This document shows positions 1 through 59,112 of a DNA stretch of 59,112 nt, piece after piece (the first letter of the stretch is position 1; every line of letters starts with the position of its first letter). Location: positions 1-59,112 of the IMG/VR virus record IMGVR_UViG_3300047564_002154; one strand, given 5' to 3'. Under the pieces are notes generated by a model that made no database searches, was not told where the DNA came from, and saw only the letters and a list, made by a program, of their open reading frames with translations. The translations under genes were made by a program, and so were the position numbers. The DNA is from a virus (taxonomy: Duplodnaviria > Caudoviricetes).

Positions 1-26
1 GACGTATAAAGTTGAGAAGGAATTTT

Positions 27-227
27 ATGAATCAGAATATTGGTCTACTCACCATTCAAGAAGTGAATGCTGAACTCGCAAACCTTGCTGCTTTCGAACG
101 CGATACGCAAACGGATAATCTTTTTGAAGAACTTATGGAAGATAATGAGTTGTTGAGACAACATGAAGCTATGAGTTATTCTCAACAACTAGAAGATTTT
201 TCTCCATTTGATACATTTAATTCTTGA
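27..227 (+). CDS. hypothetical acidic protein
   Basis: ORF with AAGGA SD before ATG 27. Confidence 0.6.
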   Translation: MNQNIGLLTIQEVNAELANLAAFERDTQTDNLFEELMEDNELLRQHEAMSYSQQLEDFSPFDTFNS

Positions 228-236
228 GGGTTTTAT

Positions 237-470
237 ATGATTCAGATAGACAACCTCACGCCATATCAAGCGGAAATGCTAGATCATATGTGGACATTGC
301 AAACTGATGAAGAGTATTCTGATTGGTATAATTTACTGGATGAGGAAGACCAGAAACTTGCAGACACATTGCAAGAATTGGTAATTCTGGCGACGATGGA
401 TGAAATCGTAGAACTAGAAGATTTAAAAGATGCAAAAGACGTATTAAAGAAATTTGACCAACGACAGTGA
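237..470 (+). CDS. hypothetical acidic protein
   Basis: GAGG SD, in operon. Confidence 0.65.
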   Translation: MIQIDNLTPYQAEMLDHMWTLQTDEEYSDWYNLLDEEDQKLADTLQELVILATMDEIVELEDLKDAKDVLKKFDQRQ

Positions 471-473
471 ATC

Positions 474-617
474 ATGTATAATAAGGATTCAAAACCTAGA
501 AATCTTGTTGCAAAAGATCTTCGAACTCCCAAATATCGAATGCGTATAGTTGAGAGTAAGATTAAATACATTCGTAATCCGAAACACAAAAAGGAATCTT
601 ATGGCCAGCACATATGA
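474..617 (+). CDS. 47-aa basic peptide resembling ArfA (alternative ribosome rescue factor A)
   Basis: Not in ORF track; MYNKDSKPRNLVAKDLRTPKYRMRIVESKIKYIRNPKHKK fills the gap between neighbours; N-x4-L-x2-P-x-[YF]R-x-R...Y-x-R-x2-KH pattern. Confidence 0.55.
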   Translation: MYNKDSKPRNLVAKDLRTPKYRMRIVESKIKYIRNPKHKKESYGQHI

Positions 618-849
618 ATTTGGACATGACGGTGGTTTAACTGCATTTAAAATCAAGGATCATTGTTATGATGTTGTTGAATTTACAATTATTAAATACC
701 TTGATGATAAACGCGGCAAGAGAAATATTAATAGTAGATGCACTACATTTTTCACTAAACAGGAATTTAAACAATTTTTTACGCCTTTGATTAATGATTT
801 GAAAGTAAGATTTGATAATGAAGACAATACAAGCGAACCAAACACCTGA
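601..849 (+). CDS. hypothetical protein
   Basis: AAGGA SD before ATG 601. Confidence 0.6.
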   Translation: MASTYEFGHDGGLTAFKIKDHCYDVVEFTIIKYLDDKRGKRNINSRCTTFFTKQEFKQFFTPLINDLKVRFDNEDNTSEPNT

Positions 850-1117
850 ATTTAAAACATGGCTCAAGGGAGTTTTGCACGATGATGCTACAAAAAATCT
901 GTGCGTTGTGTTTACCAAGAAAGATGGTACAGAACGAGAACTATTCTGCACTCTTTCAGAGAACAGAATTCCGAATGACAAACAACCAAAACAGACGGAA
1001 AGTGGCTCTACTGCTCGATCCCTCAGCGAAGATGCGTTTCGAGTATTCGACACAGAAAAACAAGAGTGGAGATCTTTCCGCTGGGACTCGTTGAAACAAG
1101 TTAGGATTGAACTATGA
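818..1117 (+). CDS. WYL_2/Sm-like SH3 beta-barrel phage protein
   Basis: VFTKKDGTERE...VFDTEKQEWRSFRWDSL motifs. Confidence 0.75.
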   Translation: MKTIQANQTPEFKTWLKGVLHDDATKNLCVVFTKKDGTERELFCTLSENRIPNDKQPKQTESGSTARSLSEDAFRVFDTEKQEWRSFRWDSLKQVRIEL

Positions 1118-1308
1118 GTGAGTACAATAAAATTATCATCTTGTCTATGATTATCGTCGGAGGGATCATTATCGGACCACTCCTAACGATTTGGGCACTG
1201 AACAGCCTATTTCCAACTATACTAATCCCATACACCATCAAGACATGGTTTGCGGTTATTCTGCTTGGCGCTTTTCTCCGCGCAAATGTTTCCGTGAAAG
1301 GTAAATAA
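1114..1308 (+). CDS. small membrane protein
   Basis: two hydrophobic segments; overlaps both neighbours. Confidence 0.65.
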   Translation: MSEYNKIIILSMIIVGGIIIGPLLTIWALNSLFPTILIPYTIKTWFAVILLGAFLRANVSVKGK

Positions 1309-1553
1309 TGAATTTGACCCCAGAGCAAAAGAAAGAACTGCAAGGTGCTGTTCGTGAAATCAGCGCGTCGATGACGAGAACAGAAGCCGAACGTGATCTG
1401 ATTCGTGAAATTGTGAAAGACCAATCCCAAAAACATTCTATCCCCAAAAAAATCATTAGTAAAATTGCTAAGACTTATCATAAGCAAAATCTAACGCAAG
1501 AAATTGCAGACCACGAAGAATTCGTGGAGATTTACGATACAGTCACGAAATAA
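1308..1553 (+). CDS. dsbA: T4 DsbA-like dsDNA-binding protein
   Basis: size and EISASMTR..ERDLIREI..KIAKTYHKQN pattern; close to rnh as in T4. Confidence 0.75.
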   Translation: MNLTPEQKKELQGAVREISASMTRTEAERDLIREIVKDQSQKHSIPKKIISKIAKTYHKQNLTQEIADHEEFVEIYDTVTK

Positions 1554-1582
1554 ACCTACATGTAGAGTGTCGCAAAAAACAC

Positions 1583-1611
1583 TTGCCTTTAAATGCGATT
1601 TGATGTATAAT
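1583..1611 (+). promoter_or_regulatory. sigma70-type promoter
   Basis: TTGCCT-N17-TATAAT. Confidence 0.7.
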
Positions 1612-1639
1612 ACATATTATTAATGGAGGTTTTACACCT

Positions 1640-2752
1640 ATGAGCACATCAAAAAGTCGAGTTAAAGGTCATGTAATTTTGCAATCACGCAAGGAATTGT
1701 TGGCTAATGAACCATCAGTGACCCTGGAAAATTACAACACCAGTCTTAATTCCGCGCTATCGTGGTATAGTGAACATGCTAACGAGAAAATCCTTCGCAA
1801 GTATGCGTTAGAGTATTTTGCAAAATTCAACAAAAAACATGAAGTGTTGGCTATCAATAAAGCCACCGATGCAGAAATTCGACAGTTGGCGATTATCTGT
1901 CGGTTGAAAACACGCGAACAGTATTTGACTGAGAAACACATCAATTTTATTAGTGACACTGTCGCGAAACTTGTCAAAAAATATAAGATCATCAAAGAAA
2001 AGAAACCAGCAGAATCGCCCACTTCTAACGTCATTTCCATTCAAGAACGAATGGAAGAAAAGGCGAGAGAACTCGCTGGCGAGATTGAGGGAGCTATTGA
2101 TGATTTTGTATCCAACAACGGCAAGACGACTTTTTCTGCCAAGAATTATCTTCTAGCGAACTCAGTGGCAGCACCGATTGCAAAGCGAATCGGAGACAAA
2201 TTCGTTAAACTCTACAACGAACTTGATGCTGTGGTCAACGGAGAAGATGATCAGCTTGTTGAGGGATATTCAAATTTCAGCAAGCGAGAGCTAAAGGCAT
2301 TCCATAAATTTGTTGGAGAAATTGTTGCCGATTGCCATCAGATGGTGCAGACTGCCAAGGCTACTAGAGCACCGCGCAAACGCAAGGCTACTCCACCAAG
2401 CAAAGTTGTTGGCAAACTGAAGTACATGAAAGAATTCGCCGAACTCAATCTTAAATCTTGTAAACCAGAAGACATTCTCACTGCGAGTGAGTTGTGGGTA
2501 TATAATACGAAGTACCGTAAGGTTCAGGTATACAGAGCAGACATGAGTACGCTTAGTGTTAAAGGTACGACGATTATCGGGTTCAGTATTAAGGAATCTA
2601 TTTCAGTGACGCTACGCAAACCGGAGCAATTCTTCAAGGGATTGTCAATGGGTAAGAGAGCATTGACTGCTGCATTTAAGAAATTGACGACTAAACCTAC
2701 TACACCGAATGGTAGGATAAATCAGGATTGTATTCTTCTTGGAGCGTTTTAA
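1640..2752 (+). CDS. conserved T4-like phage hypothetical protein
   Basis: 370-aa ORF, GGAGG SD, C-terminal LWVYNTKYRK...TLRKPE...NGRIN motifs. Confidence 0.8.
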   Translation: MSTSKSRVKGHVILQSRKELLANEPSVTLENYNTSLNSALSWYSEHANEKILRKYALEYFAKFNKKHEVLAINKATDAEIRQLAIICRLKTREQYLTEKHINFISDTVAKLVKKYKIIKEKKPAESPTSNVISIQERMEEKARELAGEIEGAIDDFVSNNGKTTFSAKNYLLANSVAAPIAKRIGDKFVKLYNELDAVVNGEDDQLVEGYSNFSKRELKAFHKFVGEIVADCHQMVQTAKATRAPRKRKATPPSKVVGKLKYMKEFAELNLKSCKPEDILTASELWVYNTKYRKVQVYRADMSTLSVKGTTIIGFSIKESISVTLRKPEQFFKGLSMGKRALTAAFKKLTTKPTTPNGRINQDCILLGAF

Positions 2753-3165
2753 TGATGCGGCGAATTAATGTCAACGAACTGACAGACGTTGCTCTCGTTT
2801 GGGCAGTTGCTACGTGTGAAGGGTACACCGACTATTGCCCCGAGACTGAAAAGATGCTGCCGCCGCATAAGACTCATGGCTTCGTGCAATTGTGCGACCT
2901 GATGTTCACAACCGACTGGGCGCAAGGTGGGATAATCATCGAGCGAGAGATAAATGTAATAGAGAAACGGGATGGGTACTGGTACGCATGGAGAGCAAAA
3001 CGAAAAGATGGGTACGTCACTTCAGACTTCAAAACCGTACCAGCTTCTAAAGAAGCATGGGCTTATGGTTCCACGCCCCTTATCGCAGCTATGCGCTGCT
3101 ACGTAAAAAGTAAAATGGGGGAAGAAGTTGAAGTGCCAGAAACATTATTATTGGTTGCACATTGA
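2752..3165 (+). CDS. NinX/DUF2591-family protein
   Basis: ALVWAVA...TDWAQGG.IIERE...TPLIAAMRCYV. Confidence 0.75.
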   Translation: MMRRINVNELTDVALVWAVATCEGYTDYCPETEKMLPPHKTHGFVQLCDLMFTTDWAQGGIIIEREINVIEKRDGYWYAWRAKRKDGYVTSDFKTVPASKEAWAYGSTPLIAAMRCYVKSKMGEEVEVPETLLLVAH

Positions 3166-3180
3166 TTAGGGAGAATTAAA

Positions 3181-4086
3181 ATTATACTCGTAGACTACTC
3201 TCAGGTAGCACTTGCTGCCATTCTCACCTTTCAGCGAGAACTCAAGGGTGACGAATCAGAAGTGAAGAATCTGATTCGTCACGTGACTCTATCTACACTC
3301 AAGTCGCACAAGAAAAAGTATGGTAAAGAATATGGTGAACTGATCATCTGTTGCGACGGTCGTAACTATTGGCGCAGAGAAGTGTTTGAACATTACAAAG
3401 CGTCTCGTAAGAAGAATCGCGAAGCAAGTGACCTTGATTGGCGTCTGATTTTTGACACGCTCAATGAAATGAGGCAAGATATTGCTGAACATTTTCCATG
3501 GCGAGTTATTCACGTCGACCGCGCAGAGGCAGACGACGTTATTGCAGTCATGACTGAGTGGGCACAGACTAATGATCTGATTGTAGAGGGGTTGGTTGAG
3601 GAACCGCAGAAGGTTCTTATTCTTTCTTCTGACAAAGATTTCAAGCAACTGCAGCTGGAGCCATTTTCTTCAGGTAATGTGCGTCAATGGTCGCCGATGC
3701 AGAAGAAATTTATTCAAGCATCAAAGCAAGAAATAATTGACTTTACGGTAGAACACATCGTTAAAGGTGATGCTGGCGACGGTATTCCTAACATTCTATC
3801 TAAAGATGATGTTTTTGTTTCTGGAGATAGGCAGAAGCCAGTGAGCGCAAAACGACTTGCAGAATTTATAGAAAAGGGTGTAGCAGCGTGTCGCACTGAT
3901 GAAGAAAAACGGAATTGGCACCGTAACGCAGTATTGGTTGCGTTCGACAACATCCCCAAAGAAGTTAAACAATCTATCATCAATGCACACCTAAGTAATA
4001 AGCCGAAAGCCGATAAAATGTCTGTTATGAATTATCTCATAGCAAACAAATGTCGTTTACTTCTTGATGAACTAGAAGATTTCTAA
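3181..4086 (+). CDS. rnh: T4-type RNase H / 5'-3' flap exonuclease (probable ATT start)
   Basis: ILVDYSQ, YWRR..YK..R, EADD, SSDKDF, GDAGDGIPN motifs. Confidence 0.92.
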   Translation: MILVDYSQVALAAILTFQRELKGDESEVKNLIRHVTLSTLKSHKKKYGKEYGELIICCDGRNYWRREVFEHYKASRKKNREASDLDWRLIFDTLNEMRQDIAEHFPWRVIHVDRAEADDVIAVMTEWAQTNDLIVEGLVEEPQKVLILSSDKDFKQLQLEPFSSGNVRQWSPMQKKFIQASKQEIIDFTVEHIVKGDAGDGIPNILSKDDVFVSGDRQKPVSAKRLAEFIEKGVAACRTDEEKRNWHRNAVLVAFDNIPKEVKQSIINAHLSNKPKADKMSVMNYLIANKCRLLLDELEDF

Positions 4087-4102
4087 AAATTAGAGGGTTT
4101 TA

Positions 4103-4546
4103 ATGAAACAATATTTAACTGAAATGCTCAAGAGCATCAATGATGATCCCAAGTCAATTACCAAATATAAAGATGAATTTCTTTTAAAGGTCATTTTCGC
4201 GCATGCATTTCTACCATCTTATAAGTTTCAATTGCCAGAGGGTGAGCCGCCATTTAAACCTGCGGATCAACCAATGGGGATGACAGACACTAATCTTTAT
4301 GTTGAGTGTAAAAGATTCTATAATGTTTTCTGTAAACCAGAAGTGAAACCTATCCGCAGAGAAGCATTGTTTATTGGATTGTTGGAAGGTATTCATCCAG
4401 AAGAAGCGAAAGTTTTGATTGCAGTTAAAGATCAACAGTTGACCAAACTGTACCCAAAAATTACACATAAACTCGTGAGCGACGCAGGAATCATCCCCGC
4501 ACCAGAAAAGAAAGAAACGAAGAAACCTGTTGACAATAATACCTAA
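4103..4546 (+). CDS. conserved T4-like hypothetical protein (follows rnh)
   Basis: LPEGEPPF...RREALFIGLLEGIHPEEA. Confidence 0.8.
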   Translation: MKQYLTEMLKSINDDPKSITKYKDEFLLKVIFAHAFLPSYKFQLPEGEPPFKPADQPMGMTDTNLYVECKRFYNVFCKPEVKPIRREALFIGLLEGIHPEEAKVLIAVKDQQLTKLYPKITHKLVSDAGIIPAPEKKETKKPVDNNT

Positions 4547-4559
4547 TTAGGCTATAGTT

Positions 4560-4994
4560 ATGAAACAGAAGTGGGTTGACGCATTTATGGACACTGCCGA
4601 GAGATTCGCGCAGTTGTCCACTGCAAAACGATTGCAGGTTGGTGCTGTTGTTGTGAAAGACAATCGTATCATCTCGATCGGATATAATGGCATGCCTGCT
4701 GGATGGACAAACGAATGTGAGGAAACGATTCATGGAGAAGATGACACAGTTTATACAAAAACAAAAGATGAAGTTATACACGCAGAAGCAAATTCAATAC
4801 TCAAGTTGGCTAGGGATGGTGAACGAGCAGATGGTTCCAGTCTTTTCTGCACTCACGCTCCTTGTATACAGTGCGCTAAGATGATTTATGGTGCTGGTAT
4901 CTCCAAAGTGTATTACAGAGAAGCATACCGTGACGACCTTGGTGTGCAGTTTTTGAAAAAATGTGGTGTGGAAGTTGAAAATCTTGAAAAATAA
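4560..4994 (+). CDS. cd: dCMP deaminase
   Basis: VGAV, GYNG, HAE, PCIQC zinc motifs. Confidence 0.93.
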   Translation: MKQKWVDAFMDTAERFAQLSTAKRLQVGAVVVKDNRIISIGYNGMPAGWTNECEETIHGEDDTVYTKTKDEVIHAEANSILKLARDGERADGSSLFCTHAPCIQCAKMIYGAGISKVYYREAYRDDLGVQFLKKCGVEVENLEK

Positions 4995-5110
4995 CTTGAC
5001 TAATAATCATTTTTAAGGTATAATTGTTTATAAATAGATGTTGAGCATCCCTACTTTATGTAGAACTTTTCAGAAAACGCTTGACTAATAATCATTTTTA
5101 AGGCATAATT
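4995..5110 (+). promoter_or_regulatory. duplicated sigma70 promoter plus T4 late promoter TATAAATA (5029-5036)
   Basis: CTTGACTAATAATCATTTTTAAGG(T/C)ATAATT at 4995 and 5080. Confidence 0.8.
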
Positions 5111-5119
5111 CTTTCTACT

Positions 5120-5239
5120 ATGAAATTAAGAGCAATATCCATGTTAGAGCAGAGTCGACCACTATTAAGTAGCTGGACAGGTTCACTCTCACAGGTTGGA
5201 TATGAGATTAATAATAGTAATGGGGTGGCGAGTAGATAA
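5120..5239 (+). CDS. putative 39-aa leader peptide
   Basis: near-leaderless ATG after the promoter; stop lies in a hairpin preceding the terminator. Confidence 0.35.
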   Translation: MKLRAISMLEQSRPLLSSWTGSLSQVGYEINNSNGVASR

Positions 5240-5258
5240 AAGTATCTATATACTCACC

Positions 5259-5294
5259 AAAACCCCTGAGATACTCCAGGGGTTTTTTGTTTTT
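5259..5294 (+). terminator. Rho-independent terminator
   Basis: AAAACCCCTG...CAGGGGTTTT then T-run. Confidence 0.8.
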
Positions 5295-5363
5295 AGGGGT
5301 TGACGAAACAGTCAACATGAGATAATATTCTCTCCCATTCTTTAAAAATTCGGGACTTTTTGT

Positions 5364-5439
5364 ACCCTCTTAGCCAAGTTGGTAAGGCATCGGATTTTGA
5401 TTCCGACATGCGGTGGTTCGAATCCATCAGGGGGTGCCA
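5364..5439 (+). tRNA. tRNA-Gln(TTG)
   Basis: cloverleaf, TCGGA-TTTTGAT-TCCGA, CCA. Confidence 0.92.
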
Positions 5440-5549
5440 TATTGAAGCGCATTAAAGGAAAGACAGAGTGGCGACTGTTCGGTGCACAGCTAGCGCACCG
5501 CAAGCACAAATGAGCTAACATGTGTATTAGTGTGTTTCAATATGGTAGA

Positions 5550-5647
5550 TAGTCAGTTCTAAAAATGGGTACTCAGAATATCCGTTCTCGAAAGGTGCAA
5601 ATCCTGGTTAAGCATAGTAGCCGAGTGAAAAGAGGGCAGACTAGCCA
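5550..5647 (+). ncRNA. CCA-terminated structured RNA of unknown type
   Basis: TAGTC..GACTA terminal stem + GCCA; internal GGTGCAAATCC T-loop-like element. Confidence 0.45.
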
Positions 5648-5732
5648 TATTGAAGCGCATTGCGCGAGCCGGACAATCTCAGTTCGCTGCCTAGCACGAT
5701 CAGGAGAGGACGAAGCCAGTGTGTTTCAATAT

Positions 5733-5803
5733 GGGTCAAAATAGTTCGGCATTACCAGTGCGCCGCAGTGTTGGTAGCGGTTCGATTCCGCTTTGATCCA
5801 CCA
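5733..5803 (+). ncRNA. tRNA-like RNA without D stem, with Ala identity (tmRNA-TLD-like)
   Basis: GGGTCAA/TTGATCC acceptor with G3-U70, A73, CCA, perfect T arm. Confidence 0.6.
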
Positions 5804-5810
5804 AATTTTT

Positions 5811-5885
5811 GCCGATGTAGCTCAGTGGAAGAGCAGTGTCTTGATAAGGCATTGGTCAGTGGTTCAATCCCACTCATCGGTACCA
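5811..5885 (+). tRNA. tRNA-Ile(GAT)
   Basis: cloverleaf, CCA. Confidence 0.92.
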
Positions 5886-5892
5886 AGTTTAT

Positions 5893-5927
5893 GGAAGCGT
5901 GGTAGAGTTGGTTTATTACTACAGTTC
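5893..5927 (+). pseudogene. 5' half remnant of a tRNA-Ser
   Basis: GGAAGCGTGGTAGAGTTGGTTTATTACTACAGT breaks at the anticodon loop. Confidence 0.6.
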
Positions 5928-5971
5928 GTGTAAAAGATGCTTTTGACTAAATAATAGTAGGAGGTACTACT

Positions 5972-6418
5972 ATGAATTGTCAATTTTGCGGTAAACAGAT
6001 AAACAATGCTGGTTCTTTAAAGGCGCACGAAAATGTGTGTAAACAAAACCCAAACGCGGTTAAGAAAGTTAGAAGTCCATTAGCTGGTGCCAAAAAAGGA
6101 CACGTGGCTTGGAACAAAGGTAAGAAAACTGGAAGAATCCAGTACTGGAAAGATCGATATCCTCTTGAAGAGGTTATGGTAGAAAATTCTAGTTATACAA
6201 GACACTCTCTTAAAGCCAGAATACTCGAAGAGAATTTGATTGAGTATCGTTGTGCTTGTTGCGGTATTGGTCCAGAATGGAACGGCAATCCTATGCCACT
6301 GATTCTTGATCACATCAACGGAATTAACAACGATAATCGTTTAGTGAATTTAAGATTTGTTTGTAGTAATTGTGATACACAGTTACCAACGTACAAAGCA
6401 AAGAACAAAGGAAGATAG
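5972..6418 (+). CDS. HNH homing endonuclease
   Basis: CxxC, LDHINGINNDNRLVNLRFVCSNC; late promoter ACTAAATA and RBS hairpin upstream. Confidence 0.92.
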   Translation: MNCQFCGKQINNAGSLKAHENVCKQNPNAVKKVRSPLAGAKKGHVAWNKGKKTGRIQYWKDRYPLEEVMVENSSYTRHSLKARILEENLIEYRCACCGIGPEWNGNPMPLILDHINGINNDNRLVNLRFVCSNCDTQLPTYKAKNKGR

Positions 6419-6496
6419 GGTGCATGGTGCGCAAATGGTCTTGAAAACCATCCTACTGCGAGAGCGGTAACAGTTCGATTCCGTTATCTTCCTCCA
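6410..6496 (+). tRNA. tRNA-Ser(TGA)
   Basis: ATGGT-CTTGAAA-ACCAT, long variable arm, CCA; overlaps the HNH stop. Confidence 0.85.
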
Positions 6497-6502
6497 ATAT
6501 AT

Positions 6503-6578
6503 GCACGTTTAATTCAGTGGTTAGAAGGCAATCCTTACAAGATTGAGGTCGGTGGTTCGAATCCATCAACGTGCACCA
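6503..6578 (+). tRNA. tRNA-Val(TAC)
   Basis: cloverleaf, CCA. Confidence 0.92.
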
Positions 6579-6585
6579 AGTTTAT

Positions 6586-6675
6586 GGAAGTGTGGCTGAG
6601 TGGTCTAAGGCAGCTGCCTAGAAAGCAGTCGAGTCTTCATTGGCTCCGTGGGTTCGAATCCTACCACTTCCGCCA
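6586..6675 (+). tRNA. tRNA-Ser(AGA)
   Basis: GCTGC-CTAGAAA-GCAGT, long variable arm, G73, CCA. Confidence 0.88.
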
Positions 6676-6695
6676 TTTTAATTAAGGAGCGTATC

Positions 6696-6887
6696 ATGGG
6701 TTACAATACAAGACACTTCGACCGTGAAGCCCACTACGCTTCTAAGTCAATAAAAGAACTTCAGCAATATCTGAAAAAAGCTGAACAGTTTTCACAGAAA
6801 TATCCGCAGTTCAAAGATGGATGGCATAATGAGTACATTCATGACCTTCGTCGTAGAATTGCAGAACGTATTGGAAAGAAAGGATAA
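6696..6887 (+). CDS. hypothetical protein
   Basis: AAGGAG SD before ATG 6696. Confidence 0.7.
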   Translation: MGYNTRHFDREAHYASKSIKELQQYLKKAEQFSQKYPQFKDGWHNEYIHDLRRRIAERIGKKG

Positions 6888-6891
6888 GCAT

Positions 6892-6942
6892 ATGCCGCGT
6901 GTATTCTTAGTGAGTGATACACACTTTGGTCTTAACTTCTGA
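6892..6942 (+). pseudogene. orphaned original N-terminus of the metallophosphoesterase (MPRVFLVSDTHFG)
   Basis: 12 of 13 residues match the N-terminus at 7778; has its own SD. Confidence 0.8.
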
Positions 6943-6978
6943 AAATTATAAATAGTTGTGTACTGAAAAGGAACGACT

Positions 6979-7803
6979 ATGAAACAAAAACCAATAAAGA
7001 TATGTCCAGTGTGTTCAACTGAGTATACCACTACAGCAAAGACATGCAGCAGAAAGTGCTCTGGTGTATACCATAGCGGAGAGAATAATCCAAACTATGG
7101 TAAAACGTGGTCAGACGAACAAAAAACTAAACAGAGTGATCTTGTCAAATCTAAAGTTGATGATGTTTATCGACAAAAGGCTGGGTCTGCTAATAAGGGA
7201 GTGAAATTCTCTAAAGACCGAATAGAGTCAATGCACGGTCATAGAAATTCAGAATCATATTCAAGACCACATTCTGAGGATACCAAAAAGATAATTGGTA
7301 TTAAGTCTAGAGAGAAGTTCACCGATGAATATAAACAACGACAGAGAGAAAATTTTGTTGACCTTGGTTACTGGGTTTCTGATGATGATAAAGATGATTA
7401 TGAAATATATGTTGAGCATAGTGAGTGGATACAATCTATGTGGAATTATGCGGATAAATCGTTGTTAGAAACTGTTGGTATATTCAACGTCAAAACCAAT
7501 AGAAATGGACTCGTTAGAGATCACATTTTATCTAGAAAGTTTGGATTTGATGTTGGGGTATTTCCAGAAATTCTTAGACATCCTTGCAACTGTAATATTA
7601 TTACGCATAGTGAAAACTCTTCCAAGAGAGAAAAGTCTGGGATGACTTTTAATGAGTTGTGTAGTAAAATAGAATCATATGATATGGTTTGGGAAGAACA
7701 AGAATTGGTTCTTTCTTTGATTAACAAATGGAGAAACGGTGAACGATTCTCCGCTAACGATTATAGGAGGAAGTCACATGCCATCAGTATTTCTGGTATC
7801 TGA
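6979..7803 (+). CDS. putative homing endonuclease (Zn finger, NUMOD3-like repeats, HNH-like C-terminus)
   Basis: CPVC..CSRKC, GENNPNYGK, HSEDTKKII, RDHILS..HPCNC..ENSSK; late promoter TATAAATA 6947-6954. Confidence 0.8.
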   Translation: MKQKPIKICPVCSTEYTTTAKTCSRKCSGVYHSGENNPNYGKTWSDEQKTKQSDLVKSKVDDVYRQKAGSANKGVKFSKDRIESMHGHRNSESYSRPHSEDTKKIIGIKSREKFTDEYKQRQRENFVDLGYWVSDDDKDDYEIYVEHSEWIQSMWNYADKSLLETVGIFNVKTNRNGLVRDHILSRKFGFDVGVFPEILRHPCNCNIITHSENSSKREKSGMTFNELCSKIESYDMVWEEQELVLSLINKWRNGERFSANDYRRKSHAISISGI

Positions 7804-8357
7804 CACACACTTTCGGTCACGCTGGCGTATGCAGATTTACTCGTGATGATGGTGTAACAAAATTAAGACCATGGACAGATCCAGATGAGATGGATGAATA
7901 CATGGTAAAAGTTTGGAACGAAACCGTGAAGCCGAATGACAAAGTTTATCACTTGGGTGATGTAGTGATTAACCGTAAAGCATTGGGTGTCATGAAACGT
8001 TTGAACGGTGATAAAGTTTTAATTCGCGGTAACCATGACATCTTTAAAGACGATGAATATCGTGAATACTTTAGAGAACTTCGCGCATATCATGTGATGA
8101 ATGGTATGATTCTTTCTCACATACCGTTGCATCCAGATTCTCTTGGTCGTTTTGGTGTCAATATTCATGGACACTTACACTATCAAAGAGTCATGAAAGA
8201 CGACGGTTATGGTGGTCATGTTATTGATACTAGATATCATTGCGTCTGCGTTGAACAAACTGATTATCGACCAATTATTTTTGAAGACGTTCTTAAACGA
8301 ATCAAAGACGAAGGTGGAGAAGTTGGATTCCGTAACGGTAATGGTCCAGCGATGTGA
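7778..8357 (+). CDS. calcineurin-like metallophosphoesterase requiring a +1 frameshift at 7811-7814
   Basis: SDTHF^GH, LGD, GNHD, HGHLH motifs; GGAGG SD at ATG 7778. Confidence 0.85.
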
Positions 8358-8361
8358 TTTA

Positions 8362-8393
8362 GGAGAGTGGGCAGGATGGTAATGCAGCGGATT
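8362..8393 (+). pseudogene. 5' half remnant of a tRNA-Ser
   Basis: GGAGAGTGGGCAGGATGGTAATGCAGCGGATT breaks at the anticodon loop. Confidence 0.6.
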
Positions 8394-8415
8394 CATTTTT
8401 AGAAGAAAAGAAATT

Positions 8416-8508
8416 GGTGAGTTGGATGAGTGGCTGAAATCGGCACCCTGCTAAGGTGTTAGTCATCTAAACAATGGCTCGTGGGTTCGAATCCCACACT
8501 CACCGCCA
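8416..8508 (+). tRNA. tRNA-Ser(GCT)
   Basis: cloverleaf, long variable arm, CCA. Confidence 0.92.
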
Positions 8509-8570
8509 GTTGCAAACGCTCGCATAATTTAATATAACGAGTGTGTGAATAATTATTTTATTGGAGCGCC

Positions 8571-9326
8571 ATGAATATACGCAAAGCCTGGGGTGAGATT
8601 ATATTCTCAGAATATAGATTGTACATGATACAGTTGCAATGGCCATCTGATGGATGGGATGAATACTGTGTTAGATTAGTATTCGCTTTTTGGCGATTCT
8701 ATATTTCCATTAATCTATGGAGAACCAAACCATGGAAAGATTTTGAAACACAAGCGCCGCGTTACGGTGTATCATTTCATGATTCTATTATTTGGCTATC
8801 GTATGGTGCTGACCGATCATTTAATATTAATATGCCATGGAAATGGGAGATCGTAAGGCATGATCTGTTATATCCAAACGGTGAGGTTTATCATAGAAAT
8901 AAATATCCGATGCGCACACCAGCACAAAAGAAACGCGAGATAACCTGGTATGATGTGTTTGAAAAACACAGTAATCGTCAAGATGAAGTTCAAGTTCTTG
9001 TTGCAAAATTTATCACTCTGACGCGGCACACTAAAGATGGTAGAAAACAGATTGCCAAAATTCGTTTGACTGGAGAAGAACGAGAGTGGAGATGGAGATG
9101 GTTTAAATGGTTACCTTGGCCAAACCTAAAGCAACGTGTCGTAAATTGTGATTCTGATGTTGAACTGGGAGAAAGAGCCGGTAGCTGGAAGGGTGGTATG
9201 ATGGGTTGGAGTATTCCATGGGAAGTCTGGGGAAGGGGTATACTCGATCCCAGTATTCCATGGGAAACTGATGACACCATGCAAAGAGCCTTTTGGAAAT
9301 GGTATAAAACATGGGATGGTAATTAA
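8571..9326 (+). CDS. Trp-rich hypothetical protein
   Basis: 251-aa ORF, GGAG SD. Confidence 0.75.
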   Translation: MNIRKAWGEIIFSEYRLYMIQLQWPSDGWDEYCVRLVFAFWRFYISINLWRTKPWKDFETQAPRYGVSFHDSIIWLSYGADRSFNINMPWKWEIVRHDLLYPNGEVYHRNKYPMRTPAQKKREITWYDVFEKHSNRQDEVQVLVAKFITLTRHTKDGRKQIAKIRLTGEEREWRWRWFKWLPWPNLKQRVVNCDSDVELGERAGSWKGGMMGWSIPWEVWGRGILDPSIPWETDDTMQRAFWKWYKTWDGN

Positions 9327-9402
9327 TATAATTCATCCTTGAACGTCTGTTGTGAAAATATTTGTTGACATGCAAGAATAAATGTGGTATAATAGTTTAG
9401 AC

Positions 9403-9486
9403 GCGAGTGTGGTGGAACGGTATACACAGCAGACTTAAAATCTGCCGCCGCAAGGCTTGAGGGTTCGAGTCCCTCCACTCGCACCA
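9403..9486 (+). tRNA. tRNA-Leu(TAA)
   Basis: cloverleaf; TTGACA-N17-TATAAT promoter just upstream. Confidence 0.93.
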
Positions 9487-9508
9487 GTTAAAGAAAGTGA
9501 TAGCGAAT

Positions 9509-9877
9509 ATGAAATTGACTTTTGTATACAAAATTCTTCCTGCGCTAGTGCACTATACAGATAATATTAAAAATGGATTCGGTGGAATCGTGAATGGACC
9601 TTATGTTCGCATTCGTCCGAAATATGAAGGTGTGGACGAAGGATTGTTTCAGCATGAATTGACGCACGTCAAGCAGTGGTATAGAACTCTCGGAACGCAC
9701 GGAATTTGGTATATGTGTTCTGAGACATATAGGTTAAACTGCGAGATAGAAGCATATAAGGTTCAAGCATCTTACTATAATTATGATGCGTTTCCTTGGA
9801 TGGCGAAGATGATTGCTTCTAAGTATAATATAACGAAATATTCTGAAAACCAAATTTTAGATATGTTGCGGCATTGA
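9509..9877 (+). CDS. HExxH-motif protein (possible zinc metallopeptidase)
   Basis: HELTHVKQW...EIEAY. Confidence 0.65.
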   Translation: MKLTFVYKILPALVHYTDNIKNGFGGIVNGPYVRIRPKYEGVDEGLFQHELTHVKQWYRTLGTHGIWYMCSETYRLNCEIEAYKVQASYYNYDAFPWMAKMIASKYNITKYSENQILDMLRH

Positions 9878-10004
9878 TTCCTGTTGAAGTTATATTAAAT
9901 CCAGCAAAAATAATGCTTGACTTATATACATAATTGAAGTATAATATGTCTTATGATAGTTAATCAAAACACGTTATAACTAGATACACGCAAAGGAGTT
10001 CGCG

Positions 10005-10199
10005 ATGGAAAAGTTCACAGCACACATTCGACTGGCGACTACCGCATACCCTAAGTTCGTAGTTATTGTGCGCGAACTAAAGTTCGACACTATACGTCAA
10101 AGTGAATGCTATGTGACAACAATTGTGCGAGAATATAGCTATCGGCGATCCGCTGAGAAATTTGCTGAACAGTATGGATGGAAACCAGAACAACCTTGA
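10005..10199 (+). CDS. hypothetical protein
   Basis: AAGGAG SD, upstream TTGACT/TATAAT promoter. Confidence 0.65.
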   Translation: MEKFTAHIRLATTAYPKFVVIVRELKFDTIRQSECYVTTIVREYSYRRSAEKFAEQYGWKPEQP

Positions 10200-10214
10200 T
10201 GCGGTATTGAATAT

Positions 10215-10290
10215 ACGGCTGTAGCTCAGTGGACAGAGCAGTTGGCTTCTACCCAATAGGTCGGGAGTTCGAATCTCTCCAGCCGTGCCA
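10215..10290 (+). tRNA. tRNA-Arg(TCT)
   Basis: cloverleaf, CCA. Confidence 0.92.
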
Positions 10291-10305
10291 GTTATGATAT
10301 GAATT

Positions 10306-10380
10306 GCGCCGATAGCTTAATGGTAAAGCGAAGAACTCATAATTCTGGGAGTGTAGGTTCAATTCCTACTCGGCGCACCA
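10306..10380 (+). tRNA. tRNA-Met/Ile2(CAT), elongator type
   Basis: cloverleaf, G1-C72 paired. Confidence 0.88.
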
Positions 10381-10386
10381 AGATAT

Positions 10387-10461
10387 GCACAGATGACAGA
10401 ATGGTAATGTCGCAGTCTGCAAAACTGTTGTTCGCGAGTTCGATTCTCGCTCTGTGCTCCA
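10387..10461 (+). tRNA. tRNA-Cys(GCA)
   Basis: cloverleaf, U73, CCA. Confidence 0.92.
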
Positions 10462-10667
10462 GAAAGTTGTTGACTTAATTGTATGCTTCGTGTATAATTA
10501 TGTTTGTTAGGTTGTTTGAAGTTTTTGTTTATCTCATAAGACCACTCTAAGTCGGCAGTCGAATCTGACGCGTGTGGCATAAACAAGTGGCATTGAAGAA
10601 TACGCGCAGTTGTGTTCTTCCCACTAATGAGTTTGGCAGATACTCTAAAAACAACTGCCCCTTTTTC

Positions 10668-10752
10668 GGAGATGCGGCTAAGTTGGAGGGTGGCGGCTGA
10701 CTGTAAATCAGTTTCTTAGGACTAATAGGTTCGAATCCTATCATCTCCACCA
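10668..10752 (+). tRNA. tRNA-Tyr(GTA)
   Basis: cloverleaf, long variable arm. Confidence 0.9.
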
Positions 10753-10758
10753 ATTTAT

Positions 10759-10833
10759 GGCTTGGTCGTATAAAGGTTATTACTTCGGATTGTCTATCCG
10801 ATTATCGGGGTTCGATTCCCCGCCAGGTCGCCA
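10759..10833 (+). tRNA. tRNA-Asp(GTC)
   Basis: cloverleaf, CCA. Confidence 0.92.
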
Positions 10834-10906
10834 AGTTTTTAGGGTTCTTTCAGCAATTTAAAAATTTTCACTGTTATTGAAAACATAGCGAATCTTGTTT
10901 AGTATT

Positions 10907-10980
10907 GCCCTTTTAGTTAAATGGTATAACAGTTGACTTGTAATCATCAATCGTTGGTTCGATTCCATCAAGGGGCACCA
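10907..10980 (+). tRNA. tRNA-Thr(TGT), copy 1
   Basis: cloverleaf, CCA. Confidence 0.92.
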
Positions 10981-10999
10981 AGTTTATTGAAAGGAAATT

Positions 11000-11359
11000 A
11001 TGTACTGGGGATACCACTTAATGCTTGATTGTTCTGAGTGTGATGTTGACTCAATGAAAGACAAGCAAAACATTTATAATTTCGTTAAAGTGCTGATTCA
11101 AAGAATCGATATGGTTGCGCATGGTGAACCTATCATTGAATTTTTATGCCCAGGCGATGAAGGTAAAGAAGGGTATAGTTTGATGCAATTGATTACTACA
11201 TCATGTATAACAGGACATTTTATTGATCATCATGGGCACATATATATTGATGTGTTTAGTTGTAAAGAGTTTGAAGCTGATGTAGTGAAACGAACAGTAC
11301 AAGAATTTTTTGGTGCTAAAAAGATGAGAATGAATTTTATCACCAGAAATGCAGATTGA
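11000..11359 (+). CDS. speD: S-adenosylmethionine decarboxylase-like proenzyme
   Basis: GYHLMLDC, GYS..QLITTSCITGHF, IDVFSCK. Confidence 0.8.
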   Translation: MYWGYHLMLDCSECDVDSMKDKQNIYNFVKVLIQRIDMVAHGEPIIEFLCPGDEGKEGYSLMQLITTSCITGHFIDHHGHIYIDVFSCKEFEADVVKRTVQEFFGAKKMRMNFITRNAD

Positions 11360-11360
11360 T

Positions 11361-11434
11361 AGCGGGGTAGAGAAACGGTATCTCAGAAGTTTCATATGCT
11401 TCAGTTGGTGGTTCGACTCCGCCCTCCGCAACCA
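11361..11434 (+). tRNA. tRNA-Met(CAT), initiator-like
   Basis: A1xA72 mismatch, A11-U24; anticodon stem lacks the 3 G-C pairs. Confidence 0.8.
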
Positions 11435-11659
11435 AAATTAGTCCCGCGATGGCTATGACTGATCATCCCTATTCAGTTATCCACACTTCCGCGAGGTAGG
11501 TGAAAGCCCTATCATTAAAAATATGCGAGTGATGGTGGACTTCGCATACGGACTTCTAGACCTGAGGATCGTCGTCCAATATTAAAAAGACACAATATTC
11601 TCTGTTTAGGGACAGAGAGCATTGTTGAGAATATTATAACAGTATTTTCAATAATGATT

Positions 11660-11733
11660 GCCCTTTTAGTTAAATGGTATAACAGTTGACTTGTAATCAT
11701 CAATCGTTGGTTCGATTCCATCAAGGGGCACCA
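11660..11733 (+). tRNA. tRNA-Thr(TGT), copy 2
   Basis: identical to 10907-10980. Confidence 0.92.
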
Positions 11734-11741
11734 AGTTTTCT

Positions 11742-11818
11742 CGGAGTATAGCACAGCCTGGTAGTGCGCATGGTTTGGGACCATGAGGTCGTAGGTTCGA
11801 TCCCTACTACTCCGACCA
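11742..11818 (+). tRNA. tRNA-Pro(TGG)
   Basis: cloverleaf, CCA. Confidence 0.93.
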
Positions 11819-11857
11819 TTGAATGATAAATGTTTTATAAGTAGTAGACAGTTTAGC

Positions 11858-11942
11858 GCGGATGTGGCGTAATTGGTAGCCGCACTGGATTTAGGTTCCA
11901 GCGAGTAAAATCGTGTGAGTTCGAGTCTCACCATCCGCACCA
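11858..11942 (+). tRNA. tRNA-Leu(TAG)
   Basis: cloverleaf, long variable arm. Confidence 0.93.
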
Positions 11943-11949
11943 GATTTAT

Positions 11950-12024
11950 TCCGAGATAGCACAGCGGTAGTGCAGAAGACTGTTAATCTTTTGGTCGTAG
12001 GTTCGATCCCTACTCTCGGAGCCA
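11950..12024 (+). tRNA. tRNA-Asn(GTT)
   Basis: cloverleaf, CCA. Confidence 0.93.
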
Positions 12025-12030
12025 TATTAT

Positions 12031-12104
12031 GGGGGATTAGTATAATGGGATTACGGCAGCTTTGCAAGCTGTTTATGAGAGTTCGATTCTCTCATCCTCC
12101 ACCA
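12031..12104 (+). tRNA. tRNA-Ala(TGC)
   Basis: cloverleaf, G3-U70. Confidence 0.93.
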
Positions 12105-12114
12105 AGTTTAGTTT

Positions 12115-12188
12115 GCCCATATAGTTAAATGGTATAACATCGGTTTAGTAATCCGAAATTTGCAGTTCGATTCTGTGTATGGGCACCA
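12115..12188 (+). tRNA. tRNA-Thr(AGT)
   Basis: TCGGT-TTAGTAA-TCCGA; D arm identical to the Thr(TGT) copies. Confidence 0.85.
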
Positions 12189-12239
12189 GTATTTCGTTAG
12201 TGTATGTTGGCAACACCATTGTCACGAGATGTAGAATAC

Positions 12240-12314
12240 GCGGGTAAGGTGTTTATGGATACATTCGAGTCTTCCAAACTTGAGTAGTCGGATCGTTACC
12301 GACTACCCGCTCCA
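12240..12314 (+). tRNA. tRNA-Gly(TCC)
   Basis: cloverleaf, atypical T loop ATCGTTA. Confidence 0.85.
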
Positions 12315-12330
12315 ACTTTATGGTATAATC

Positions 12331-12579
12331 ATGAAAAATACAGCACAGTTCCAACTAATTCAACAGACAGCTCCACATATTGCAGAAAAGATGGAATTGT
12401 TTTGGGGTACGCAATATTTTAGTGAATATGTCAATATATTGATGGTCAACACTGGAAATGGTAGAGAAAAATTGGACCAGAATGTTTTTAACGCAATTTA
12501 CGAATTGTTAAAACAACATGAAAAACTACACCCACGCGATGTTAAAACAAATGTGTGGGATGGTTATTATAAGTGGTAA
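12331..12579 (+). CDS. hypothetical protein
   Basis: PHIAEKMELFWGT motif; ATG 12331. Confidence 0.7.
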   Translation: MKNTAQFQLIQQTAPHIAEKMELFWGTQYFSEYVNILMVNTGNGREKLDQNVFNAIYELLKQHEKLHPRDVKTNVWDGYYKW

Positions 12580-12590
12580 TAAAGAATAAT

Positions 12591-12663
12591 ATCTCTCTGG
12601 TGTAATGGCAGCACTGCATTCTCCAAAACTGTAAGTGGGGGTCGAGTCCCTCGAGGGATGCCA
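12591..12663 (+). tRNA. tRNA-Trp(CCA), degenerate
   Basis: acceptor and D arm intact; mismatched anticodon stem, T loop lacks TTC. Confidence 0.6.
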
Positions 12664-12764
12664 AGAACATGCAAAAGAAGGCAAGAGCATGTCCCGTCTG
12701 AACAACGGAACTAAGGGTGTGTGACTACCGAACCCCGGAAACTAAAATGGTCGGTGCCGAATAT

Positions 12765-12839
12765 GCGGGTGTGGTGCTAATGGTAACACATATCCTTGCC
12801 AAGGACAAGTTGCGGGTTCGATTCCCGCCACCCGCTCCA
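12765..12839 (+). tRNA. tRNA-Gly(GCC)
   Basis: cloverleaf, CCA. Confidence 0.9.
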
Positions 12840-12869
12840 TAATTTTCAATGAGGTACTAGGGTGTAATC

Positions 12870-13355
12870 ATGAAACAAATCAATATTGATGAAGTAAAAA
12901 CGTTCATTGAAGCGCAAAGTCCCGAAACCAAAATCTACATCGGTGCAGACTCTGAACGATTTCTTATCGGTGATGACTGGTATGCGGATTACACTCTAGC
13001 TGTTGTAGTACACATTGATGGTAAGCATGGATGCAAAATCTTTGGTGAAGTCCAAAGAGAGCGTGACTGGGATCAAAAGAAAAATCGTCCACGTATGCGC
13101 CTTATGAATGAAACAATGAAGATCGCAGAATTATATTTGAAATTGCATGATGTGTTGGAAAACAGAGATGTGCAGATTCATCTGGATATATCACCAGATC
13201 AATCTAAGGGTTCTTCATGCGTGATTCAAGAAGCCACTGGATATATTCGTGGCACGTGTAATGTTATACCAATCGTTAAACCCAACGCTTGGGCAGCAAG
13301 TTACGCAGCGGACAGACTAAAGTTTGTTTTAGATAACCAAAAGAAGGTTGTTTGA
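12870..13355 (+). CDS. RNase H-like YkuK (DUF458) family protein
   Basis: IYIGADS, RLMNE, IHLDI, KP.AWAASYAAD. Confidence 0.85.
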   Translation: MKQINIDEVKTFIEAQSPETKIYIGADSERFLIGDDWYADYTLAVVVHIDGKHGCKIFGEVQRERDWDQKKNRPRMRLMNETMKIAELYLKLHDVLENRDVQIHLDISPDQSKGSSCVIQEATGYIRGTCNVIPIVKPNAWAASYAADRLKFVLDNQKKVV

Positions 13356-13409
13356 GATAAGGGTTGATGTCTGAGTGCTTTGTTATTATAAATAATAAAA
13401 GGAGGAATT

Positions 13410-14132
13410 ATGTACTTTTATGTTTATAGAATAACCTGCACCGACGAACGATCTACAGAGAAATACTATTATGGGTATCGCTCTTGTAAATGTCACCCAT
13501 CAAAAGACACTTACATGTCTAGCAGTAAATATGTTAACGCGGCGATTGATGCCTATGGGATAGATAAATTCAATAAAAAGATTTTATTTATCTTCAATTC
13601 TCGTGAGCAGGCATTAAAGATGGAAATGCGATTACATGAAAAGTTCAATGTTGCGAACAATCCCTTATTTTTCAACAGATGTAATGCTACGGAATTTGGG
13701 TTTTTAGTTGGTTCATTATACACTAAGGGTAAGACGTATGAAGACATGTATGGCGAAAATCTAGCGCGAGAATTGAAACAGAGACGTTCAGAAGCGATGA
13801 AATCTCACTCCAAAATCAGAAATTATGATAAAGAAAATAATCCTAACTTCGGCAATAAGTGGAGCGATGAACAGAAAAAACAACTGTCTGAAAAACTTGG
13901 CGGCGATCGCTCTAAGATAAAGGGTTCATTTTGGGTAACTGATGGGAATACTAACATTAAGCTCAAAAAAGGTTCTCAAATACCAGAAGGTATGTATAGA
14001 GGTAGGGTTGTGAATAATAACCCACCAAATCATAAAGGGATGAAATGGTACAACAATGGAGTCATTAACATCGTGTGTGCGCCAGAAGTAGTTCTAGACG
14101 GGTTTGTTGTTGGGAAATTAAATAATATTTGA
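13410..14132 (+). CDS. GIY-YIG (Seg-like) homing endonuclease with NUMOD-type repeats
   Basis: YVYRIT..KYYYGYR..YMSSS; NPNFGNKWS; late promoter TATAAATA 13387-13394. Confidence 0.88.
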   Translation: MYFYVYRITCTDERSTEKYYYGYRSCKCHPSKDTYMSSSKYVNAAIDAYGIDKFNKKILFIFNSREQALKMEMRLHEKFNVANNPLFFNRCNATEFGFLVGSLYTKGKTYEDMYGENLARELKQRRSEAMKSHSKIRNYDKENNPNFGNKWSDEQKKQLSEKLGGDRSKIKGSFWVTDGNTNIKLKKGSQIPEGMYRGRVVNNNPPNHKGMKWYNNGVINIVCAPEVVLDGFVVGKLNNI

Positions 14133-14183
14133 CTATTATACCTAGTTATGGTATAATACCTGTATTAATTCAGGAGATTTGTG

Positions 14184-15260
14184 ATGCGTAAACTTGCTAG
14201 TGTTCGAAAAATTGATGCAATTGTAGCCATCGAGGGCGCAGACGCGATTGAAGTCGCGATTGTCGGTGGATGGAAAGTTGTTGTCAAGAAGAATGAATTT
14301 GCAGTCGGTGATCTCGCTGTATATTTCGAGATCGATAGCTGGATTCCTACTGAGTTGGTTCCATTCCTGAGCAGAGGTAAAGAGCCACGAGAATACTACG
14401 GTGTTAAAGGTGAGCGTCTGCGCACTGTTAAGCTGCGCGGTCAACTAAGTCAAGGTCTGCTGATGGCGGGGACTATATGTCCCACTGGACTGATGGTACA
14501 CAGACCAGACTCTATGGCTCATATATTCCAAGAAGGTGATGATGTTTCAGAGTGGTTGAATATCCAAAAGTGGGAAGCTCCAGTGTCTGCCCAGCTAGCT
14601 GGGCAAGCCAAAGGTAATTTCCCTACTGTAATTCCTAAAACTGACCAAGAGCGTTGCCAAAATCTTGTACAAGAGATTAATGACGCAGTCGCGCTGGGAT
14701 TGGCTTTTGAAGTCACAGAGAAGTTGGAAGGTAGCAGCATGACTTGCTATCTGATTGATGGTGAGTTTGGAGTGTGCAGCCGCAATATTGACCTAAAGGA
14801 AACTGATGGTAATGCTTTCTGGGCAGCTGCGCGCAAGGAAGGTATTGAAGAAAAAATGCGCGCATGTTTCACGTCACGTGACTTCGCTACCAAGGGTGAC
14901 TTCGCTATTCAGGGTGAACTGATTGGTCCAGGGATACAGGGTAACATTTACAATCTGAAGGAAACAGAGTTCCGAGTTTTTGATGTTTACAACATCTCTG
15001 GCGGTTTCTACATGATGCCTGCTATTCGTCGTCATTTGATTGATGCAATGGGCTTGAAGCATGTTCCTGTTCTTGCTGCGGAAGCAAAACTATACGACAC
15101 TCTCGGCATTCAAGGCGTTGACGGGCTGTTAAAGTTCGCTGAAGGTAAGAGTGTTATAGGTCTTAAAGGTTGCGAGAGAGAAGGCGTTGTGTTTAAAGAG
15201 TGCAGTGATGCTATAACGTTCAAATGCGTGAGTAACCGATATTTAATGTCAGAGAAATAA
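14184..15260 (+). CDS. RNA ligase, DRB0094 family
   Basis: RKLAS, YFEIDS, LRGQLSQGL, KTDQER, EKLEGSS, QGELIGPGIQGN, EGVVFK. Confidence 0.92.
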   Translation: MRKLASVRKIDAIVAIEGADAIEVAIVGGWKVVVKKNEFAVGDLAVYFEIDSWIPTELVPFLSRGKEPREYYGVKGERLRTVKLRGQLSQGLLMAGTICPTGLMVHRPDSMAHIFQEGDDVSEWLNIQKWEAPVSAQLAGQAKGNFPTVIPKTDQERCQNLVQEINDAVALGLAFEVTEKLEGSSMTCYLIDGEFGVCSRNIDLKETDGNAFWAAARKEGIEEKMRACFTSRDFATKGDFAIQGELIGPGIQGNIYNLKETEFRVFDVYNISGGFYMMPAIRRHLIDAMGLKHVPVLAAEAKLYDTLGIQGVDGLLKFAEGKSVIGLKGCEREGVVFKECSDAITFKCVSNRYLMSEK

Positions 15261-15576
15261 TAAGGGTATAAAACCCATGCAAGGGTGTAGGACAGCGTAG
15301 CATGTACGGAGTTGCGGAGGCTTCCGCGTAAATCTCCCGAGGGCAGGGATTCGCTGGGCTAGTAAACACTAGCCACCATTTTCAAGCATATTCTTTGAGG
15401 TCTTGGTCGTTACCAGCGTGGCAAAAACGGCGACAGAGTATGCTTCAATGTGGTAAAATATTTTTTTCAAAAAAACACGAGAATTTTATGGTTCTGAAGA
15501 TTTTTTTGACTAAATACTATTAGGGTCTCACAGAAGATCCATTCCCAATAATAATAAAAACAAAGAGGAATTCAAT

Positions 15577-15834
15577 ATGCGCAAGCGCGTCAAAACAATC
15601 ACAGAAGTAACCCATGAACATGGTGTTGTTTCACTAGATATCCCACTGTATGAAACTCTTTTAGAACACGTCGGTCATGAGTCCGTCACGGACAAACACA
15701 TCGATATGTTAATCGAAAAGACTATCAAGATCACAGAGGAAGAAGAAGGTGATGCATTAACCCATGAACATCTACCAGCTTTAACTGCTGGGCAACCAAT
15801 GACTCCAGCATTGGCTGAAGTAACTTCTTCTTAA
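15577..15834 (+). CDS. His/Glu-rich hypothetical protein
   Basis: GAGG SD, late-type ACTAAATA upstream. Confidence 0.7.
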   Translation: MRKRVKTITEVTHEHGVVSLDIPLYETLLEHVGHESVTDKHIDMLIEKTIKITEEEEGDALTHEHLPALTAGQPMTPALAEVTSS

Positions 15835-15925
15835 AATAAAAAGAATTTGGTTAATACCAAGTCGCTTGGTGATGGCGTTCATCACTTTAAACTCTCGACA
15901 ATAAAAACAATAAAGGAGAATCAAT

Positions 15926-16681
15926 ATGGATTCAAGTTTAAGTACAGGTGGTGGTGATTTCCTAGGTGGTGGTTTTGGAGGAGGCGGTCTAATCGGCGGT
16001 CTTATCCTAGGCTCACTGCTACGCAACAACGGAAATCTGTTTGGTGGTGGTGCAGATGGTATTAATGGCGCAGTTCTTCGTAACCCACCAGAGCAGAATC
16101 AAGCCAACATGGATTTGATGGCAGCAATCGGTGCTGTTGACAAAGCCACTGCGGTTGCAACTGCTGCTATGGAAGCAAGCCAAGCAAACCAAACTATCGG
16201 TATCACTTCTCAATTCAACAACACCACAGCGTCTCTTGCTGCACGTGTTGATGGAGTAAAAGAGGCAGTGAATGCAGGTACAATGGTTCTTGCTCAACAG
16301 TTGAATGGTCTTCAACAACAAGTAATGGAAAATCGTTATGAGTTGTCCAAAGACGTTCAGAACGATGGTGACAAGACTCGTTCTTTAATCACTCAACAAT
16401 ATGAAATGAACTTGCAGCGTCAGCTAGCTGACGCAAATGCTGCAATTATTGAGTTACGTAATCGTGAGCATTCAGCCCTTGCTGCTCGAGGCGTTGAAGT
16501 CACCACGACAAATAACATCAATCAAATGCAACAGCAACAACAGAGCCAAGCACAATATGGTCAGTTGGCAAATCTTATCTGGGGTCTTGGACAACAGATT
16601 CGTTCAACTAACGAAGCCATTAATGTTGGTTCTGGTACACTAACGGCTAACCCAGCTAACACCAACACAAACATTAGATAA
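15926..16681 (+). CDS. Gly-rich N-terminus, coiled-coil, Q/N-rich protein
   Basis: 251-aa ORF, AAGGAG SD. Confidence 0.8.
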
Positions 16682-16683
16682 TA

Positions 16684-17283
16684 ATGGGGGCTCATATGAT
16701 TATGCCATATTATGCCCCATGTTGGATACCACCACTACAGTCTATCAGCGATAATGATACTGCAGTATTAATTGCTGGTGGTGCTGGAATTCCTGGACCA
16801 GCTGGTCCAGCTGGACCGAAAGGAGATCAAGGTGAGAAGGGGCAGACGGGAGAGAAAGGCGCTACGGGAGAAGTTGGACCACAAGGGGAACCTGGATTGC
16901 ATGGTGAACCTGGAGTGCAAGGGGAACCTGGACCAAGAGGTGAACCTGGACCACAAGGGGAACCTGGACCAAGAGGTGAACCTGGACCAACGGACGGAGT
17001 TGTTAATACAGTTCTTACGGGATCCGCATATTATGCGACAACGAGTGATTGCTACATTGGAGTCGATAGTAAAGAACCAACAACAATACATCTCCCAGCA
17101 GATGCAGAAGATGGAAAAATCTATATTATTAAAGCAGAAATGAAACCACCACTTGGTAATCGTAAGATCACCATTGTTGGAGCAGGTGCAGAATTGATAG
17201 ATGGTTATCAAGACTACACTATTTCTGTATCAAATGAATCTGTCACTGTAATATTCCGTGGAGGAAATTGGCATATCATTTGA
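16684..17283 (+). CDS. collagen-like protein
   Basis: more than 20 consecutive G-X-Y triplets plus a beta-rich C-terminal domain. Confidence 0.88.
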
Positions 17284-17305
17284 CATGATGTGTTTTATGT
17301 GTATT

Positions 17306-17350
17306 AATACAGGGCTGAAAAACAGCCCTGTATTATTTTATTTTTTTTAT
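17306..17350 (+). terminator. Rho-independent terminator
   Basis: AATACAGGGCTG/CAGCCCTGTATT plus T-run. Confidence 0.8.
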
Positions 17351-17367
17351 TTTTTGCGAGGTATATA

Positions 17368-17616
17368 ATGTACGGTATAAGAGAAATTATTGAAATACGT
17401 AAAATAGAACGCGAACGCCCAAAGGTTAAAGAAGTTTGGTGTAGCGCACAAGTGGAAGATTTTGAAAGAATGATTCAAATGGTGGAAGAACTTATTGCCA
17501 CTGCGGTCACATCAAATAATTCTTCTCACCAGTATTCAATTTTGCAGGAATCCAGGGAAAATTTTATTCATGAATTTTTGACAATGGCAGAGAAGTACCG
17601 AATTGTTGATCACTAA
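17368..17616 (+). CDS. hypothetical protein
   Basis: GAGGT SD. Confidence 0.65.
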   Translation: MYGIREIIEIRKIERERPKVKEVWCSAQVEDFERMIQMVEELIATAVTSNNSSHQYSILQESRENFIHEFLTMAEKYRIVDH

Positions 17617-17624
17617 ATAAACTT

Positions 17625-17780
17625 ATGTAGTGGTTTAGGTGTTTGGAGCGTGATTTCCCAGCAGCACCGAGGTTCCCTAAGCCGATGCAAGGAACCACCC
17701 ACCTGAAAGGGTCTAGCTAAGTCTAGGTAAGAGGGGTCGGACCGCAGTACTGTTCGAGCCATCTTCGGATGGCTTTTTTT
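17625..17780 (+). ncRNA. putative structured ncRNA ending in a terminator (17757-17780)
   Basis: GC-rich, non-coding, several helices; AGCCATC-TTCG-GATGGCT-T-run. Confidence 0.5.
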
Positions 17781-17841
17781 ATTTGCTTTGCAATTATTAC
17801 TGTAGTAAAATAGTTACAATATCTACGCTAATGGAGAAAAT

Positions 17842-20338
17842 ATGGAACAGCTAAATGAAGTCAAACAGCCCGGTGAAATCGAGCAGCCCGTTGAAGTCGA
17901 ACAGCAAGATGAAGTCAAACAGCCATCTGCATTCAAACTTGAATGGGAAGCGAAGAAGTTACTGAAAAGATCCAAGAAAAAAGCAAAGAAACAGCTAGTG
18001 CACAGAGGTCATACTCCATCTGAAGCCACTGGTATGATCAAACAAGCATTCAAAAGCATCGCCAACAATAAACCAGAAAAACGCGCAGCTGGACGAGGTA
18101 AGTGATTTATGGATATAAAAAATTATCAACAGCTACCCAAGAAACCTATGACGTTTGAAGAATGGAAAGGTAATCTTGCGCCACGGTGGTCTGATGAACA
18201 GGCAAAGTCTTTGTCTAGGTTACACGATATCGATTCCAAAAAACAATTCGAAGAAATGATGAAAAGTGAGTATCAAGAATATTTGGACAATTTGAATGGT
18301 GATTGGCTTTTACGATAGACAGTAAACATCTCGATCATTTATCCTTTTATTTGGAGTGCGCATGATAGTAGAAGAAACACTCAAGCAGAAAATTGTTAAT
18401 TTGGAAGAAAGGCTGCAAACTCTAAACGAAGACGTTATCGAGGCATATATGCAAGGTAGCGATATTCTTTGGGATCGTCTTAAAAAGATGAAAGCGAGAG
18501 TTAAAACAGATCTCGCTTTCTGCAGAAAAATCCTTTAACGACTGCACGAGACGACCGATGCGCAAATCAGATAAATTCTTCCTAATAGGAATCATGATAT
18601 TCACTATCGTGCTTTTCGCTATTGTCCTGGTAGCTTCTCTGCTATCAATAGACGATAAGAACAAAACGTGCGAACAGAAGGGTGGTGTTTTAGTGAAAGC
18701 ACCTTCCGGAGTTTTGTGTGTAGACAAACGTGTCACCGCACAACATGGGAAGTGATGATTCTTTAATCAAGAGTACAATCTGAGATGTATAATGTTTAAA
18801 CTGGTCTTATTGTTTCCGCTGTTTGTTTTTCTTATCACAGGCATTCTCGACGCTGCTCGAGAATTTTGGTCTACATTTCAAGATGAAAAGCGTCAACCAT
18901 TCTGTAAAGTGGCAGTAAAAACATTAATCATTTCTACCTGTTTGACATCAATCATTTTCGCCATTGCATTTTTATCGTGAGTCAAAATGAAACTATATCA
19001 AATACACTATCCCGATGAACATAATAATCCAATAACTGAGATTCTCACTGAAGAAGAAATACTAGCGGAATATTGGGAATATTGGAAAGGGAAAATGGAA
19101 TCGGTCGGTAAGTTTGATTTAATCACTAAAGAAAATTGTTTAGACGACTGGATGATTTTACACTGGGCATCTGTTATAAAAATTCCCGAATGAGGCAATC
19201 TATGAGAACTAGAGAACAAATCATCACATCCATGTGCTATACGTATAGACACGACTATGGGATCGACAAAGGAATTAGAGAATTCGCAGGAAACATCACT
19301 CTTTCTCATCACCTATCTTCAGGCATGTATCAAGAAGAACGAGAGTCTCTCTGGAATACTATGGCTCAAATATTCGATAATGATATTGCTCCGTATATGG
19401 AAATGAAGGATAACATATGAAGGCATTCTTTAAACTACCACTAACGGTACAGATAGCAACTCTACTAATTGCCATACCGTTAATAACCCTAGTTGTTATA
19501 GGGTTATTCACAGAACCACGCGTTGCGATACCGGCTGTGATGGTAACGTGTGGATTAATACGTATTATAATTTACGATGTTTATAAAAAATGACCGATAA
19601 CGCTAAACTTGATAATCAAGTATTGGATCAATATAAACCAATGATGATATGGAAAAGATCATGAAACGACTAATAAACGATACAATCACTGGAAAACCAT
19701 ATATTGGTGTAGAGATAGACGATAAGATGCTAAATTTTGTTCTATTGAAACATCCAACTCATGAGAAACACTGGATTGCACATATCGATAAGAGAGCAAT
19801 ACCCCAGTTGATCGAGATCTTGCAAGAAAGTATGAAGGAGGAAAAATGACCGATAACGCTAAACTTATCATCATCTCTGATCTACTGGACACAAAGATAC
19901 GGAAGGAAAAAGAACTGGCATTCTATAATGATCAGCTGAAGGAACTGCAATCCAAGATGTTCTGGGTAAAGAAGGAAATCGATCTGACCACGAATATTAT
20001 CGACATGATCGAAAAGGAAAAGATGATGGATCTGCAGAAATGGATGACGGAAAGAGATGCCAAATTATAAACACCACTGCAAAGAGTGGGGTTTCCTAGA
20101 GATAGACGAAGATTCACCAGAGTATGAATCCTGCAGGTGTGCTATAGACTCTGATGGTAATAGTCCAAAATTCTTACCAAACGATCGAGTCTATGTCCAT
20201 CCAATACGTATGGAAGCCACTGTAATAAAACAATTCCTACACTATGATGGACCTGAATCCTTCTGGGGAAACGTCCATGTACAATACGATGATGGAATCA
20301 AAGGTACATGCAATTCCTGGCAAATGGAGAAAATATGA
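17842..20338 (+). other. run of small hypothetical genes (17842-18105, 18109-18318, 18356-18538, 18558-18755, 18792-18980, 18987-19193, 19202-19420, 19417-19593, 19661-19849, 19846-20070, 20057-20338)
   Basis: tightly packed co-directional ORFs with SD or overlapping stop/start; three are hydrophobic. Confidence 0.65.
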
Positions 20339-20709
20339 AAATAACTGAAGACCAATTTAGATATGAGTGGTTTAGTGGAACAGGCAGTGGTGGTCAGCAT
20401 CGTAATAAACATCAGAACTGCTGTCGATGCATTCATGAACCAACTGGAATCCAAGCGAATGGAACTAACTCTCGCTCTCGCGAGGACAATAAACGCGCAG
20501 CATACATTACCTGTTTGTCCAGAGTTCAATCACGCTTCCATAAGGATACAGAGAGATTCCAAGCAGGTACAGAACGAATTCGAACTTATCACGAGCCAGA
20601 TAATCGAGTGACCGATCACGCTTCCGGATTCCAGGACACATATGTCAATATCGTCATCAAAGGAAACATGGAAGACGTGATTGAAGCCAGAGCGAAAGCA
20701 ATGAGATAA
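20335..20709 (+). CDS. minimal class I release-factor-like peptidyl-tRNA hydrolase (GGQ)
   Basis: GSGGQHRNK, IHEPTGI, SRSREDNK, RIRTY..NRVTDH. Confidence 0.9.
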   Translation: MKITEDQFRYEWFSGTGSGGQHRNKHQNCCRCIHEPTGIQANGTNSRSREDNKRAAYITCLSRVQSRFHKDTERFQAGTERIRTYHEPDNRVTDHASGFQDTYVNIVIKGNMEDVIEARAKAMR

Positions 20710-20732
20710 TACGTATTAATATGGGGTAATCT

Positions 20733-21949
20733 ATGAATAAAGTGACACTACAAAGAGATGACGTAGAAGCAATCCTGGAATTTATCAAAAAGTACCCAGA
20801 TTCAGATTTTGTTACCATTACAGTAGACTCTGAATCAGTCGTCACAGCATCACTCCCAACAGTGATTAATGGTGACATGGTTACGACTAGTATCAGTCTC
20901 GCTGGGTATTGCACACCCGAGGGGCGACTACTAATCTCCAAAACCAGCGTGGAAGAATCAAATGACACCACATGCGGTATGCGTAATGCACTAAAGCAAT
21001 GGCAACCTGGGGTGATGACGTATATATGAAACTCTTCATAATAGCTGGAACTGCCGAGGAAGCTATGCAGTGGATGAAAAATGACTATCAAAAGAGAATA
21101 AACGCAGGAGACACGCTCACAACCCTATCAAACACTAGCTATGTTCATGTTACCAGTGTAGATATGCTACGAGGAGTTAAAAACCCACACGGTGTATTCA
21201 TAGGTTCATGGAGAGAACGACCAGACATCTACGGTATTGTATGGACCCTGCAAGTACAGTCTGATTTCAACAACCAAGCAATAGCACAAATATACAATTC
21301 TTTAAAGTAAAGGATATACATTATGACTCAACAATCGGAATACGATCGCATGTTCAACATTGATAAACTAAGAGAAATGGTAAAAACCCAAGAACAGGTT
21401 TGCGATTGGAATGGCACTCCCTATATGCTAGGTCTGTATTATGGTCTAGAATTAGCTCTGTCCATTATGGAGAAACGAGAACCAGTCTTTAAAGAACTTA
21501 CTAACTTTAAGAGAACACCATGAAAGAAATTACATTAACACATAGAGAACTAAAAGAACTACTAGAGATAGTAGAAACCATTAATCCTCCCGATAGAACG
21601 ACAATACTTGCTGGTACAGTAAAACTCTCTTTGGATAACTCTAGTGGCATTGGTCATATCCTTACTGCAACTGTTCCTGTAATGCAGGGAGATCGCTTGG
21701 GTGAATGGACTACTACGATTACTGATGCTAGGTTCTGGTGAAATGATTAGTCTAACAAGTGAACAAATATCCGATGTAGTACTACAGGAGATCGAATTCC
21801 AACTAACAATAATGAAGCAATATCTCTCTGTAGAACAAACGAAAGCATATCTGCTACTGTTAGAGCGGTATGGAACAATAGTACAGAGAGATGCAATCCT
21901 AGAGAAGTATAGGAAAGCATGGGGTGATACGTTAGATGTGCGTATTTAG
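20733..21949 (+). other. run of small hypothetical genes (20733-21029, 21026-21310, 21323-21523, 21520-21741, 21743-21949)
   Basis: tightly packed co-directional ORFs. Confidence 0.65.
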
Positions 21950-22016
21950 GTGTCGCTCTAGGATGGTGTTCGCAGTAGAGGTAAAATCGAGTTTAGAGCT
22001 TATATTGTAAAAAGAG

Positions 22017-22307
22017 ATGCCATACAAAGAAAAAACTTGCCCTAAGTGCGCTGTTAAACATAAAAAGCGTGGACCATTCTGTTCTCGGTCATGCGGTAAT
22101 AAACGCGCTTTGTCCGAACAGCACAAAGAATCCATTGCTGCTGCTAAGAGAGAATGGCATGCCACTAGTGATATTGCTGCTGTAGCTGCGCATAACTACG
22201 TGTCTAAGCGTATTAATGGTGAACCAGACCCTGTGCCACCTATTAGTCCGACTCCAGTGCGTAATAATCAGTTCGTACAGGATGGTGACCTGTGGGAAGA
22301 GTGTTAG
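22017..22307 (+). CDS. Zn-finger-containing hypothetical protein
   Basis: CPKC...FCSRSCGN. Confidence 0.7.
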   Translation: MPYKEKTCPKCAVKHKKRGPFCSRSCGNKRALSEQHKESIAAAKREWHATSDIAAVAAHNYVSKRINGEPDPVPPISPTPVRNNQFVQDGDLWEEC

Positions 22308-22495
22308 TGCGTCATTAGTCCAAGCCTCTATGTCCGATTTTAGTGCATTCTTAGTGCGCTTCCTGTGCGAACCGCTATGTGCGCTATGTGCGAATTTGTG
22401 TGTGCGTTGCCTGTGCGATCCATGTGCGTTACGAGTGCGCGCCTAATGCGTTACGAGTCCGTTATATGTGCGTAGTGTGTGCAATGTGCGCTCTC
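22305..22495. repeat. strand-biased GTGCG short-repeat tract
   Basis: about 11 GTGCG in 190 nt of non-coding DNA. Confidence 0.7.
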
Positions 22496-22807
22496 GAGAG
22501 AGTTACAAAGTAAATTTGATTTATATTTGACTCGGGAGTAGAATAACGGTGTCCCTGGATGATCGAGATCAGCTGTTAAACACCATCATATCTAATTAAT
22601 AACAGTAATTTCTGTTCTACCCAGTGATTATTTCAGTCAATCACGCTCAAAATCCTCATTAAGAATTGCAATCGACGACGATAGATTGCATTTATCAATC
22701 GAAATTCCAGTTTTCATTGGAAAAATCAATCCTTTTTCGTCTCTCTCCACGAAAAACCAGACAGGTGCTCTCGCCGTCCATCCCGAGTATCGCTCTTCGA
22801 ATCGATA

Positions 22808-22843
22808 AGACTATTATCTCACACCTTGCAATTAAAGCCAAGG
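22808..22843 (-). promoter_or_regulatory. inverted copy of the early promoter repeat
   Basis: minus strand TTGGCT-TTAATTGCAAGGTGTGA-GATAAT-AGTCT. Confidence 0.8.
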
Positions 22844-22965
22844 CATTTTTGATTGTATTTTTCAATTAATTTGTGGTTTTCGATTGAAAAGTTTTTTGCA
22901 AAGTTGTTGCCTTAAATTGCAAAAAGTGAGATAATAGTTTCACGATGAATGAGAAAGGAAACGAA

Positions 22966-24608
22966 ATGAAAAGCCAGCAAATTAAAAACAAAGTTTATTT
23001 GGCTCAAGAATACCTGGAAAAAGCCAATCAATTAATCATTAGCGCGTTCGCCGAAAATAAAGAATCACTGGCTATTGAATATTCAATCTACGAAATAATT
23101 GATCGGCTGGATACTCATGTGGCTGAAGTTTGTGCTACCCTTTACGCCGAAGATTTTCCGTCGGAATAAACTTGTTGCCTTTAATTGCAAACTCAGGCAT
23201 AATAGTGGTTATGATGAATGATAAACGAAAGGGAACGAAATGATTACTCGTGAATTTCTGAAATCCGTGAATTTTCGTGTTATGAATGAGTTTGACCGGC
23301 AGGGATTCTCTGGCGCTATGAGCCCAGTTGCTTTGATCGGTGAAATCGACGACTATCTCGTGATCGTTGATGGTCCGTATTGCGAAGTTTATGGTCCAGC
23401 CACCGACGACGATGATGTGTCAGAGCCGATTGATACCTGCGACGATATCCGTGACCTGCCGTTTTGAACGTAGAAAGTTGTTGCCTTAAATTGCAAAAAG
23501 CGGGATAATAGCTGTACTTGATAGGAGAACACGATGAACGACGTTGAACTGTTTTCACTCAAAAATCCGCTTTTTCGGGAAGTTTTTATCGATATCCTAA
23601 AAAACCTCAGCCTGGACGGAGAAACTGCTGAAATATCTATTGCTGCGTTAAAACTTCAAGTGGCGATTCAACATTTTGAAAGATCAAAAACTTGTTGTCT
23701 TTAATTGCAAAGTACGCGATAATTAGTCTACACTGAATCGAAAAAGGAAACAAAATGAACTACCCAAATATGTCCTACTGCATGTGTGAAAACACTGTTT
23801 TGGCTCTGCGTCAAGTGATGAGCGCGATGGAAGAATCTGGTTCATTTACTGAGTTTGTTGCCGAGATGAGTCGGTCGGAAAAGCTAGCATTCCAGGAATT
23901 GTTTAACCTTTGCGAGTCTTTTATTAATCTGACTGAGGACATGGACGAATGATTCGCAGAGTGAAGAAATATGAAGGTACTGTCTACTACTCCAGTACTG
24001 GATCGAGTCACACTAAACTATATGAATTCACCCAAGAACAGGCTGATACAGTGGGTGGAGTGTTGCACGAAGATGGGTTGAGCATCGTGTTGGCTGAAAA
24101 ACTATGTGAAAAGTGGAATCGTAGAGGACAGCACGTGGGTATCCGATACACTTACAGAATTCCTTTTGACGTGTAGGAATAACCACAAACTTGTTGCCTT
24201 TAATTGCAAAGTACGCGATAATAGTCTCACGATGAATGAGAAAGGAAACAAAATGGACGATCGAATCCGAGAGCTTGCTTTGCAATATGGTGGGAAAACC
24301 GGCAATTCTGTTTTAATGAATGCTGAATTGTTTGAAGAATTTGCCGAGTTGATTGTTCAGCGCTGCGGATACTATGCTGATGTGTTTGAATCGTTGGGGT
24401 GCCCCATGGATATGGACCCGACTGAAACTAAACCAAGCGATTACATCAAGAAAATGCTAGAGAGATGACCAAATATTACATCCACGTCCCAGGTTGGACA
24501 CACTCCATGACTGCCTACGGTATGGACAAACGCGATGCGCTGAATCGTTTCAAACACCAGCACGGCATATCCCGCATGCCTCGTGGATACGGGATCTGGG
24601 TAGGCTAA
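22966..24608 (+). other. small cassette genes (22966-23169, 23240-23467, 23534-23704, 23755-23952, 23949-24176, 24253-24468, 24465-24608)
   Basis: each starts at a cassette RBS or is coupled to the previous stop. Confidence 0.7.
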
Positions 24609-24683
24609 ACAACACGAGAACCTTGTTGCCTTTAATTGCAAACTGCGCGATAATAGTCTCATACGATAAGGAAAGGTGCTGAT

Positions 24684-25406
24684 ATGAAACTCTTGAGCGC
24701 TGGCAATCCGAAGGTGATGAAAGGTGAGAAGAAAGGTTACCTGTCTTTCGTTCTCCACTTGGCACCTGCTGACCTGTCTGGTAAGAATACCTGCCCGAAA
24801 GCCACCGAAGGGTGCAAGAAAGCATGCCTGAACACTGCCGGACGTGGTGGCATGTTCAAGAAAGGTGAGACGACAAACACGATCCAGCAAGCACGTATCC
24901 GCAAGACTAAATACTTTTTCGAGAATCGCGAGCAATTCCTTGCAGACCTTGAAAACGACATCCGTCTCGGCAGCAAGCAAGCGCAGAAGAAGGGAATGAT
25001 CCCTGCGTTCCGTCTGAATGGCACTTCGGACATCTCTTGGGAGAAGTATGGGATCATTGAGAAGTTTCCTGACGTGCAATTCTACGACTATACCAAAATT
25101 CTAGGTCGTAAAGTGGCGCATCTCCCTAACTACCACCTGACCTTCTCCGCTGCTGATGGTAATGATGCTGACGTTGCAGCTGCACTCCAAGCCGGAATGA
25201 ATGTGGCGACTGTGTTTGGTCTGAAAAAGAGTGAGCCAATGCCTGAAACATACAATGGACGCGCTGTTTTTAATGGAGATGAGAGCGACCTGCGATTCTT
25301 AGACCCCAAAGGCGTGGTAGTTGGACTCTACGCCAAAGGAAAAGCCAAGAAAGACACATCAGGATTCGTCAAGTATCCTACTATTTCAATCAAATTGGCA
25401 GCGTGA
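24684..25406 (+). CDS. GP88-like phage protein
   Basis: NTCP.A..GC..ACL, RLNGTSDI, QFYDYTK, NYHLTFS, GD.SDLRFLD. Confidence 0.7.
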   Translation: MKLLSAGNPKVMKGEKKGYLSFVLHLAPADLSGKNTCPKATEGCKKACLNTAGRGGMFKKGETTNTIQQARIRKTKYFFENREQFLADLENDIRLGSKQAQKKGMIPAFRLNGTSDISWEKYGIIEKFPDVQFYDYTKILGRKVAHLPNYHLTFSAADGNDADVAAALQAGMNVATVFGLKKSEPMPETYNGRAVFNGDESDLRFLDPKGVVVGLYAKGKAKKDTSGFVKYPTISIKLAA

Positions 25407-25486
25407 TTGCCAGAAATTGAAATATTTGTTGCCTTTAATTGCAAATTCCGGGATAATAGTCTCATGATGAATCGGAGGGCAACAAA

Positions 25487-25606
25487 ATGGAATTTAAGAC
25501 TCTCTCGACTACTGTGCTCTGCCCACTATGTGGTGAGAAACACAGTCTGGCTAAGTGCCCAAGATGGAACTGGGAAACAAAATACACTGCTTGGAGGCTA
25601 AAATGA
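25487..25606 (+). CDS. 39-aa zinc-knuckle peptide
   Basis: GGAGG SD; CPLCGEKHSLAKC. Confidence 0.55.
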   Translation: MEFKTLSTTVLCPLCGEKHSLAKCPRWNWETKYTAWRLK

Positions 25607-25974
25607 GAGTCAAGACTTCCAATTTGTCTGGTCGTGCGTTGGATTGGGCAGTAGCATACGCTTATTATGGTGATGGAGTCGTGAAACTGGACCACGGTTT
25701 CTTGATTATGCAGCCATCGCGGTATATCGGGCGCAATCCGATACATTCTAGAATGTATTCTCCATCTGCGCGGTGGACCCAGGGTGGACCGATCATCGAA
25801 TCAGAAAGAATTGACGTATTTTCCACTGCAGATGGCACTAGGTGGTGCGCTCAATCAGACAGACGTGTTTTTACTGCGTATGGAAACTCTCCACTTGTTG
25901 CCGCCATGCGCTGTTACGTCGCCTCTCGCCTGGGCGATGAAATGGAAGTGCCAGACGAACTGTTAGCCGCTTAA
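25603..25974 (+). CDS. NinX/DUF2591-family protein (second paralogue)
   Basis: LSGRALDWAVA..W.QGGPIIE..PLVAAMRCYVAS. Confidence 0.8.
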   Translation: MRVKTSNLSGRALDWAVAYAYYGDGVVKLDHGFLIMQPSRYIGRNPIHSRMYSPSARWTQGGPIIESERIDVFSTADGTRWCAQSDRRVFTAYGNSPLVAAMRCYVASRLGDEMEVPDELLAA

Positions 25975-25991
25975 AATCATAAGGAACTATC

Positions 25992-26315
25992 ATGGCAAAT
26001 TCTCCTCGCCTCCCTGATTTTGATACTCTAGCCAGACTGTATCGTGAAGACCCTGAAGCATTCGAAACCTTCCGTACCACTTTCCTCCAAGAAGTAGTGG
26101 AATCCTCTCCAGAGGAATATCGCCCTGGATTGCGCCTATTGCTGCAGCGTATTGAGGAACAGCGTAGCACGGCAGAAACACCAATGGAGGCATTGATCTT
26201 CGCCATGAGAATGATGCGCGAATCCCTCCGGCAGCTGCGAGAAGGATGGCAAGATGCCCACTACGCTGTCGCCGGTCTACAGACAACTATCCTCATCGAG
26301 AAACTGAAACACTGA
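25992..26315 (+). CDS. DUF3135-like protein
   Basis: LPDFDTLARLYREDPEAFE. Confidence 0.65.
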   Translation: MANSPRLPDFDTLARLYREDPEAFETFRTTFLQEVVESSPEEYRPGLRLLLQRIEEQRSTAETPMEALIFAMRMMRESLRQLREGWQDAHYAVAGLQTTILIEKLKH

Positions 26316-26401
26316 CATAGAATCTCCTCGCAGAAACTTGTTGTCTTTAATTGCAAACTCAGGCATAATAGCTGTATTGAGTTGATGCCGAGGAGATTCT
26401 G

Positions 26402-26551
26402 ATGCCGTATACACTTATCACTTCCGCAGGAAAGGTGATGACTTTCTACATTCTGGGTCTTGCCGAGACGTATCGGACGATCCATGGTGGTGTCATAGTG
26501 GATAAGACCATCCTCCAAAAAGATTCTCTTCAAGAATCTGCTTGCCTTTAA
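26402..26551 (+). CDS. small cassette gene
   Basis: GAGGAG SD; stop falls within the next repeat. Confidence 0.6.
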   Translation: MPYTLITSAGKVMTFYILGLAETYRTIHGGVIVDKTILQKDSLQESACL

Positions 26552-26591
26552 TTGCAAATTACGCGATAATATACGTATTGGTGATGAGGAG

Positions 26592-27497
26592 ATGATGATG
26601 ACACAAGTGACTTCTATTTCGTTCGACGCAAAAACCGGCAACTATTTCGCTAAAGTCGGTACCAAAACGATTAAGTCTTATGATAAGAAATATGTCGAGC
26701 GTAAGCTAAAATCAATGGTAGGTGATATCGAGACTGCCGTCGCTGCTGCCACCGAAAAGAGTAACCGTTACGGCATCAATGACCGTTTCGGCTTTGTTGA
26801 GAAACTGGTAACCATGGTTGCTAGTGGCGTGCAACCATCTGCCGTGATCACTGGCGAGGGTGGACTTGGCAAGACTTATACTGTTACCAAGACCCTGGAA
26901 GCTAACGGCTACAAAGACATTAGCGACTTGGCTGACTTCCAAGTTGGTGCTGTCATCAATACTCGCAAGTGTTTCACGATGGTGAAAGGTTTCTCTACTG
27001 CCAAAGGTTTGTATCGCACTCTCTTCGAAAACAACAAGTCGATCATTGTGTTCGATGACTGCGATGCCGTGCTCAAGGATCCCGTTGCTCTCAACCTGCT
27101 GAAAGGCGCTCTCGATTCCTACGGCAAACGTATCATCAGCTGGAATGCTGACATGCGTGATGAAGACCTGCCGCGTTCCTTTAACTTCGAAGGTCGTGTC
27201 ATCTTCATCTCCAACATGGATCAAGATAAAATCGACCAAGCCATCCGTTCACGTTCAATGATGATCGATCTCAGCATGTCGTTCACTCAAAAGATCGACC
27301 GTATGGAATTTATCGCCACTTCGGATGAATTCCTCCCTGAGTATGACCTGCAGGCTAAAAAAGACGCTCTGAACCTGATTCGTGAGGTTGGTTCTGACGC
27401 GAAGGAAATCTCTCTCCGCACCTTGATCTCTATCACCAAGATCCGCGCTGCGAACAAAGATTGGCGCGATCTGGCTGAATACATGCTGACGAATTAA
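26592..27497 (+). CDS. AAA+-type P-loop ATPase
   Basis: Walker A GEGGLGKT, Walker B IIVFDDCD, IFISN, AIRSR. Confidence 0.88.
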   Translation: MMMTQVTSISFDAKTGNYFAKVGTKTIKSYDKKYVERKLKSMVGDIETAVAAATEKSNRYGINDRFGFVEKLVTMVASGVQPSAVITGEGGLGKTYTVTKTLEANGYKDISDLADFQVGAVINTRKCFTMVKGFSTAKGLYRTLFENNKSIIVFDDCDAVLKDPVALNLLKGALDSYGKRIISWNADMRDEDLPRSFNFEGRVIFISNMDQDKIDQAIRSRSMMIDLSMSFTQKIDRMEFIATSDEFLPEYDLQAKKDALNLIREVGSDAKEISLRTLISITKIRAANKDWRDLAEYMLTN

Positions 27498-27573
27498 TTT
27501 CGGCTCATCCAAATACTTGTTGCCTTTAATTGCAAACCCAGGCATAATAGTCTCATACGATAGGGAGATGATT

Positions 27574-28922
27574 ATGTATGATGTTTACCTTTACGATGGA
27601 GATACTGGCGAATTGGTCAAAATTGACCGTGGTCATAACAAGTATAAAGGTATTGCCATGGACTGGCACAATCAGGGATTTTCAGTAAAAGTTGTTGATA
27701 CTTTCGATGGCGTGATTGTCTATACTCTGGAGTGTCCACCTTGACGCACAGAAACTTGTTGCCTTTAATTGCAAAGTACGCGATAATAGTCTCATACGAT
27801 AAGGAGATGATTATGAAAGCACGGGTTGATGGTGGTTTTGTTAGTGTTGGTGATTCAGTGTGCTTCAAAAGTGGTTACGAACAATGTGGTCGAGTAGTGA
27901 AAATCAAACGTTCGAATTTCGGTGGTGGGTTTGACTTGGTGATTGAAAATCGTTCTGGTGACCTCATCTTACGACCTGCCAGCGAGTGCTGGTTGGAATA
28001 ACCATACGAAACTTGTTGCCTTTAATTGCAAAGTACGCGATAATAGTCTCATGATGAATGAGAAAGGAAACAAAATGACCTTTACTTTTTACACTTATGA
28101 TCGTTCTGGTAGAGACATTATCGTTAAAATCGACGCGGAGGATGAAGATCAGGCATGGGATAAATTCGAAAAATATTACCCACTACATTATGTAGACCAA
28201 ATGATTCGCGGATAAGAAATAAACTTGTTGCCTTTAATTGCAAATTAAGCGATAATAGTCTCATGATGAATGAGAAAGGAAACAAAATGAATGCTCGCGA
28301 CTCTCTGAAGACTCTGGTGAAAACCCTCCGAGAATCTAATGATGCTGCATTTACTCTCGGATACCTAGAATCGATGACTGCAGGTATTATTGAGGGTCTG
28401 CCGAAGACTCAACAAAAACGAATCATCTCTGAAATTGAATCCCACATCAATACGCGTAAAGGTAAATGATCATGACTAACGAACAAGCAAAACGTATCTC
28501 CATCATTTATAACAAGTCGCCCGTAGCCAAGTCTGTCGTCCGGGCAGAGTCTGAATCCCAAGTCACTCTGTTTCTTAAGACAGGTGGAGTTATCCAAGAA
28601 TGCAAACCTTCGCGTAGGAAGAATCGTCCGACCATGTCGTCCAAGGTTACTCGCGTCACTAGAGTTTCATAAAAACTTGTTGCCTTTAATTGCAAACTCA
28701 GGCATAATTACTACAGTTGATTGAGATTATAGGAGAAATGTGATGATCAAAGTGATGACGAACAGTAACGGATCTGGTGATTGGATCCATATTAAGGAAG
28801 GCGATCTAACCATTTTCGAAGGTCACCGAGTTGGAGTACATGATCTAGTATTTCTCCTAGAGCGATACGCCAATGTCATGCTGATAGAACTAACTGATGA
28901 AGAAATGGAAGTATGGTCATGA
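27574..28922 (+). other. small cassette genes (27574-27744, 27813-28001, 28075-28215, 28287-28469, 28466-28672, 28740-28922)
   Basis: starts fixed by the cassette RBS. Confidence 0.7.
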
Positions 28923-29218
28923 TGGACCAGTTTAGAGTTTGTTATATTCCTGGTGGTATGGGATTGAGCCATAGTGCGTGGTGGTTATGCGAAAGAAAAG
29001 TGGTTCAAGGTGTATGGATGGATTGGCGAATCAAACAATTGAGAGTGAGTGATTATAAATGAAAGGTTTGATCCGGTTCTTCGTAGGTCTGGTTATGATT
29101 ATGGGTATAGCTGGCGGGATAGATTCGTCTACAGATATGGAGTTGATAACCTTAATTGGATGTGCTGCAGTTGCTCTGATGATACTGGTATCTGGAATTA
29201 ACGCGATGAGGAAAGAAA

Positions 29219-29962
29219 ATGAATAGAGACGACATTCTCCGCATGGCGCGGGAACAGGGACTTCCAGAAACTGAAGTTGAAGGTGTATTCATAGTTAATT
29301 CCGACGATCTGGGGCGATTGCTCGCCGCCGAGCGCGCCGAGCGCGAATGGGTCAGCCTGACGGATGAAGAAACTGACTATTGGATTGGTAGCAATAGCAC
29401 AAAGAAAGCATTATGCAGAGCCATTGGAGCTGCACTGAAGGAGAAGAATAATGGATGACCGAATTCTTGTCGACGCTAATGGACGCAAGTACATCATGAG
29501 AGAACCACAACTCCATCCACATCTACGCGAATGGATCAGCCTGACGGATGAGGATATCGCGCAGGCTTGTGGTTTTGGCGAACACACAACTACCTCACTT
29601 CAACACATGTTGATCGCAATTGCTCGTGCCATCGAAGCAAAGTGTAAGGACAAGAACACATGATTAATGAGAAAGAAAATTCTGTGCTTCTCATCGCTGG
29701 GTTCACGCAACGAGAGATCAATACACAGAAGCAAAAATTTCACAACTTGTTTCGGATTGAGCCGTGGCTTGTGCCCATGCGTAGGCATGGAGAATGTGTT
29801 GGGCTGACGGATGATGATATTGAGGACGAATGGGAGCGGATTACAGGGCATAGCATATATGGCGGCAGTCGTAGCGAAGGACGAACTATGTATTTGTCTC
29901 CAGATGAAGTATTTGAATTCGCCCGAGCCATCGAAGCCAAGAGCAAGGAAAAGAACACATAA
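29219..29962 (+). other. three tandem paralogues (29219-29458, 29451-29663, 29660-29962)
   Basis: shared EWxxLTDE[ED] and RAIxAxxKxKN motifs. Confidence 0.8.
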
Positions 29963-30042
29963 ACAAGATAACATAGTTGTTGCCTTTAATTGCAATCACA
30001 TGTATAATTACTACAGTTGATTGAGATTATGAGGAGAACGAA

Positions 30043-30378
30043 ATGACTGACCGCGAACTACTAGAACTGGCTGCTAAGGCAATCGGGATTGATGGTCTAC
30101 CATTCCTTGACAACCAGTATTGTCAAGGTGCATTGAGGTGCGGATATTGGGATGATCTGAACGAATCCTGCTGGAACCCACTCACCGATGACGGCGATGC
30201 GTTTCGGCTGGCAGTGAAGTTGAATATGGAGCTTGTTGTTCCAGGGAGTGGGAAGGACGTATACGCCGGTCGGCTTTTGCTGGATGCTTTTGAGCCAGTT
30301 AACGGCGACCCCTACGCAGCCACTCGCCGCGCCATCGTTAGAGCCGCTGCCCAGATTGGAAAGGAAAAGAACCAATGA
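30043..30378 (+). CDS. phage hypothetical protein
   Basis: MTDRELLELAAKA..WNPLTDDGDAFRLAVKL..AATRRAIVRAAA. Confidence 0.8.
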   Translation: MTDRELLELAAKAIGIDGLPFLDNQYCQGALRCGYWDDLNESCWNPLTDDGDAFRLAVKLNMELVVPGSGKDVYAGRLLLDAFEPVNGDPYAATRRAIVRAAAQIGKEKNQ

Positions 30379-31836
30379 ACCACGACACTATTATGCAACT
30401 AGCACGTGATGCAGCCGGAGGCATGCTCTCGCACGATGCAGAAGGATTCTGTAGCCTGACTGGACCAGAAATTGTTCGCTTCGCCGAGTTGCTCGTCAAG
30501 AAATGCATTAAAGTGATTGATGACTCTACTCCTCTCTATTCTGCAGAGGATCAACAAGAAGATTTCTGTCAAGGAAAGCTGAATGGATATCAAGAAGCCA
30601 TTCTAGGTGTGAAAGAACACTTCGGAGTTGAATAAAAATATTTGCAAATACTTGTTGCCCTTAATCGCAATCACAGGCATAATTACTACAGTTGATTAAG
30701 ATTATGAGGAGAACGAAATGACTGAACTGACTTTTACCTTTAATGCCCTTAATTCCCTCGGTAAAGAAGTTGTTGTTAACGTTGACGCCGAAGATGTTGA
30801 TCAGGCATGGGAGCTTTTCGAAGAAAAGTATCCGAAGCTAGTGTGGTCGGCTCGGTTGAACACTCCAAATACTTCTTGGCTTTAATTGCAATTTCCGTCA
30901 TAATTACTACAGTTGATTAAGATTATGAGGAGAATGAAATGAAAGTTTATTCTGTGTTGCGCGCTGTTCCATACTCTGGTGATGAGTTGCTGGGAGTGTT
31001 TGGAGATCGTGAGCAAGCCGTTGAGTTTATCCAGAAGTTTGAAGATGAATTCCATTACTACGACTTCGGCGTGTTGGCTTCTGAGTTGGGAGAACAAATA
31101 GTAGACGTCTACTCACAGACAGAATGGATTGTACAATAAAATGAACAAACATACACCTGGACCGTTGCAGTATGCCATGATCGTCGGTGGCACTACGGCA
31201 TTCATCATGGAAGATGACGGCACGACCGTCGCAGAGATCAGCACTGTAGAGAATTCGACAGGACATAGCCAACTAGAAGCCAACGTTCGATTGTTCGCCG
31301 CTGCTCCCGATCTTCTGGAGGCACTCAATCGCGTTATGTCTTGGATCGACAATTGGTCGCCTGAATTCACCTACGACAATGAGTGGCCACAAGACAGAGA
31401 CGCTACCAGAGCAGCCATCGCCAAAGCAACAAGGGACATACAGTAAGGTACAGATATGGGCACTAATTACTACGTAGCAGAGAACCACTGCAAATGTTGT
31501 GACCGATACGACGAGACATACCACATCGGTAAGTCTTCTTATGGATGGTCATTCTCGTTTCAAGGATATAAACTAGAGGAACTAGTATCCTGGCAGGCAT
31601 GGAAAGACTTCCTCAAAGACAAGATGATTAAGGACGAGCATGGTATTACTATTCCATATGATGAATTCGTCACTCTCATAGAAGGTGTTAAATCGCCATC
31701 ATTCGTAAGAGCAGATGGACATAAGAACCTACAGCATAACGAACAGGGTAGCCTCGATAAGCAAGGATGGTTTGATCCCGAGTATGACTGGGATGATGGA
31801 GAAGGCTACTCGTTTACGTCTTGGGAGTTTAGTTAA
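30375..31836 (+). other. small genes (30375-30635, 30718-30885, 30939-31139, 31141-31446, 31456-31836)
   Basis: co-directional ORFs; 30718 is a paralogue of 28075 (DAED.DQAW..FE..YP); 31141 has HTPGP..AAAPDLLEAL. Confidence 0.7.
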
Positions 31837-32212
31837 TAATTAGATATCAAATCTATAGAGGGTTAGGGGACTTAATCTATAATTAAGGGACTCCTACCCT
31901 TAATCCTAAGACCGACCTTCCAGCCCACACATAACAGTCTCTCTCCGCATAACAGTCTCTCCACAGTATTCCCCTCTCCATATATCTCTTGCCTTATATT
32001 CATATTTACGGTATAATATCTCTATAGGGTTAGATGATTGCAAACGGTTTGTCTGCAAAAAATTTCCCCGGAAAAAATTTCACCCTAAAGGTTGCATGAT
32101 GGATTCTGATATAGCATTCTTTGGTACTATTTTGGCTATGTTTGCTTTGTTTACAGGTAATCCTGTTACTGCTGTAATTATCTTTGTTATTAGTATTTTA
32201 TAAGTGATTGCC

Positions 32213-35200
32213 ATGAATAATAACCTACTTAAACAAATAGCAGTAGAAGCTGGATTTATTGCGTCAGCACCTACGCTTAGCCCAACCCTTGAAAAGTTTG
32301 CCGAGTTGCTTGTTAGAGAATGTGCTAGATCGTTAGAAGAATTGCCAAGATATTATAAACAGGAAGATGCTAAACTGGTTGAGGAATATACAATTTTTGA
32401 TTGTGTGAGAGCGATTAAAGAACATTTCGGAGTTAAATGATGAACGAACGAATTAAAAAACTAGCCGAACAATGTACCACACAATATCGTGATGGCCATG
32501 GTGGACACATTGATCAGGTCGATACAGAAAAGTTCGCCGAGTTGATTGTTCGAGAGTGTGAGGTTATTCTGTCTAAAGAATCTGAACGATTGTATGGTTT
32601 ATCTTCTCATGGCAGTGATGACTATGATATTTGTGCAGACAAGTGCCGCGAGAACATTAAAGCAATCAAAGAACATTTCGGAGTTGAAGAATGAATGAAC
32701 GTATTCGTGAACTTGCTATAGAAGCCGGAGCAGGAAAATGGGACGACGATCTTTGCCTACCGATGATGGATATTGAAAAGTTCGCGCAGTTGATTGTTCG
32801 AGAATGCTGTGACTGGATTGATGGTGCTCCCACTACTGAAGAAGGATCGGTAATTCTCACTAAACAATTTATTATCGCTAACCTAAAAGAACATTTCAGA
32901 ATAAAATCGTGAGAGATCTCATGAAAGATGAATTTTTAAAAGAATTTAAAGCACTTTTGGAAAAGTATGATGTTTCCATTAGCTTCTCTGTCGGCGCGGG
33001 TTCTGACACCCATGGGTTATATGATGAGAAAATGGTGATTGATCATAGGATTGATAAAAATTCTTTCAAAGAAGAAACTTGGCTTGAATTGAATGGTTGG
33101 TGTATTAGTTCTTATGAACTAAAGGATATATCATGATGCCTGAACGAATTCGTGAACTTGCTGAACAGGCTAGTAAAGACAATAGTGATGGATATCCAGT
33201 TACGCTTGAATATTCTAATCGATTTGCTGAAAAGTTCCTCGAGTTGATTGTCAAGGAGTGTGCTGGTATTAGTGAATCGGATGCTGTTGGTGATGATCCT
33301 GCCTGTTGCACCAATACTGCAGATAGAATTGCTAGACAGATTAAGAAACATTTTGGAGTCGAAGCATGACATTTCCTTATCTATACTTTCGTAAAACTCA
33401 CATAGAGACTAATGTTTCTTTCGACGCACCATTCAGCGGCAAGAATTGTCCTGGTTGGTATCAAACACCATTTAATGAGTTAGAGGCAAAAGCAGAGGCT
33501 AGGATTTCCTATTGGAATCAAATGCTAAGCCCTTGGCACTATGAAATTTTGGAGTGGAGAGTTGAATAATGAACGAACGAATTCGACAACTTGCTGAAGA
33601 GATTTATGGTTCGGCATACTATGACGATTTTAGGTTCGCCGAGTTGATTGTGTTAGAATGTGCTCGGGCGGCAGATGAAGGTATGTCCCAAGTGACTATG
33701 AGAGTTGAATGGCCAAGTTATCATATTAAAAAACATTTCGGAGTTGAATAATGAACGAACGAATTCGAGAACTTGCGTCACAGGCTTTTGTGATTACAAC
33801 AGATGGTAAGATTAGCTATGTCAGTGATTATATGGTGGAAAAGTTCGCCGAGTCGCTTGTGAAGGAGTGTGCTGAAGTTACCCAAGATTTTGTTGACCAT
33901 AGGTTCCCTGCAAGTGAGTATCCCATTCGTTTGAAGCGTTATTTTGGAATTGCATGATGAAGCGTATGGAATATAGAGACTGCTTGGATTTAAGCCAAAC
34001 GGTATTTGGTATTGATGAAATTAATAATGAAAATCTTCGTTTTAAGATTAGCGACGCGGGTGCCACTCTTTATTTTGATGTAAAAGATTGGAACCGTATT
34101 AAGAAATTTGTTGAAGCTGCACTAGCAGCACAAAAGGAAAAGTCGTGAACGAACGAATTCGACAACTTGCTGAAGAGATTTATGGTTCGGCACACCATGA
34201 CGATTTTAGGTTCGCCGAGTTGATCGTGCAGGAATGTCTTGATGTTGGATCACAATGGGCAGATGGATTGATTGACCCAAAGCATTATGACTTTGTGAAT
34301 AAAAGGATCAAAAAATATTTCGGAGTTGATGTATGAAATTTAAACAGAAAGCCAAACGTCCATACCGAGATCAATTGTGGGGTATGAGTCCGAGCCAGTT
34401 TAAGACCATGTTGAAGAAACGCGGTTATCGAGTTCGTCGTGACTTTTTTAAAATGGGCTCAATTGCTCAGTATAAAGGGCGCATGTATCGATTCCGTTGG
34501 TGGGGTGCGGTGGGCGAGTTCTTTGTAGATATGAGTTGCCCTATTGTAGAATTTGATCGTTGGGCTAATTCAACCGATAGCGTGATTACATTTTATAATT
34601 GGAATGAGATGAAAGATGAATAACCATATTCGCGAATTATTTGAAACACATACTTATCCTAACTTTGCTGAATATCATGGTCTTCGTCGTGAATCGAACG
34701 GCGAATATTCTAGTGTTTTGTTGGAAGATCATTGGCAGACGTTTCAAGAAGGGTTTGAGATTGCTGTAAAACGTACACTTGAAGAATTTTGTATACAGCT
34801 GCAAAAACACGGTATCGACCATTCAAACCATCCGGCATTCTATAAAGCTATAGAAAAGACGGAGCAACAACTGGGAGTTAGTCATGTCAAATGAATATGC
34901 TTGGAAAACCATTAATGAGAAACTTGTCTATTTGAACACAAAGACAGGTAAGGTTGTTGGTTCTGTTTTAAAACAAAACGATCCTGATTCATTGTATGCG
35001 TTCATTTATATTGACGACCTTACAAATGTGGTAGAAGATGAAAGAAACATGGGAAACTTCAAAGATTTGAATTCTGCCATGCATGCGGTAGAATACTTCT
35101 GGGAAGTTGAATACAGATTTTTCTAAAATATAATGATAGAGGTTCAATGATGGACGAGCGTATGTGGACTATTAAAATTTGGGATGGTTGGAGTAATCAA

Positions 35201-36278
35201 GAATTTGAACGATATGGCACATACGAACAAATTCGGGGTATTATGGTAGGATACCCACCCTCGTATATTTGGAGCATAACATGCGCGGAAAGTGATGATC
35301 CATCAAGTTCAGTGAATCAATGAAAGATTAATTATGTTGGGACAGGCACTTTTTAGTTTAGTTGTAATGTTAATTGGAATCGGTTCATTCCCAGAACTTT
35401 GGATATTTTGGGTGATTATCGCGGCGGGTATTTGGTTACCCGCAAGTATAGTCATTGGTGGAATTATATTGGGATTGGCTGCATTAATAATCTTATAACG
35501 TATAAAACGACCCAGAAAGGTGTTTTAGATATGCGCAATATTGTTATTTCTCGTATAACAGATTATCTCACAAAATATGTATATCTTCAGCGCGAGTTTG
35601 ATATCACCCCTGATGAGTTGGATACATTATCCAACGAAGAATTGCTAGACTTATATACAGACATTTTAGTGGAGTGCGATTATGTCATATAGAAAACATT
35701 ATTGGAAGAAAACCAAGGAACAAGCATATTATACCTGGTATGTCTTTTGGCACGGGGTTGTGTTGAATAAAGGGCATCATTCTAAATGGAGACCGTAATG
35801 AACGAACGGATTAGAGAATTATCTAACATTGCTTACAAAAATCATCTGGCGAGGAATCCTAATTCTTCCTTTTCCGTCAGACAAGATTATATGGAGGAAT
35901 TTGCTGACCTGCTTATTCGACAGTGCGCATACTATGCAGATTTATTCGAAGCATTGGGCTGCGCGCCAGATTTATCGCCCAATGAGATCAAACCCAGCGA
36001 TTATATTAAGAACCAGTTCGGTCTAAACAATGTTTAGATTCATCTTTGCGTAAAATAGATACGGAGATATTATGAAAGATTTTCGCAAAGGATTCTATTC
36101 TTATACCCCATACACAGTTATATCTTTTAAAGTGAACGGGGTTAATTATATTATCGTGAAAAATACGAGCACGTATTTGCCAACGGAAGAAGCGTGTGTA
36201 GAAATAGAACAGCAACTTACTGTATCTGATCACAAAGAAGCGAAAGAGGTAATAACATGTCTGATGAAGAAGTTGTAA
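32213..36278 (+). other. cluster of NERIRELA/FAELIV/KEHFGVE paralogues mixed with unrelated small ORFs
   Basis: members at 32213, 32437, 32691, 33133, 33569, 33751, 34145, 35798. Confidence 0.85.
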
Positions 36279-36442
36279 AATTTTATGATGAGTTGAAGGA
36301 GTACTACGGCGACGCTCTCACCGACTTCGAACATTATCCGATAACATTTTCACATCAAATAAAAATTTATCGGTATTACAAAGAAAAGGGATTGACTTTT
36401 AAAGAAACATAAGGTATACTATACGTATACACTAGGAATATT

Positions 36443-37360
36443 ATGAAAATCGCACTTGCATCTGATCTACATTTAGAATACGGAACGCTATCTGTTAAAA
36501 ACCCAGGAGACGTTGAGGTACTTATTCTCAGTGGGGATATTCTTGTTGAACGCGATCTTAATGAATTGCAATCGACAGAAGTCGACCCTGAATCTATTTC
36601 AGAAGAATATCACGCATTCTTTAAAGAATGCTCTAAAGAATTCCCACATGTAGTTTATGTTGCAGGTAATCATGAGCATTACCATGGCGATTTTAAGCAC
36701 ACCATTTCCGGCTTGAAAACCAAGTTGGCATATCTCACTAATGTACACATTCTTGATAAAGAAGTGTTCAAACTTGGAGATTACACGTTCGTGGGGTCTA
36801 CTCTGTGGACTGATATGAATAGAGAAGATCCGCTGACGTTGCATCACATGAAAAAAAGAATGAATGATTTTAAAATTATCAAGAATTCTAATCGTGAGTT
36901 GTTTCGCTGGGTGCCTGTCTATGAGTATGATGAAGAAGGTAACGTGAAACTTGATGATCTAGGACGTTACGTGCAAATTGGCACAAAACGGAAATCAGAG
37001 CCGGCATTTTTTTCTCCTGAAGACGTTGTTGAGGAGAATAAAAGATGTATTGATTACATAAAACAAGTTGTCTCTCAAGCTACAGAAGGAGAGAAGATTG
37101 TCGTAGTCGGTCATCACACACCCTCTCATCAATCTTGTTCGCCATACTATAAAGATGATTATATTTTGAATGGAGCTTACCATAATAGTTATGAAGAATA
37201 CATTATGGATCATCCCCAAATTGTGTTGTGGACACATGGACACACGCATGAAAGATATGATTATCTAATTGGGGATACAAGAATCGCGTGCAATCCGCGT
37301 GGATATATTGGGTACGAGAATATTGCTGATAATTTTGACTTGATGGTGATGGAAATATGA
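36443..37360 (+). CDS. metallophosphoesterase
   Basis: SDLHLE, GD, GNHE, HH.P, HGHTH. Confidence 0.92.
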   Translation: MKIALASDLHLEYGTLSVKNPGDVEVLILSGDILVERDLNELQSTEVDPESISEEYHAFFKECSKEFPHVVYVAGNHEHYHGDFKHTISGLKTKLAYLTNVHILDKEVFKLGDYTFVGSTLWTDMNREDPLTLHHMKKRMNDFKIIKNSNRELFRWVPVYEYDEEGNVKLDDLGRYVQIGTKRKSEPAFFSPEDVVEENKRCIDYIKQVVSQATEGEKIVVVGHHTPSHQSCSPYYKDDYILNGAYHNSYEEYIMDHPQIVLWTHGHTHERYDYLIGDTRIACNPRGYIGYENIADNFDLMVMEI

Positions 37361-37689
37361 ACACATATACACCTGATAAATGGCTAATTATTAAAATAAC
37401 ACAAGACGAGGCAATCCACTATCGTGTTTTTGGATGCTGGTTTGGTGGGTTCGCTGGTAGAGACAGTTGGAAAATGAATTCTGGCGTCACTAAGGTGAGT
37501 TTTGACGACAACTTTTATAAATTTGAAGGTTCTAGCGGATCTGTCTATATGTGTCACAAAGATACTTACGGAGCGAATATGTATGGTCGCGGTGTGATTA
37601 ATGATATGATTCACGCTGCATCAAAACAGGGTGTGATTATTGAAATTCTGGAAGAAGACACTAATTTTTTGAGTCTACATTATGAATGA
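37357..37689 (+). CDS. conserved phage hypothetical protein
   Basis: YTPDKW..W.GG..DSWKMNSG..GSSGSVY.C. Confidence 0.75.
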   Translation: MNTYTPDKWLIIKITQDEAIHYRVFGCWFGGFAGRDSWKMNSGVTKVSFDDNFYKFEGSSGSVYMCHKDTYGANMYGRGVINDMIHAASKQGVIIEILEEDTNFLSLHYE

Positions 37690-37870
37690 CTGGACTGTTT
37701 GGTTGGAAGAGGATGCAGAAACGGGGGATCTGGTGATGCCGATTCCCCCGGAACTATTGGCACAGCTTGGATGGAACGTTGGAGAAACGCTAATTTGGCA
37801 ACCCATGAAAGATGGTACATTTATATTGAGGAAAAAACAAAATGGAACACCTGAAAATTCCACTGAGTGA
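37682..37870 (+). CDS. AbrB/MazE/SpoVT-like DNA-binding protein
   Basis: GDLVMPIPPELLAQLGW..GETL. Confidence 0.7.
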   Translation: MNDWTVWLEEDAETGDLVMPIPPELLAQLGWNVGETLIWQPMKDGTFILRKKQNGTPENSTE

Positions 37871-37984
37871 TGCTGAAGAAGCCGTGTTACAGCTTCTGAC
37901 GCTGGTTAAGCGTCTAGAGGCTGAAAATGCGACGTTGAGAGAAGAAGTTAGATTACTACGATGGGCAAGCGAGGAGCATGACTA

Positions 37985-38359
37985 ATGACTAAAGTATTTA
38001 CTGATGTTAGCGTTTTTCTACGAGCAGTAGGACAAGAAATCCCACCATTTAACGCAACTGAATCTGCACAGTCTAAACTTTACGCGAAATTAATTGCGGA
38101 GGAATACGCAGAATTCATGCAGGCAGTCATTGACAATGATGATGCTGAGAAAGCTGATGCGTGTTTTGATATGATTTGGGTTATTGTCGGATATATGAAA
38201 TCTCGAGGTTGGGATTGTGAAGAGATTTGGGAAGAAGGTGCAAAATCCAATCTCTCCAAGATTGACGCAACCAGTGGTAAAGTTATTCGTCGGGAAGACG
38301 GTAAAATTCTCAAACCAGAGGGATGGACTCCACCTAATTTTGCAAAACTGGTTAAATAA
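37985..38359 (+). CDS. MazG-like NTP pyrophosphohydrolase
   Basis: LIAEEYAE, DACFD, SNLSK, REDGKILKP. Confidence 0.85.
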   Translation: MTKVFTDVSVFLRAVGQEIPPFNATESAQSKLYAKLIAEEYAEFMQAVIDNDDAEKADACFDMIWVIVGYMKSRGWDCEEIWEEGAKSNLSKIDATSGKVIRREDGKILKPEGWTPPNFAKLVK

Positions 38360-38397
38360 ATGTTGCCTTTTATTAATTAATGGTGTATAATAAGGTT

Positions 38398-38904
38398 ATG
38401 AAACCAATCACATTGTATCTCGACATGGACGGCGTTCTTGCGAACTTCGATAAGAAGTATCACGCGCTAGAGTCTGACTTACCAGATCGTGAAAAATTTC
38501 GTGATGCTGTGTTGATTCACAAAATATTTGAAGATCTGGAATTTATGCCAGATGCTCCAGAATTGCTAAATCATGTTTCCAAGCTCGCCGGTATAAATAT
38601 CGAAATTCTCACTTCGGTAGGAACATTTGATCCGCTGCGAGGTCAACAAGCGATGATTCAGAAATCGCATTGGTTAAAACAGAAAAACATTTCATACAAA
38701 ACCAATTTCGTTCGATCAAAACTTGAGAAAGCACAATATGCTCATGATCATGCTATTTTGATCGACGATTCCATCGGTTGTATTTCTCCATTTAATGAAG
38801 CAGGTGGGCATGGTATTCTACACGTCAACGCGAGTGACACGATTAAAGTTTTAGACAGCACACTTTTGCAAATCCGAGCATTAGACGCGATGAGAATGCT
38901 ATGA
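38398..38904 (+). CDS. HAD-family 5'(3')-deoxyribonucleotidase
   Basis: LDMDGVLANF, ILIDD. Confidence 0.85.
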   Translation: MKPITLYLDMDGVLANFDKKYHALESDLPDREKFRDAVLIHKIFEDLEFMPDAPELLNHVSKLAGINIEILTSVGTFDPLRGQQAMIQKSHWLKQKNISYKTNFVRSKLEKAQYAHDHAILIDDSIGCISPFNEAGGHGILHVNASDTIKVLDSTLLQIRALDAMRML

Positions 38905-39185
38905 TAGATATTTTTAAACCTACTTTAAAATGGATTCGCGACGATTGGAATAGCAATAGGTTACGTTTTATTGTTGAGTTGTTTGCTTGGGCTATTAGTA
39001 TTGGGTGTTCTATTACTATGGCAATCACCGTCCCACATCCCCCTTTGCTTACACTGTATCCTATTTGGATTTTCGGCTGTGCTTTATACGCTTGGGCTGC
39101 TTACACTCGCAAATCATTTGGTATGCTTGCTAACTACATGCTTTTGGTAACAATTGATATTATTGGTTTAATTAGGATGTTATGA
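38901..39185 (+). CDS. small membrane protein
   Basis: three hydrophobic helices. Confidence 0.75.
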   Translation: MIDIFKPTLKWIRDDWNSNRLRFIVELFAWAISIGCSITMAITVPHPPLLTLYPIWIFGCALYAWAAYTRKSFGMLANYMLLVTIDIIGLIRML

Positions 39186-39730
39186 ACATTTTTTATATTC
39201 ATCATGATGCTGCGATTTGCGCCCAACAACACGTCGACAAACATGTTGTGAAAATGATTTTGGAATATGCGCAACTTCTTTCTACGGCACATCGCGTTCT
39301 CGATGGTGTTGAGACTGATGGTTTTTCCAAATCTGGGCGAAAAGCAAAACGATGGGTTCTTCCTGATGAACGAGAAGATATTCTCTACAAAGCATCACAC
39401 ATCAATCACCCTTCTGCTAAGTGGTGCCGCCATTCTCTCGCCAACTATGAATTCCTGTTTAAATTGTGGATTGAGTTGATGCGAGAGTATCATTATCGAT
39501 ATGGTAAAGTGCATTCAGCAATGCGTCTTGCCAGATATCTAAAAGTTCCTCCGACTAAAATTTGCGTTCTTGAAAAATTCTCTGCTCCATGGCGCGCCAT
39601 GCCAGATGAATTCAAAGTAGATCGTTCAGAATCTGAATATACGGTTAAGTCGTATCGTAATTACTATAACGGCGCTAAAACAAGTATGTTTAAATGGAAA
39701 AATCGTCCGACTCCCGACTGGATCGTATAA
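39182..39730 (+). CDS. pyrimidine-dimer DNA glycosylase (DenV-like) protein
   Basis: MNIF..DKHVVKMILEYAQLLSTAH, H.NHPS..W. Confidence 0.8.
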   Translation: MNIFYIHHDAAICAQQHVDKHVVKMILEYAQLLSTAHRVLDGVETDGFSKSGRKAKRWVLPDEREDILYKASHINHPSAKWCRHSLANYEFLFKLWIELMREYHYRYGKVHSAMRLARYLKVPPTKICVLEKFSAPWRAMPDEFKVDRSESEYTVKSYRNYYNGAKTSMFKWKNRPTPDWIV

Positions 39731-39751
39731 ATACAGATGTAAGGAGATAAT

Positions 39752-39994
39752 ATGCCGACATATGAATTTCGTAACAAACAGACTGGTGAAGTAACAGAAC
39801 ATGTTATGCGCATCGCTGACTTAGATGCATTTAAACAAGCCAACCCTCACCTAGAACGCGCTATCACGCAAGCCCCAGCATTCGCTGGAGATCACATAAC
39901 CATTAAAAAAGATACAGGGTTTAAGGAGGTGCTACAAAAAATTCATGAAAGAACTCCAGGAAGTCAATTAGATAAAACATCATCGCAATTATAA
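39752..39994 (+). CDS. FmdB-like small protein
   Basis: MPTYEF; late promoter TATAAATA 39726-39733. Confidence 0.7.
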   Translation: MPTYEFRNKQTGEVTEHVMRIADLDAFKQANPHLERAITQAPAFAGDHITIKKDTGFKEVLQKIHERTPGSQLDKTSSQL

Positions 39995-40004
39995 GGAAAC
40001 TTTA

Positions 40005-40772
40005 ATGGCGCGTCTACCAAAACCAGTAAAGATACTAGATAATGAGCAGAGTGAGCCAAAAAATTTGGCAAAACCAAATAATCATCTGAAACTTCGTATA
40101 GATGATTTAAAAACATTTGACCCACTAACTGCGAATCAAAAATTATTTTTTGACGCGTATAAAAGAGGAGATTATTTCTTAGCGCTGCACGGCGTGGCTG
40201 GTACAGGCAAAACTTTCATCGCTTTGTATAAAGCATTAGAAGAAGTGTTGGACAAAAGCAACCCATTCAATAAAATCATTATCGTTCGTTCAGCAGTTCC
40301 ATCTCGCGAAGTAGGGCATTTACCCGGAGACTTAAATGAAAAAACAGAAATCTACAGACAACCATATCAGCAAATCTGTACCATTCTGTTTGGACGCCCT
40401 GACGCATATCAAAGGTTGGAAGAACAACACCACATTGAATTTATATCTACATCGTTCATTCGCGGGATGTCCTTCGATGATGCTATCATCATCGTTGACG
40501 AAATGCAAAATCTTACCTACGAAGAAATAGATACAGTGATGACGCGAGTCGGATATCGTTCTAAGATTATTTGGTGCGGCGATTATCGTCAAACCGATTT
40601 AAATAAGAAAAAGAACGACATGACTGGTATCTTAAAATTCTTTGATATCGCACAGCACATGTCTGCATTCACTCGTATCGAATTCACCCCGGACGATATT
40701 GTTAGGTCTAGTCTCGTGAAAGATTATATTTTGGCTAAGTTGCGATATGAAGACCATATTGAAGGAAAATAG
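40005..40772 (+). CDS. phoH: PhoH-family ATPase
   Basis: GVAGTGKT, G.LPG, RG.SF, DEMQN, TR.G, GD..Q, DIVRS. Confidence 0.93.
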   Translation: MARLPKPVKILDNEQSEPKNLAKPNNHLKLRIDDLKTFDPLTANQKLFFDAYKRGDYFLALHGVAGTGKTFIALYKALEEVLDKSNPFNKIIIVRSAVPSREVGHLPGDLNEKTEIYRQPYQQICTILFGRPDAYQRLEEQHHIEFISTSFIRGMSFDDAIIIVDEMQNLTYEEIDTVMTRVGYRSKIIWCGDYRQTDLNKKKNDMTGILKFFDIAQHMSAFTRIEFTPDDIVRSSLVKDYILAKLRYEDHIEGK

Positions 40773-40780
40773 GAACACCA

Positions 40781-41407
40781 ATGTCACACATCACGGCAGA
40801 ACAATTTAAAACATTATTCCCAAAAGCAAAAGATCCTGCAAATTGGGCAGATGCTATAAACGAAACTTGCGCCAAGTATAATATTAACACACCGAAACGT
40901 CTAGCAGCATTTTTGGCGCAATGTGGTCATGAGTCTGGTGGTTGGACAGTGTTTCAAGAAAACTTGAACTATTCTGCGCAAGGGTTGTGTACTACATTTA
41001 AGAAGTATTTTCCCACTCTTGAATCAGCACAACCTTATGCGCGCAACCCCCAGAAAATCGCAAATCGTGTTTATGCTAATCGCATGGGTAATGGTCTAGA
41101 ATCATCTAATGATGGGTGGACGTATCGCGGTCGTGGACCAATCCAGTTGACAGGTCGTTCAAACTACACACAGTTCGCTAAGGATATGTGTGATGACTGG
41201 GAGAACGTGGTTGCCAATCCTGATCAGGTCGCGACCGATCGCAAGTTTGCCCTTATGTCTGCTATTTGGTTCTGGAACAAAAATGGTTTAAATGCATTTG
41301 CCGACAGCGGCGACTTTGTTACATTAACTAAACGAATTAATGGTGGAATTAACGGTCTTGCCGACCGTCAACATCATTATGAAGATGCCCTTAAATTGCT
41401 GACGTAA
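40781..41407 (+). CDS. GH19 (chitinase-like) endolysin
   Basis: FLAQCGHESGG, ENLNYS, YRGRGPIQLTG, TKRINGG.NGL. Confidence 0.92.
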   Translation: MSHITAEQFKTLFPKAKDPANWADAINETCAKYNINTPKRLAAFLAQCGHESGGWTVFQENLNYSAQGLCTTFKKYFPTLESAQPYARNPQKIANRVYANRMGNGLESSNDGWTYRGRGPIQLTGRSNYTQFAKDMCDDWENVVANPDQVATDRKFALMSAIWFWNKNGLNAFADSGDFVTLTKRINGGINGLADRQHHYEDALKLLT

Positions 41408-42060
41408 TGAAAACTTTTATACATCATGATTTGCCGAAACTTGAGCGCGACACAAAACCCGATGGGACTAGAGTTTACAAAACCCCATCGGGTAATTCTT
41501 ATCCATCTATAACTTCTGTCACTGGGCTTTATAATAAACAGTCCATGATGGAATGGCGAAAACGAGTTGGAGAAGAAGAAGCGAACAAGATATCTGCTCG
41601 CGCATCAAAACGAGGTACGGCTATTCATAGCCTTTGCGAAGACTACCTTAAGAATAAGGAAGTTTCCCCAGAATTAATTGATGTGGAGATGTGGAATTCT
41701 ATAAGACCAGTTCTAAAAAGTATAAATAACATACACGCTTTAGAATCTCCGCTGTATTCTGATCATTTGGAAGTAGCAGGAACTGTTGACTGTGTTGCAG
41801 AGTACGAAGGACGGTTGTCTATAATAGACTTTAAGACTTCGTCCCGAGTTAAAACTCGAGAACAAATTCATAATTATTTTATGCAATGTTCGGCATATGC
41901 TGTAGCGTTTGAAGAGCGGACGAAAATCCCCGTATCTCGACTGGTTATTATAATGGCAGTCGAAGACTCAGACCCTCTTTTATTTGTTGAGAAGCGAGAT
42001 ACCTGGATATCAGGCTTCCTACAACTAAGAGAGGAGTATCGTAAATGGAAAAATATCTAG
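41407..42060 (+). CDS. PD-(D/E)XK exonuclease of T4-like phages
   Basis: YPSIT, RGT.IH, AGTVDC, IIDFKTS, Q..AY. Confidence 0.88.
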   Translation: MKTFIHHDLPKLERDTKPDGTRVYKTPSGNSYPSITSVTGLYNKQSMMEWRKRVGEEEANKISARASKRGTAIHSLCEDYLKNKEVSPELIDVEMWNSIRPVLKSINNIHALESPLYSDHLEVAGTVDCVAEYEGRLSIIDFKTSSRVKTREQIHNYFMQCSAYAVAFEERTKIPVSRLVIIMAVEDSDPLLFVEKRDTWISGFLQLREEYRKWKNI

Positions 42061-42395
42061 CAGCACTTTTCCTCGCCGTTTCTTGCACCGCTATTGCCGA
42101 TAGCCCAACACAATTAATCCCCGACAATTGTGGTACTGAAAAAGAATTATTGATTGCGTTAGATCAATATGATGAATTGCCGTTTGTGTGGGGGACTAGA
42201 ACGAGAAAAACAACTGATGGTATCATACAAACTTCTATCATTATGTTTGTCAATGCAGAAAAAAACACATGGACCTTGGTAGAACATTACCCTAATGGTT
42301 TGTATTGCTTTCTCGCAGGTGGTGTAAATTTTGAACCAGTCCCTGCAGATACTGTAGATAATATGGTGAAGCAAAGACAAAGAAAAAAGATTTGA
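42045..42395 (+). CDS. hypothetical protein with signal-peptide-like N-terminus
   Basis: GAGGAG SD, hydrophobic N-terminus. Confidence 0.65.
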   Translation: MEKYLAALFLAVSCTAIADSPTQLIPDNCGTEKELLIALDQYDELPFVWGTRTRKTTDGIIQTSIIMFVNAEKNTWTLVEHYPNGLYCFLAGGVNFEPVPADTVDNMVKQRQRKKI

Positions 42396-42436
42396 TTTGC
42401 AATATTCTATGATGTATAATTAATCCATGAAAACGA

Positions 42437-42943
42437 ATGATGAAAGCTGCAGTTCTTTGCAATGGTCCTAGCAGAGTTCTTTTTAACTCACCTGCTGAAT
42501 ATAGTTATCTGATTGGATGTAACATTCCTTGGAGACATGTAGACTCAACTGTGGTACTTGATATTGGTGTTGTTGGTAGCTGGCTAAAGAATAAAATCCC
42601 ACCAATACCAACATGGTTTAGCGAACATGCATGGCGAGAAACAAAATTCAAAGATAGAAATTATTTTATGAGTTCGTTTCTTGGTCTCGTCAAACCATTA
42701 CCAGAATATGATTCTTCAGGGCATGTTGCGTGCAGTAAAATGATAGAACTAGGATATGATGAGATTCATATATACGGATGTGATTCTTGGTTCACTAATG
42801 TTACGGATAGTTATACCCACCAATACAACGACACGCGACCGAATGACACTTCCAAACACGTCATTGGATGGAGAAATAGATGGAAATCTATTATCAACGA
42901 CCACCCAGAAATAAAGATAACATTTATCGGGGAACGTAAATGA
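42437..42943 (+). CDS. MAF/MptE- or sialyltransferase-like fold protein
   Basis: NGPS, GCN, SSG, LGY.EI.IYG.D. Confidence 0.6.
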   Translation: MMKAAVLCNGPSRVLFNSPAEYSYLIGCNIPWRHVDSTVVLDIGVVGSWLKNKIPPIPTWFSEHAWRETKFKDRNYFMSSFLGLVKPLPEYDSSGHVACSKMIELGYDEIHIYGCDSWFTNVTDSYTHQYNDTRPNDTSKHVIGWRNRWKSIINDHPEIKITFIGERK

Positions 42944-43007
42944 AGACCTGCTTCTTATAGCAGGTCTTCTGTGGCATTCTCTACCTACTTAAACCGAGGA
43001 GATAGTT

Positions 43008-43517
43008 ATTCGACTGCGAATATACATTGTAACATCGTTGTTTTTGACAAACCTTATAATAATCACATTCTCTGTACCAACATCCGATAAAATCATCGAT
43101 GTTCAGTATTCACAATTAACACCTGATGCCAAAAAACAAGTTGATTGTTTAACAGAAAACATTTATTTTGAAGCGAGAGGAGAACCAGAAGAAGGAAAGA
43201 CGGCAGTTGCTTTAGTCACATTAAATAGAACACAACACGAAAGATTCCCAGATGATATTTGTTCTGTAGTGAAGCAAAAGGTAAAAACAACATGCCAATT
43301 TTCATGGTATTGTCAAGGTAAAAAATATATCAGCGATCGAGCCGCGTATGAAGATGCGAGGCGAGTGGCGTTAGTTGTTTATGCAAACTATGAAAATCTG
43401 AAAGATAGCACGCAAGGTGCTTTATATTATCACGCTGATTATGTCAATCCGCGATGGAACTTGCAAAAAACCGTTGTTATCGGACGTCACATTTTTTACA
43501 AAGAGAAGGATTTTTGA
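43008..43517 (+). CDS. SleB-like cell wall hydrolase (Hydrolase_2), probable ATT start
   Basis: CL..NIYFEARGE, V.LNR, CQFSW, GALYYHA, IGRHIFY. Confidence 0.9.
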   Translation: MRLRIYIVTSLFLTNLIIITFSVPTSDKIIDVQYSQLTPDAKKQVDCLTENIYFEARGEPEEGKTAVALVTLNRTQHERFPDDICSVVKQKVKTTCQFSWYCQGKKYISDRAAYEDARRVALVVYANYENLKDSTQGALYYHADYVNPRWNLQKTVVIGRHIFYKEKDF

Positions 43518-43518
43518 T

Positions 43519-44079
43519 ATGATGAACAAACTTAACATTCAACTGAACAATAAGGAAGACGCCGCGCATTCGTTTTTTTTGTTCATGGATGAGGTGTCGC
43601 TTCAATCAACCAAACCAGTAGTAGAGTGGATTTTTGAAGCAAATTTCGCTGAAGAAAGACCTGACGTACTGACGCTCATCATATGCTCTCCAGGAGGAGA
43701 TCTAAATGCAGCGTTTGCTCTTATTGATACGATGCGCGGATCTGCTATTCCAATTCGTACAATTGGTCTTGGAGAAATCGCTTCTGCTGGACTTATGATC
43801 TTTATTGCTGGTGAAAAAGGTACTCGTATTCTCACACCAAACACTTCTATCTTATCGCATCAGTATTCATGGGGAGCTTTTGGTAAAGAACACGAATTGT
43901 TTGCAACAGTGAAACAGTTTGACCTAACTACTAAAAAAATGGTCGCACATTATAAAAAGTGCACAGGATTAAACGAAAAAAGAATTCGTGAAATTCTACT
44001 GCCTCCGCAGGACATTTGGTTGGGACCGCAAGAAGCGCAAGACCTAGGAATTTGTGATCATGTTAAAGAATTATCTTAA
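43519..44079 (+). CDS. clpP: ClpP-like protease
   Basis: SPGG, IASAG, SHQ, D.W...EA..LG..D. Confidence 0.88.
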   Translation: MMNKLNIQLNNKEDAAHSFFLFMDEVSLQSTKPVVEWIFEANFAEERPDVLTLIICSPGGDLNAAFALIDTMRGSAIPIRTIGLGEIASAGLMIFIAGEKGTRILTPNTSILSHQYSWGAFGKEHELFATVKQFDLTTKKMVAHYKKCTGLNEKRIREILLPPQDIWLGPQEAQDLGICDHVKELS

Positions 44080-44259
44080 ACATTCTGGTTTGTGTATTGG
44101 ATTAATTATTAATCCTTACCACTGGGAGAAAATTAGATTTAATATTACTGGACCAACTGAGCTTGATCCCTCTATGCATACATTTTTTATATCTCTTGGT
44201 CCAATCTGGATTAGGGGAGTGGTAGATAATGGAGATTGGTGAATTAAAAGGAGTTTATT

Positions 44260-44496
44260 ATGCATGATAATATTTTTACTATTAGTGTGTTGGTTGCAGT
44301 TGTTTCGTTGATTGTTTCTGTGACTTTTTATCAATATAACGAATTGCAGGTTATTAAATCTAACGTAGAATCTGCAATTAGTAAGGGGATTGATCCTATC
44401 GCAGTCCGATGCGCTTATGCAAACGAGCGCGATGTAGTTTGCGTGGCATATGGATCCAATAAAAAATCACAAGATGTCAAATTGACAACTAAATGA
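44260..44496 (+). CDS. small membrane-anchored protein
   Basis: AGGAG SD, N-terminal TM, GIDPIAVRCAY. Confidence 0.7.
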   Translation: MHDNIFTISVLVAVVSLIVSVTFYQYNELQVIKSNVESAISKGIDPIAVRCAYANERDVVCVAYGSNKKSQDVKLTTK

Positions 44497-44603
44497 TTGT
44501 GTAGAGAACATATTTCTATCATTTTCGCTATTGACTTATATTTCAATTTAAGGTATAATTATATCAGGTTGACATATATTTAAATTTGAGGTATACTTAC
44601 ATC

Positions 44604-44942
44604 ATGCAAATGATCCACACATCCTTGGGAAAATCCAAAAAACGCAAACCTAACGCCAAACAGCGCCAGCTGCAGGCTGACTGGGAAACTCTACTTAAAA
44701 AATACGAACCTAAAAAACCTGTTACTAAACGTAAAGATAATTGGTCATACTCTCTGGGAATTCCCAGAGAGACACCCAACATCCCAAGTTTACCATTCAC
44801 TGGCGCACCATGCACCAAGAAAGACTCTCCTGTTTATACCGGCGACAAGATCAAGGGTATTGGTACGATGCATAAATCTAACGCTGTTCCAATTTTTACT
44901 GACGAACAGGCAGTTGAAATTGCTACTATGAGGAGAGGATGA
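44604..44942 (+). CDS. conserved T4-like hypothetical protein
   Basis: YTGDKIKGIGTMHKSNAVP. Confidence 0.8.
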   Translation: MQMIHTSLGKSKKRKPNAKQRQLQADWETLLKKYEPKKPVTKRKDNWSYSLGIPRETPNIPSLPFTGAPCTKKDSPVYTGDKIKGIGTMHKSNAVPIFTDEQAVEIATMRRG

Positions 44943-45139
44943 TGACCAAAACGTTAGTTCGCTCCAACGATAGAACTGTATTTCCAATCGACCCAGTGAC
45001 GTTAGAAGCACTATCCACAGGTTATTATGACGCCTATTGCTACGCCGATCCAGAACCAGGCGTAGTGTATATCTCATTCAATGAATGGTGTCGATTGCGT
45101 AATGAACAATGGGATCTAAAGTATAGAATAAAGCAATAA
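44939..45139 (+). CDS. hypothetical protein
   Basis: coupled ORF. Confidence 0.55.
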   Translation: MMTKTLVRSNDRTVFPIDPVTLEALSTGYYDAYCYADPEPGVVYISFNEWCRLRNEQWDLKYRIKQ

Positions 45140-45199
45140 CCAAGAAGTGTAGATATTTCAAACTTGATTTGCATCAAAACATAACGTATAATACATATT

Positions 45200-45418
45200 A
45201 TGACACATACTGAAAAATACAACCACCTACTCGTCCAAAAAATGAAATTGGATAAATTCTTCTCTTTGTTTCTTGACAAGTTTGAGAAGGATATGGATCC
45301 AGATAAAACTGACACGCCGATCTGGAAACTATACAAGGCTAAATTCAAAGAATATAACAAAATTAGTCAGGATCTTAAATCAGAGGAATATTGGATTAAT
45401 AAGGAAAATCATGTTTAA
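45200..45418 (+). CDS. hypothetical protein
   Basis: ORF after TTGATT/TATAAT promoter. Confidence 0.65.
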   Translation: MTHTEKYNHLLVQKMKLDKFFSLFLDKFEKDMDPDKTDTPIWKLYKAKFKEYNKISQDLKSEEYWINKENHV

Positions 45419-45626
45419 AACATCAAATGAATTTTCTCTACACATAGAACAGAGAGTTCGCGATAAAAAAATGTCTTATATGGATGCGGTTCTTGACTAC
45501 TGTAAAGAAAATTATCTTGAGCCAGAAGATGTGGTTTCTTTGATAAACAAGTCGCTCAAAGAAAAAATTGAGATGAACTTCCGAGAACTAAATTATTTAC
45601 CAAAACAGGCGCAGCTGGATGTGTGA
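45411..45626 (+). CDS. 33: late transcription coactivator gp33
   Basis: FS..IE..SYMDA...C....LKEKI; synteny 33-59-32. Confidence 0.88.
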   Translation: MFKTSNEFSLHIEQRVRDKKMSYMDAVLDYCKENYLEPEDVVSLINKSLKEKIEMNFRELNYLPKQAQLDV

Positions 45627-46234
45627 TGGATGGATTTAAAGCATATCGATATTACTTAGCAATTAAACTGCATTTTACCACTGACAAATTTGATGTGTTT
45701 AAAAATCGTGGAAATGTCAAGGGAACCCGAGAAGCATTTAACGCTAGGAATGATAGATACATTTTTGAAAAGTTAGCTGCAAAAAGATCAGACGATAAAG
45801 ATCTTATTCAGTTTTTTGTCTCTAATTTTGCGTATGGCAAAGATGCTGCGATTTATGCTGGACAGGAAGCAGAAGATAATTATCTGATTTGGCAGAAACG
45901 TAAACAATCTATCACCAAGACGTTCATAGATGACTTGGCAACAATACTAACATATATTGAAGTTAATAAATTGGATCACTCGTCAATTTTTGAATTCATT
46001 GATAATGATTATCCAGTAGTGTTAAATTTATTCATTGGCGGTAAAATAACAATCGAATCTTTACGAATAATTGATGACTTTACCGGAGTTTTGGAAAACT
46101 GGAAAGTTCACCCATCGATAAAATACATATGGGATGATGAAATAAGGCGAGCAATAAAGTTGACTGGATTCGTAAAATACGATAAAATTAAGTTGTCTCA
46201 AATCTTTGATAAATTTAAGGAAGAAACTGTATAA
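45623..46234 (+). CDS. 59: helicase loader gp59
   Basis: YLAIKLHF, R.D.Y.FEKL; synteny. Confidence 0.9.
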   Translation: MMDGFKAYRYYLAIKLHFTTDKFDVFKNRGNVKGTREAFNARNDRYIFEKLAAKRSDDKDLIQFFVSNFAYGKDAAIYAGQEAEDNYLIWQKRKQSITKTFIDDLATILTYIEVNKLDHSSIFEFIDNDYPVVLNLFIGGKITIESLRIIDDFTGVLENWKVHPSIKYIWDDEIRRAIKLTGFVKYDKIKLSQIFDKFKEETV

Positions 46235-46239
46235 TAATT

Positions 46240-46455
46240 ATGGGCAAGACTTATACGAAACACCATCATAATGATGAAGATCAATCCATATCAAAATATG
46301 GAAAACGAGCTAAACACTCTAATAATCGTAAAAGCGGTGGTATGAAGACGCTAAATAGTTATGTTGAAGAAGATATTGACTTCGATGACATCTTTGATGA
46401 TGTTGAAATGACTGATGATATCAATATTCAACACATACAAAACGATACTAACTAA
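46240..46455 (+). CDS. small basic/acidic protein upstream of gp32
   Basis: MGKT start, position. Confidence 0.65.
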   Translation: MGKTYTKHHHNDEDQSISKYGKRAKHSNNRKSGGMKTLNSYVEEDIDFDDIFDDVEMTDDINIQHIQNDTN

Positions 46456-46479
46456 ACACATTAATATAAAGGAAATACG

Positions 46480-47403
46480 ATGGATATTCAAAAACTCCGT
46501 GCTATGCGCAACTCTGATTTTGGTGCAATCGCCAATGCTTTCGAAAAAGTTGCGAATCCCCAAACTGAATCAAAGTCCTACGCTGATGACCGTTTCTGGC
46601 GTCTAGAAGGCGATAAAGCAGGCAATGGTACTGCTACTCTCCGATTCCTTCCTCGCGTTGAGGGTGATGAACTTCCTTGGGTTCGTCTATTCAGTCATGG
46701 GTTTCAAGGACCAACTGGTAAGTGGTATATTGAAAACTCACTGACCACTCTTGGCGAAAACGATCCTGTTGGTGAACTCAACACTCAATTGTGGAACTCT
46801 GGTTCCGAGGCGAGCAAAGAGATTGCTCGTAAACAAAAGCGTAAGCTAAGTTTCATCGCCAACGTTCTGGTTGTCTCTGACCCCAAGCACCCTGAAAATG
46901 AAGGTAAGGTATTCTTGTTCAAATTTGGAAAGAAAATCTTCGATAAAATCATGGACAAGGCTCGCCCGACTTTCGAAGACGAAAAGCCAGTCAATGTGTT
47001 TGACTTGTGGGAAGGCGCGAACTTTAAACTTCGCATGCGTAAGAAAGATGGTTATGCTAATTACGACGAATCAGTATTCACTGAACCTTGCGCAGTTTCT
47101 TCTGACGAAGAAGAACTTCTTCGTATTGTAAACTCTCAATACAAACTTGCTGAGTTTATCGATCGCAAGAATTTTAAGTCTTATGACGAATTGAAGAAGA
47201 AATTAAATGATGTTCTTTCTGGAGATTCTTTTGTAGGTAAATCTGCGGCAGAACTGGCTGAAGAAGAAGATCGACCTGTTCGCGCAGCACCCGAACAACG
47301 TTCTGCATCAGCACCTGTCGCTAAGAGCAAACCTGCTCCTTCTGACGATGATGATGACGACGATGTGATGTCTTATTTCGAGAAGATTGCTAAAGAAGAC
47401 TAA
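46480..47403 (+). CDS. 32: ssDNA-binding protein gp32
   Basis: D.RFW, GNG.A.LRFLP, WYIENSL, FKFGKKIFDKI, acidic tail. Confidence 0.96.
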   Translation: MDIQKLRAMRNSDFGAIANAFEKVANPQTESKSYADDRFWRLEGDKAGNGTATLRFLPRVEGDELPWVRLFSHGFQGPTGKWYIENSLTTLGENDPVGELNTQLWNSGSEASKEIARKQKRKLSFIANVLVVSDPKHPENEGKVFLFKFGKKIFDKIMDKARPTFEDEKPVNVFDLWEGANFKLRMRKKDGYANYDESVFTEPCAVSSDEEELLRIVNSQYKLAEFIDRKNFKSYDELKKKLNDVLSGDSFVGKSAAELAEEEDRPVRAAPEQRSASAPVAKSKPAPSDDDDDDDVMSYFEKIAKED

Positions 47404-47424
47404 CTGCTTATGTAGTATTAGTTG

Positions 47425-47454
47425 AGGGCTACCAGTTGGTAGCCCTTTTTGTTT
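47425..47454. terminator. terminator between convergent genes
   Basis: AGGGCTACCA-GT-TGGTAGCCCT-TTTT. Confidence 0.85.
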
Positions 47455-49283
47455 TAGATGATGCCGTATTTGTTATTAATGTATTTCGCCAGAGAAGATT
47501 CTTGATTGCGGATTTGTGGTTTAATAATATTCTGACTCACTGTCGTTACTGGAGCATTAACGACAGCAGTTGTTGATGATCCCGTCACTGGTTTCATGGC
47601 AAATATCTTTGCTTCTTCTGCGGCAGCAGATGCTAACGAAACTTGAGCAGCAGTTCTAGGTGATTCAACTGATTTTGCTACTGTTTGTACTGCTGATACA
47701 TTTGGCGTTACTGGCGCTATTTTTGCACCCATTTCACCAGTGACGGGTGCAGATGTTTCACCAGTGACGGGTGTTTTTTTGAAACCCAAAAAACCCGTTA
47801 TCTTACTCAGTGCGGACCCAGATGATACCGACTCTTTCGATATAGAACCAGCTGATACTGGACCAGCTGATAGTGGTTCTTTCGTTATGGACCCAGATGA
47901 TACCGACTCTTTCGATATAGAACCAGCTGATACTGGACCGGCTGCAGCTGATACTGGACCAGATGATAGTGGTTCTTTCGTTATGGATCCAACCGGATAT
48001 TTTTTTTGACTGTCAGTAGGGTTTAATGAAGCATTTTTATCGGCTTTATCATCACCAAAACCAAAGAAAGATTTAACTTTATCAAGTTTATCCGCGAACC
48101 ACTTAGAGATAGCAGAAGAAATTTCTGAAACTTGATTTGCGATGCTATCGATAACATCAGTGATAGACCAGTTATTCCACCAGTCAACAATACCATCTTT
48201 TAGTTTACCGAATCCAGAAACAACACTGCCTATTGATTCTGTGATAAATTCTGTGATAGAAGCCCACGTTTCATCCCAGTTAAAGGTATTCCACAACTCA
48301 ATGGCTTTATCTTTAATCCAAATAAATGGTTTAACTAATGTGTCAATTAACTCACTAAACATTTTCTCGAATGAAAATGACTCTAATACGGCTTTTGCCT
48401 TGTCAAAACCAAATACGCCAAGCACCCAAGCAGTGGCATTCTTTAGCATATCCAAAGGAGCAAAAATTAAAGAGTTGAAGAAACCTTTAACAGCACCAGC
48501 AACACCCTCGATAATTCCACCCTTTTCGAACCCCTCAATAAATCCTTTTACTGTATCCCATAGAGTCATGATTACAGTGAGAGGTATTGCTAGTTTGGAG
48601 AAAAGTTTTACTGCACCAGAGAATATCTTAGTGAACTCATTTCCCCACGCAGCGACTGTAGAGAAAAATGATTTAACTTTAGATATCATGTCTCCTAAAA
48701 AATTAACCCCGCGCATAACTGCAGCAGAGCCATCCTTAATCATTTCTATACCCTTTGCAATAGGAGCAAAGAACTTTGTTATACCTTGTTTTAATGCTGT
48801 GATAATTTTACCAATGGTAGAAGCATCATCAAAAACAAAAAGACTTTTAATTTTGGCAAATCCTCTAGTAATAAGATCTCCTATCTTATCAAAGAAGTCT
48901 ACGATAGCATCGAAACCATTTTTAATAGCAGCGATCCATTTTTCAGGCAGCAATACTTTAGCAAGTTTACCTAAAAGCGTCACGTAACCTTTTATGTAAC
49001 CTACAATAGCACCAAGACCTGCTGCCAAAGCAGCACCCAGAGCACCAATTCCAAATGTATCTTCGCCGGTTTGTTTTGTGCCAGATTTGGTAGCTGCTTT
49101 TAGTGCGTCAGCAGTATTCTTTTCGATCTTAACAAGAAGCTCAATCATCTTATCTTGACGACGCTGATTTTCAAGCTGATTTTCTTTAGATACTGCAGTA
49201 TCTGCATTTGATGTAGTGGGTTTGACATCATTTGCCGTGAACATTGATCTTTGTGATTGTAGAAGTGCTGCCATCTGCGCCAT
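47454..49283 (-). CDS. baseplate hub / tape-measure-like protein (gp29-like)
   Basis: long amphipathic helical repeats; position after gp26/gp51. Confidence 0.65.
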   Translation of the reverse strand: MAQMAALLQSQRSMFTANDVKPTTSNADTAVSKENQLENQRRQDKMIELLVKIEKNTADALKAATKSGTKQTGEDTFGIGALGAALAAGLGAIVGYIKGYVTLLGKLAKVLLPEKWIAAIKNGFDAIVDFFDKIGDLITRGFAKIKSLFVFDDASTIGKIITALKQGITKFFAPIAKGIEMIKDGSAAVMRGVNFLGDMISKVKSFFSTVAAWGNEFTKIFSGAVKLFSKLAIPLTVIMTLWDTVKGFIEGFEKGGIIEGVAGAVKGFFNSLIFAPLDMLKNATAWVLGVFGFDKAKAVLESFSFEKMFSELIDTLVKPFIWIKDKAIELWNTFNWDETWASITEFITESIGSVVSGFGKLKDGIVDWWNNWSITDVIDSIANQVSEISSAISKWFADKLDKVKSFFGFGDDKADKNASLNPTDSQKKYPVGSITKEPLSSGPVSAAAGPVSAGSISKESVSSGSITKEPLSAGPVSAGSISKESVSSGSALSKITGFLGFKKTPVTGETSAPVTGEMGAKIAPVTPNVSAVQTVAKSVESPRTAAQVSLASAAAEEAKIFAMKPVTGSSTTAVVNAPVTTVSQNIIKPQIRNQESSLAKYINNKYGII

Positions 49284-49284
49284 A

Positions 49285-49467
49285 TTAGCGTTCCATTCTT
49301 TTCTTTTCTTCTTCTAAATGTCTAATCAGTAAGTAGATATAGACCTCTCTCTCAAATGGTATCATATTTTCAATGTCTTGTAGCGTATATTTATGGTATT
49401 GCATCAAAGAAAAATTCAACTCATAATAATTTGATAAACTGTCATGAGAGAGAGCTATTAAAAAAAA
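49285..49467 (-). CDS. 51: gp51-like baseplate hub assembly protein (internal ATG at 49404, or reached by -1 frameshift)
   Basis: Not in ORF track; SHDSLSNYYELNFSLMQYHKY..IENMIPFEREVY..LL. Confidence 0.8.
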   Translation of the reverse strand, partial: FFLIALSHDSLSNYYELNFSLMQYHKYTLQDIENMIPFEREVYIYLLIRHLEEEKKRMER

Positions 49468-50186
49468 CTGTCTAGACCCTCCACCTTAACTGAATTGTGT
49501 TTACCGCAAACTGGGCAGTTAAATTCTAACGTATGTGATAATTTTGGCATTGTTTCAAAAAACTTTTGTAGTCTTTCGAACTGCTCAGATGTTAGGTTGT
49601 CAATAAACTCTTTAACTTCTGCCTTACTTTGTTCTTTGATATGATAAATCTGTTCGTTATCGTAGATGTAGTCTATTGCCTCTGCAATAATCTCAAACAC
49701 TAATCCTGGGTCACTAGCTTTCACATTCTCAAACTTTGATAGCATTTCTAATGATGGATATTTCATAACGACGCCAACATCGTTAAATAAAGCAATTTTG
49801 TTGGTGTGTTCTGGTGACTGTTCAACTTTGATGTCGTCAATATTAATCTTTGCGATAAAAGATGCTTTTTTGTTTGCTTCTTCTGACCCGTGCTCTTCTG
49901 GACACACTAGTGTTAAATCAATTTCTTCTCCAACAGATTTAGCGCGAAGCTGTAGAAAAATATATTCAATATCAAACAGCGATAATGATTCTAAATTAAG
50001 TTTAGAAGTCACTGAAGATTTGATAATATTTTTCAGTGTATCCATCATCACGTTAACATTTTCGCTCTGTTGCGCGATTAAAAGTGCTTTTTGCTCTTTC
50101 ACTAAGAATGGGCGAAAGTTCACTGTTTCTTTAGTAGAAGGGACAGTCAACCTATAGATTGGTGTGTTATTTAATGGTAAAGCCAT
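49458..50186 (-). CDS. 26: baseplate hub assembly chaperone gp26
   Basis: RPFLVKEQK.LL, DIEYIFLQLRAKSVGE, CPVCG, GL.SFF. Confidence 0.92.
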   Translation of the reverse strand: MALPLNNTPIYRLTVPSTKETVNFRPFLVKEQKALLIAQQSENVNVMMDTLKNIIKSSVTSKLNLESLSLFDIEYIFLQLRAKSVGEEIDLTLVCPEEHGSEEANKKASFIAKINIDDIKVEQSPEHTNKIALFNDVGVVMKYPSLEMLSKFENVKASDPGLVFEIIAEAIDYIYDNEQIYHIKEQSKAEVKEFIDNLTSEQFERLQKFFETMPKLSHTLEFNCPVCGKHNSVKVEGLDSFF

Positions 50187-50602
50187 TATGCATCTCCTTT
50201 ATTCATGTTCTTTAACATCTTGTTCAATTCAGCGGTGCTACCTACAAAGATGGCATTGTTATTCGTCACTTCTTTTTTTGTTCCTTCTTTGGGCGCGTCT
50301 AGTTTTTGTTTTTGTTGATGTAAGTCTAGTAATTGTTGATTCACATCAGCCAACTGTTTCATCAAATTACCGACCACTTCAAAAGCGCGAGGGTGTTCAG
50401 ATTGATTAGCCACGTCCAAGGCTTTCATAAGAGCCTGTTGACCTTGTGACAAGATTAAACGCAGGTTGTTACGCGTCACCTCATAGTCATCTTCAATTTT
50501 GTTAGTTTTATCGTTAATTACGTCACCTTCTTTGGTGATGATCTCGGGATTATTCATCGGCTCAATACCAAATTCAGCAGACAATTTTTCATCAATTTTC
50601 AT
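50186..50602 (-). CDS. 16: terminase small subunit gp16
   Basis: DY...R, SEHPRAFEV, NNAIFVGST.EL. Confidence 0.88.
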   Translation of the reverse strand: MKIDEKLSAEFGIEPMNNPEIITKEGDVINDKTNKIEDDYEVTRNNLRLILSQGQQALMKALDVANQSEHPRAFEVVGNLMKQLADVNQQLLDLHQQKQKLDAPKEGTKKEVTNNNAIFVGSTAELNKMLKNMNKGDA

Positions 50603-50661
50603 TAGTCATTCCTATTATTACAAATGAGTGATCTTGCCGATCAGATGTTACGTCAAGTTTA

Positions 50662-50934
50662 TTATTTATCGCTTGGCGGTGCCATCCCTGCTATCTTTTC
50701 TTTACCGCGACTCCACGCAGCAATACCCAACACAGCACCCATTGCCATATGAAATAAACCAGCGCCTTGTAAGGTTAACGGCTCCCATGGTTTAACGGGG
50801 TTTACGCCGGTTAAATTTTGAAAAATCGCCCACAGAACTGGGTAGATAATGAAGTCTGTTATACAGACTACCATGTACATCCAACCCATGGCTGGACGCC
50901 ATTTACGATTCATCCATGATTCTTGATCGTTCAT
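50662..50934 (-). CDS. holin-like membrane protein (3TM type)
   Basis: KWRPAMGW, GAVLG..AWSRG.EK. Confidence 0.7.
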   Translation of the reverse strand: MNDQESWMNRKWRPAMGWMYMVVCITDFIIYPVLWAIFQNLTGVNPVKPWEPLTLQGAGLFHMAMGAVLGIAAWSRGKEKIAGMAPPSDK

Positions 50935-51632
50935 TAGAATTTTAACACTCCAGGAAGATTAGATATATTATAAGTGGGGGCAGAACCAGTTACAAAATTT
51001 CCTGCTCTTACACCAAGCGTGTTGTTTAATGTTTCTTGAAAACCAGTAAAATTTGTCATCATAGTATCATACCAAATAATTGGAATTTTTTGTTTATCAG
51101 CCAATGCTGTTATCGGCTGAGAAGTCCAAAATTTGTACTGCATTCCAACAGAAAGTTTCATAATATCTTTGTTATTGTGATCTAATTGTATAGAGCCAAT
51201 ATTCTTCGGATAACATTCGTGGAGAGTCACCTCATAACGAGTTTTATCAGTTAAATCTTGAACCTCAATGGTCATGTTTGTTATGTATTTATTGTAATAA
51301 TTATAAGTTCTTGTTAATGGATTTGAAATAACATTTTGCCAATTGTCAAATAATCCCTTAACTTTCATCTCAGTGTCTACATAAAATGACATTGTAATAT
51401 TGTCGTAAAGTCTTTCGTACGGAACTTCGCGAAATTCTCCAAATGATCTGTTCTGAACCGTGGAAAAATTACAACCAGGAAGTTGAACTTGATCACAAAA
51501 AAGCATAATTTTTTGTAGAGAAGCCGGTGATACACCAACCGGTGGTCGGAACATAACTGCATATCTGTTTGTTCTGGCCAGACCTCCAGATTTAACCTGA
51601 GAAATAAACTCTTGTATAGATTTAAGTGCCAT
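50934..51632 (-). CDS. 54: baseplate/tail-tube initiator (gp54-like)
   Basis: GGLAR.NRY, LPG, YPK.I..I.L tail-tube fold. Confidence 0.75.
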   Translation of the reverse strand: MALKSIQEFISQVKSGGLARTNRYAVMFRPPVGVSPASLQKIMLFCDQVQLPGCNFSTVQNRSFGEFREVPYERLYDNITMSFYVDTEMKVKGLFDNWQNVISNPLTRTYNYYNKYITNMTIEVQDLTDKTRYEVTLHECYPKNIGSIQLDHNNKDIMKLSVGMQYKFWTSQPITALADKQKIPIIWYDTMMTNFTGFQETLNNTLGVRAGNFVTGSAPTYNISNLPGVLKF

Positions 51633-51633
51633 A

Positions 51634-52236
51634 TTATGTTCTTCTAATTATTTTCTGAGACTCTGCCCAGACTTCTTGTTTACTGGCTCCCACAAACTGT
51701 TCGACGGGGAGTAACATAGCAGTCGCCCAATCTGCCGAATCGATCTTGCGGAAGGGGGATCTAACGTGCCCAAGTAGATAGTGTTTCACGCACGGCTTTG
51801 CTGGCGCGAAACGGGAAATACCATCAATAATTTGCCATGAGTATTTTAACCTGGTCAACTCGTCCATACGATTGTTAGATTTAAACACCATAAGAGCATC
51901 CAGCAACTTAATCCTAAAATGGTATGGGAGATAATGCATATTTAACCCCATAAAACCATCTGGCGTTTTACTAAAAGGGAACACTAAAGGAAATCTGTCA
52001 TAATATGGCAATTCTTTTTTCATCTTAGGTTCATACATGAACATGTAACAATGTCCAGGCTGAATCCTAGTGACGTTGGAGCTAGTGTCACCAGACATCA
52101 CTTTATTTGGGGTGATGTTTTGTTTAGTTAGTAGAATGACCTGTTGCTCGAACCAACCTTTAGACTTTTTAACTGCTGTCGCCAAGTCGTATTTGTTTCG
52201 TTCGAACACTTCCAGCATTGTTTCTTTTTTAGCCAT
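51634..52236 (-). CDS. 2: DNA end protector gp2
   Basis: LPYYDRFPLV, GLN.HYL, KHYL. Confidence 0.92.
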   Translation of the reverse strand: MAKKETMLEVFERNKYDLATAVKKSKGWFEQQVILLTKQNITPNKVMSGDTSSNVTRIQPGHCYMFMYEPKMKKELPYYDRFPLVFPFSKTPDGFMGLNMHYLPYHFRIKLLDALMVFKSNNRMDELTRLKYSWQIIDGISRFAPAKPCVKHYLLGHVRSPFRKIDSADWATAMLLPVEQFVGASKQEVWAESQKIIRRT

Positions 52237-52245
52237 ATTAGTTAT

Positions 52246-52674
52246 TTAGGACTTAATTCCCAATTCTCGTTCTGTGATAATTTTGAACTCCCAACCACGA
52301 TCTTTAGCGTATTCAGTTGCAGCCTTCCATTTAGCTTGGTTCTTCATGAATGTTAAAGATTCTGTTAGGTATCTTTTCGTCTTTTTTCCAGGATACACTG
52401 GCGGTTGAGTTTGATATTCAGGTTTAACTTCAACAAGATAGGTTTTACCTGTGGAAACTGTGATTTTAAAGTCTACAAAGTAACGATGAATATAATTATC
52501 CGTCGGGCATCTATATGGGATTATGGTTTCCTCTGAACTCCATCTCACAACGCTTGAATTCTTGTCGCACCAATTTGCAAACATAGTTTCCCATGACGAC
52601 CGCATAATGATATTAGTGGGGTCGCCAGCATATTTCTCTGGAAATGTAGGGATAAACTTTCTTTTATGGAGCAT
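52246..52674 (-). CDS. 4: head completion nuclease gp4
   Basis: KY.GDPTNI..RSSWE, W.SE, HRYFVDF, EVKP, NQAKW.AA. Confidence 0.93.
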   Translation of the reverse strand: MLHKRKFIPTFPEKYAGDPTNIIMRSSWETMFANWCDKNSSVVRWSSEETIIPYRCPTDNYIHRYFVDFKITVSTGKTYLVEVKPEYQTQPPVYPGKKTKRYLTESLTFMKNQAKWKAATEYAKDRGWEFKIITERELGIKS

Positions 52675-52724
52675 AAATAACTAATTAGGAATAAAACCAC
52701 TCTTATTTAGGGTAAGGGATTAAA

Positions 52725-53861
52725 ATGTCAAGAATTTCAGATACGTGGGACTCGAATAAAACGGGTGCTTCTCAGACCATTAAAAATTGGTCAGAGACGT
52801 CTACGTTGAATAAAAATATTAGAGACGACGCTGTTTCGTACAAACAAGCAGACGGAAAATATGGCACAGGGCAGTACAAAGTTAGTAATCATTCATACCC
52901 TATAGATCTCATGTCATCAGATGGTCGTTATGGTGGAAACTATGTTATTTTTTATATTAATATTGCCATAGATTCTAAACTTAAAATACCAGAAGCAAAC
53001 TTAGTAGCAGTAAATGACGTTCCTGTTAGAGATCGTGGAGAATTAATCGCTCAAAATTTAAGCGAGTCTCAAACAGTAGTATCGCAAGCAGCTATAGGCG
53101 CTGGTGGAACAGTAGTTAGTAAATTTTTAGGAGTTGGTGGTCCAGGCGCAGGTTTAGCTGCGCTCGCTACAGTAGGCGCAGCAGCCGTGGCAAGCGTTGG
53201 TGCTTCTGCTTCTCGTCAACAAAGACGATTAAAAACTGCAATCGCGTTACACGTACCAAATCAACTTTCTATTCGTTATGGTATGCAATGGTCTGAGGAA
53301 GACACATTTGCTTTAGCATCCGCTAGTGCAGCATCATCTGAAATTGCTAAATCAGTTCAAAATAAAGACGTTAAAAATGTATCAGATTTAGCTAAAACTA
53401 TTGCGGCTCAAATAGCTCTGTCTAAAGGACCAATGGCTGGTGGCTTATCTGCTGCAACTGGTTTAGCGGCTAATCCTCGTAAAGAACAGGTGTTTAAGGG
53501 TGTTGATTTTAGAACGTTTCAGTTTGATTATCAATTTTTTCCACGCGATGTAGACGAAGCCAACAATGTATTGAGAATTATTGAAGAATTTAAGGTTCAT
53601 ATGCACCCAGAATTTAAGGACAACAATAATTTTCTTTATATCTATCCTTCTGAATTTGATATTTCATATTTTCAAGGCGGGACAGAAAACTTAAATCTAC
53701 ATCGCCACACATCGTGCGTGTTGACCGAAATGAACATTAATTACACACCGAATGGCGCATTCACGACTTTCCCGAATGGTATGCCTACTCAGATTAATGT
53801 TACAATGAACTTTAGAGAACTGGGTCTTCTTACAAAACAAAAAGTTATGGATGGTCTATAA
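52725..53861 (+). CDS. 48: baseplate tail-tube cap gp48
   Basis: NP..EQ.FKG..FR.F.F, F.EL; synteny. Confidence 0.85.
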   Translation: MSRISDTWDSNKTGASQTIKNWSETSTLNKNIRDDAVSYKQADGKYGTGQYKVSNHSYPIDLMSSDGRYGGNYVIFYINIAIDSKLKIPEANLVAVNDVPVRDRGELIAQNLSESQTVVSQAAIGAGGTVVSKFLGVGGPGAGLAALATVGAAAVASVGASASRQQRRLKTAIALHVPNQLSIRYGMQWSEEDTFALASASAASSEIAKSVQNKDVKNVSDLAKTIAAQIALSKGPMAGGLSAATGLAANPRKEQVFKGVDFRTFQFDYQFFPRDVDEANNVLRIIEEFKVHMHPEFKDNNNFLYIYPSEFDISYFQGGTENLNLHRHTSCVLTEMNINYTPNGAFTTFPNGMPTQINVTMNFRELGLLTKQKVMDGL

Positions 53862-54592
53862 TGTACTTCAAAGAATTTCCAAAATTCTTATACGACTTCA
53901 AATACGGAGATCGTGACACAAGAACATCTGTTGTGACAGACATCACTCGAAATATTCGTGTTCGTAAAGAAATTTTAGAAAATATAACTCTTTATGACCA
54001 ATATGATATTGTTGATGGCGAAACTCCAGAAATTATTGCTGAAAAAATTTATGGTAATCCAGAGTATCACTGGATTATAATGATAGCTAATGGAAGATAT
54101 GACTATGTCTCTGATTTTCCATTAACAGATGATGTGCTTCAGCGGGTGTGTGTTGCTACATATAATAAAGAACTAACTGGTACGTGGTCATATTCTGGTA
54201 ATATTATCACCGTAACAAGTCCATACCACGGAATTCAAGTTTCTCCGACCACAACTGTTACTATAACTGGCGCTCTCGCTACAACAAACGCGCCAAATGG
54301 AACGTATATTGTATCTACAGTCGTCGACGAAAATACATTTCGATTCACGGTCAACAGTATTCCTACTGGAACAGCTAGTGGTTCGCTAAAAATAAAAACT
54401 AATGGTAAAGAAAATTATATCCATCATTATGAACGAGAAGATGGATTAAAAGTGAATTCAGATTACCCTGGAGCATTTCCTGTTACCAATTTAGTGTTTT
54501 CCCAGCTAGAAAATGAAAAGAAACGAAGAATAAAAATAATATCGCCGGATTTATTGTCAATCATTTTAAAACAATATAAAGATCTATTATAA
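53861..54592 (+). CDS. 53: baseplate wedge gp53
   Basis: MYF..FP, GETPE.IA...YG...HW, IHHYE, NE.KR.IKI. Confidence 0.9.
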   Translation: MYFKEFPKFLYDFKYGDRDTRTSVVTDITRNIRVRKEILENITLYDQYDIVDGETPEIIAEKIYGNPEYHWIIMIANGRYDYVSDFPLTDDVLQRVCVATYNKELTGTWSYSGNIITVTSPYHGIQVSPTTTVTITGALATTNAPNGTYIVSTVVDENTFRFTVNSIPTGTASGSLKIKTNGKENYIHHYEREDGLKVNSDYPGAFPVTNLVFSQLENEKKRRIKIISPDLLSIILKQYKDLL

Positions 54593-55869
54593 TGCAGTCT
54601 AAAGAGCAGTTAAGATTTGCTGGAGATGTTAACATCGACCGGGTGCAGATAATTACCCAGAAAGGGTTTTATCAAGACGTCACCGCACAAATGTTAACTA
54701 TACAGTTTTATGAAGATTTATTCTCACCATTTATATCCGGCAGTATTATATTGAGAGAATCTTTGGACTTGGTTAATCTATTCCCACTTATTGGTGAGGA
54801 ATATATTAATGTAGACATTTCAACTCCAACGATAAAAGAATCTGCTATTAAAGGTAAATATTACATTTACAAGATGTCTGATAGAGAAATACTGGGCGAT
54901 CGAAATGTAGTCTATCAGTTGCATTTTATTTCCGTTGAGGCGATAACAGATCTGAATAAAAAGATTAGCAGAACATTTGGTAATAAAGTTTCCGAATTGG
55001 TTGAACCATTTATTAAAGATAAAACTCTAGGATTAGAATCTGAAAAATCAGTAGTAGTAGAAGCGACCAACAATAACATTAAATACATTTCAAATTATTG
55101 GTCGCCAGTTAAAAATTTATTGTTTTTAACTGAAAACGCGCTCAACACGAACGGAACTCCAAATTATGTTTTTTTTGAAAACCGTGATGGGTTTTATTTT
55201 GTTAGTTTAGAAACGCTATACCAAAATGGAGTCAAACAAGAGTTTGTTTATGACAAATTCGTTCGCGATAGAACAGCAGCGGGAGACGTTCGAAATATAC
55301 CTGAAGAATATAAAAGAATTTTAGAAATAAACATTCCAGTGGCATACGATTACATGGATAGAATTAGATCGGGTATGTTAGCGTCCAGACAGGTTTCTTA
55401 TGATGTAGTTAAGAAGACATATTCAGCTAAAAATTATAATGCTGTTGATAGGTTTGAAACACAAAAACACCTTAATACATATTCAATAAACTCAAACTCT
55501 GCAATATTCCGTGCAAATTCTTTAATCATTAATTTTCCAAAACATTATGGGAATTTTAATGGTTTTGGAGACGTTACCAATTCTAAATTTAATCAAGAAC
55601 GAATCTCTACTATGAAGTTGGCGGAATCTAATAAAATCAGTATAACAGTCCCTGGAAGAACTGATTACACTGTTGGGCAAAAGGTTAAAGTGGCATTAAA
55701 TAGAATGGAACCTATGTCTGAAAAAGATGATGACATGACTGATAAAATATTTTCAGGTAATTATTTAATTTCAGCTATTAATCATTATATTGATAAAGAA
55801 AAGCATGAGTGTTATATGGAATTGATTAAAGAATCTTCTATGATGGACATGAACAGAGGGAAAAAATGA
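54592..55869 (+). CDS. baseplate hub protein (gp27-like)
   Basis: YEDLFSP..SG, SG.YLISAI.H; between gp53 and gp5. Confidence 0.75.
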   Translation: MQSKEQLRFAGDVNIDRVQIITQKGFYQDVTAQMLTIQFYEDLFSPFISGSIILRESLDLVNLFPLIGEEYINVDISTPTIKESAIKGKYYIYKMSDREILGDRNVVYQLHFISVEAITDLNKKISRTFGNKVSELVEPFIKDKTLGLESEKSVVVEATNNNIKYISNYWSPVKNLLFLTENALNTNGTPNYVFFENRDGFYFVSLETLYQNGVKQEFVYDKFVRDRTAAGDVRNIPEEYKRILEINIPVAYDYMDRIRSGMLASRQVSYDVVKKTYSAKNYNAVDRFETQKHLNTYSINSNSAIFRANSLIINFPKHYGNFNGFGDVTNSKFNQERISTMKLAESNKISITVPGRTDYTVGQKVKVALNRMEPMSEKDDDMTDKIFSGNYLISAINHYIDKEKHECYMELIKESSMMDMNRGKK

Positions 55870-58800
55870 ATTTTTATTATGGCGTCGTAGAAAACAGACA
55901 AGACCCTCTACGACTCGGTCGCTGCCAAGTTCGCGTGGTGGGATTGCACACCCACGATAAATCTACGCTACCAACTGCAGATCTGCCATGGTCTATGCCA
56001 TTACAGCCAGTCACTTCTGCAGCAATGAATGGTATTGGATACGCTCCGCTTGGTCCAGTTGAAGGTACTACGGTAGTTATAATGTTTGCTGATGCAGATC
56101 AACAGCAACCAATTATGTTGGGAACAGTTGGTGGTATTCCAAATCAACCGGCTCCTATCGATTCAGATGATAATGCGCCAATACCTGTTTCTAGCAAAAC
56201 GTCCGACATAATATTAAGGACTGTTCCAGGACCAACGACTGGAAGAATTTTAACTTTTTATGACCCAGAAACAAATAAAACTAATTTAACTTCTGAGTTA
56301 AAGGCTAACATGCGAGTTATTGGGTTTGAATTGCCCAAAGAAACTTTCATCGTTTCCATTAACAGCGCAACACAAATAACCATTAGTAATGCAGTCACGA
56401 ATTATGGCGAGAATATATTAACGTTTGAAGACCCACCAACTAATTTAGAGTTTTTAAACTCAACGAAAAATAGATTAGTTGATAGTTCTGGTAATCCAGT
56501 AACATCAGGATCAGGGGAACCTATTGTTACTGATTCTGGTACATCTACCGTAAAATCTTCTCCTGCTAACGATTCTATCCCAACCAGCCCACCACCAAAA
56601 TCATCACCAAATGCAGCCAAATCAGAACAAGGTATTAAAGCATTAATCGCTGCTTGCGATAAAGTTGGTTTAAAGACTAAAGAACAGAAGTGTGCATTGT
56701 TGGGCATCGTAGGGGGAGAATGTCGCTGGATTCCGCAGTTAGAATCTTTTACTTATTCACCAGCCCGTTTAAAAGAAATATACTCTTTTGCAACGCCAGA
56801 AGATATTGAGAAATATTCGTACGCATCCCGCAAAGGTATTACTCGTGAACAATTTTTTTCTTGGGCATATGGCACAACCAAACGCGGCAAAGGTTTCTTA
56901 GGTAATCAATCAGACGCCGACGGTGGAAAATATTTTGGTCGTGGATTTATTCAGCTAACTGGTCGAGGAAATTATACTCGCTATCAGAAGCTAGCTAATC
57001 AGATGGGATTAAACATAGACATTGTGAATAATCCAGATTCTATTGATGATGATATAAATGTGTCTGCACTGATTGCAGCGTTATTTATCAAAGACCTAGT
57101 TAAAAAAGTTCCTGAATCTGCGCATCCTGCATATTTTCTGGCAGCTAAGAAAGCGGTCGGTGTCAATTCTGCAAATATCGCTGCATTAAAACAATCTTAT
57201 TATGAATATTTCTACGGAAAACCAGGAACTGGTGGAGAAGAAAAAGACGCAGCACCACCAGTTGCTGAACCCCCCAAAGATGGCGATATCAATATTCCAG
57301 GTCCATCTCAAAAATCTATTGAAACTGGATCGTTTACTACAGGGTTCCGAGATCCAAATAACAAATATCCATTAAAAGAATATATTGGTGAACCAGACAC
57401 TAATAGATTATCTCGTGGGGTCATTGAAGGGACCATCGTTAAAAAGAAGGACGCCAACCGCGCAAGGGCGATACCTAAAGCGTTGGATCTTGGTTCTTGG
57501 GATCAACCAGAAACGGTGTATGGAGCAAAATACCCATTTAATAAAGTTTTTGAAACAGAATCTGGGCACGTTCAAGAGTTTGATGACACTCCAGGATATG
57601 AAAGAATTAATACATATCATCGTTCTGGAACATTCACAGAAATTGATCCAAACGGCGTGCAGGTTAACTATATTGTCGGTGATAATTTTACTATTATAGA
57701 AAAGAACGGATGCATTAGCGTCAGGGGTGAATGTAACATCACCGTTGATGGTAATACTAACATTTACGCCAGAACAGACGCCAATATTCAAGTTGAACAG
57801 AATGCCACAATTAAAGTGGGTAACAATGCTGATGTTGGCATAGCAACTGACTTGACGCTGGCAGTCGGTGGAGATATGAAAGTAAAAGTTGCTGGTGAAT
57901 TGTCTATTGATGCTGGCGCTATTGGCATTAAATCTCAAGCTGGATTAGATATACAAGCTGCTGCGGGATTTTCTGCGAAAGGATCTACTATCAACGTGGA
58001 AGCAGAAGGTGAAGCAAATTATCTATCTGGCGCATCAACCAGAATGGATTATTCTGAGGGGCATTTTGGTAATGGCGCTGCTGGAGCGAATGCCGTTGAA
58101 GGTGTTCCATTAACACCGCCACCGGCAGGTAATCCTGTTAATCCTGTTGTTCCATACGCAGTTCCACCAGAAAGAGAGTTTGAAGAAAAAACTATTGCTG
58201 AAACTCCAGAAGATTTTGATACACCAGAAGGAAGACGCGCCACAGCTGAACAGATCAGAACAGAAGGTGTTATTGGCGCACCAGCGCCAGTTGCTGAAGA
58301 AGAAGCACCAAAACCAACTGGAGCAAAAGCTGCAACAGAAGTACCGGTAGATTGTAAAATTATCTACACGACTAAAGAGTTTACCCACGATTATCGTTTA
58401 TCCAAAAACTTTACTGTCGGCATGCTAATTAAAAATCACACATTACATAAATTAGTAGATCAGACGCTAAAAGAATCTGCTGCTGCTGGAGGTGGTACGC
58501 GCCTTTACACAGTTGGGGAAATTGTTTGTAATATGGCGCAGTTAGCGCAAAACTTACTAGAACCAGCATTGGAAGTTCTTCCTGGCGGTATCGGTGGATA
58601 TAAAAAGCAGTGGCAAATTAATTCTGGATATCGGTTGAGGGGTGCTATCGGCGCGATAGAGTCTGCCACATCAGATCATCCAAAGGGACGCGCAGTAGAT
58701 ATAGGAATTTTGCTGCCAGATAGAATTGGTAAAACGTATGAGTATATTCAAAAATTAGAAAAAATTATTCCATATGACCAATTAATTCTAGAGTATCGTT

Positions 58801-58937
58801 ACTCCTCATCTGTTTGGATCCATGCATCATATAACGCGAAAACATCGCGCAGAAGGGCGTTTACAATGGTTAACGATGCGCCATATAAACAATCAGGATT
58901 CGTTTTATTAAACAACATTCCTCCGAAAGCTGCATAA
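55866..58937 (+). CDS. 5: baseplate hub spike gp5 with GH19 and M15 peptidase domains
   Basis: GVVE.R.DPL.LGR..VR OB fold; GRGFIQLTG; TESGH..EFDDTPG.ER; SGYR..SDH..G.AVD..WIH. Confidence 0.92.
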   Translation: MNFYYGVVENRQDPLRLGRCQVRVVGLHTHDKSTLPTADLPWSMPLQPVTSAAMNGIGYAPLGPVEGTTVVIMFADADQQQPIMLGTVGGIPNQPAPIDSDDNAPIPVSSKTSDIILRTVPGPTTGRILTFYDPETNKTNLTSELKANMRVIGFELPKETFIVSINSATQITISNAVTNYGENILTFEDPPTNLEFLNSTKNRLVDSSGNPVTSGSGEPIVTDSGTSTVKSSPANDSIPTSPPPKSSPNAAKSEQGIKALIAACDKVGLKTKEQKCALLGIVGGECRWIPQLESFTYSPARLKEIYSFATPEDIEKYSYASRKGITREQFFSWAYGTTKRGKGFLGNQSDADGGKYFGRGFIQLTGRGNYTRYQKLANQMGLNIDIVNNPDSIDDDINVSALIAALFIKDLVKKVPESAHPAYFLAAKKAVGVNSANIAALKQSYYEYFYGKPGTGGEEKDAAPPVAEPPKDGDINIPGPSQKSIETGSFTTGFRDPNNKYPLKEYIGEPDTNRLSRGVIEGTIVKKKDANRARAIPKALDLGSWDQPETVYGAKYPFNKVFETESGHVQEFDDTPGYERINTYHRSGTFTEIDPNGVQVNYIVGDNFTIIEKNGCISVRGECNITVDGNTNIYARTDANIQVEQNATIKVGNNADVGIATDLTLAVGGDMKVKVAGELSIDAGAIGIKSQAGLDIQAAAGFSAKGSTINVEAEGEANYLSGASTRMDYSEGHFGNGAAGANAVEGVPLTPPPAGNPVNPVVPYAVPPEREFEEKTIAETPEDFDTPEGRRATAEQIRTEGVIGAPAPVAEEEAPKPTGAKAATEVPVDCKIIYTTKEFTHDYRLSKNFTVGMLIKNHTLHKLVDQTLKESAAAGGGTRLYTVGEIVCNMAQLAQNLLEPALEVLPGGIGGYKKQWQINSGYRLRGAIGAIESATSDHPKGRAVDIGILLPDRIGKTYEYIQKLEKIIPYDQLILEYRYSSSVWIHASYNAKTSRRRAFTMVNDAPYKQSGFVLLNNIPPKAA

Positions 58938-59112
58938 TGTGGAATCCTGATAATTCTTTATTGGCGACTACGGAGGAGCTACAAAATTTATTTTTTATAA
59001 TAGATTATACATCAGAAACTCCAGAAACCGTTGCTATAGTGACGGTGACAGCCAATCAACAATTTGAGGGGAACTTAGACACAACAGAAAACATTATTAG
59101 TGGATATTATTC
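58937..59112 (+). CDS. partial ORF running off the window
   Basis: ATG overlaps the gp5 stop, open to the window end. Confidence 0.55.
   Translation, partial: MWNPDNSLLATTEELQNLFFIIDYTSETPETVAIVTVTANQQFEGNLDTTENIISGYY

Follow-up and report, generated by a model that had tools for sequence, protein, structure and literature searches.

A homing endonuclease cassette in a phage metallophosphoesterase gene that is probably read through by +1 frameshifting

How could a phage enzyme gene still yield its protein when an endonuclease gene lies within its metal-site codons and the rest of the gene continues one base out of frame? We addressed this question for a locus in a 59,112-nt stretch of viral DNA, hereafter the window. 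An earlier note had proposed that a homing endonuclease splits a phosphoesterase gene here, supplies a new 5′ end and leaves the gene dependent on a +1 frameshift. We write PE for the metallophosphoesterase gene and HEG for the NUMOD3 endonuclease gene (274 aa); L-numbers are locus labels. From 5′ to 3′, the locus consists of four parts: an orphan PE 5′ fragment, the HEG, a replacement ribosome-binding site (RBS) with an ATG and 12 codons, and the PE body. Their features are as follows.

6892..6942, + strand: orphan PE 5′ fragment (16 codons plus stop; PE homology ends at about 6931)
6947..6954, + strand: TATAAATA motif 5′ of the HEG, recognised by sequence; the same motif precedes the HEGs of L083/L087 and L084
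6979..7803, + strand: putative homing endonuclease of 274 aa, an ORF whose last codons overlap the new PE start
7765..7770, + strand: AGGAGG RBS for the replacement start, encoded within the conserved C-terminal YRRK of the HEG
7778..7813, + strand: cassette-borne replacement 5′ coding segment, MPSVFLVSDTHF, with its ATG at 7778 and the D-x-H metal-site codons
7811..7816, + strand: proposed +1 shift site UUU CGG (TTT 7811-7813, C7814, GGT from 7815)
7844..7846, + strand: zero-frame stop codon, from the reading of the frame
7815..8357, + strand: PE body in the +1 frame (180 codons plus stop), intact, with GD, GNHD and GHLH motifs

Both starts described in the earlier note were found in place. 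The upstream one begins with ATG 6892, encodes MPRVFLVSDTHFG followed by LNF, and stops at 6940-6942; the second, with its ATG at 7778 and AGGAGG at 7765-7770, overlaps the 3′ end of the HEG over 7778-7803. The single extra base relative to the orphan copy, the zero-frame stop and the open +1 frame (7815-8357) were likewise all seen, and the PE body is accessible solely via a +1 shift at UUU CGG. The extra base can be taken as C7814 or, equivalently, as one T of 7811-7813 added to TTC; TTC GGT is common among relatives. The orphan and cassette-borne copies share 8 of 9 residues; only 19 of 30 nucleotides agree, so they are not the product of a recent duplication; at nine other loci, the orphan and the insert-borne copy agree at 16-24 of 30 nucleotides. 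The TATAAATA motif between orphan and HEG presumably resembles the T4 late-promoter consensus. A promoter scan returned five sites against 5.9 expected, which is not above chance. One scanned site, at 7642-7670, lies within the stretch retained by L084, and L085 retains its second hexamer only.

Judging from its D-x-H, GD and GNH[DE] motifs together with a profile match, the target gene is a calcineurin-like metallophosphoesterase. The +1-frame body matched the phosphoesterase family phrog_547 (E = 1.6e-41); the Pfam models Metallophos and Metallophos_2 fell just below their cut-offs for the body alone, and PE homologues carry PF00149/PF12850. The PE protein of the window is 83% identical to in-frame alleles. 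Among the window-type alleles (the window, L083/L087, L084 and L085), the downstream PE proteins are 69-76% identical to each other. Across these four alleles the 7778..7813 segment is nearly invariant, and the DNA 3′ of it has diverged.

We propose that a mobile HEG cassette occupies the locus, that its insertion shields the cassette's own target site, and that ribosomes get past the insertion by frameshifting or bypassing; we give this reading a probability of about 0.7. It builds on what was observed: the anatomy, a site both conserved and linked to the HEG, and an intact downstream frame. The cassette would have entered the phage PE gene just after the D-x-H-x-G-H metal-site codons, bringing a promoter-like motif, the NUMOD3 endonuclease gene, an RBS in the end of the HEG, and a fresh ATG with 12 codons. 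These 12 codons would re-encode the displaced N-terminus and leave the original start upstream as an orphan. By adding a pyrimidine behind the Phe codon (UUU CGG), the cassette copy would break the recognition or cleavage site of the endonuclease and thereby make the carrier immune. With peptidyl-tRNA-Phe paired to UUU and the A site occupied by the rare CGG, a portion of the ribosomes would stall, move +1 so that the tRNA re-pairs with UUC, and read on through GGU CAC to yield the normal protein.

The extra base is confirmed as real and is not a sequencing error. That the gene is truly in frame and the base a fault of sequencing or assembly might be argued from the window being a metagenome-assembled contig, and from HEG-less alleles with an in-frame TTC GGY in the same samples (loose ends at 6926 and 7812). 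Against this, contigs from three studies show no difference at the base. Two of them, X1 and X2, come from two samples of two studies, both flagged as possible sources of the window DNA, and cover 6850-8400 with 0 differences and 0 gaps; X5, a 151-nt contig from the third study, covers 7729-7879 with 0 differences. The base is also present in X7, a 171-nt RNA-library contig that is 96% identical and covers 7766-7898 with five differences and no gap, and that may derive from DNA. Finally, pattern scans found the same extra base in three more viral contigs, diverged and separately assembled, and in one metagenome contig, the latter from the phage of L083, one of the three. The exact cassette-junction pattern matched the same three viral contigs and three metagenome contigs, one of them the L083 phage and two (L086 and L088) chance matches; allowing any base at the inserted position again returned the same three. 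The C7814 on which the earlier note relied is thus present in the DNA, and the sequencing-error explanation is already practically refuted. Exact patterns miss diverged relatives, and it was an alignment-based search that revealed the family.

The sequence around the shift site suggests how slippage could occur. Re-pairing of the P-site tRNA in the +1 frame, from UUU to UUC, would be possible in the window. CGG is the rarest of the 61 sense codons there (19 of 10,473, or 1.8 per 1000), and TTT CGG occurs in frame in none of the 44 other ORFs of the window. ARAGORN found 23 tRNA genes in the window, among them no tRNA-Phe and no unusual anticodon loop. As the earlier note had stated, none of the 23 reads CGN, and the sole tRNA-Arg has the anticodon TCT; 37% of the genome is in hand, and the phage carries at least 23 tRNA genes. 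The shift point is pinned by L084, L085 and L087: there the +1 frame becomes open 14 nt ahead of UUU, and the zero frame stops two codons past it. UUU CGG is common to the window, L087, L090, L095 and L097; across these loci, HEG identity is 44-77% and PE protein identity goes down to 31%. A slow A-site codon is not universal, with relatives also having UGG, UUC, CUC and CCA. Folding predicts no RNA structure at the window site (z = +0.46), nor is there a Shine-Dalgarno-like stimulator close to its 5′ side, and the shift could consequently be inefficient. In the accessible part of one review of recoding, bacteria are said to shift +1 particularly readily at UUU_Ynn, and a slowly decoded A-site codon to favour the shift (PMC5009743). 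The suggestion that UUU-CGN is a +1 slip context agrees with that account and with the presence of UUU_Ynn in all 13 one-base cases described below.

We then considered the family as a whole. A member of this HEG family lies directly upstream of PE in 43 loci, of which 35 are interrupted and 8 uninterrupted; in 35 of the 43, the PE interruption falls within the six metal-site codons D-x-H-x-x-H. Interruption thus affects 35/43 HEG-linked PE genes versus 0/80 control loci, which were collected by searching with the PE protein only and independently of the HEG; this is an association only, and the controls are the best tblastn matches to the read-through protein, which favours uninterrupted genes. 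Of 34 interrupted loci, 18 have an orphan PE fragment 5′ of the HEG, as against none of the 8 uninterrupted ones, which bears out the claim that the HEG is an insertion in the PE gene with a replacement 5′ end. The one-base insertion also travels with the cassette, being found in 4/4 distinct window-type alleles, two of which keep only a remnant of the HEG. The scan used motif filters (L093, L116-119) and a HEG-adjacent zone (L098, L124) to exclude off-target paralogues, and L134 was detected in the whole-locus scan only.

The interruptions measure 1, 4, 5, 6, 7, 10, 11, 22 or 26 nt. All 13 loci with a 1-nt gap have UUU followed by C or U, and the A-site codons after UUU at one-base loci are CGG (8), UGG (3), UUC, CUC and CCA (1 each). 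L101, at one point read by hand as a +4 hop, has a 1-nt solution (UUU CCA) in the scan, which replaced the hand reading. The other 22 loci have gaps of 4-26 nt, and each of them can be read such that the take-off codon is followed at once by a stop; because the scan prefers a stop in the A site among equal solutions, 22/22 means that such a reading exists. In 18 of the 22, the gap closes with a triplet that repeats the take-off codon or is synonymous with it; the exceptions are L096, L108, L114 and L127. These 22 loci correspond to 16 distinct site sequences (six are repeat copies), and the codons match in 12 of the 16. At 12 loci, an in-frame 6-nt gap has the form codon-stop-synonymous codon, e.g. 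Leu-stop-Leu, Gln-stop-Gln or Ser-stop-Ser. In L093 and L106, a hairpin at the start of the gap matches the take-off hairpin of T4 gene 60 (z = −5.6 and −4.2); that of L093 differs from the T4 hairpin at two positions, and these changes keep one pair. We infer that recoding extends beyond the earlier single case to the whole family, with the multi-base gaps apparently read as bypasses too.

Interrupted PE genes have mostly kept their frames. In 34 of 35, the downstream PE frame is full length (158-213 codons), with GD and GNH[DE] and no second lesion; in the remaining one, L127, it runs off the contig. This was also true where the HEG has decayed (L084, L085, L108, L128 and L129), and in L084 and L085 the HEG is down to a 3′ remnant of about 140 nt with the extra base kept. 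L102 and L110 share the same 6-nt gap, and in this pair the HEG (pN 0.158, pS 0.569) and the PE body (pN 0.150, pS 0.614) have diverged to the same degree. These values would fit joint descent of HEG and PE under purifying selection while the gene was interrupted, with the proviso that dN/dS does not separate the time before insertion from the time after it. Synonymous sites are saturated in most pairs, so selection after insertion can be argued for few of them.

The endonuclease itself is recognisable mainly by its DNA-binding motifs. NUMOD3 matched the window protein with E = 7.7e-5 (23 bits versus the Pfam cut-off of 20.4) and was found at E ≤ 1 in 28 of 29 family members; the I-TevI zinc finger matched weakly (E = 0.12), as did 1i3j (E = 0.41). 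The protein combines this zinc finger and NUMOD3 motif with a conserved C-terminal His/Asn motif, in which D181, H182, H201, P202, N204 and N213 are invariant and H210 nearly so. The family has 128 proteins, whose genomic context was inferred from their C-terminal tails only. In the AF2 model (pLDDT 83), a predicted strand-strand-helix at 178-215, together with the conserved His, Asp and Asn residues, would fit an HNH (ββα-metal) motif. The Pfam HNH models matched none of the 29 members, and no Foldseek hit to the model was significant (Cas9 best, E = 0.32-1.1; SspE C-terminal domain, E = 2.5; Cap5, E = 6.9). Only the DNA-binding motifs reach significance, and the nuclease activity is putative. 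Among cultured phages, a near-identity search gave no match, a distant search gave one unrelated match of 346 nt, and tblastn with the HEG gave 16 records, all below 60% identity.

The anatomy could also mean that the cassette is purely selfish and the PE gene dead, with the insertion only protecting the target and the frame still intact from recent homing. In the PE body, the four window-type alleles do not group together; this polyphyly fits repeated recent invasions, and some of the frame integrity could thus stem from recent homing into genes that were still live. The absence of a predicted stimulatory RNA structure at the window site points the same way, and PE may be dispensable, HEG-less PE genes being common: searching with the PE protein gave matches in at least 600 stretches. 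A dead gene would, however, leave several regularities unexplained: UUU_Y in all 13 one-base insertions, a possible stop-start reading in every longer gap with a synonymous end codon in most, and the retention of a strong RBS, an ATG and the D-x-H codons. Nor does it sit well with 34 full-length frames that include the five HEG-decayed loci, or with the L102/L110 pair, whose PE body has pN well below pS and the same divergence as its HEG. We consider a dead gene unlikely.

The transcript might instead be mended, either by an intron splicing the orphan to the body or by editing that removes the extra base. Endonuclease genes in phages often lie in group I introns, and the end of the orphan coincides exactly with the point where the body continues. 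Yet an Rfam scan of 6500-8600 gave only tRNAs and chance matches below the gathering score, with no intron family at E ≤ 10. Only 36 nt separate the orphan stop from the HEG start, and the HEG stop overlaps the new start, so an intron core would not fit. The same site is present in L084 and L085, which lack an orphan exon, and the base persists in the RNA-library contig, whatever its possible origin in DNA. The lack of an Rfam intron match and the two alleles without an orphan exon make splicing unlikely, in line with the earlier description of a non-splicing invader; repair at the RNA level as a whole is hardly credible. Alternatively, a tRNA with an expanded anticodon, possibly encoded by the phage, could read UUUC or CGGN as four bases. 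The large tRNA complement of a genome only 37% in hand leaves some scope for it, but ARAGORN detected no candidate in the window, whether of unusual loop, tRNA-Phe or CGN-reading tRNA-Arg. Moreover, relatives have five different A-site codons after UUU as well as multi-base gaps, and one special tRNA cannot serve them all. Four-base decoding is thus very improbable, and read-through of a protective insertion by frameshifting or bypassing is the explanation that we carry forward.

This explanation has a precedent in phage T4. The MobA element, with the 50-nt translational bypass of gene 60, was reportedly described by Bonocora and colleagues in 2011. In the accessible part of a preprint, the MobA element comprises an HNH gene (269-279 aa), a homologous segment that is carried by the insert and overlaps with the endonuclease ORF, and a recoding element at the 3′ end of the insert that is retained after endonuclease loss, with GIY-YIG genes occurring as replacements (bioRxiv 10.1101/2022.08.31.505936). 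As far as that account goes, the present locus is similar in having a free-standing endonuclease gene of about 270 aa within conserved metal-site codons of a phage enzyme gene, a homologue of the displaced coding segment running out of frame over the endonuclease ORF, and a recoding element that closes the insert on its 3′ side and persists once the endonuclease has decayed (here in L084 and L085). The relatives L093 and L106 share the take-off hairpin of gene 60 and its UAG after a Gly codon. In contrast to MobA and gene 60, the target is a metallophosphoesterase rather than topoisomerase II, and the gene is not split into two proteins; its whole N-terminus is replaced and the old one orphaned. 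Whereas gene 60 has a single gap of about 50 nt, the present range runs from a putative 1-nt frameshift to 26-nt gaps. The HEG family is also unrelated to T4 MobE, with no detectable similarity (E = 0.41; hhalign probability 0.1%).

Other parts of the proposed mechanism have counterparts elsewhere. Short tRNA hops over a stop codon were reportedly obtained in E. coli test constructs by Weiss and colleagues in 1987 and by O'Connor and colleagues in 1989. The codon-stop-synonymous codon arrangement of the 6-nt gaps at 12 loci is alike, except that these are natural genes, linked to a mobile element and interrupted at a catalytic motif. For +1 frameshifting at UUU_Ynn or 'hungry' codons, the accessible part of the review lists E. 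coli studies, Yersinia YopN-TyeA, influenza A (UCC_UUU_CGU) and yeast Ty1 (CUU_AGG_C) (PMC5009743). As in the cases it lists, tRNA-Phe could re-pair here on UUC or UUU with the rarest codon in the A site and no downstream structure needed; unlike in those cases, the shift would be compensatory, restoring a single normal product with no second one. In phage Aeh1, MobE lies inside nrdA, the split gene has gained tails and the two polypeptides reassemble, according to the part of the preprint available (bioRxiv 10.1101/2022.08.31.505936). That arrangement, so far as it is described there, likewise places an endonuclease gene within an enzyme ORF without intron or intein, but here the 13-aa orphan is discarded and the insert supplies the full N-terminus.

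The same part of the preprint describes bypassing as known almost entirely from T4 gene 60 and homologues in the same topoisomerase, and states that the cassette "remains unique"; its supplement may hold cases beyond topoisomerase (bioRxiv 10.1101/2022.08.31.505936). Our literature search, whose coverage excluded most subscription papers, found no phosphoesterase case. This locus and its relatives would give a second, independent bypass system, in another gene and with another endonuclease family, and a natural series of gap lengths and take-off codons. We see somewhat better than an even chance that recoding is a general and repeatedly evolved self-immunity device of free-standing homing endonucleases, graded from 1-nt +1 frameshifts through stop-hops of 4-11 nt to gaps of 22-26 nt with the gene 60 take-off hairpin, all working by re-pairing of the P-site tRNA; on this view a single endonuclease family, spread over diverse phages, would guard its target in the PE metal-site codons with the whole series. 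In that event the hairpin of gene 60 would count as a portable module, and natural bypass sites would grow from a handful to dozens, with varying gap lengths. Three questions become testable: whether protection against homing endonucleases is what gives rise to recoding elements, what a ribosome requires for slipping or hopping, and how annotation pipelines should handle "broken" phage genes that adjoin endonuclease genes.

The layout proposed in the earlier note, an orphan start, a homing endonuclease gene (HEG), a recoded ATG and a phosphoesterase (PE) gene continuing in the +1 frame, was seen in the sequence as described; the PE is a calcineurin-like metallophosphoesterase. It sits inside a cluster of 23 tRNA genes (5364-12839), on a 59 kb fragment from an uncultured virus whose record is about 37% complete (CheckV).

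Features of the PE locus in the window
6892 (start) to 6940-6942 (stop): orphan short ORF, which reads MPRVFLVSDTHFG and then departs from the family sequence
6947-6954: TATAAATA motif, after the orphan ORF
6979-7803: HEG ORF, 274 codons
7765-7770: AGGAGG ribosome-binding site, within the last HEG codons
7778: second ATG, re-encoding MPSVFLVSDTHF
7811-7813: TTT, followed by one surplus base; the zero frame then meets a stop at 7844-7846
7815-8357: rest of the PE gene in the +1 frame (phrog_547 match, E 1.6e-41)

Given one four-base step, the read-through PE protein is 192 aa long. Among the 120 best-listed full-length proteins, 119 match it with 81-87% identity over 96-100% of its length, and the top match, P0004, is longer (246 aa) and 59% identical. 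The PE body scores slightly below the cut-offs of Pfam Metallophos and Metallophos_2. Nearby, tRNA genes flank a further free-standing HNH endonuclease ORF (5972-6418; phrog_10822, E 1.7e-29; weakly Pfam HNH_3), and the ORF at 8571-9326, a match to the Acb3 family of CBASS inhibitors (PF25187, E 1.1e-20), is likely an anti-defence gene adjoining the tRNA cluster. Two tRNAs predicted by ARAGORN, tRNA-Ser (AGA, 6586-6675) and tRNA-Thr (AGT, 12115-12188), have A at the first anticodon position, which is unusual in bacterial-type tRNAs.

The extra base (C7814) is real. In two samples, each from a different study and both flagged as possible sources of the window DNA, contigs show 0 differences over 6850-8400. 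A 151-nt contig of a third study spans the site, likewise with 0 differences; an RNA-library contig differs from the window at 5 positions and has no gap at the extra base. A degenerate pattern of the motif with the extra base retrieved 3 further viral contigs, one of which turned up again, in a longer version, in a scan of metagenome contigs. UUU CGG stands at the site in all of these contigs. At loose ends at window positions 6926 and 7812 (runs X1 and X2, from two samples with contigs matching the window), contigs of the same samples continue in frame as TTC GGY CAC, which places in-frame alleles free of the endonuclease alongside the cassette allele.

In three of the four distinct window-type alleles (the window, L083/L087 from one phage, L084 and L085), the +1 frame opens just 14 nt 5′ of UUU and the zero frame ends two codons 3′ of it, so keeping the D-x-H and G-H residues leaves UUU-C as the sole possible point for a shift. 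No sense codon in the window is rarer than CGG (19 of 10,473), in-frame UUU CGG is absent from all its other long ORFs and, as the earlier note had stated, none of its 23 predicted tRNA genes reads CGN. UUU CGG is retained in cassettes whose HEGs are merely 44-77% identical. RNA structure prediction at the window shift site found none above background (z +0.46), a point against the frameshift reading. The available text of a review names a class of protective indels compensated via frameshifting, gives UCC_UUU_CGU as the influenza shift cassette and treats slow decoding of the A-site codon as important to +1 shifting (PMC5009743).

Aligning the four alleles, we found almost no variation from the last ~140 nt of the HEG, across the new start, as far as the extra base; the DNA 3′ of the extra base has diverged. 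The four PE bodies share 69-76% identity among themselves, and that of the window is nearer to the in-frame alleles (83%). L083/L087 has the complete arrangement, with its own distinct orphan fragment and an HEG 77% identical to that of the window, and L084 and L085 retain an HEG remnant, ribosome-binding site, ATG and extra base before an intact PE frame, the endonuclease gene of L085 being deleted as far as a truncated tRNA gene. Thus, the extra base is part of a unit that travels from one phage background to another and outlasts its endonuclease. L084 carries a GIY-YIG endonuclease gene in place of the NUMOD3 endonuclease (reverse strand, 5′ of the PE start), a 73% identical copy of which lies directly 3′ of the PE gene in L087; the locus appears to undergo turnover of several endonucleases.

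Orphan 5′ fragments were found in 18 of 34 interrupted loci assessed versus none of 8 continuous loci, mostly 74-96 nt 5′ of the HEG ATG (212 nt in L108). In all 10 loci compared, the orphan spans the Gly codon (replaced by a non-Gly codon in L087, L098 and L108) and stops 0-4 codons after departing from the family sequence; in 8 of the 10 it also spans the second His codon, the point at which the window and L090 depart. This places the insertion point at or just past the second His codon, on the 3′ side of the recoding site by a few bases. With just 16-24 of 30 nt in common, the orphan and cassette copies have different sources.

The 274-aa putative endonuclease carries a NUMOD3 motif and has 128 relatives in the protein collection, many of which share a C-terminal tail that is an out-of-frame reading of the PE start. 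Its conserved residues (D-H ... H-P-x-N ... H-x-x-N), like its strand-strand-helix (178-215), are in keeping with a putative HNH site. A conserved YRRK near the C-terminus (window 7759-7770) encodes the AGGAGG of the downstream gene; this coding is kept even in family members just ~50% identical. A viral-contig search with a 29-member HEG alignment returned 46 loci, or 45 after L089, the L083 contig again, was dropped from later scans. By tblastn, a PE gene lies directly 3′ of the HEG in 39 of the 45, even at 24-54% PE identity to that of the window; the exceptions are L132 and L133 (partial matches) and L116-L119, where a different gene follows. That gene, just past the HEG match (~3295-3400), is uninterrupted with an H-x-G-H-like N-terminal motif, and may be a second target gene.

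Three-frame reading showed the majority of HEG-adjacent PE genes to be broken within the same six codons. To avoid hand-picking of sites, we scanned 43 HEG-linked PE genes (the window, L084, L085, L087, 38 loci from the alignment search, and L134 from a whole-locus scan), joining D.H..H over a gap of 0-40 nt and requiring an upstream start codon and downstream GD and GNH[DE].

Gaps in the 43 HEG-linked PE genes
No gap (continuous): 8
1-nt gap: 13; UUU then always C or U; A-site codons as listed, CGG 8, UGG 3, UUC 1, CUC 1, CCA 1
4-26-nt gap: 22; a stop directly after the take-off codon possible in 22 of 22 (among equal solutions the scan preferred a stop in the A site); last gap triplet identical or synonymous to take-off in 18

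Matched take-off and landing pairs include, in frame, Leu-stop-Leu, Gln-stop-Gln and Ser-stop-Ser and, out of frame, pairs for Thr, Ile, Phe, Tyr and Gly; the landing triplet is unmatched in L096, L108, L114 and L127. Some loci duplicate one another (L091/092, L102/103/107, L104/105, L112/113, L128/129), and by distinct site sequence the 22 gapped genes reduce to 16 loci, 12 with matched codons. In-frame 6-nt insertions of a codon, a stop and a synonymous codon between the metal-site D and H (L102-L105, L107, L109-L113, L128, L129) look like natural stop-hops. The uninterrupted HEG-linked genes L094, L100, L120-L123 and L126 mostly have unusual motif residues (e.g. W-Y, Y-N, A-Q), which may reflect resistance via amino-acid change, not insertion. 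Interruption goes with the HEG in that 35 of 43 linked genes are broken versus 0 of 80 control PE loci, all with gap 0, which were fetched by PE protein alone, ignoring the HEG, as best matches to the read-through protein and are thus biased toward continuous genes.

Several indirect lines of sequence evidence agree that the interrupted PE genes probably work. They carry no second lesion: a downstream frame of 158-213 codons with catalytic motifs is present in 34 of 35 (L127 runs off its contig), including loci with a decayed endonuclease. Recent homing could partly account for the intact frames of the four window-type alleles, whose PE bodies are polyphyletic. L102 and L110, which share a 6-nt gap, have diverged equally in HEG (pN 0.158, pS 0.569) and PE body (pN 0.150, pS 0.614), as would be seen if the two genes descended together and purifying selection acted on the interrupted PE gene; the same pN/pS pattern recurs between the window and L087, though synonymous sites there are near saturation.

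In L093 (2260-2320) and L106 (3385-3450), PE genes with coding gaps of 22 and 26 nt have a Gly codon and UAG at the gap start and a Gly codon at the end, the same one in L093. The gap starts sit in a strong UUCG-loop hairpin (−18.5 and −16.8 kcal/mol; z −5.6 and −4.2) that matches the hairpin in the T4 gene 60 take-off region (T4 record); that of L093 differs at two positions, one base pair being preserved. The available text of a preprint (bioRxiv 10.1101/2022.08.31.505936) describes the T4 MobA element as an HNH gene (269-279 aa), overlapped by an insert-borne segment homologous to deleted target sequence, with a bypass cassette at the insert end, matched take-off and landing codons and protection against MobA nicking; it is kept after endonuclease loss, with GIY-YIG genes as replacements. 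All the structural features listed there are present again at the PE cassettes, in another gene; the same text confines the element to the topoisomerase gene and says that its cassette "remains unique". A literature search, with most subscription journals and supplementary files beyond its reach, found no paper on such PE cassettes.

Cassette and family comparison support in outline the earlier note's interpretation of an HEG invader with a protective insertion rescued by frameshifting. The locus is best described as an HEG cassette that would replace the 5′ end of a phage PE gene and bear a protective one-base insertion, to be crossed by +1 frameshifting at UUU CGG. We rate the PE cassettes as belonging with the T4 MobA/gene 60 kind, and that of the window as part of a set not described before, other members of which would rely on translational bypass, both short and long.
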